IMG/VR virus record: IMGVR_UViG_3300031603_000004
Coordinates: 1 to 54,848 of that record
Reading direction: 5' to 3' (one strand)
Origin: a virus
Taxonomy: Duplodnaviria > Caudoviricetes
Length of the DNA: 54,848 nucleotides
Every line of letters begins with the position of its first letter. The first letter of the stretch is position 1. A program made the translations under genes and the position numbers. Below, in pieces: positions 1 through 54,848 of the stretch. The notes beneath the pieces are model-generated. The model was not told the DNA's origin and made no database searches. It worked only from the letters and a program-made list of their open reading frames with translations.

Positions 1-772
1 TAAAACCGTGAAATTCATAATCCCAATCTTGTTTAACTCCTGTGTTAAATGACACATCACTGCCGGCCATAATTACAGGAGTTAAACTATCAACTGTTTT
101 CTGGTCTCTGTCCCCAGATGGATAACAACCACTTCCGTTAAAATCATCGAACATTTCCTGCATGTCTTTATAATCTTTAGTTGTAAGTTGTTCATTTCCA
201 TCTTTGTCATTGCTTGCCTCGTAATAAACTTTGGAATATTTTCCATTCTCGTCTTTGCAAAACTGGTTTTTAATAAGAAATTCTTTCTTATTATTTGTCT
301 GCTTCTGCTGATACCAATTATATAATCTTGGAGTGGTATTAGCATCTTCTTTAATAGAATAATAATCACTTGAGAAATCTTCTGGAATAGTAATTCCTTT
401 GCCTTCTGTTGGCATTTTAGGATTAATTCCTAAAAACTTCATTTTCAATATTTCTGTATTGATAATTGCATCTTCCGCAATATTTCTTAAAGTAAAATTC
501 TGTAACTTTTCATGAATATGAAGATGGTGTTTAAACACATGTTGTGCTTCATGAATTAAAACAAAGTAAAGTTCTTCCAGAGGGAGATCAATAAAGTTTT
601 GTGTGTAATGAAATTGAACTCTATTGTTCTTGTAATTTACTCCAGCAAATCCATCACCTAACAACTCACCATCATCTTTTGTGAAATCAGAATTGATTAT
701 AAAAAGATAAATGAGTGGTTCTTTATCCATTAGATAGAACGATAGTTTTGATATGATTTCTGGTCGTGTCAT
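1..772 (-). CDS. Putative metallopeptidase (DUF2201-like, partner of MoxR-type AAA ATPase); runs off window start
   Basis: Hand translation from ATG 772: MTRPEIISKL...FVLIHEAQHVFKHH...NIAEDAIIN, containing HExxH and the N-x-A-x-D-x-x-I-N motif; not in ORF track because it is truncated. Confidence 0.65.
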   Translation of the reverse strand, partial: MTRPEIISKLSFYLMDKEPLIYLFIINSDFTKDDGELLGDGFAGVNYKNNRVQFHYTQNFIDLPLEELYFVLIHEAQHVFKHHLHIHEKLQNFTLRNIAEDAIINTEILKMKFLGINPKMPTEGKGITIPEDFSSDYYSIKEDANTTPRLYNWYQQKQTNNKKEFLIKNQFCKDENGKYSKVYYEASNDKDGNEQLTTKDYKDMQEMFDDFNGSGCYPSGDRDQKTVDSLTPVIMAGSDVSFNTGVKQDWDYEFHGF

Positions 773-802
773 TAATCCCCCTGAAAGCTTTACTCTTAAT
801 TA

Positions 803-831
803 ATTATATCAAATTATTCTTTTTTTGTCAA
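803..831 (-). promoter_or_regulatory. Early sigma70-type promoter, first of about 22 copies (TTGACA-AAAAAAGAATAA-N5-TATAAT)
   Basis: Perfect -35 TTGACA, 17-nt spacer, -10 TATAAT; same motif repeats through the - strand region. Confidence 0.9.
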
Positions 832-1581
832 TTTATTTGCTAACAGTTCTAATTCTCCAACTATCCTTTCTGGACTGATGTTACTGGAAAGTAATTCTTG
901 AACTTTCCAATTTAGTTCAGTCATTTGGTCAAATATTTCCATAGTCCAAACTAATCCTGTTATTTCATGAAGTATTCTATCTATCCCTTTAGCAAACTCT
1001 CTTATTTCAAACTGAGCATGCTCATGTAATCTTAGTTCAAGAAAATGTAATAAGTTTCTAAAATCAACAGTGAAATAAAACTCTGTATATATAGAAGAAG
1101 GTAAAACTATTCTTGCCATTTCTTTGGCTACTCCAGTATCTATCATGTGTTCATAAGTATTGAAAGTATCTTCCATTGCTAAGTTATACCCTTCAGTATA
1201 AGTTTCATTATCTTCATGGGCAAAAGCTTCTCCGGAACCCTGATGATTTGTTTTTCCTTGCAATCTCCATTCTTTAGGAACATAATAATCTTCTTCAACT
1301 TGACTATATCTCTGACTGTATTCATTCGTTGAGAATGTTCTATGTCGAAGATATTGTTTCATTACAAAATTAGGAACCTTTGCGTGAAATGTAAATACTA
1401 CTTGTTCGAAAGGAGTCATGTGTTTATTTTTATATAAATATCTAATCAACCCTCTATCCTCTTTATCTCCTTTAGCGGCAACTCCGCCAGTTGAGACACG
1501 AGCGGATTGGAGGATGCGATAATCATCACCCATTGAATCGACGAGCGAAACGAAGCCATGATCTAAAAATTCTTCTCTCAT
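814..1581 (-). CDS. thyX: FAD-dependent thymidylate synthase
   Basis: H-x-T-PFE, RHRTFSTNEYSQRY ThyX motif, KEMARIVLP, LRLHEHAQFEIR. Confidence 0.95.
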   Translation of the reverse strand: MREEFLDHGFVSLVDSMGDDYRILQSARVSTGGVAAKGDKEDRGLIRYLYKNKHMTPFEQVVFTFHAKVPNFVMKQYLRHRTFSTNEYSQRYSQVEEDYYVPKEWRLQGKTNHQGSGEAFAHEDNETYTEGYNLAMEDTFNTYEHMIDTGVAKEMARIVLPSSIYTEFYFTVDFRNLLHFLELRLHEHAQFEIREFAKGIDRILHEITGLVWTMEIFDQMTELNWKVQELLSSNISPERIVGELELLANKLTKKE

Positions 1582-2276
1582 TTATTTTCTCCCTTATAAT
1601 ACTGCCAATGATATCCACCAGCAGTTTTTCTTCTTCCTCTTAAGCAATCGCTTATAGCGCTTCTATGTATTTTTAATATAGTATATGCGCTTTTAACGCT
1701 TTTATATATTATGCCTGTTTCTATACAAAAAACTTGCTTAGAATTAGCTTTTATTTTTTTAAGTATAGTTTCTTCACTTTGCTTTTTACCAATTAGACTT
1801 ATTTTATTAGCATCACCTATTTTTCTTTTAGTTTCATCGCTTACTGAACGCCCTGTATTAGAAATACTAATCCTTTTTTTAGTCTCTTCTGATAACTTTC
1901 TTCCTAACCCTCTTCCTTTGTTAGAGATGCTAATCTTTCTTTTAGTTTCTTCGCTTACGAAATTGTTTTTCCCGCCTGTATCTAAGTTATATCCATAATT
2001 CAAATCACACGATTTAGCTTCTTTTATGTATAGTATTTCTAAGTCATTTAATTCTTCCTGACTTTTAGAATTGTCTAAAAGTTCATATCTAAAGTTCCCT
2101 TCTCCATATTTTAAGTAAGACCTTTGTAGATGCATATTATGATGCTTATTATTCTTTAAATCTTGTTTATGTCTATCCCATCTTCTTCTATAATCTTTTT
2201 GCCTTGTTTGACCTATATAAACTTTTCCGTTTATTAAGTTTTCTATTTTGTAAATATGTCCTATAAAATCTTTCAT
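1578..2276 (-). CDS. GIY-YIG homing endonuclease with NUMOD3/NUMOD1 repeats
   Basis: HIYKIENLINGKVYIGQT; repeated SEETKRKIS; C-terminal KTAGGYHW. Confidence 0.9.
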   Translation of the reverse strand: MKDFIGHIYKIENLINGKVYIGQTRQKDYRRRWDRHKQDLKNNKHHNMHLQRSYLKYGEGNFRYELLDNSKSQEELNDLEILYIKEAKSCDLNYGYNLDTGGKNNFVSEETKRKISISNKGRGLGRKLSEETKKRISISNTGRSVSDETKRKIGDANKISLIGKKQSEETILKKIKANSKQVFCIETGIIYKSVKSAYTILKIHRSAISDCLRGRRKTAGGYHWQYYKGENK

Positions 2277-2395
2277 AACTTTATCTTTACAAGTTCTACA
2301 AAACCATCATTCATCATCTCCCTTATCCAAATTCTCTATAATTTTTATTATACAAAATATTACTATTGCCATTAAAACTAAAGCTATTCCTTGCA

Positions 2396-2587
2396 TTAGC
2401 TTGCTTTTTCTCTTACACCCCATTTGGGTTCCGCATAAACACTTAGTTCAGCGAAGACATCATATTCATCCAAGAAATTAATAGACAATTCATAATCTTC
2501 CTTATCTGTATAAATATATAATATGTTATCTTTTGAACCTGCTGTTTTAATTTCTTCATTTTTTATCTTGTTGTAAATCTCTAGCAT
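2396..2587 (-). CDS. Hypothetical protein
   Basis: ORF in co-directional operon. Confidence 0.55.
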   Translation of the reverse strand: MLEIYNKIKNEEIKTAGSKDNILYIYTDKEDYELSINFLDEYDVFAELSVYAEPKWGVREKAS

Positions 2588-3311
2588 TAATTTCCTCTTG
2601 CTTTTTTTCTAGTTCATGGGTCGCCCATTCCATAATCCCATCATGTTGTATTTTTGACTTAGTAAATAAACTGATAGTAGGATTTAACTCTGATCCATCT
2701 GTGTTATAGAATTGTCCATATTCAATCCTATCTTCTAAGTAACTTTTCAAAAACTTAAAACTAATCTCTAATTTCTTTAGTCCTGCATCTCCGTGCTGCT
2801 TATAATACTGCTCAAGATTTTTTCTATCTCCTTTTGATAAAGAATAATTAGCATTGTTAATCCATCCGGATTGAACATTACCTTTTATATCCACATCTAT
2901 ATTCTTACATAAATCCCTATATGATTTCTGGAAGTTTTTAATTACTTCATAAAATTCATTTGCATTAACAGGTAACTTCTTTGGTGCTTGCTGCTCGTTC
3001 TTTCCTTTGATTGGTCTATATTGTAATAATTGATAAGTGTTATGCTTTTTATTATCAACTACTTTTGTAGTCCAATTTAATAGACGATGTTCTTTCAACT
3101 TCCTTTTTAATAAATCAATGTTTCTAACACTACATCCCATATCTTTTGCAAGAGTTTCTCTTGCAGGGAATGCTGTAACTTTATCTCTTGCATAACTTAA
3201 TAGAATTAAGTATAGTCTCATTGACGAATTATCAATGAGACTATTTATTAGTAAAGATCTTTCAATTGGAACTTTCCAATCTATCTTTTTATATTTAAAA
3301 ACATCTGGCAT
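2556..3311 (-). CDS. Helix-turn-helix DNA-binding protein (replication-initiator-like N-terminus)
   Basis: AFPARETLAKDMGCSVRNI...LKEHRLL HTH_36-like pattern. Confidence 0.6.
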   Translation of the reverse strand: MPDVFKYKKIDWKVPIERSLLINSLIDNSSMRLYLILLSYARDKVTAFPARETLAKDMGCSVRNIDLLKRKLKEHRLLNWTTKVVDNKKHNTYQLLQYRPIKGKNEQQAPKKLPVNANEFYEVIKNFQKSYRDLCKNIDVDIKGNVQSGWINNANYSLSKGDRKNLEQYYKQHGDAGLKKLEISFKFLKSYLEDRIEYGQFYNTDGSELNPTISLFTKSKIQHDGIMEWATHELEKKQEEINARDLQQDKK

Positions 3312-3509
3312 TTAGTCTGATCCTATTAGTAATACTCCACCTAGTATTCCAGCAAAAGTTCCAATAAGAAGATACCAATTTTCAGCAAGAAATTGTCTTT
3401 GTAACTCTTTCATTTGAACCATAATATCCCATCCTAATACAATCATCAATATAAGCTGAATTACTCCTAGTACTAGAATAAATACTCCACCTGCTCTTGC
3501 TAATCTCAT
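3312..3509 (-). CDS. Small membrane protein
   Basis: Two hydrophobic segments. Confidence 0.6.
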   Translation of the reverse strand: MRLARAGGVFILVLGVIQLILMIVLGWDIMVQMKELQRQFLAENWYLLIGTFAGILGGVLLIGSD

Positions 3510-4987
3510 ACTGCTACCTTCTTCTTTTTCTTGTCTTGAACATCAAATAGTTCCTGATCACTTGTGTAATAATATCCTTGATATGAATTCTTATATCTAT
3601 CATTAATACTATATAACATTTCTCCAAGATCTTTAGCTGCATCACCTTTAACATTACCTAATTCATAAATAAATACAGTTAAATCTTCTGCAGGGATGTT
3701 CGTATCAGTAATGAAGGTTGATAAATTTAGTGCAGGAAGCTTTACTCCATTTTCACCATCCCAGTTATCAACTTCTTTAATTGAGTGAGCCACAGACAGC
3801 AGAAGATACAGCATAGCTCCTTTTTTCTCCGATAATTTCTTTATTTTATCACGAACAGCAACATAATTAAATAATACATCTTCCGGAAGAACTCTGTTCT
3901 CAGCGAAGTAAACATATTTACCAATGATGTCCTGAACAACTTCTATACCATTCTTAATTCCAAACTCACTGATATTATTTATCAATGCTTTGATTTGAAC
4001 ATTAGGATTTTGGTAGAAAGATGCAAAAGTTTCATCAGGAGTAACATTTTTTTCATTCCACATCTGCATAATATCAAAAATCATATTGTTAGCAACTAAA
4101 GTCCATGCTCTTGGAGACATGGTTGAATCGCCCTCTTCATCATCATCGTCATTATTATTCTTTGAGATTAAGAAAGGAGCTTCAACATTTCCTTCTTCCA
4201 TAAACTTATCAAAAATATAGTAACAAAGTATAGATGGAATTCTTGTAGGCAATTCAATATTACCCCACTGAAAAGTTTTGAAAGCAAATGAACTTAACCA
4301 ACTAGGTGCGTTATAACCGATATAAATATTTCTATGCCATCTCTCAGCAGTTGCTGTATCGAAATTATTGACTGCGTTAAAAGAAGAGACATTCTTTTGA
4401 AGCTTTCTATTTCCAGAGCCGATAATGACTGTCCTTTTTGGAAGAGTGTATTTCTCAGACTTACCAGTTTCTTCATTATAATCTGCACTACCACCGATTT
4501 CTCCACTAAGAACTAAGTTCATAACAGCAGCCATACTTTCTGTATCTGCTTTATTGTATTCATCTAAATGTAAAATCCATAATTCATCATTATCAGTTGG
4601 AGGAAGAACTGTAGGCTGTGCTAACCTAACAACAGTTTGTTCTTTTTTATTTTTATGTAAATAAGGAAACCCTTGCAGTTCCTCGATTGGAATCTTCTGT
4701 ATTTCCAACTTATGATAAACGGCATTTTCTTTTTCAGCAATCTGTTTTATAATCATCGATTTGCCAACGCCTGTTTCGCCATAAACAAAAAGAGAGTGTA
4801 ATGTTTCATCAATAAAGATATTATCTTTAGTTAATTTTATAACTCTTCTTACTTCTTTTTTCAAATCTTCATATGTTGAAGGTTCTGTATTTATGGCTTT
4901 TGTAATACCCTTTTTAATACCCTCTATATCAAAATTACTACTTACATTCTTTTGTAGATCAAAGTATAGTTTTGAATACTCTTTCAT
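3506..4987 (-). CDS. MoxR-like AAA+ ATPase
   Basis: Walker A GETGVGKS, Walker B ILHLDEYN, sensor GSGN, SPRAW. Confidence 0.8.
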   Translation of the reverse strand: MKEYSKLYFDLQKNVSSNFDIEGIKKGITKAINTEPSTYEDLKKEVRRVIKLTKDNIFIDETLHSLFVYGETGVGKSMIIKQIAEKENAVYHKLEIQKIPIEELQGFPYLHKNKKEQTVVRLAQPTVLPPTDNDELWILHLDEYNKADTESMAAVMNLVLSGEIGGSADYNEETGKSEKYTLPKRTVIIGSGNRKLQKNVSSFNAVNNFDTATAERWHRNIYIGYNAPSWLSSFAFKTFQWGNIELPTRIPSILCYYIFDKFMEEGNVEAPFLISKNNNDDDDEEGDSTMSPRAWTLVANNMIFDIMQMWNEKNVTPDETFASFYQNPNVQIKALINNISEFGIKNGIEVVQDIIGKYVYFAENRVLPEDVLFNYVAVRDKIKKLSEKKGAMLYLLLSVAHSIKEVDNWDGENGVKLPALNLSTFITDTNIPAEDLTVFIYELGNVKGDAAKDLGEMLYSINDRYKNSYQGYYYTSDQELFDVQDKKKKKVAV

Positions 4988-5238
4988 TATTTACTCCAAC
5001 TTTTGTGAGGATATGGACAAACTTCTTGTGAAGGACATTCATCACAGTATCCTGTTGTTTTATTTAAAATACAACCCAAAATCCCTTTTGATACTGGAGT
5101 AGTCCAATCAAACAAAACTGGAATGTGTTCAGCAGCGAGTGTGCATAGATTTTGGAGCTCTTCTTTTTCTGCTTCATCCCATTTTTCTTTTTTATTTCTT
5201 AGGTCGTTAATTTCTTCTTCTGTTAAAATGTATTGCAT
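4987..5238 (-). CDS. Hypothetical Cys-rich protein
   Basis: ORF after promoter 5265-5293; CDECP...CP. Confidence 0.6.
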   Translation of the reverse strand: MQYILTEEEINDLRNKKEKWDEAEKEELQNLCTLAAEHIPVLFDWTTPVSKGILGCILNKTTGYCDECPSQEVCPYPHKSWSK

Positions 5239-5275
5239 TATTCCCCCATTATATTCGTTAATTAATTATAACAAA

Positions 5276-6196
5276 TTATTCTTTTTTTGTCAAGCAAATT
5301 ATTGCTTGTTTAATATCTTCATTAGAATTCCAATAAGGAACTCTAATTAAATTAATATTGTTATTTAAACAATAATTAGTTTTAATATTATCTCTTTTTT
5401 TTCTTATTTCAAATTCTTTTTCTCCGCCAAAAAAGTCAATTGCTTTAAAGTGTTGTCTCCCATCATATTCTATAACTGTATTATATTCTGAGAGATAAAA
5501 ATCAAAAGGTAATGGTCTTTTGTGTTTGCATTTATTGAAAGTTTTCTGCCTGACATAATTTATATTGTTTCCATCTAAATAACTTTTTATTTGTAACTCA
5601 CCTTTGGACGAATTACAAATAGGACATCCATGATTTAATAAATGGCTAAACGGGGCTTGAAAAAAGCTGCTATGAATAGGACAGATTATCTCTATTTTAG
5701 TTTGTGAATTAATATAATTAACTTTTGAATAATCATATTTATTATTATGAACCTTATTAGCTTTTTCTATAAAAGTATTATTGGTTAATTTATATGTAAT
5801 TCTACATTTATTACAACCGTTTTTATTTAAATGGTCGTCGGGTCTTTGCAAAAAACTGCCATGAATAAGGCAGATAATTTCTATTTTTGTTTTATTATTA
5901 ATATAGTCGACTTTTGAATAATCATATTTATTATCATGTATTTTATTTGCTTCTTCAATAAATTGAATTAATGTCTTCTTTAATTTTTTTGAGGTTACTT
6001 CTCTTCCACATTTATTGCAACCTTGTTTTAAATATAAATGATTCATAGGAGCTTGCCAAAAACTACCATGAATAAGGCAGATTATTTCTACTCTTTTCTT
6101 TTTATTAATATAATCAACTTTTGAATAATCATATCTATCTCCATGTATATTAATTGCATCAATTATAAATTCTTTCGTAGTTTTTCTTCTTGGCAT
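5276..6196 (-). CDS. Free-standing homing endonuclease (repeated YDYSKV/CxxHG...GCxxC units plus C-terminal Vsr/DUF559-like nuclease)
   Basis: Three YDYSKVxY-IICxxH-GCxxC repeats; FDFYL...IEYDGRQH. Confidence 0.85.
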   Translation of the reverse strand: MPRRKTTKEFIIDAINIHGDRYDYSKVDYINKKKRVEIICLIHGSFWQAPMNHLYLKQGCNKCGREVTSKKLKKTLIQFIEEANKIHDNKYDYSKVDYINNKTKIEIICLIHGSFLQRPDDHLNKNGCNKCRITYKLTNNTFIEKANKVHNNKYDYSKVNYINSQTKIEIICPIHSSFFQAPFSHLLNHGCPICNSSKGELQIKSYLDGNNINYVRQKTFNKCKHKRPLPFDFYLSEYNTVIEYDGRQHFKAIDFFGGEKEFEIRKKRDNIKTNYCLNNNINLIRVPYWNSNEDIKQAIICLTKKE

Positions 6197-6201
6197 TTAT
6201 G

Positions 6202-6990
6202 CTATTGCTTGTTTGAAACAGCCGCTTGCCTCAAAAAATTTATAGGGTCTATGAAAACTCCATCTTTTTTAACTGCATAATGCAAGTGAGGGCCAGTAGA
6301 TACACCACTGTTTCCAAGATAACCAATTACTTGACCTTTTTTAACCAAATCGCCTTCATGAACAATTACTCTTGACATATGAGCATATTCAGTTTCAATT
6401 CCATTCTTGTGTTTAATTACTACCCATTTGCCCATGATCCAATGTTGAATCCAATTATCTTCAACATATCCATCAGCTGTAGCAATTACTGGATCTGCCC
6501 AGTTGGTTACTAAATCAATTCCTTCATGTTTTGTAATCTTTCCAGTAATAGGAGAAAATCTATCTCCAAAGCCTGAAGAAATTGCTATTCTATTTGTGCT
6601 GAATAGAGGCCAAATATTTGGTAGATCATTAAAGTATTCAGTTCTTTCACCAAAGAAGTTATCTAAATCATTTAACATATCGGTGAAATCATTATTGAGA
6701 GTTAACATATCTTCATATGACTTAATGTTAAAAGCATTAGCTTCTTCTACTGTGAAACCACCAGTAAATAGATAGGAATCTGTCATTTTTACATTCTCTA
6801 CAATTTTTACAATAGTATCTTCATATTCAGTTTTTTGTGAGTTCAGTTGTGCATTTAATATTACTACTTCATTAGTTAATATATTCTCAGTATTTATTCC
6901 ATCGAAATAGATTGTACCCATATGTAAAAATAATAACGCTATTGTAGCTATTTGAATAGCTACAACTGTTTTCTTTATAAATTTAATCAT
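6202..6990 (-). CDS. M23 family peptidase with N-terminal membrane anchor
   Basis: HEGIDL, YAHM, STGPHLHY. Confidence 0.9.
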   Translation of the reverse strand: MIKFIKKTVVAIQIATIALLFLHMGTIYFDGINTENILTNEVVILNAQLNSQKTEYEDTIVKIVENVKMTDSYLFTGGFTVEEANAFNIKSYEDMLTLNNDFTDMLNDLDNFFGERTEYFNDLPNIWPLFSTNRIAISSGFGDRFSPITGKITKHEGIDLVTNWADPVIATADGYVEDNWIQHWIMGKWVVIKHKNGIETEYAHMSRVIVHEGDLVKKGQVIGYLGNSGVSTGPHLHYAVKKDGVFIDPINFLRQAAVSNKQ

Positions 6991-7192
6991 TTTTTCATCC
7001 TTTTCACAATAATACCATATTATTCTTTTTTTGTCAACTGTATGCTTTATCTTTACTATTTAAGTGTCATGGAGCAATTATTTGCTTGTGGCAAAGAGCA
7101 AAATATTGCTCGTTAATAATAAGCATGGCGGAGTTTCTAAAGAAAACTCCTAAGTAGAAGTTTTAAAAACATATATAAAATATCTAAGATTA

Positions 7193-7201
7193 GTAAAGAT
7201 A
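7193..7201 (+). promoter_or_regulatory. Putative phage late promoter GTAAAGATA
   Basis: Same GTAAAGRTA motif at 10666, 12621, 14846 (+) before structural genes and at 2282, 7048, 41174, 43901 (-). Confidence 0.6.
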
Positions 7202-7234
7202 ATTACAGATGATAACTAATATAAGGATTAAACA

Positions 7235-9667
7235 ATGATCAAAGAGACTTTCAGAAGAATAGAATACAGTGATGAAACTAAGTTTCTTAAGACAGATAAT
7301 AGAATAGAATTAAAAGAATACTCAGAGGACTTAATTTTCTTAGCTAACTATAACAGTAGTTTAGAAGCTAACTTTTCAGAAGGAGTAGCTACTCCAGTAA
7401 CTACAGGTTCACCTGAAAATGCCGATTTTGATTCATTTGGATTAACTCAGCATGCAAATTTAAAAGGTTCTTTAACGTATGAGTATACAGGATTTACTTC
7501 TCTTAATGAAGAGGGAAGAATCTCATTTAGACTTAGTTCAGGATTTGATAATGTATATGGAGAACAAATATTTAAAAACGAAGATCCGTTAACAGTAGTA
7601 GAAACTACTGTTTATGGATTTAAATTATACCTTGATGGAGTATTTCAAGCAAATTTATCAATTTCTTTAGACTCTGGAGCAACTAAGATAGATGTATTTA
7701 ATGCGTTTACTACAGAAGTTGCTTCTTACGCAAACGTAGCATATGATAACTTAAAAATAAAGATGGTATCTTTAGCACTAGCTCAATTAGTTAATATAGA
7801 AGAACCAGATACAGGAGAATCATTAATTACATTAATGGGTGGAGTAGAAACTCCAGTAGTTCCAAATGGTCCAAGTGCAAATATAGATTTTCTTAAACTT
7901 AAACCAGCAGCAAATTTAAATAACACAATAATATTAACACATACTACAGATAGTCATATATTAATAAAAATGTATAATTCTACTGGAACATTAATAGTAG
8001 ATGAAGATGCTGGAATATGGTCAAATACATCAGCAGTATATAATTCATTTGAACTATCTTGGAATGAAAGTATAGGGCAATTATTTATAGGTGGAATTTT
8101 AAAACATCTATTCTTAACAGGATTCACTAGAGAAGGATCTGTAACTGATTTAGTTATTCAAGGTATTGATACAACTGATTATCATAAGATTGATGAAGTG
8201 ATATTAAAAAATACTTTTGGAAACACTAAAAATTATACCCCAACAACTATTCCATTAACACCATACAGTGCTGAAAATCCATATGTAGATATTTTCTTTG
8301 GTGATGGATTTAAGGAAAATGAGGTAACTGATTTAACTATCAATTCTTCTGTTGGTACAAACTTCATTGTTAAAATAGGACATACTTGGTATTATTATTT
8401 TTCAAGTGCTTGGAGAGCAAGCGATGGTACATTTGCTCAATCAACATCAACTGATATATTTGAAACTCAATTTTCAAGTTTATTTTTTAACGAGAACTAT
8501 GATTTAGATGTAAGAGTATTTTTTCATACGGATGGAATTGAAACTGTATGGATTGATGAATTTTCTATTATAACAGAAGCCGGTAATGAAGCAGCAGCTT
8601 ACATTACAGGAACAGTAGCTATTACAGGAACAGTAGATTTATCTACTAATAGTTCTGTAGAAATTACAACTAACCTTGGAAATGTAACTGTAGATTTAGC
8701 AAGTTCTGCTGTTGATTCTTCTGTTACGACTCTTGCAGAAATTAAACAAGCAATTGATGATGCTGCTGTTCCGGGGTTAGCTTCAGCTTCTGATGATGGA
8801 GATGGACATTTAGTTTTATTAAGTTCAAGCACAGGAAATGATGCAATAGTTGCAATAGATCATTCTGCTTTAAATGATGTTTTAGATTTAGTTTGGGATA
8901 CTGAAGGATCTACTGATCTTGGAGAAGACACAGAGATAGTAAGTGAATTTTCAGATTATGGAGTTTTATATAATTGGGTAAGAAGTTCTTTAGGAGCACC
9001 TTTAGTTCCTGTAGAGTTAACTGATGAGCAGTTAGATAATTGCATTGCTTCTGCTGTATATCATTATAATAAATGGAGAAACTTTAGCGAGAATGTAGAA
9101 AAAACAACTCTAACGGGATCTTCAGATTCCGGATATGAAATTCCTGCAATAACAGGTGGAGTAGACAATATTACAGATATTATTTTATCTCCAAGATATC
9201 CAACCTCATATTATAATGGAAGATCGGAATTAATGTCAAATCTTTATATTCAAGCTATTTATGATAGTTCCGGAATTATGGCAAATGCTGCTGATTATCA
9301 TATAGCATTAGTTGCATCTAAAGATCTTAATATGATCTTAAATACAGGGATTACTTGGGAATTTATAGATAATAAATTATTTTTATATCCAACTCCTCCT
9401 CCTTCATTAATGGTAGGAATTAAATACAAAGCACCTTTATCACTAAGTGAGATAGTTAATAGTCAATCAATAAAAGATTTTACATTAGCAGAAGCAAAAA
9501 TTGCTCTTGGAAGCATTAGAAGCACTTTTGGGAATGCTATACCTGGAGGTGACGGAATGTTACAGCTCAACGGTGGTGAGTTAAAGCAAGAAGGCAAACA
9601 AGAGAAAACAGATTTACTTGCATCTTGGAAATCAAGCACAAATTGTTACGAGTTCTTGATTGGGTAA
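7235..9667 (+). CDS. Neck protein (T4 gp13-like C-terminal domain) with large N-terminal extension
   Basis: From about aa 575: SLGAPLVPVELTDEQLDNCI...AEAKIALGSIRSTF..IPGG..LQLNG. Confidence 0.75.
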   Translation: MIKETFRRIEYSDETKFLKTDNRIELKEYSEDLIFLANYNSSLEANFSEGVATPVTTGSPENADFDSFGLTQHANLKGSLTYEYTGFTSLNEEGRISFRLSSGFDNVYGEQIFKNEDPLTVVETTVYGFKLYLDGVFQANLSISLDSGATKIDVFNAFTTEVASYANVAYDNLKIKMVSLALAQLVNIEEPDTGESLITLMGGVETPVVPNGPSANIDFLKLKPAANLNNTIILTHTTDSHILIKMYNSTGTLIVDEDAGIWSNTSAVYNSFELSWNESIGQLFIGGILKHLFLTGFTREGSVTDLVIQGIDTTDYHKIDEVILKNTFGNTKNYTPTTIPLTPYSAENPYVDIFFGDGFKENEVTDLTINSSVGTNFIVKIGHTWYYYFSSAWRASDGTFAQSTSTDIFETQFSSLFFNENYDLDVRVFFHTDGIETVWIDEFSIITEAGNEAAAYITGTVAITGTVDLSTNSSVEITTNLGNVTVDLASSAVDSSVTTLAEIKQAIDDAAVPGLASASDDGDGHLVLLSSSTGNDAIVAIDHSALNDVLDLVWDTEGSTDLGEDTEIVSEFSDYGVLYNWVRSSLGAPLVPVELTDEQLDNCIASAVYHYNKWRNFSENVEKTTLTGSSDSGYEIPAITGGVDNITDIILSPRYPTSYYNGRSELMSNLYIQAIYDSSGIMANAADYHIALVASKDLNMILNTGITWEFIDNKLFLYPTPPPSLMVGIKYKAPLSLSEIVNSQSIKDFTLAEAKIALGSIRSTFGNAIPGGDGMLQLNGGELKQEGKQEKTDLLASWKSSTNCYEFLIG

Positions 9668-10399
9668 ATGATGAAAAGAAAAAAAAGGACTACTGAACAG
9701 TTTATAGAAGAATCTATTATAGTTCATAATAATAAATATGATTATTCTAAAGTTAATCTTATTAACATGTCTAGTAAAGTAGAAATAATTCATCCTACTC
9801 GTGGTTCTTTCTGGCAAACTCCTAGAAATCATCTACAAGGATTTAATCATAAGTTTAATAAAACTACTGAACAATTTATTAAGGACGCAAAAAATATACA
9901 TGGTAATGAATATGATTATTCAAAAGTTGATTATATTAAAGCAATTGAAAAAGTAGAAATAATTTGCCTCAGTCACGGAAGTTTTTTTAAAACTCCAAAC
10001 AATCATCTAAGCAAAAAGCAAGGTTGCCCTTTTTGTAAAAATATTTCTAAGGGAGAGTTACAGATAAGAAAATATTTAAATAATAATAATATAAAGTTTA
10101 TTGAACAAAAAACTTTTCCAAGATGTAAGTATAAGCAAGTATTACACTTTGATTTTTATTTGCCAATAAAGAATACATGTATAGAATATGATGGAAGGCA
10201 ACACTTTATTCCTATAGAAAGATTTGGAGGAGAAAAAGAATTTAAAAAAAATCAATTGAGAGATAATATAAAAGATGATTACTGTAAAGAAAATAATATT
10301 AATTTATTAAGAATACCATATACAGAATTTAATAAAATAGATGATATTTTACAGGATAGGATAAATGATGAATATAGAAATTTTATTAGAAGACTTTAA
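9668..10399 (+). CDS. Homing endonuclease (same family as 5276-6196)
   Basis: YDYSKV repeats, GCPFC, FDFYLP...IEYDGRQH. Confidence 0.85.
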   Translation: MMKRKKRTTEQFIEESIIVHNNKYDYSKVNLINMSSKVEIIHPTRGSFWQTPRNHLQGFNHKFNKTTEQFIKDAKNIHGNEYDYSKVDYIKAIEKVEIICLSHGSFFKTPNNHLSKKQGCPFCKNISKGELQIRKYLNNNNIKFIEQKTFPRCKYKQVLHFDFYLPIKNTCIEYDGRQHFIPIERFGGEKEFKKNQLRDNIKDDYCKENNINLLRIPYTEFNKIDDILQDRINDEYRNFIRRL

Positions 10400-10664
10400 A
10401 ATAGAAATAGTTGAAGCAAAAGTAACTCCTAAAAACTTGAAGAAATGGAACTTAGAACAAATTAAAAGGTTTAGAGAGTTTTTAGAAGATAATAAAAAAT
10501 CTTTAGTAAGTACTAAATTAGATGATAATATGAGTTTATTGATGAAGTATGCTGAATGGTTTAGAGCATACAAGAATGATAAAGGACATATTCCTTCCTA
10601 TGAATCAAATCCAACATTAAAATGGCTTAAAAAATATAAAACAAAGAGAAAGAATAATTCTTAA
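10365..10664 (+). CDS. Hypothetical protein
   Basis: ORF in late operon. Confidence 0.6.
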   Translation: MMNIEILLEDFKIEIVEAKVTPKNLKKWNLEQIKRFREFLEDNKKSLVSTKLDDNMSLLMKYAEWFRAYKNDKGHIPSYESNPTLKWLKKYKTKRKNNS

Positions 10665-10699
10665 TGTAAAGATATAGTATAAACATACGAGGAAATAAA

Positions 10700-11320
10700 A
10701 TGAAAAGTTTTAAAGAATATATAGAATTGAAAGAAGAAGTAGATTACGCAGAGCAGATTCTTAATGAAGATCCGTTTATATTAGCTGGAACAATTTTAGG
10801 ATATGCAGGAGCTGGTCTCCTTGTTGGATGGGCAGGAGCCCTTATAATTACTGGATATACCAAATTAGCGACTAAGTTTGTAGTAGGAGTTAAAAAAGCT
10901 TACAGTAGATTTATAAAAAAAGAAAAGTCTAGTAGTGAAATAGTTAAATCTATAAAAGATTTAAGAGTTGATTCTAAAGTTCAAATACAAAAGAACAAGA
11001 TGAAAGAAGAAGAGAATAAATATGTTGATGAATTCAAAGATGTATATGCTGCGATTAAGAAGAAGGATGCTGGAGTAGCAGGTGTTAAAATAAAAGAACT
11101 AAAACTTGATAAGAAACTCATAAATAGAATGGTGATTTTAGAAACCACAAAAACATTTGGAGAACCTCCACTTCATTACGGTAATACGGGGAATGATGCT
11201 TATTTATTCGTTAAGAAAGTGTTAGGGATCAAAGTAGCTCAAGCAGCTTCTTTTGTAGTAAAGAAAGCGTTTGAGTCAAAAGGAGCTGAGTTAGTTAAAG
11301 ATGTCGAAAAAGACGACTAA
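10700..11320 (+). CDS. Hypothetical virion-associated protein
   Basis: MKSFKEYI N-terminus typical of T4-like head-targeted proteins; late motif upstream; one hydrophobic segment. Confidence 0.55.
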   Translation: MKSFKEYIELKEEVDYAEQILNEDPFILAGTILGYAGAGLLVGWAGALIITGYTKLATKFVVGVKKAYSRFIKKEKSSSEIVKSIKDLRVDSKVQIQKNKMKEEENKYVDEFKDVYAAIKKKDAGVAGVKIKELKLDKKLINRMVILETTKTFGEPPLHYGNTGNDAYLFVKKVLGIKVAQAASFVVKKAFESKGAELVKDVEKDD

Positions 11321-12176
11321 ACAATTTATAATAGAGTCTCAAAATATTTTTGATAAATATGATTATTCTGAAGTTGATTACATTAACAACAAAACAAAGG
11401 TAGAAATAGTATGTAAAAAACATGGAAGTTTCTGGAAAACTCCTAATCATCACTTGAAAGGGCAAGGGTGTCCTGAATGTTCTAGTACTAAAAAGACACT
11501 CGGAAGATTTATATCAGAATCTAATAAAGTTCATAATTATAAATATATATACTCTAAAAGTATATATAAAAATGCTTTATCTAAAATAGAAATAATATGT
11601 CCAAAACACGGTAGCTTTTTTCAAAGAACAGAAGCTCATTTGAGAGGGCAAGGATGTTCAAAATGTAATTTTGAATCTCAAAACAAAACTACAAAAGAAT
11701 TTATAGTAGATGCGATTAAGGTTCACGGAAATAAATATGATTATTCAAAAGTTAACTATAAGAATAATTATACAAAAGTGAAAATAGTATGTAAAAAGCA
11801 TGGTTGCTTTTTACAGATTTCTAATAGCCATCTAAATGGAAGAGGTTGTCCAAATTGTAATACATCTAAAGGAGAGTTGAAAATTAAAAAATATTTAGAT
11901 AGTTATAACATAAACTATATTCAGCAAAAGACATTTAAAGATTGTAAATATAAAAGATTTTTAAAATTTGATTTCTACTTACCTGAAGAGAATGTTTGTA
12001 TTGAGTATGATGGGATACAACATTTTCAACCTATAAAATATTTTGGTGGAGAAAAGGCTTTTAATAAAACAAAAATTAGAGATAATATTAAAAATAACTA
12101 TTGTAATGAGAAGAATATACAATTAATAAGAATAAAATATAATCAAAGAAAAATAGGAGATAAGATATGGCTTTAG
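11301..12176 (+). CDS. Homing endonuclease (same family as 5276-6196)
   Basis: Three CxxHG/GCxxC repeats; FDFYLP...IEYDGIQH. Confidence 0.85.
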   Translation: MSKKTTKQFIIESQNIFDKYDYSEVDYINNKTKVEIVCKKHGSFWKTPNHHLKGQGCPECSSTKKTLGRFISESNKVHNYKYIYSKSIYKNALSKIEIICPKHGSFFQRTEAHLRGQGCSKCNFESQNKTTKEFIVDAIKVHGNKYDYSKVNYKNNYTKVKIVCKKHGCFLQISNSHLNGRGCPNCNTSKGELKIKKYLDSYNINYIQQKTFKDCKYKRFLKFDFYLPEENVCIEYDGIQHFQPIKYFGGEKAFNKTKIRDNIKNNYCNEKNIQLIRIKYNQRKIGDKIWL

Positions 12177-12565
12177 TAGTGCCAGATAGTGGCGAAGTAG
12201 AAATGTTAAAGAGAATTTTAAATGTAACAATAGCAGATCCAGATGTTGTTCTTAGGTTATATACAAATGATTATACCCCAATAGAAACATCAGTAGTTGG
12301 ATCTTTTACTGATGCAACAGGTGCTGGATATGCTCCTGTAACAATGACACCTGCAACTTGGACTATTTCTGGAGATCCAACAGAAGCAATATATTCTGAA
12401 ATAGAACTTGCTTTTACAGCAGCTGAACCTACAATTTATGGATATTTTCTAACAAATACAGCTGACAATACATTATTATGGGCAGAAAGATTTGTTGATG
12501 GCCCTTATGTAATACCAGCAGGTGGTGGATCAGTTTTTATCACTCCCAAAATTCAATTAGCATAA
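12167..12565 (+). CDS. Putative structural protein
   Basis: Acidic beta-rich composition in structural module. Confidence 0.55.
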   Translation: MALVVPDSGEVEMLKRILNVTIADPDVVLRLYTNDYTPIETSVVGSFTDATGAGYAPVTMTPATWTISGDPTEAIYSEIELAFTAAEPTIYGYFLTNTADNTLLWAERFVDGPYVIPAGGGSVFITPKIQLA

Positions 12566-12588
12566 TCAACAAATTGCTTTTAATGTTA

Positions 12589-12616
12589 GGGTAGGAATTA
12601 GTTCCTGCCTTTTTTT
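12589..12616 (+). terminator. Intrinsic terminator
   Basis: GGGTAGGAA-TTAG-TTCCTGCC followed by T-run. Confidence 0.8.
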
Positions 12617-12653
12617 GTGCGTAAAGATAATTATAACGATAGGAGAATATTAA

Positions 12654-13466
12654 ATGCAGTTTTCTGATGAAACACAACAATGGGTAGATTACCTATCTAA
12701 ATCTTATATGAACTATGCCGGAGAACCAATTAAAGTATTTAGATTAGATAAAGCAGTTACAGAGTTAGATGAGTTATATGGTGAAAGCAAAGTAGGAAGA
12801 ATTTACTTACCTCCTTTTGATATAAAATCTATTTATGATAATAATAAATGGGTTGGTTTTTTAGATGCTGGAGGATATTCTGAAAAAGAGGAAACACTTA
12901 CTATGTTTGTAAACTTTAATGAGATGGTTGCAAAACAAATGGATTTAAAGAAACAGCATGTAGTAGATTTATATGTTTCATATTCTGGTCTTGGAGTTCC
13001 TTCTATAGATAAAGTAGATAATATATTAACTTTATATATAAATAGTATTTCTGTTTTTGAGTTTGATTTAACTGATAGTTTATATTCTACAACCAAAAAA
13101 TTAGCAACACAGATTAGTTCAAAAGATAATTGGACAAGCAGAATTAAAGGTAAGAATGATTTAAGTATTCATTTAATTAACTTCAGTAAAATATCTTTTG
13201 TTCAAAGAGAAACTATGATCTATTCAATGGATCAAACATATAACAATATCACAGATGTAATTGAATTAGGTGATGTTATAATGACAGGTAGATATAGATT
13301 ATATGAAGTAACAGATGCTAGACCAGCAGGAGATTTTGGCTGGGAATATGCATTATGGCAATTAGGTTTAGAAATTTCGTCAGTTGATAGACTTCAACTT
13401 CCCGGAAATTATATAGAACAGATAAAAGCTAACACACACGGCTTGACAAAAATAAATATGGAGTAG
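12654..13466 (+). CDS. Neck/head-completion protein (T4 gp14-like)
   Basis: LDELYGES motif, GDVI...LYEV, synteny between gp13- and gp15-like genes. Confidence 0.55.
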   Translation: MQFSDETQQWVDYLSKSYMNYAGEPIKVFRLDKAVTELDELYGESKVGRIYLPPFDIKSIYDNNKWVGFLDAGGYSEKEETLTMFVNFNEMVAKQMDLKKQHVVDLYVSYSGLGVPSIDKVDNILTLYINSISVFEFDLTDSLYSTTKKLATQISSKDNWTSRIKGKNDLSIHLINFSKISFVQRETMIYSMDQTYNNITDVIELGDVIMTGRYRLYEVTDARPAGDFGWEYALWQLGLEISSVDRLQLPGNYIEQIKANTHGLTKINME

Positions 13467-13470
13467 TAGA

Positions 13471-13803
13471 ATGAAATTAGATAACTTACTAAATGAAGTT
13501 TCAAAAGAAATAACAGGACTATATACGATCATCGTTAAAGATGGTAATACATCAAAACGATTTACGTTTCAAAGTCATAAGATTGGTTCTTTAAAGAAAG
13601 AACTTAATAAAAATTATGGATCTAAAATAGTAACAAAGATAGCATCTGCTATTAAGAAAGCTGAATCAAAAGGAACATTAAAGTATTTTGCTAAAGATGA
13701 TTCTGTAGATTTTGAAGTATCTGGAGAAAAAGTAAAATCAGTATTCAAAGAAACAAGTGATCTTGCAGAAGAAAATATTGAAATTAAAAATTATGATGCA
13801 TAA
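13471..13803 (+). CDS. Hypothetical protein
   Basis: ORF with SD in late operon. Confidence 0.6.
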   Translation: MKLDNLLNEVSKEITGLYTIIVKDGNTSKRFTFQSHKIGSLKKELNKNYGSKIVTKIASAIKKAESKGTLKYFAKDDSVDFEVSGEKVKSVFKETSDLAEENIEIKNYDA

Positions 13804-14069
13804 TGAATATTCACAATGTACTAGCAGAATATGAAGATGCAATCATAGAAAAACTAAAAAAACTTCTAGTGATAATAGAAAAAAGTGATGCTGTAAAATC
13901 TGCAAGACTAACTGATAGAGAATTACATATAGAGTTTATTGAGCCTGTAGATATTGAAGGGCAAGATGTAGTTAATACTTTCATTCGTGGAGGAGCTATT
14001 AAGAAAACAGCAAGTAAAGATAATATAGATGATCAATATTTTGAGATACCGGCAATTGGAGATTTTTAA
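13803..14069 (+). CDS. Hypothetical protein
   Basis: TAATG-coupled ORF. Confidence 0.6.
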   Translation: MNIHNVLAEYEDAIIEKLKKLLVIIEKSDAVKSARLTDRELHIEFIEPVDIEGQDVVNTFIRGGAIKKTASKDNIDDQYFEIPAIGDF

Positions 14070-14680
14070 TGCCTAATTTAGTAGAACATTTTTTATTCAA
14101 GGAACAGTCAATCGCTGTGAAGAAATTCTTAGTAGACTCTCTTTGGTTAACACGATATCCAGCAGAATTAAATGTTGCTGTTTTTTATTCAACTCCAGAA
14201 AGGGCATTTTCTAAGTTAATAGCTCCAATTATTAACTCAAGTAATTTATACCCTACTGTTTCAGTTGTATTACAGAACATGGCACCAGCACCTAATCAAA
14301 CACCCGGAGGTTATTTTAAAAAGTATATACAGTCAGAAAGTAATGAGAATGTTTTTGAAGAGCATTTTCACCCTTTAGTATATGAATTAACATTTAGAGC
14401 GACAATGTGGACTTCGTTACAGTCGGATATGGATATATTATTATATCAGGCAATGGTAGCAGCACCACAAAATAAAAAGTATGCAACTACTGTCGATGGG
14501 CAGTGGTTAGAAATAGAAGTAAGAACACCGCAATCAGAAAGCACTTTAGATCCTGGAGATGCTAGAGATGTATCGTTACGATACGGATTTGACATCGTAG
14601 TTCCTAGAGCGTATCTGCCACTTAATTTTGAAGAATATTATGGTAGAATTAATGAGATTGATTTCCAATACGACGTATAG
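14069..14680 (+). CDS. Tail terminator / sheath stabiliser (T4 gp15-like)
   Basis: VFYSTPERAF, YP-x-SV, PLVYELTFRATMWT..QSDMDIL; directly upstream of sheath. Confidence 0.55.
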   Translation: MPNLVEHFLFKEQSIAVKKFLVDSLWLTRYPAELNVAVFYSTPERAFSKLIAPIINSSNLYPTVSVVLQNMAPAPNQTPGGYFKKYIQSESNENVFEEHFHPLVYELTFRATMWTSLQSDMDILLYQAMVAAPQNKKYATTVDGQWLEIEVRTPQSESTLDPGDARDVSLRYGFDIVVPRAYLPLNFEEYYGRINEIDFQYDV

Positions 14681-14696
14681 GGAAGGAGTTCTTAAA

Positions 14697-14846
14697 ATGT
14701 ACAAAATATTCAATAAAACTTACCAGCCAATAAGACTGGTAGGTAGAACAATATTGAAAAGAGATTTTATTTTAGTAAATATAGTAACTAATCAAATAAA
14801 GAACTTAGAAGATAAAGGTTTGTTATTTATTAAAAAAATAAGATAG
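14697..14846 (+). CDS. Small hypothetical protein
   Basis: SD AAGGAG before ATG at 14697; shorter than track ORF. Confidence 0.5.
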   Translation: MYKIFNKTYQPIRLVGRTILKRDFILVNIVTNQIKNLEDKGLLFIKKIR

Positions 14847-14886
14847 TAAAGGTAATTATAGATAATTTTTATGGAGGAAATTAATA

Positions 14887-16902
14887 ATGGCTAAATCACC
14901 AAGTATTTCAATTTTAGAACGTGACATGTCAGCTTATACAGTAACTTCTTCCGATACAGTGCTTGCGATAGTTGGATATGCTACCAAAGGCCCAATCGGA
15001 GTCCCTACTTTAGTTGAATCACGATCTAATTTTAACGATCAGTTTGGAACATCAGTTATTGGCTCACCTTATGCCGCCTTAGCAGCATATAGAGCTTTTA
15101 ATCAAGGTAACAAAATAATTTTTTATAGAGTGGCAAAAGTGGCAACTACAAAAGATGTAGTAGCAGATCCTTATGGAGCAATCGAAGCAGAAGTAATAGT
15201 TAAAAATATTGCACCAGCAACTTCAGCAACTATGGGATTAGATCTCGGAGCGGCTGTAATTGATCCAGTAACAAACGCAGAAACTTATAGTGTAATAATC
15301 ACAATTGACGGTGGAACACCAGTAGAAGCAATAGTAACTGCATCAGGTACAACTATGGCAGTAGCAGATGTAAGAACTGCAATTAACACAGCTTTAACAA
15401 CTGAAGGTTCTGGAGCCACAGCAGTTTTAGATACAGATATAATTACAATTACATCTGGAACTCTTGGAGCAACTGGAACTGTATTAATCGCATCTGGCGG
15501 AACAATCGCAGATAACGATTTAATCGGAATTGGTGGAACTTCACCTGTAGTCGCAACAGTAGCAGCAGCAGCAGGAACAGATAATGGAAGTGTAACTGAT
15601 AACGTTCAGATTATTGCACTTGAAAAAGGAACTTCAACAAACCTTATTTCAGTAGTTAAATCTACAAGATCAAACCCTGTTACAAACGCAGACGTTTATA
15701 AGATTGAAGTATTCTTCGACGGAATTATAAAAGAAACTTTCGATGATGTTTCTCTAACACTAGCGGATACTAACTATTTCGCAACTGTTATTAACGCAAC
15801 TCATGACAATGGAGGATCTGCATTAATCAACGTTAGACTTGGTGAAGTAGCAGACGCGCTTACAGCAATTTTTCAGGATGGAACTTATCCTCTTGGAGCA
15901 GGACTTGATGTTTTCGCATCGGGAGATGTTGAAGACTACGAAACAGCAATTTTTGATGAATATGATCACGTAGTTGGTAGAGATGGATTTGATTCAACAG
16001 ATTCAGCACTAGTAGCAACAGCAAATCAGGCATTATTTACAACAGCATTATCAACAACTGGCGAGTTAGGAAATATGGAAGCTTATGATTACCATATTCT
16101 TATTACACCTGATATGCCTGAAGAAGCAGTTCAAAACGCAGCTATTGTATTAGCAGAATTTAGAGAAGATTTTGTTTATATTTCTGATTCACCTATGGGA
16201 TTACTTTATGATGAAGTAATTGAATGGCATAATGGAACAGGAGCGCATGGAAGAACAACAGCACTTGATAGTTCTTACTCAATTCTTTACTGGAGTTGGT
16301 TAAAAGATTACAACTCAGACACAAAAGAATATGTTTGGTGTCCACCTTCTGTATTTATTGCAGAAAAATTAATGGAAGTTGATAGACTTTATGGCCCTTG
16401 GGCTGCACCAGCAGGAGACTTAAGAGGGAAAATAACAGCGGCAGATTATGAATTCTCACCTTCTTTTGCACAGAGAGAAATGTTATATGGTGACTTTAAT
16501 GCAGTTAACCCAATAGTTAATTTTGTATCTAAAGGTCTTGAAATTTATGGACAAAAAACTCTTGTTAGAGATAATTCTTCATTAAATAGAGTAAACGTTA
16601 GAAGAATGATTATCTTCGCTAAGAAGTTAATCAAAAAAGCTCTTGAGTCAATTATCTTCGAACCACATAATCCTGATTCATGGAGAAAAGCATCTAACTT
16701 AGTTACTTCAATCCTTGAACCAATTAGACAAGCAAACGGTATTGATCAGTATAGCGTTGTAGTTGACGACACTACAAATACTCCTGATGTTATTGCACAG
16801 AATATTATGAAAGGAACAATTAAAATTATTCCTATGAACACAATTGAAATTATTGAAATTACAATGCAAGTTCACAAATCTGGAGCTTCTTTAGACGAAT
16901 AA
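14887..16902 (+). CDS. Contractile tail sheath protein (gp18-like)
   Basis: SPSISILERD, GPIGVPTLV, PWAAPAG, NPI, YGQKTL, RVNVRR, FEPHN. Confidence 0.95.
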   Translation: MAKSPSISILERDMSAYTVTSSDTVLAIVGYATKGPIGVPTLVESRSNFNDQFGTSVIGSPYAALAAYRAFNQGNKIIFYRVAKVATTKDVVADPYGAIEAEVIVKNIAPATSATMGLDLGAAVIDPVTNAETYSVIITIDGGTPVEAIVTASGTTMAVADVRTAINTALTTEGSGATAVLDTDIITITSGTLGATGTVLIASGGTIADNDLIGIGGTSPVVATVAAAAGTDNGSVTDNVQIIALEKGTSTNLISVVKSTRSNPVTNADVYKIEVFFDGIIKETFDDVSLTLADTNYFATVINATHDNGGSALINVRLGEVADALTAIFQDGTYPLGAGLDVFASGDVEDYETAIFDEYDHVVGRDGFDSTDSALVATANQALFTTALSTTGELGNMEAYDYHILITPDMPEEAVQNAAIVLAEFREDFVYISDSPMGLLYDEVIEWHNGTGAHGRTTALDSSYSILYWSWLKDYNSDTKEYVWCPPSVFIAEKLMEVDRLYGPWAAPAGDLRGKITAADYEFSPSFAQREMLYGDFNAVNPIVNFVSKGLEIYGQKTLVRDNSSLNRVNVRRMIIFAKKLIKKALESIIFEPHNPDSWRKASNLVTSILEPIRQANGIDQYSVVVDDTTNTPDVIAQNIMKGTIKIIPMNTIEIIEITMQVHKSGASLDE

Positions 16903-16921
16903 TCTAAAGGACTATTATAGC

Positions 16922-16954
16922 AAAAAAAAGACACTCAATTGAGTGTCTTTTTTT
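16922..16954. terminator. Bidirectional intrinsic terminator between convergent operons
   Basis: A-run AGACACTC-AATT-GAGTGTCT T-run palindrome. Confidence 0.85.
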
Positions 16955-16967
16955 ATTTAAAGTTTTT

Positions 16968-17150
16968 TTACCAAGTCTTAGGACTTGCGTTGTCTTGGAT
17001 ATTAACTTGAAATCCAATTTTGGATTCAAGAGTATCTAAAACTAGAATATTAGCACTTTTTTTGTCGCCTTTTGCGTCTGCAATACTTACTTTAAAACCA
17101 TCTTTTACGTTAGCGGGTTCATCTAATTCGATTACTACTTGATTAGCCAT
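16968..17150 (-). CDS. Hypothetical protein
   Basis: ORF track. Confidence 0.55.
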   Translation of the reverse strand: MANQVVIELDEPANVKDGFKVSIADAKGDKKSANILVLDTLESKIGFQVNIQDNASPKTW

Positions 17151-17415
17151 GATTTATCTCCTCATCTGTATAAAATTCATTTTCGTCTATACTTATCTTT
17201 TCATTTAGCAAAAAGTAATAAATATCAATAGCTGATTCATTATTATTTCTAACTTCATCTATAATAAGATTATACATATCATCTATAATTCCACACTTTA
17301 AATCTGTTCCAAAATCTTCTTCTGGGAAGTATTCTTCGCAAAGATGCAATAATTTAGTACTGTGAGCATCTGTTAATGCTTCTTCTACGTCATTTAATAC
17401 TTCAGTTAATTCCAT
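17143..17415 (-). CDS. Hypothetical acidic protein
   Basis: ORF with SD AGGAG. Confidence 0.6.
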   Translation of the reverse strand: MELTEVLNDVEEALTDAHSTKLLHLCEEYFPEEDFGTDLKCGIIDDMYNLIIDEVRNNNESAIDIYYFLLNEKISIDENEFYTDEEINHG

Positions 17416-17553
17416 TTATTCTCCTATTCATTAAACCATTCTGCTAGTTTAAAAATTAAAACAATTGAAATTGCTGTAACTCCAACTGCAACATGAGGAT
17501 ATAATCCAGCTAAGTATATAATACCTAGCGTTAAAACACTTCCTATTATAAAC

Positions 17554-18798
17554 TTACCCATATAGTAGTACCTCATTTTCTTCAATATTAACTTCACAAG
17601 CTCCAGAAAGGAACAATTCCTCAAAGCATTCTTCACATAAAGTTTCTTTATTCTCTCCTACATAACTATTATCATCTGGTATTACATCTCTACATCTGCT
17701 ACATAACATTCTTCCAGAAATATAATCTCCCATATCTGTATTGCTTTCTATTAATGATTTCAATCCGTTTACATAATAATATAAAGATCCTTCATTGATC
17801 TTACCATTACATATAGAATATAGCCCTGATTTTTTATTGTCTACTTTCTTTAATTTTACTTTCTTATCTTCATAATAGAAATTAGATTCATCTTGATATA
17901 TATAGACACTTTCATCTTCTGTATTATACATAATGCCGATTGGATGTTTACTTTTCCAATTATTGCTTTCAAATTTTAAAATTTTATTGAAGATTATGTC
18001 TAATATATTGTTTTCCAATAGACCTCCTGGATACGATCTAACAGAGAATATCGTATCCATCTCTGTTATTATTCCCCAAGTCCTTGCAATAATTTTTTCT
18101 GCTTTTATTCCTTGATACTCTTTTTTAGATCCATCTGTTATATAAATTAGTAATCTGTTAGGGTCATTTATAAGTCCAGGAAATCCAGTCCAGAAACATC
18201 CTTCATCTTTAGTTTCTAAATCTAAGCAAGAAGTCCAAGTTTCAGTAGTAGCACTTAAAAACCAGTCGGAAAAATTCAGCGAGATTACCACTCTCAGTTT
18301 TTTATTAGGCATTTTATAAACACCAATTTTTTCTGTAATTTCTTTAAATGTTTTGTCAAATATTAAATCAAAATCATCTTTGTTATAAATATCCGGATAG
18401 TTAGACTGTAAAAATGAATAAGAATACTTATTGTTTTCTTTGTATAATTTCTTGATAGCCTTAAATAACTTAGTTTCATTCTTATTTATTGTAATCTTGT
18501 TTCTATTGAAGTTATCATAAGTAACTTTTAGATCGTCATACATAAACAATTCAGAAAAATATTCCTGAAAGAGAATCCAGCCGTTATCTAGTTTAGAGTA
18601 GTTTTCTTCATCAAGGTCAATGGACATCCTTAAATCATCATCAAGTAATTCTTTTAACTTGGGATCAATAAATCTTTCATTATCCGCATTGAACAATTTA
18701 CTCTTAAACTCTGTAACGCTTTCTTCTGTAAGGTTAAAGTGATTTTCTACTAAAGTTGAAATAATTTTATTATTATTAAAATCAACTTCTGTCATCAT
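17554..18798 (-). CDS. Hypothetical protein with C-terminal CxxC...CxxC Zn finger
   Basis: Start revised to ATG after SD AGGAGG; WTSCLD, CSRC...CEEC. Confidence 0.65.
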   Translation of the reverse strand: MMTEVDFNNNKIISTLVENHFNLTEESVTEFKSKLFNADNERFIDPKLKELLDDDLRMSIDLDEENYSKLDNGWILFQEYFSELFMYDDLKVTYDNFNRNKITINKNETKLFKAIKKLYKENNKYSYSFLQSNYPDIYNKDDFDLIFDKTFKEITEKIGVYKMPNKKLRVVISLNFSDWFLSATTETWTSCLDLETKDEGCFWTGFPGLINDPNRLLIYITDGSKKEYQGIKAEKIIARTWGIITEMDTIFSVRSYPGGLLENNILDIIFNKILKFESNNWKSKHPIGIMYNTEDESVYIYQDESNFYYEDKKVKLKKVDNKKSGLYSICNGKINEGSLYYYVNGLKSLIESNTDMGDYISGRMLCSRCRDVIPDDNSYVGENKETLCEECFEELFLSGACEVNIEENEVLLYG

Positions 18799-18929
18799 TC
18801 CTCCTAATTTTTTAGTGTCCCCAAAATAAAAAAAGTGTAGCAAAAAAAATAATTGTTCACAAGTTTGAAGGGGGATAAACAAACTGATCTTTTGAACAAT
18901 CGCAGCTACACTAAAATTATTATATTATG

Positions 18930-19112
18930 TTATGAATAGTTTTCTCTTGCCCATTTGTCAAGCAATATTATGTCTGCTTGCATTGCAACAAGATCATCTT
19001 CATGGACAACAATAGTCCAATTATATCCTTTTGAATTTTTAGTTACTTCCATTTTATATTTACTAGCGGCAGGAATTAATTCTCCGCCTTCCTTTACTGC
19101 TATTTTTTCCAT
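18930..19112 (-). CDS. Hypothetical protein
   Basis: First gene after promoter 19129-19157; SD AAGGAG. Confidence 0.6.
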   Translation of the reverse strand: MEKIAVKEGGELIPAASKYKMEVTKNSKGYNWTIVVHEDDLVAMQADIILLDKWARENYS

Positions 19113-19153
19113 AATTTCTCCTTATATTATTATACCAAATTATTCTTTTTTTG

Positions 19154-19435
19154 TCAAGCAAAAAGATCTATAATAACTCCTGTCTGTTGCATACCTACCT
19201 TTTCGGTAATCTTCTCTCCATCTTTATAGAATACTATAGTTGGTATTGAACTTATTCCAAATAACTGAGCCAATTCACTTTCTTTCTCTACATCTATCTT
19301 AACAACTTTAATGTCGGTAGTATTCTCTATATTTTCCAAAATTGGTTCCATCATCTTGCATGGCTGACACCAATCAGCATAAAAATCAAAGATTACTTTG
19401 TTGTTTGCTCTTATCGTTGCGTCTATGTCTATCAT
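19154..19435 (-). CDS. trxA: Thioredoxin
   Basis: DFYADWCQPC, SIPT. Confidence 0.9.
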   Translation of the reverse strand: MIDIDATIRANNKVIFDFYADWCQPCKMMEPILENIENTTDIKVVKIDVEKESELAQLFGISSIPTIVFYKDGEKITEKVGMQQTGVIIDLFA

Positions 19436-19647
19436 TGTTATCTCCTTTATATTTCTTAAAGAAAAACATCAAGAAAAAACCAATACCAAATAGCATAAAA
19501 TAAATAATACTAACTACAAACATAACTACTACAGGGCCCCACCAAATAGATGTTACTATTATTATCCAATGTAGAGAGATAATATTAAAAAATTTTAATA
19601 TAGTTAATAATGATATTGTTAATATTGAAACTGTTACCATTATCTTA

Positions 19648-19887
19648 TTAGCTAGTTTTTGAGTTAATTCTTTTCTCATCTTCCTTTCCCATATCATCTA
19701 AGAATTTTCCTGTAATAGAATCTTTAACTATTGCTGCATTAGCTATTCCAATAGAATCTAATACTTTATAATACATAAGAATGGTTCCATCATCCATACT
19801 TCTCACATCAGTTACTTTCCATTGTTTTCCATAAATAGAAATATTCTTATCTATATATGTCTTATAAAATTTTAAATTATACTTCAA
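19648..19887 (-). CDS. Hypothetical protein
   Basis: ORF track. Confidence 0.5.
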   Translation of the reverse strand: MKYNLKFYKTYIDKNISIYGKQWKVTDVRSMDDGTILMYYKVLDSIGIANAAIVKDSITGKFLDDMGKEDEKRINSKTS

Positions 19888-20317
19888 TCTTCTTTACCGT
19901 TTTAATACTGATAACTTCTGCTTGATCTATATATGTTATTTCTTGTCCGTTCTTTGTCATATACTCTTCACTGAGCTTTTCATAAGCTCTCAGGTTTCTC
20001 TCGTATGATCCTTGAACTCTTAACTGATTTTTCTCAAGATCAAACTCAGGACTTATTATTTGTCTAAATGCGATTGTTTCATTCGCAATAACTTCAATAA
20101 TTGTCCTTTCCCCGCTCTCCATAAAATCACCGAATACAAAATTATCCTCTGGATATTCGCTTGATAGATGTTCATACATTGCCTCTACTATTTCTTTATT
20201 ACCGATTTCTTCGATATAGATTTCTTTACAGGGTTTTTCTTCACTAATGCTTTTTTCTTTACTGGTGCCTTTTTCTGTGTCTGACATTTTTCTTCTCCCT
20301 CTTCCTTTTTTTTCCAT
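19877..20317 (-). CDS. Hypothetical protein
   Basis: ORF track. Confidence 0.55.
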   Translation of the reverse strand: MEKKGRGRRKMSDTEKGTSKEKSISEEKPCKEIYIEEIGNKEIVEAMYEHLSSEYPEDNFVFGDFMESGERTIIEVIANETIAFRQIISPEFDLEKNQLRVQGSYERNLRAYEKLSEEYMTKNGQEITYIDQAEVISIKTVKKIEV

Positions 20318-20581
20318 TTTATTTCTTTTACTTTTGTTAAGTTTGGCTTGTTGTCCTTAAAGTCTTTCACACTCCATTCTTCTTTCTGGGTTACACCAGA
20401 TTTGAAGTAGTGAGTTACAGAAAACCCCTTAGTTACTTTCTTTACTTCTACAAATGTTTCCGGATTTTGAAATCTCGGCTTGCACTTATACGTTCCTTCC
20501 ATTAATATAAATCCTTTATTTTATCGTCATAGATAGTATCACTAAATGTATCGTTCTGTCTTTTCATTGGTTTTGTGTTGA

Positions 20582-20648
20582 GAACCTAGGTGAGACTCGA
20601 ACTCACCAATCGGATTTTGGAGATCTGATTCCGCCCTGCGGCTAAGTT
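20582..20648 (-). tRNA. tRNA-Trp(CCA), compact non-canonical fold
   Basis: AACTTAG/CTAGGTT acceptor; D-arm CCGC-AGG-GCGG with no connector; loop CTCCAAA; T-arm GTGAG-TTCGAGT-CTCAC. Confidence 0.75.
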
Positions 20649-20673
20649 ATGAAATATTTCGCCTTTACTTTTT

Positions 20674-20748
20674 TGACTCCCCTCGGAGTCGAACCGAGAC
20701 ATAAATTGCGTCTAAAACAACCTCCTCTGCCAATTGGGATAGGGAGCC
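20674..20748 (-). tRNA. tRNA-Leu(TAG), short variable loop
   Basis: Cloverleaf, anticodon loop TTTAGAC. Confidence 0.85.
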
Positions 20749-20754
20749 ATGAAA

Positions 20755-20845
20755 TACGGATAGTGGGGATCGAACCCACGGTGTTTACCATCTAGGGTAT
20801 AGGATTTTAAATCCTATGCGTTTCAACCATCTTCGCCATATCCGC
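20755..20845 (-). tRNA. tRNA-Leu(TAA)
   Basis: Cloverleaf with long variable arm, loop TTTAAAA. Confidence 0.9.
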
Positions 20846-20971
20846 AAAAATATGAATATCCAAACCATATGATATTCAGTCAATGTTTTCGCATTGAATT
20901 TTTCGTACTAAACCATCTACTCTACTAAAGCTTGATTATTAGGTACTTTCCTGGGTCTTAGATTCCGGAAG

Positions 20972-21055
20972 CGGGCAGAAGAGGTGTCGATCCCCTACGC
21001 TTTCACGCATACGAATTTTCAAGATTCGGTGTCAGTAGCCGCTGACATTCTGCCC
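20972..21055 (-). tRNA. tRNA-Ser(TGA), possible 8/4 fold
   Basis: GGGCAGAA/TTCTGCCC, loop CTTGAAA, long variable arm, G73. Confidence 0.8.
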
Positions 21056-21066
21056 AAAATAAAATA

Positions 21067-40475: not shown

Positions 40476-41155
40476 TACTTTCCTATCCTTATCAGTCTTT
40501 CTGCTTTCGCTTTAGGAGTTTCATATAAAAAACATCTCTTAGTCCATAAATGCTTTTCAGTTTTATTTTCTTCTATGTTATATCTCATAGCTTCATTAAA
40601 AACATCATCATCTATATAGTCATACTTTTCATTTAACTCTTTTTCTGCTTCTTTAATGTTTTCCATAAGAGTTTTGAAAGGTATATTAAACTTAAATGAC
40701 TTGTGTCTAGTGAAAAAGTTTTTTGCACCAGCTTCGTTCTTTATATGATTTTCTTCATCTGTTTTTTTATGAGTTTCTCTTTCATCTTTCTTTGACCAAT
40801 ATTGAAGCTTTAAACCATCATCTTTATTCTCTCCATAAATAAAACTTTCTTGATTAAACATATCAAAGTTTGCAAGCCATTGTAAATACCCTAAACTTAC
40901 ATTATAAATAAAAAATGATTTTTCTTTTACTCCATATACACCTTGTACTTTTTTATATTTATACTTTGCTGTATCTAAGTCTTTTATCATAGATTTATAT
41001 TTTTTGTTATTTTCTTCTGCTGATGTTTTTGCTGCCATAGGATTTTCTGGCGTAATTATCCCAAAAGACTTTATCTTCTTTCCTTTTACTGGAACTCCTG
41101 CAAGAGCAGCTTTCATTTTTGTAGATTTATTTTCAACTATATTTTGTATCTTCAC
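40475..41155 (-). CDS. Hypothetical protein (DUF3293-like), probably late
   Basis: FGIITPENP, GVYGVKEKSF, FNQESFI; late motif at 41174. Confidence 0.55.
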   Translation of the reverse strand: MKIQNIVENKSTKMKAALAGVPVKGKKIKSFGIITPENPMAAKTSAEENNKKYKSMIKDLDTAKYKYKKVQGVYGVKEKSFFIYNVSLGYLQWLANFDMFNQESFIYGENKDDGLKLQYWSKKDERETHKKTDEENHIKNEAGAKNFFTRHKSFKFNIPFKTLMENIKEAEKELNEKYDYIDDDVFNEAMRYNIEENKTEKHLWTKRCFLYETPKAKAERLIRIGK

Positions 41156-41373
41156 TATAATCTCCTATGCTATTATCTTTACATATGAGCCTTTCTTAAA
41201 ACAAATTTCATATACCTTTTCATTTGTTTTAACCTCTAAAACATCAGTAAAATTTAAATCTTTACCATGTTCTCCCATTCTATGCAAAAGGTTATATTCT
41301 ATCTCAATCTTTTCAAAAACTTCAATAAATTTATATAAATCTGTCATTATTATTCTCCCCTAATAGTTCGATT

Positions 41374-41448
41374 TACGAGTAGAGGGAATCGAACCCACAA
41401 AATAACCTGTTTAGGAAACAGGAGCCTATCCAATTTAGCTGCACTCGC
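41374..41448 (-). tRNA. tRNA-Arg(CCT)
   Basis: Cloverleaf, loop TTCCTAA. Confidence 0.85.
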
Positions 41449-41531
41449 AAAAAAAATACAGAAGGAGGAGTCGGGATTTTAACCCGCTTTAATCCTTCTT
41501 CAGGAACACCCCCCCCAAACTGTATTTTTAG

Positions 41532-41602
41532 AAGCCGTACTGGGAATCGAACCCAGATTAAAATGATTAGAAGTCATCCATCCTAAATCCATAGGTACAG
41601 CC
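41532..41602 (-). tRNA. tRNA-Arg(TCT), no 8-9 connector
   Basis: GGCTGTA/TACGGCT, CCTA-TGGATT-TAGG, loop CTTCTAA. Confidence 0.8.
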
Positions 41603-41667
41603 AAAATAGAAGAACTCTGGGATTGAACCAATAAAATGTAACATAATTACATAAGTTCCTAAAAATT

Positions 41668-41852
41668 AAAACATAATAATTCAACGGATTTGACCATCCT
41701 GCATTGATCGATATTCAGGACTCTGCACAGCTCACGTATTTTTGTCGATGAAGGAGCAACCCTTCGTGACGGCTAGAGTGGATTCAAAAGACGTTCGCCC
41801 CATTTTTCAGGAAAAAACTGACTACTGCTACCGTTTATTGTTATTATGTTTT
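41668..41852. ncRNA. Unidentified structured RNA of about 185 nt
   Basis: Terminal inverted repeat AAAACATAATAA...TTATTATGTTTT plus AACGG/CCGTT; GC-richer interior with hairpins. Confidence 0.55.
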
Positions 41853-41855
41853 ATA

Positions 41856-41927
41856 TAGCCACACGCAGAGTTGAACTGCGATCTTAAGGTTGAAAACCTC
41901 ACGAACTAACCATTATTCGATGTGGCC
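41856..41927 (-). tRNA. tRNA-Glu(TTC)
   Basis: Cloverleaf, loop TTTTCAA. Confidence 0.88.
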
Positions 41928-41969
41928 AAAATGATTTTTTTTACTGAAAAATCTAAAACAGCTCGTTAG

Positions 41970-42042
41970 CTCCCTCGGTATGACTTGAACATACAACATC
42001 AACGTTAACAGCGTTGCGCTCTACCAGTTGAGCTACAAGGGA
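41970..42042 (-). tRNA. tRNA-Asn(GTT)
   Basis: Cloverleaf, loop CTGTTAA. Confidence 0.92.
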
Positions 42043-42050
42043 ATGAAAAA

Positions 42051-42163
42051 AGCGGTGAAAGGGATTCGAACCCAAAATCTCCTAATAGACATTAGGCTTG
42101 ATACAAAACCATTGAAATAACATTTTCAAATTCCGTCTTGATTCCATTATCACTATCTTCCGC
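42051..42163 (-). ncRNA. tRNA-like RNA with anticodon arm replaced by a branched insert
   Basis: GCGG/CCGC acceptor, D-like TAATGG, T-loop TTCGAAT, two internal hairpins. Confidence 0.5.
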
Positions 42164-42172
42164 ATGTAAAAA

Positions 42173-42243
42173 TAGAACAAAAAGGTGTCGAACCTTTATC
42201 TTGAGCTGTTCCGCTCCTGTCCTTCCGATTAGACGATTGTTCT
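42173..42243 (-). tRNA. tRNA-like, undetermined (6-nt anticodon loop)
   Basis: Intact acceptor, D and T arms; anticodon arm GAGC-GGAACA-GCTC. Confidence 0.6.
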
Positions 42244-42393
42244 GACTAAAAGCACGACCTCTTAGCTTGCCCTAAAAAATATTATGTTCGTGACTACATA
42301 TTTTTTAGCCCTTCTTTCGAAGAGAGCAATTATAGTTCCATTAGCTACTAATGTTTACTAAAAACCCATATTCGTGAACTTATTCAGAATGTA

Positions 42394-42672
42394 CTAACTG
42401 TCCTTCTTCATTACAGGAACCTTGAAATAATGTGATGCTCTATCTTGCATCTCAAAGAAAGTATCTTTAATTGAATCAGGAACCTCTCCTTGAAAGTCAT
42501 GTACTTTTGCTCTTCCTGTAGCAATCTCAAGTGCTCTTTCTTTATTGAATTTGTCTAACTTATTGCAAAGAGAATAACCAATGTTATATTTCCCAGTTGC
42601 AACAACAACTCCAACTTTCTTATTGTGAATACCTTTCTTTACATACTTAACTAATTTCATTTTTTCCCCCAT
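42394..42672 (-). CDS. Hypothetical phage protein
   Basis: IGYSLCNKLDKFNKERALEIA. Confidence 0.65.
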   Translation of the reverse strand: MGEKMKLVKYVKKGIHNKKVGVVVATGKYNIGYSLCNKLDKFNKERALEIATGRAKVHDFQGEVPDSIKDTFFEMQDRASHYFKVPVMKKDS

Positions 42673-42720
42673 TTCCTTATAATTAATTATATCAAATTAT
42701 TCTTTTTTTGTCAAGTAAAA

Positions 42721-42950
42721 AATCATTTCTATAGCCAAGATTCTGTAATTATCCTATCATCTATCTCAGTATTTCTACTGGCCATTTCTGGCTGCCACAA
42801 CCCGATCATAATTAGAGAACTCACATCCTAGATCTGTTTGTGTTGCACCCTCTGAAGTCCTAACGATTATTCTAATCTCCTTCATTTGGTTCTGGTGTCT
42901 TGAGCTTCCTCTATATTTTTTATACTATACAGCGATAGGTCAGAATGATT
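42721..42950 (-). ncRNA. rnpB: Minimal RNase P RNA (about 230 nt)
   Basis: P1 AATCATTCT/AGAAATGATT; P2 CCTATCG/TGATAGG; CR-I GAGGAAGCTCAAGAC; CR-V ACAGAATCTTGGCT; P4 AGC(U)CAAGA/UCUUGGCU with bulged U; CR-IV AGATAGATGAT. Confidence 0.85.
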
Positions 42951-42953
42951 TAG

Positions 42954-43026
42954 TGAACTTATTCGGAACCGAACCGAAAACATTCTGCTTAAGAGGCAGA
43001 CGCTCTTCCTGTTGAGCTATAAGTCC
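42954..43026 (-). tRNA. tRNA-Lys(CTT)
   Basis: Cloverleaf, loop CTCTTAA. Confidence 0.9.
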
Positions 43027-43032
43027 GTAGTT

Positions 43033-43107
43033 TGCCAGCAACCCGAATCGAACGGGTGACACGAAAATTTTCAGTTTCCTGCTCTACCACAGCTGAGCTA
43101 TACCGGC
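43033..43107 (-). tRNA. tRNA-Phe(GAA)
   Basis: Cloverleaf, loop CTGAAAA. Confidence 0.9.
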
Positions 43108-43202
43108 TTGTTTGGGAATATTTAAGGTCTATTCCCAAGACCGAAAAAAACTATTTTTTTTTGTGAAGTAGTGTAGTTTTTCAAAAGATTCTACTTCTTA
43201 GG

Positions 43203-43272
43203 GTCAGGAGGCAAGAGTCGAACTTGCGAAGTTTTGCTTATGAGACAAAATTGAATACCGATTCTCCCCTGT
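43203..43272 (-). tRNA. tRNA-Met/Ile2(CAT), compact fold
   Basis: 1-nt connector, GAAT-CGGT-ATTC D-arm, 6-bp anticodon stem, loop CTCATAA, 1:72 mismatch. Confidence 0.7.
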
Positions 43273-43274
43273 CG

Positions 43275-43895
43275 TTATTTGTTAATTACTCTACCTTTTC
43301 TCCAATTTTCGGAGATTTCGGTATCTTTAAGAACTTTCATATTATTAACACCATCAGTTATCCACATAGTTCCAAATTGTGAATTACCTGAGCCTTTTTG
43401 TTTTACAGAATTAGCTGCTCCAATTTTTTTCTTGCTTTCTTTCGTGTGTTTTTTTCCTTTGAATGTTCCTTCGTTATTCTCATAATATAACTTCAATCCA
43501 TTAGAAACTTTTTTACAATACCATTCTCTATATTCTTCATCTTCTTTTATTTTATTATGAACTATATGACATTGACCTGCTATGTTATTTAACTCATTTG
43601 AGTTAATATAATAAAAACCTCCTCCATATCCTCCAATGGTTAAATTATATGTATCTAATCTTGATACAAAAGCTTCGTTGACAATTTCTTCTTCTTTTTC
43701 AAGCATATCTTCTAAAGAAGCACAATAAAAAAGAACTTCTCTTGAAAATATTTCTTTTCCATATTTTTTAATGACTCTCCGAAGATATGTTCCAGAACCA
43801 ATATAACCATCTTCAATTTTTTCTGTAATATGACAACCTATGTATATCATATTATTTATTTTGTTCGTCGTCTTGTAAATTAAATAATGTTTCAT
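43275..43895 (-). CDS. GIY-YIG (Seg-like) homing endonuclease inside tRNA array
   Basis: LIYKTTNKINNMIYIGCH, YIGSG, YNL..GG, NUMOD3 KHTKESKKKI. Confidence 0.9.
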   Translation of the reverse strand: MKHYLIYKTTNKINNMIYIGCHITEKIEDGYIGSGTYLRRVIKKYGKEIFSREVLFYCASLEDMLEKEEEIVNEAFVSRLDTYNLTIGGYGGGFYYINSNELNNIAGQCHIVHNKIKEDEEYREWYCKKVSNGLKLYYENNEGTFKGKKHTKESKKKIGAANSVKQKGSGNSQFGTMWITDGVNNMKVLKDTEISENWRKGRVINK

Positions 43896-43932
43896 ATTAT
43901 TACCTTTACGGTTCGATAAAAGTTCGATAAAA

Positions 43933-44003
43933 TAGAGATACTGGGAATTGAACCCAGATTACATAGATATGAGCCATGTGTTTTGCCATTAAACTATATC
44001 TCC
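43933..44003 (-). tRNA. tRNA-Met/Ile2(CAT)
   Basis: Cloverleaf, loop CTCATAT. Confidence 0.85.
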
Positions 44004-44009
44004 ATAAAA

Positions 44010-44142
44010 CTAGACACATTTTTTTTAATACTATATACAATAATAAAATGGTTTTACCTTTTGACCATCTGCTACCCAATAACCGTTCCGTTATCTTAGG
44101 AATTTTCCAATATCTGTATTTTTATATTGCTGTATGTGTCTA
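44010..44142 (-). ncRNA. Y-RNA-like element 4 (long)
   Basis: TAGACACA-TACAGCAA ... TGTGTCTAG. Confidence 0.7.
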
Positions 44143-44241
44143 AATAAAATAATAGTATTTTAAATAGTTAGATTAACCCATTGGCTTAATCCTCCTTATA
44201 TTATAATTATATCAAATTATTCTTTTTTTGTCAAATGAAAA

Positions 44242-44328
44242 CTAGACATATTCTTTTTTTCCCCAACAACTAATAATCACTTATTAACTCTTGGCGGAGA
44301 AAAATAGTTTGAATGCTGTTAATGTCTA
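44242..44328 (-). ncRNA. Y-RNA-like element 5
   Basis: TAGACAT-TAACAGCAT ... ATGTCTAG. Confidence 0.65.
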
Positions 44329-44397
44329 TAATCCTAACGGGATTCGAACCCATGTCTCCGGTTTTTGCCGAAATGCTAACCACTGCACTATAGGATA
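44329..44397 (-). tRNA. tRNA-like, undetermined (anticodon loop CAAAAA)
   Basis: Acceptor, D (AGTGGTTA) and T (TTCGAAT) arms intact; 6-nt loop without U33. Confidence 0.6.
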
Positions 44398-44467
44398 TTC
44401 CACATTTTTTCCACGTTAGAAAAATGCTTTCTCCAGAAAAATAACCGTCGCTATCTCTCTTTGGATA

Positions 44468-44543
44468 TTACTGCCATTGGAATCGAACCAATAATCGAGT
44501 AGTTATGAGCCACCCAGTTAAACCAGTGTTTACTTTCACAGCC
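44468..44543 (-). tRNA. tRNA-Met(CAT), degenerate or initiator-like
   Basis: GGGTGG-CTCATAA-CTACTC, T-arm ATTGG-TTCGATT-CCAAT; weak acceptor. Confidence 0.6.
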
Positions 44544-44600
44544 AAGTTTTGCCTTTATTCTTACTTAATTATACAATATTATTCTTTTTTTGTCAAGCAT

Positions 44601-44882
44601 TTACATCTTCAAACTTATATCATGTTCTCTTGTGTGTCTTTGATGCCCCAACGCTCTCTTTCTTGATACTTCATTTACATTCTCTAAAGGAATAAACTCT
44701 CCTTTATATGTAAAACCCTTTTCAGTTGCTACTGATATATATGATCTGTGTAACATTTGATTTTCAATCTCATTGTAATGCCAGTCATACAATTGTTTGA
44801 TATTTCCATTCTTTCTTTCGATCCACATCATTTCGTGAAATCGTGAAATACCTTCTACTCTTTCTAATTCGTTTTTGTTCAT
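44601..44882 (-). CDS. Hypothetical protein
   Basis: ORF abutting tRNA-Ile 3' end. Confidence 0.5.
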   Translation of the reverse strand: MNKNELERVEGISRFHEMMWIERKNGNIKQLYDWHYNEIENQMLHRSYISVATEKGFTYKGEFIPLENVNEVSRKRALGHQRHTREHDISLKM

Positions 44883-44883
44883 A

Positions 44884-44955
44884 TACTCCCAGATGGAATC
44901 GAGCCACCTTCTCTGAGATATCAGCTCAGGGTAATAACCAGTATACTATGGGAGC
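44884..44955 (-). tRNA. tRNA-Ile(GAT)
   Basis: Cloverleaf, loop CTGATAT. Confidence 0.88.
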
Positions 44956-45045
44956 GAGATTGTAGAATAGGATAAAGTGTTCAGCTTATTTCCCATCGAA
45001 AAATCTTGGTGAACAAGTCCGCTGTTTAACGATTATTCTACATAG

Positions 45046-45116
45046 TGGAGCTACTGAGAATTGAACTCAGATTAATGATTTGCAAAACCAACGTAATACC
45101 ATTATACTATAACCCC
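45046..45116 (-). tRNA. tRNA-Ala(TGC)
   Basis: G3:U70, loop TTTGCAA. Confidence 0.88.
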
Positions 45117-45470
45117 ATGATGACTCGATTATTTTACTTGATCGTCCACACAAGATATTTCATCATATCCCTGCTTCACGAACCTCCTGACCAAGTTAAA
45201 ATATAAAGTAATCTAATCCAATGACTTCTCGGTGATTAGCTTTCATGATTTGCAATAAAGTCCATTATTCCATTTATTGTCTCTAAACCATAAGCAACCT
45301 ATTCAATTCTCAAACCAGTATTGGAACCCTGACAATGGTCTTGAGGATTACTTTATATTCCAAATTAAATTGAAAAGCAAGTTGATCTTTTTTTAAGTAG
45401 TGATAATACTTGCGGGGAGATCATTACGTTAAAATGATATACCTGAAGAAAAATGTCTACTAACGTTTAG

Positions 45471-45542
45471 AGCCTCTTGAAGGAATCAAACCTTCTCTCT
45501 CAGTTTAACAAACTGACGCGCTTGTCATTAAGTTTAAGAGGC
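45471..45542 (-). tRNA. tRNA-Asn(GTT), divergent second copy
   Basis: GCCTCTT/AAGAGGC, TCAGT-TTGTTAA-ACTGA; D-loop lacks GG. Confidence 0.7.
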
Positions 45543-45550
45543 GTAAAAAG

Positions 45551-45623
45551 GGTGGACGGTGGGTAACGATCCCACTTAAACTTATTCCACAAATAAGTGC
45601 ATAACCTTTCTGCCACGAACACC
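45551..45623 (-). tRNA. tRNA-His(GTG)
   Basis: G-1:C73, loop TTGTGGA. Confidence 0.85.
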
Positions 45624-45701
45624 ATAAATAAAAACTTTATTTATTAGTTACAATTAGGTTTTACAATTCCCATTTACCTAAGTCTATCATAAATAAAGTA
45701 A

Positions 45702-45812
45702 TCGCGAGTCTAGGAATCAAACCCAGTCTTAGTCCTTATATGGGTAGTTTAATTGCTGTTAAAGTCTCACTAGACTTATTTCTTAATCGTGCTATCATTA
45801 CACTAACTCGCA
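45702..45812 (-). ncRNA. tRNA scaffold carrying a permuted ACAGCAA element in place of the anticodon arm (element 6)
   Basis: TGCGAGT/ACTCGCG, D-arm GTGT/GCAC, T-arm CTGGG-TTTGATT-CCTAG; insert AAGTCT-AGTG-AGACTT-TAACAGCAA. Confidence 0.7.
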
Positions 45813-45822
45813 TTGAAAAAAA

Positions 45823-45933
45823 CTAGACACAAAACCCTTTTTCTAACCCAGAATTGGTTTAATCTGGACTGCGATTTAACACAGTTTTATACACCAAAAG
45901 TTTTTATTGAGTGTTTGTTGCTGTACGTGTCTA
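45823..45933 (-). ncRNA. Y-RNA-like element 7
   Basis: TAGACAC-GTACAGCAA ... GTGTCTAG; internal T-arm-like CTGTG-TTAAAT-CGCAG then TCCAGA/TCTGGG. Confidence 0.7.
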
Positions 45934-45934
45934 A

Positions 45935-46007
45935 AGCCTTTTATCCGGTTCGAACGGATGACATTTTGCTTACAAGGCAAATGCTCTACCAACTGAGCTA
46001 AAAAGGC
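45935..46007 (-). tRNA. tRNA-Thr(TGT)
   Basis: Cloverleaf, loop CTTGTAA. Confidence 0.92.
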
Positions 46008-46013
46008 AAAATA

Positions 46014-46247
46014 CTACTTTCTATGTTTATCAAACTCTTCTTTGAATAATTCAATAAACGCTTTTTTATCTTTTTTGTGTAAGCGTTTAAGCTTTCCATG
46101 TAAACTTGAAGCTTCTCTTCCTTTTATCCAGTTAGACCAATTATTAGAAGTTACTTCCTCACTATTGATATAAAGATAAAAATCTTGTGGGTTCCCGACT
46201 ACTGAATAGTGAGGTTTCTTGTTCCAACTACCTATTTCAACTTTCAT
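46014..46247 (-). CDS. Hypothetical protein
   Basis: First ORF after promoter 46268-46296. Confidence 0.55.
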   Translation of the reverse strand: MKVEIGSWNKKPHYSVVGNPQDFYLYINSEEVTSNNWSNWIKGREASSLHGKLKRLHKKDKKAFIELFKEEFDKHRK

Positions 46248-46287
46248 AATTTGTTACCCCTTACTTAATTATACCAAATTATTCTTT

Positions 46288-46863
46288 TTATGTCAAGTCT
46301 TTTATCAAGTCCCAATTATTTGGTTTCTTATTCATAATTCTAATCAAATCATTTTCATCATACATCTTGTAATCGTTAAACTCAAGATTTACATTAAACA
46401 TCTTTCCAGTTAAAATATTAGGAAGTAAGTTTTTTTCATGACCATTTGCATGATGATGCCCAAACAACTGCCAAGCACCTCTAAAACTTTGATTCCAAGT
46501 AAGCATTGGATAATGACACATCACTATTCTTTGCTTTCCAATCTCTGTAGTTATATGTGTTTCCATAATGAAATCTAATTTGTTAGTAAATTGTTTATAG
46601 TGATTTAACACTTTCTTATCGTGATTTCCAATTATCCAATTGAAATTAACTTTCTTTGGTAGTTCTCTGAACAGCCTATCAATTGCAGGAGATGGATGAA
46701 ATCCTAAATCTCCCAAGAAGAATATTTCATCTCCTTTTTTAACAGTATCTAATACCATATCTACAATCTTTTTATCCATCTCCTCAACGTCCTTAAATGG
46801 ACGATTGGAGAATTTGATGACATTTTCGTGACCAATATGGAAATCACTTGAAAAATACTTCAT
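46288..46863 (-). CDS. Calcineurin-like metallophosphoesterase
   Basis: FSSDFHIGH, LGD, GNHD, CHYP, FGHHH; start revised to MKYF. Confidence 0.9.
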   Translation of the reverse strand: MKYFSSDFHIGHENVIKFSNRPFKDVEEMDKKIVDMVLDTVKKGDEIFFLGDLGFHPSPAIDRLFRELPKKVNFNWIIGNHDKKVLNHYKQFTNKLDFIMETHITTEIGKQRIVMCHYPMLTWNQSFRGAWQLFGHHHANGHEKNLLPNILTGKMFNVNLEFNDYKMYDENDLIRIMNKKPNNWDLIKDLT

Positions 46864-46886
46864 TTTAATCCCCTTATTGAAAATTT

Positions 46887-46972
46887 TGAGACCTGAGGGA
46901 ATCGAACCCAAATGCCGCCACTACGAATATTGATGGCAAGGCGTTTACAGCGCCCCTCGTAGAACAGATCCC
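46887..46972 (-). tRNA. tRNA-Tyr(GTA) with vestigial D-arm and long variable arm
   Basis: GGGATCT/AGGTCTC, D region GTTCTACGAG, GGGCG-CTGTAAA-CGCCT. Confidence 0.8.
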
Positions 46973-46985
46973 ATAAATAAAAAAA

Positions 46986-47045
46986 CTAGACACATTTAAC
47001 ATTAAAAATTTACAAGTTTTTCGTTTTAGTTGCTGTTAGTGTCTA
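46986..47045 (-). ncRNA. Y-RNA-like element 8
   Basis: TAGACAC-TAACAGCAA ... GTGTCTAG. Confidence 0.7.
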
Positions 47046-47047
47046 AA

Positions 47048-47119
47048 CGACTCTACTGGGAATCGAACCCAGATTTTTTGATAGACAGTCAAAAATCTTA
47101 ACCATTAGACCATAGAGCC
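47048..47119 (-). tRNA. tRNA-Asp(GTC)
   Basis: Cloverleaf, loop CTGTCTA, G73. Confidence 0.92.
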
Positions 47120-47198
47120 AAAATATCAGGGTTCTTATTTATACTAGAGTCCTGAATTGCCTCCAGTGAAAGTTGCTGATTACAGTTTACTTTCAAAA

Positions 47199-47271
47199 TG
47201 CGAGTAGCCGGAGTCGAACCGGCGATCTCATATTCCCAAAATATGTCGGTTAGCCACTACCGTATACTCAC
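47199..47271 (-). tRNA. tRNA-Pro(TGG)
   Basis: Cloverleaf, loop TTTGGGA. Confidence 0.88.
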
Positions 47272-47277
47272 ATAAAA

Positions 47278-47394
47278 CTCGACACGTTTTTTTAATGCTA
47301 CCGCTACACCATACGGAAGACCAACTCCGTAGTAGGATTCGAACCTACGCCTATAAATTTCAATTTTATTTTTTTTAGTTGCTGTTCGTGTCTA
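47278..47394 (-). ncRNA. YrlA-like RNA: ACAGCAA stem plus circularly permuted tRNA module (element 9)
   Basis: GACACG-AACAGCAA, T-arm GTAGG-TTCGAAT-CCTAC, closed acceptor TACGGAG-TTGGTC-TTCCGTA, TG, D-arm GTGT-AGCGGTA-GCAT, CGTGTC. Confidence 0.85.
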
Positions 47395-47402
47395 ATGGTC
47401 TA

Positions 47403-47474
47403 TACCGAGTGTTGGAATCGAACCAACTACATTTTGTATGTAAGACAAAATTTCTTCCAGTGAATTAACTCGGC
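47403..47474 (-). tRNA. tRNA-Val(TAC)
   Basis: Cloverleaf, loop CTTACAT. Confidence 0.88.
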
Positions 47475-47512
47475 TTGATTTGCTATCTTGTTATTGAATA
47501 ACCTTATATACT

Positions 47513-47541
47513 ATTATACAATATTATTCTTTTTTTGTCAA
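47513..47541 (-). promoter_or_regulatory. Early promoter inside the large tRNA array
   Basis: TTGACA-17-TATAAT family copy. Confidence 0.85.
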
Positions 47542-47605
47542 GATTTAACTTAACCAAGCATAGCAAAAGTATGTTGAGAAATCTATAATCATATAAACTC
47601 CTTAG

Positions 47606-47677
47606 AGCGAATGGAGGTAGTCGAAACCTCATCTTCTGGGTGGAAGCCAGGAGTAATAGCCGTTATACGACATTCGC
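47606..47677 (-). tRNA. tRNA-Gly(TCC)
   Basis: Cloverleaf, loop CTTCCAC, U73. Confidence 0.92.
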
Positions 47678-47743
47678 ATAAAATGAAACCCTTCCCTATA
47701 AATTGACTATCATAAGACAGTCTCCTTCTTTTTGTAAAAGATC

Positions 47744-54848: not shown

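Follow-up and report, generated by a model that had tools for sequence, protein, structure and literature searches.

The locus and its tRNA array

The window, by which we mean the whole 54,848-base stretch that was analyzed, is an IMG/VR virus record estimated to be ~23% complete, with a G+C content of ~31%. ARAGORN places 23 tRNA genes in it, all on the minus strand, and Rfam recognizes 21 tRNA regions at the gathering score. Two minus-strand tRNAs are found by Rfam but not by ARAGORN (41532-41602, 30.3 bits; 45471-45542, 42 bits), four are predicted by ARAGORN but not at the Rfam gathering score (20673-20749, 20971-21055, 35837-35909, and 43201-43272), and one ARAGORN tRNA of undetermined identity (44329-44397, minus strand) has an anticodon of two bases. 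CCA is not encoded at the 3' flanks of tRNA-Lys and tRNA-Phe, the two genes inspected. Around the array lie genes for a CCA-adding-family enzyme and for RtcB and Rnl2 ligases (Table 1), which look like a phage module for tRNA maturation and repair. The RtcB gene may be split or interrupted, as its profile is covered only in part. An open reading frame (ORF) of 206 amino acids within the array (43275-43895, minus strand) has, by eye, an N-terminal motif like that of GIY-YIG homing endonucleases; it has no Pfam match at E<=1e-3, and homologs with 29-45% identity occur in at least 10 other loci of the RNA family described below. A 493-amino-acid protein (25690-27171, minus strand) carries DUF2828 (E 7e-32) and DUF7788 (E 7e-55). 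The only phage-protein match of the window phage is to a neck protein, distantly similar to those of PA5oct-like and Vibrio jumbo phages.

The element studied here lies in a 280-nt gap between tRNA-Lys(CUU) and a small ORF (42672-42394, minus strand). A sequence-only reading of the window had proposed a minimal RNase P RNA within the tRNA array at 42721-42950 (~230 nt), without naming a strand. The helix map refines this to 42951..42720 on the minus strand (232 nt), with every part that was claimed, namely, P1, P2, P3, P4 with its bulged U, CR-I, CR-IV, and CR-V, in place. All 12 helices of the window copy are perfectly paired. P4 consists of 3 plus 5 bp flanking the bulged U42903; five pairs differ from the Rfam class-A consensus, all five are still standard pairs, and the bulged U occupies the same place, which bears out the compensatory P4 changes noticed earlier. 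Two hairpins make up a 25-nt insert ahead of CR-IV, and the P3 loop is long. The second insert hairpin, with a GAAA tetraloop, recurs in a subset of relatives with compensatory changes; based on its position and loop type, we take it to be the counterpart of P18 in type-A RNAs. Only some family members, the window copy among them, have P18. CR-IV of the window departs from the family majority at one position (AGAUAGAUG versus AGAUAAAUG), a variant that is also found in some relatives. In the hairpin that occupies the site of the specificity domain (S-domain), the internal-loop bases (GGAG; CGUU..A) are conserved and near-invariant, and the stems covary in the family.

Table 1. Features of the window, with the parts of the putative mini RNase P RNA
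Feature	Position	Strand	Remarks
T4 Rnl2-type RNA ligase	36441..37403	-	PF09414 4.8e-14, PF18043 1e-11
sigma-70-type promoter, 12/12	-35 42714-42709, -10 42691-42686	-	serves ORF 42672-42394
U6 run	42722-42717	-	followed by the sigma-70-type promoter; marks 3' limit of the RNA gene
Putative mini RNase P RNA gene	42720..42951	-	232 nt by outer P1 pairs; covariance model R1 match 42724-42947; nhmmer; helix map
P1 5' strand	42944..42951	-	8/8 pairs with 42720-42727; covaries in family
P2 5' strand	42934..42939	-	6/6 pairs with 42753-42758; double changes at 6/6 pairs in family
P3 hairpin	42911..42932	-	5/5 bp; 12-nt A/U-rich loop, shorter in most relatives
CR-I (GAGGAA...) and P4 5' strand	42897..42911	-	P4 42906-42904 and 42902-42898, bulged U42903 between
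Remnant hairpin replacing S-domain	42854..42883 (30 nt)	-	outer stem 42883-42880/42857-42854 (4/4), inner 42877-42873/42869-42865 (5/5)
P5 3' strand	42849-42847	-	3/3 pairs with 42896-42894
J5/15 GCAA	42846-42843	-	next to P5 3' strand
P15-P16-P17 arm	42796..42842	-	full arm of the RNA
P15	42842-42840/42798-42796	-	3/3 paired
P16	42834-42831/42807-42804	-	4/4 paired
P17	42830-42827/42816-42813	-	4/4 paired
L15 3' side CGGGUU	42804-42799	-	GGU motif within
Extra hairpin A	42781..42792	-	4 bp, GAAA loop; common to a family subset
P18-like hairpin	42767..42780	-	5/5 bp, GAAA tetraloop, abuts CR-IV; covaries among members having one
CR-IV to P2 3' strand	CR-IV 42767-42758, P2 3' strand 42758-42753	-	helix map
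CR-V (ACAGAA...) and P4 3' strand	42731..42746	-	P4 42740-42736 and 42735-42733
tRNA-Lys(CUU)	42953..43026	-	directly upstream of the RNA; 1 base before P1
RtcB RNA ligase	48660..49448	-	PF01139 2.1e-38, profile positions 154-425 only
CCA-adding enzyme / poly(A) polymerase family nucleotidyltransferase	52292..53050	-	PF01743 2.7e-31, PF12627 8.1e-13

Taken alone, the window is not recognized as encoding an RNase P RNA. The Rfam comparison, which took in all 4227 families, identified no RNase P RNA anywhere in the window at gathering thresholds and none in the segment 42600-43000 at lax filters and E<=10, and searches of the window with the RF00010 and RF00011 models found nothing. The sequence-only reading had named the lack of a model match to the catalytic domain as a sign against it, and taken literally this check went against its proposal; we set the outcome aside because the family-level evidence presented below overrides it. 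Single-sequence folding was uninformative and was rejected as evidence for the element: a P1-like terminal helix closes, and stability is ordinary, with a z score of the minimum free energy of -1.29 on the minus strand (19 of 200 shuffles as stable) and -0.16 on the plus strand.

A family of related viral RNAs

In a sensitive blastn search of GenBank phages, the center of the element (bases 103-159 of the 280-nt query) proved to share 83% identity over 57 nt with Microbacterium phage A3Wally. The A3Wally match is on the tRNA strand, where a gap of 216 nt without annotation separates two tRNA-Pro genes, and the same RNA occurs in three more Microbacterium phage records at 91-92% identity. A 16-mer scan of viral contigs was discarded, as it returned mostly chance matches, with CR-I-like and CR-V-like motifs together in 2 of 120 loci. 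A pattern that fixed GAGGAA, the context of the bulged U, GCAA, and ACAGAA at the spacing of the mini RNA, and placed no constraint on six of the eight pairs of P4, matched 115 stretches in IMG/VR, for a total of 116 candidates including A3Wally. A perfect P4 of 5 plus 3 bp around the bulged U is present in 101 of the 116, with many different pair types.

From 56 viral sequences, with the window excluded and flanks trimmed, we built a covariance model (R1) of 187 positions and 34 bp. Nine of the 15 candidates with imperfect P4 were run against R1; the eight with at least two P4 mismatches did not match (8/8) and were dismissed as chance matches, whereas the one with a single P4 mismatch (L161) is a clear family member at 114 bits. 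A second pattern, allowing a longer gap between P15 and CR-IV, found 50 loci, 36 of them new, and all 47 non-window loci that were run against R1 matched it. A third, in which CR-I and CR-V were not required, found 10 loci (its gap minimum was too high), and the eight new ones all match R1; among the loci found in this way, GAGGAA is present in 5/5 assessable distinct sequences and ACAGAA in 5/6. By hand registration, three of the third-pattern loci (L400, L403, and L398) have a perfect P4, including U-A where the first pattern fixed G-C, and a P4 variant of 4 bp in a shifted register occurs in L397, which is identical to L401. Another pair of identical sequences, L399 (1820-2022) and L402 (1968-2170), carries ACAAAA instead of ACAGAA, shows no obvious register for a canonical P4, and scores 57 bits with R1; either degeneration of the copy or a different architecture could account for this. 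The discovery patterns demanded CR-I, GCAA, and CR-V, and alignment rows were preselected for perfect P4, so the invariance of these motifs and the 100% pairing of P4 in the alignment are in part by construction, and the unbiased P4 figure is 101/116.

The family comprises more than 130 diverse viral sequences, many on contigs of 100-500 kb, and its hosts, where known, are bacterial (Microbacterium). The 84 unique full-length members have a median length of 200 nt (range, 184-253 nt). A same-strand tRNA lies within 10 nt in 29/84, within 100 nt in 47/84, and within 500 nt in 55/84, and 99.9% of the tRNAs in family loci are on the strand of the element. At one locus (L183), a second, partial R1 match (3409-3532, minus strand, 50 bits, model 16-141) adjoins the full-length match at 3210-3401, perhaps as the result of a partial duplication in tandem. 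In the published genome of an uncultured phage (642 kb), the record of which is unannotated, 92 nt (LR756502.1, 614713-614804) have 77% identity to locus L158.

The window element is a clear member of this family. An nhmmer profile of 85 unique viral members (window excluded) has its sole significant window match at 42947..42713 on the minus strand (E 4.4e-38). R1 matches over its full length, 1-187, with 116.3 bits and an E value of 1.3e-36, compared to 0.03 and 0.87 for the next window matches. R1 scores for the contig L110 and for A3Wally are 113 and 87 bits, and the 116 bits of the window are mid-range for full-length matches of the family (47-170 bits).

Covariation was tested in two ways, with the hand-derived RNase P-type structure on a plain MAFFT alignment of 57 members and on a model-fitted alignment of 87 rows including the window, the latter having been fitted to the structure of the model. 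Mean column identity in the family is 44-46%. Paired cells amount to 89.9% in the MAFFT alignment (62.9% shuffled) and 94.0% in the model-fitted alignment (62.7% shuffled), falling to 32-45% and 31-44%, respectively, when partners are slid by 1-3 columns. Covariation scores are 0.68 (0.19 shuffled) and 0.74 (0.18 shuffled), double changes occur at 38/43 and 38/42 pairs, and in neither alignment did any of 500 shuffles equal the observed value. Covariation is strong in every family helix, including P15, P16, and P17, and P4 has double changes at five of its eight pairs.

Relation to RNase P RNAs

The family is tied to RNase P through the relatives of the window. The A3Wally gap matches RF00010 from end to end (model 1-367, 72 bits, E 4.3e-22), with most of the S-domain deleted and consensus CR-I and CR-V intact. 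Alignment of L158 to Rfam places P1, P2, P3, CR-I, P5, GCAA, P15-17, GGGUA, CR-IV, and CR-V, and sets 140 S-domain consensus positions opposite an unaligned insert of 40 nt; A3Wally is similar. Scores of relatives against RF00010 are 72, 56, and 43 bits (overall range, 32-72), and none reaches the gathering score of 100. Among 12 sampled family loci, six match models of the RNase P clan (RF00010 or RF00373) with E values of 1e-14 to 2e-5, and six have no Rfam match at E<=1e-3, one of these being cut by the contig end. Conversely, when R1 was searched against four bacterial genomes, the best match fell inside canonical rnpB in two (E 0.01 and 0.16); another genome had a match outside rnpB, and one had none. 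As these matches are weak and two of the four lie in rnpB, the reciprocal link is weak.

Since the window element belongs to the viral family and the family leads to Rfam RNase P models, we take the RNA to be an RNase P RNA homolog. This chain, together with covariation that includes P4, sustains the earlier proposal of a phage-borne miniature without most of the S-domain, and we regard the identification of the element as a phage-encoded, S-domain-reduced RNase P RNA homolog as strongly supported by the sequence comparisons. Its description as consisting of the catalytic domain only holds insofar as most of the S-domain is gone, but it does not account for the conserved, covarying hairpin (42883-42854) at the S-domain site.

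The closest known counterpart is bacterial class A (RF00010), to which relatives align end to end and with which the order of elements is shared: P1-P2-P3, CR-I/P4, P5, GCAA, P15-P16-P17 with GGU, P18 with a GNRA loop, CR-IV/P2, CR-V/P4, and P1. The phage RNAs are ~185-250 nt in length, whereas class A RNAs are about 350-400 nt; they lack P7-P14 and CR-II/CR-III, in place of which there is one short hairpin, they are encoded by viruses inside tRNA arrays, and the window copy is undetected by RF00010. Archaeal type T RNAs (Pyrobaculum / Thermoproteaceae) are cellular, whereas the phage RNAs are bacterial type-A-like, with the L15 GGU and P18, and the Rfam search reported type T (RF02357) neither for the window nor as the best clan member for its relatives. 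The loss of the S-domain in phages is a reduction independent of that in archaeal type T. Some yeast mitochondrial RNase P RNAs, in A/U-rich genomes, are reduced to little beyond P1, P4, and CR-I/CR-V. These are organellar, far more reduced than the phage RNA, and dependent on dedicated proteins.

RNase P RNA is regarded as a ribozyme common to all cells. In full-text literature searches, with coverage largely of papers outside subscription journals and of main texts, no description of an RNase P RNA encoded by a phage turned up. In its accessible sections, the P finder paper (PMC7191817) reports the minimal T-type only in archaea, describes natural minimal RNase P RNA forms for one archaeal family only, and does not mention phage, virus, or viral. 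The available portions of PMC11143913, PMC8172020, and PMC6582537 contain nothing on phage-encoded RNase P RNA, and in the searchable part of the huge-phage paper (PMC7162821) the term "RNase P" occurs zero times. Other RNAs do adjoin viral tRNA genes, according to the parts available of reports on theta/HDV-like ribozymes (bioRxiv 10.1101/2023.06.13.544163) and on GOLLD and ROOL (PMC12286853), and GOLLD has been placed within a tRNA cluster in the accessible text of PMC6582537. The folds of these RNAs are unrelated to that of the mini RNase P RNA, and none is an RNase P homolog.

Reduced forms are also known from CPR bacteria, for which the portions available of PMC8172020 describe sub-threshold Rfam scores, the absence of P12, P13, P14, and P18, and a need for manual refolding. 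Unlike the phage RNAs, these are the sole cellular rnpB, are less reduced, and lie outside tRNA arrays. In a 596-Gb genome collection scanned with the first pattern, 26 of the matches listed (121) pass the P4 test, and all 26 match R1. Among those 26 listed, 14 score at least 88 bits and mostly flank tRNA arrays on MAG contigs, and 12 score 35-72 bits and mostly have no tRNAs nearby, CPR lineages being included. Eleven low-scoring loci (L257, L260, L261, L264, L267, L286, L306, L311, L325, L346, and L359; 35-72 bits) combine a perfect P4 with tRNA-less surroundings, and two of these eleven are on CPR MAG contigs (Microgenomates, Shapirobacteria). The low-scoring, tRNA-less MAG elements may be reduced cellular rnpB genes and not phage copies.

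Proposed role and alternative readings

On the observed homology, conserved structure, and genomic context we base the view that the element is probably a gene for a miniaturized bacterial type-A-like RNase P RNA, one that is expressed, finds its protein partner in the host, and is catalytically active on phage pre-tRNAs. The catalytic core appears to be whole (P1-P4 with the bulged U, CR-I/IV/V, J5/15 GCAA, L15 GGU, P15-P17, and P18), and one conserved hairpin would stand in place of the roughly 150-nt specificity domain. The RNA would be cotranscribed with the tRNA array, and the cuts that mature the neighboring tRNAs would also free it. Once folded, it would bind host RnpA and cleave the 5' leaders off pre-tRNAs encoded by the phage itself, so that RNase P capacity would be raised or secured during infection. 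The GGU of L15 binds the 3'-CCA of tRNA, and S-domain elements normally read the tRNA elbow; since the latter are missing here, activity or specificity could be low. A precedent for activity of such a phage RNA is provided by engineered type A RNAs, the catalytic domain of which, by the sections available of PMC5839562, cleaves substrates on its own with reduced efficiency. Those are laboratory truncations, whereas the phage RNA comes from a conserved gene that occurs in nature and carries an additional conserved hairpin.

The sequence-only reading had suggested that the RNA may process odd phage tRNAs with weak D/T elbows, a rationale that the array does not support. The T-loop is canonical (TTCRA) in 18 of the 23 window tRNAs, with variants in Ser, Cys, Lys, Ile-GAT, and His, a crude regex finds the D-loop GG in 23/23, and 21 regions reach the Rfam gathering score. 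Odd elbows are therefore not a general property of the array.

The protein partner is suggested by what the phages do not encode. No RnpA (PF00825) gene was found in the window, a record ~23% complete, so that for this phage the result covers only a part of the genome. Nor was one found in five viral records with exactly one R1 match each, namely, the complete A3Wally genome, two with 98-100% completeness, and two with 73-77%. Because the phages examined encode none, we favor host RnpA as the partner. The same absence would suit an RNA that is not catalytic at all, such as a mimic that acts as a decoy or chaperone by binding host RnpA, or pre-tRNA, and thereby re-routes or throttles host RNase P; such an RNA could keep the RnpA-contacting core (P2-P4, CR-IV/V) and lose the S-domain used for efficient tRNA binding, as is seen here. 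We consider this unlikely, as the elements of chemistry and docking (the P4 bulged U, ACAGAA, J5/15 GCAA, and L15 GGU) are conserved in a family with 44-46% identity, and a decoy would have no need for the CCA-binding GGU. Lack of a PF00825 homolog is also what would be expected of an active ribozyme that has no need of host RnpA, whether it acts on its own or an unrecognized phage protein takes over the substrate binding of the S-domain; the conserved remnant hairpin could be the binding site of such a protein. This is decidedly unlikely in our estimation, given that bacterial RNase P RNAs need protein in vivo and that homing endonucleases are the only neighboring protein genes seen to be conserved in family loci. 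A basic ORF of 92 amino acids just downstream was rejected as the cofactor, having no Pfam match and no homolog in 165 family loci.

Two further readings concern the window copy. It might be a pseudogene now without function, the decaying and hitchhiking remains of a captured rnpB fragment, for which the absence of an Rfam match and the deviant CR-IV position could be cited; the perfect pairing of its 12 helices, its mid-range family score, and a P4 that departs from those of relatives by compensatory pairs only make this very improbable. That the stretch is not an RNA gene, and owes its appearance to chance resemblance or to a short coding region, is effectively refuted. Three small ORFs of 31-36 amino acids do overlap the element, and the folding z score is weak, but models that exclude the window match it with E values of 1e-36 to 1e-38, and covariation is of the RNA type. 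The ORFs were rejected as coding, as indels among relatives fall in helices and loops without preserving a reading frame.

Beyond the active, RnpA-dependent ribozyme that we favor, a broader proposal is possible, which we put forward tentatively and rate at somewhat less than an even chance. The family would represent the first virus-encoded RNase P, an active class made up of the smallest natural bacterial-type ribozymes (~185-250 nt), with a hairpin replacing the whole specificity domain and with excision by tRNA-processing cuts. Together with CCA-adding and ligase enzymes, it would free the tRNA supply of the phage from host RNase P RNA and possibly resist the loss or inhibition of the latter.

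If the viral mini form is widespread, RNase P would join the translation-related functions of large phages, and, if the proposal is true, structural biology would gain a minimal catalytic core of natural origin, along with a wealth of sequences for comparison. It would also raise the question of whether phages with big tRNA arrays have their own RNase P RNA for capacity, timing, host shut-off, or counter-defense. There is, in addition, a blind spot in annotation, because all members fall under Rfam thresholds: the gene in A3Wally is unannotated, and so is the entire 642-kb phage genome that contains a match. Other RNAs were seen at family loci as well. The 111-kb viral contig L110, which also bears a mini RNase P RNA, has a tmRNA gene (11740-12086, plus strand) inside an array of 39 tRNAs, and at L160 (1299-1413) a sub-threshold Rfam match to YrlA, a Y RNA-like family, lies beside tRNAs (37.7 bits, compared to a gathering score of 69).
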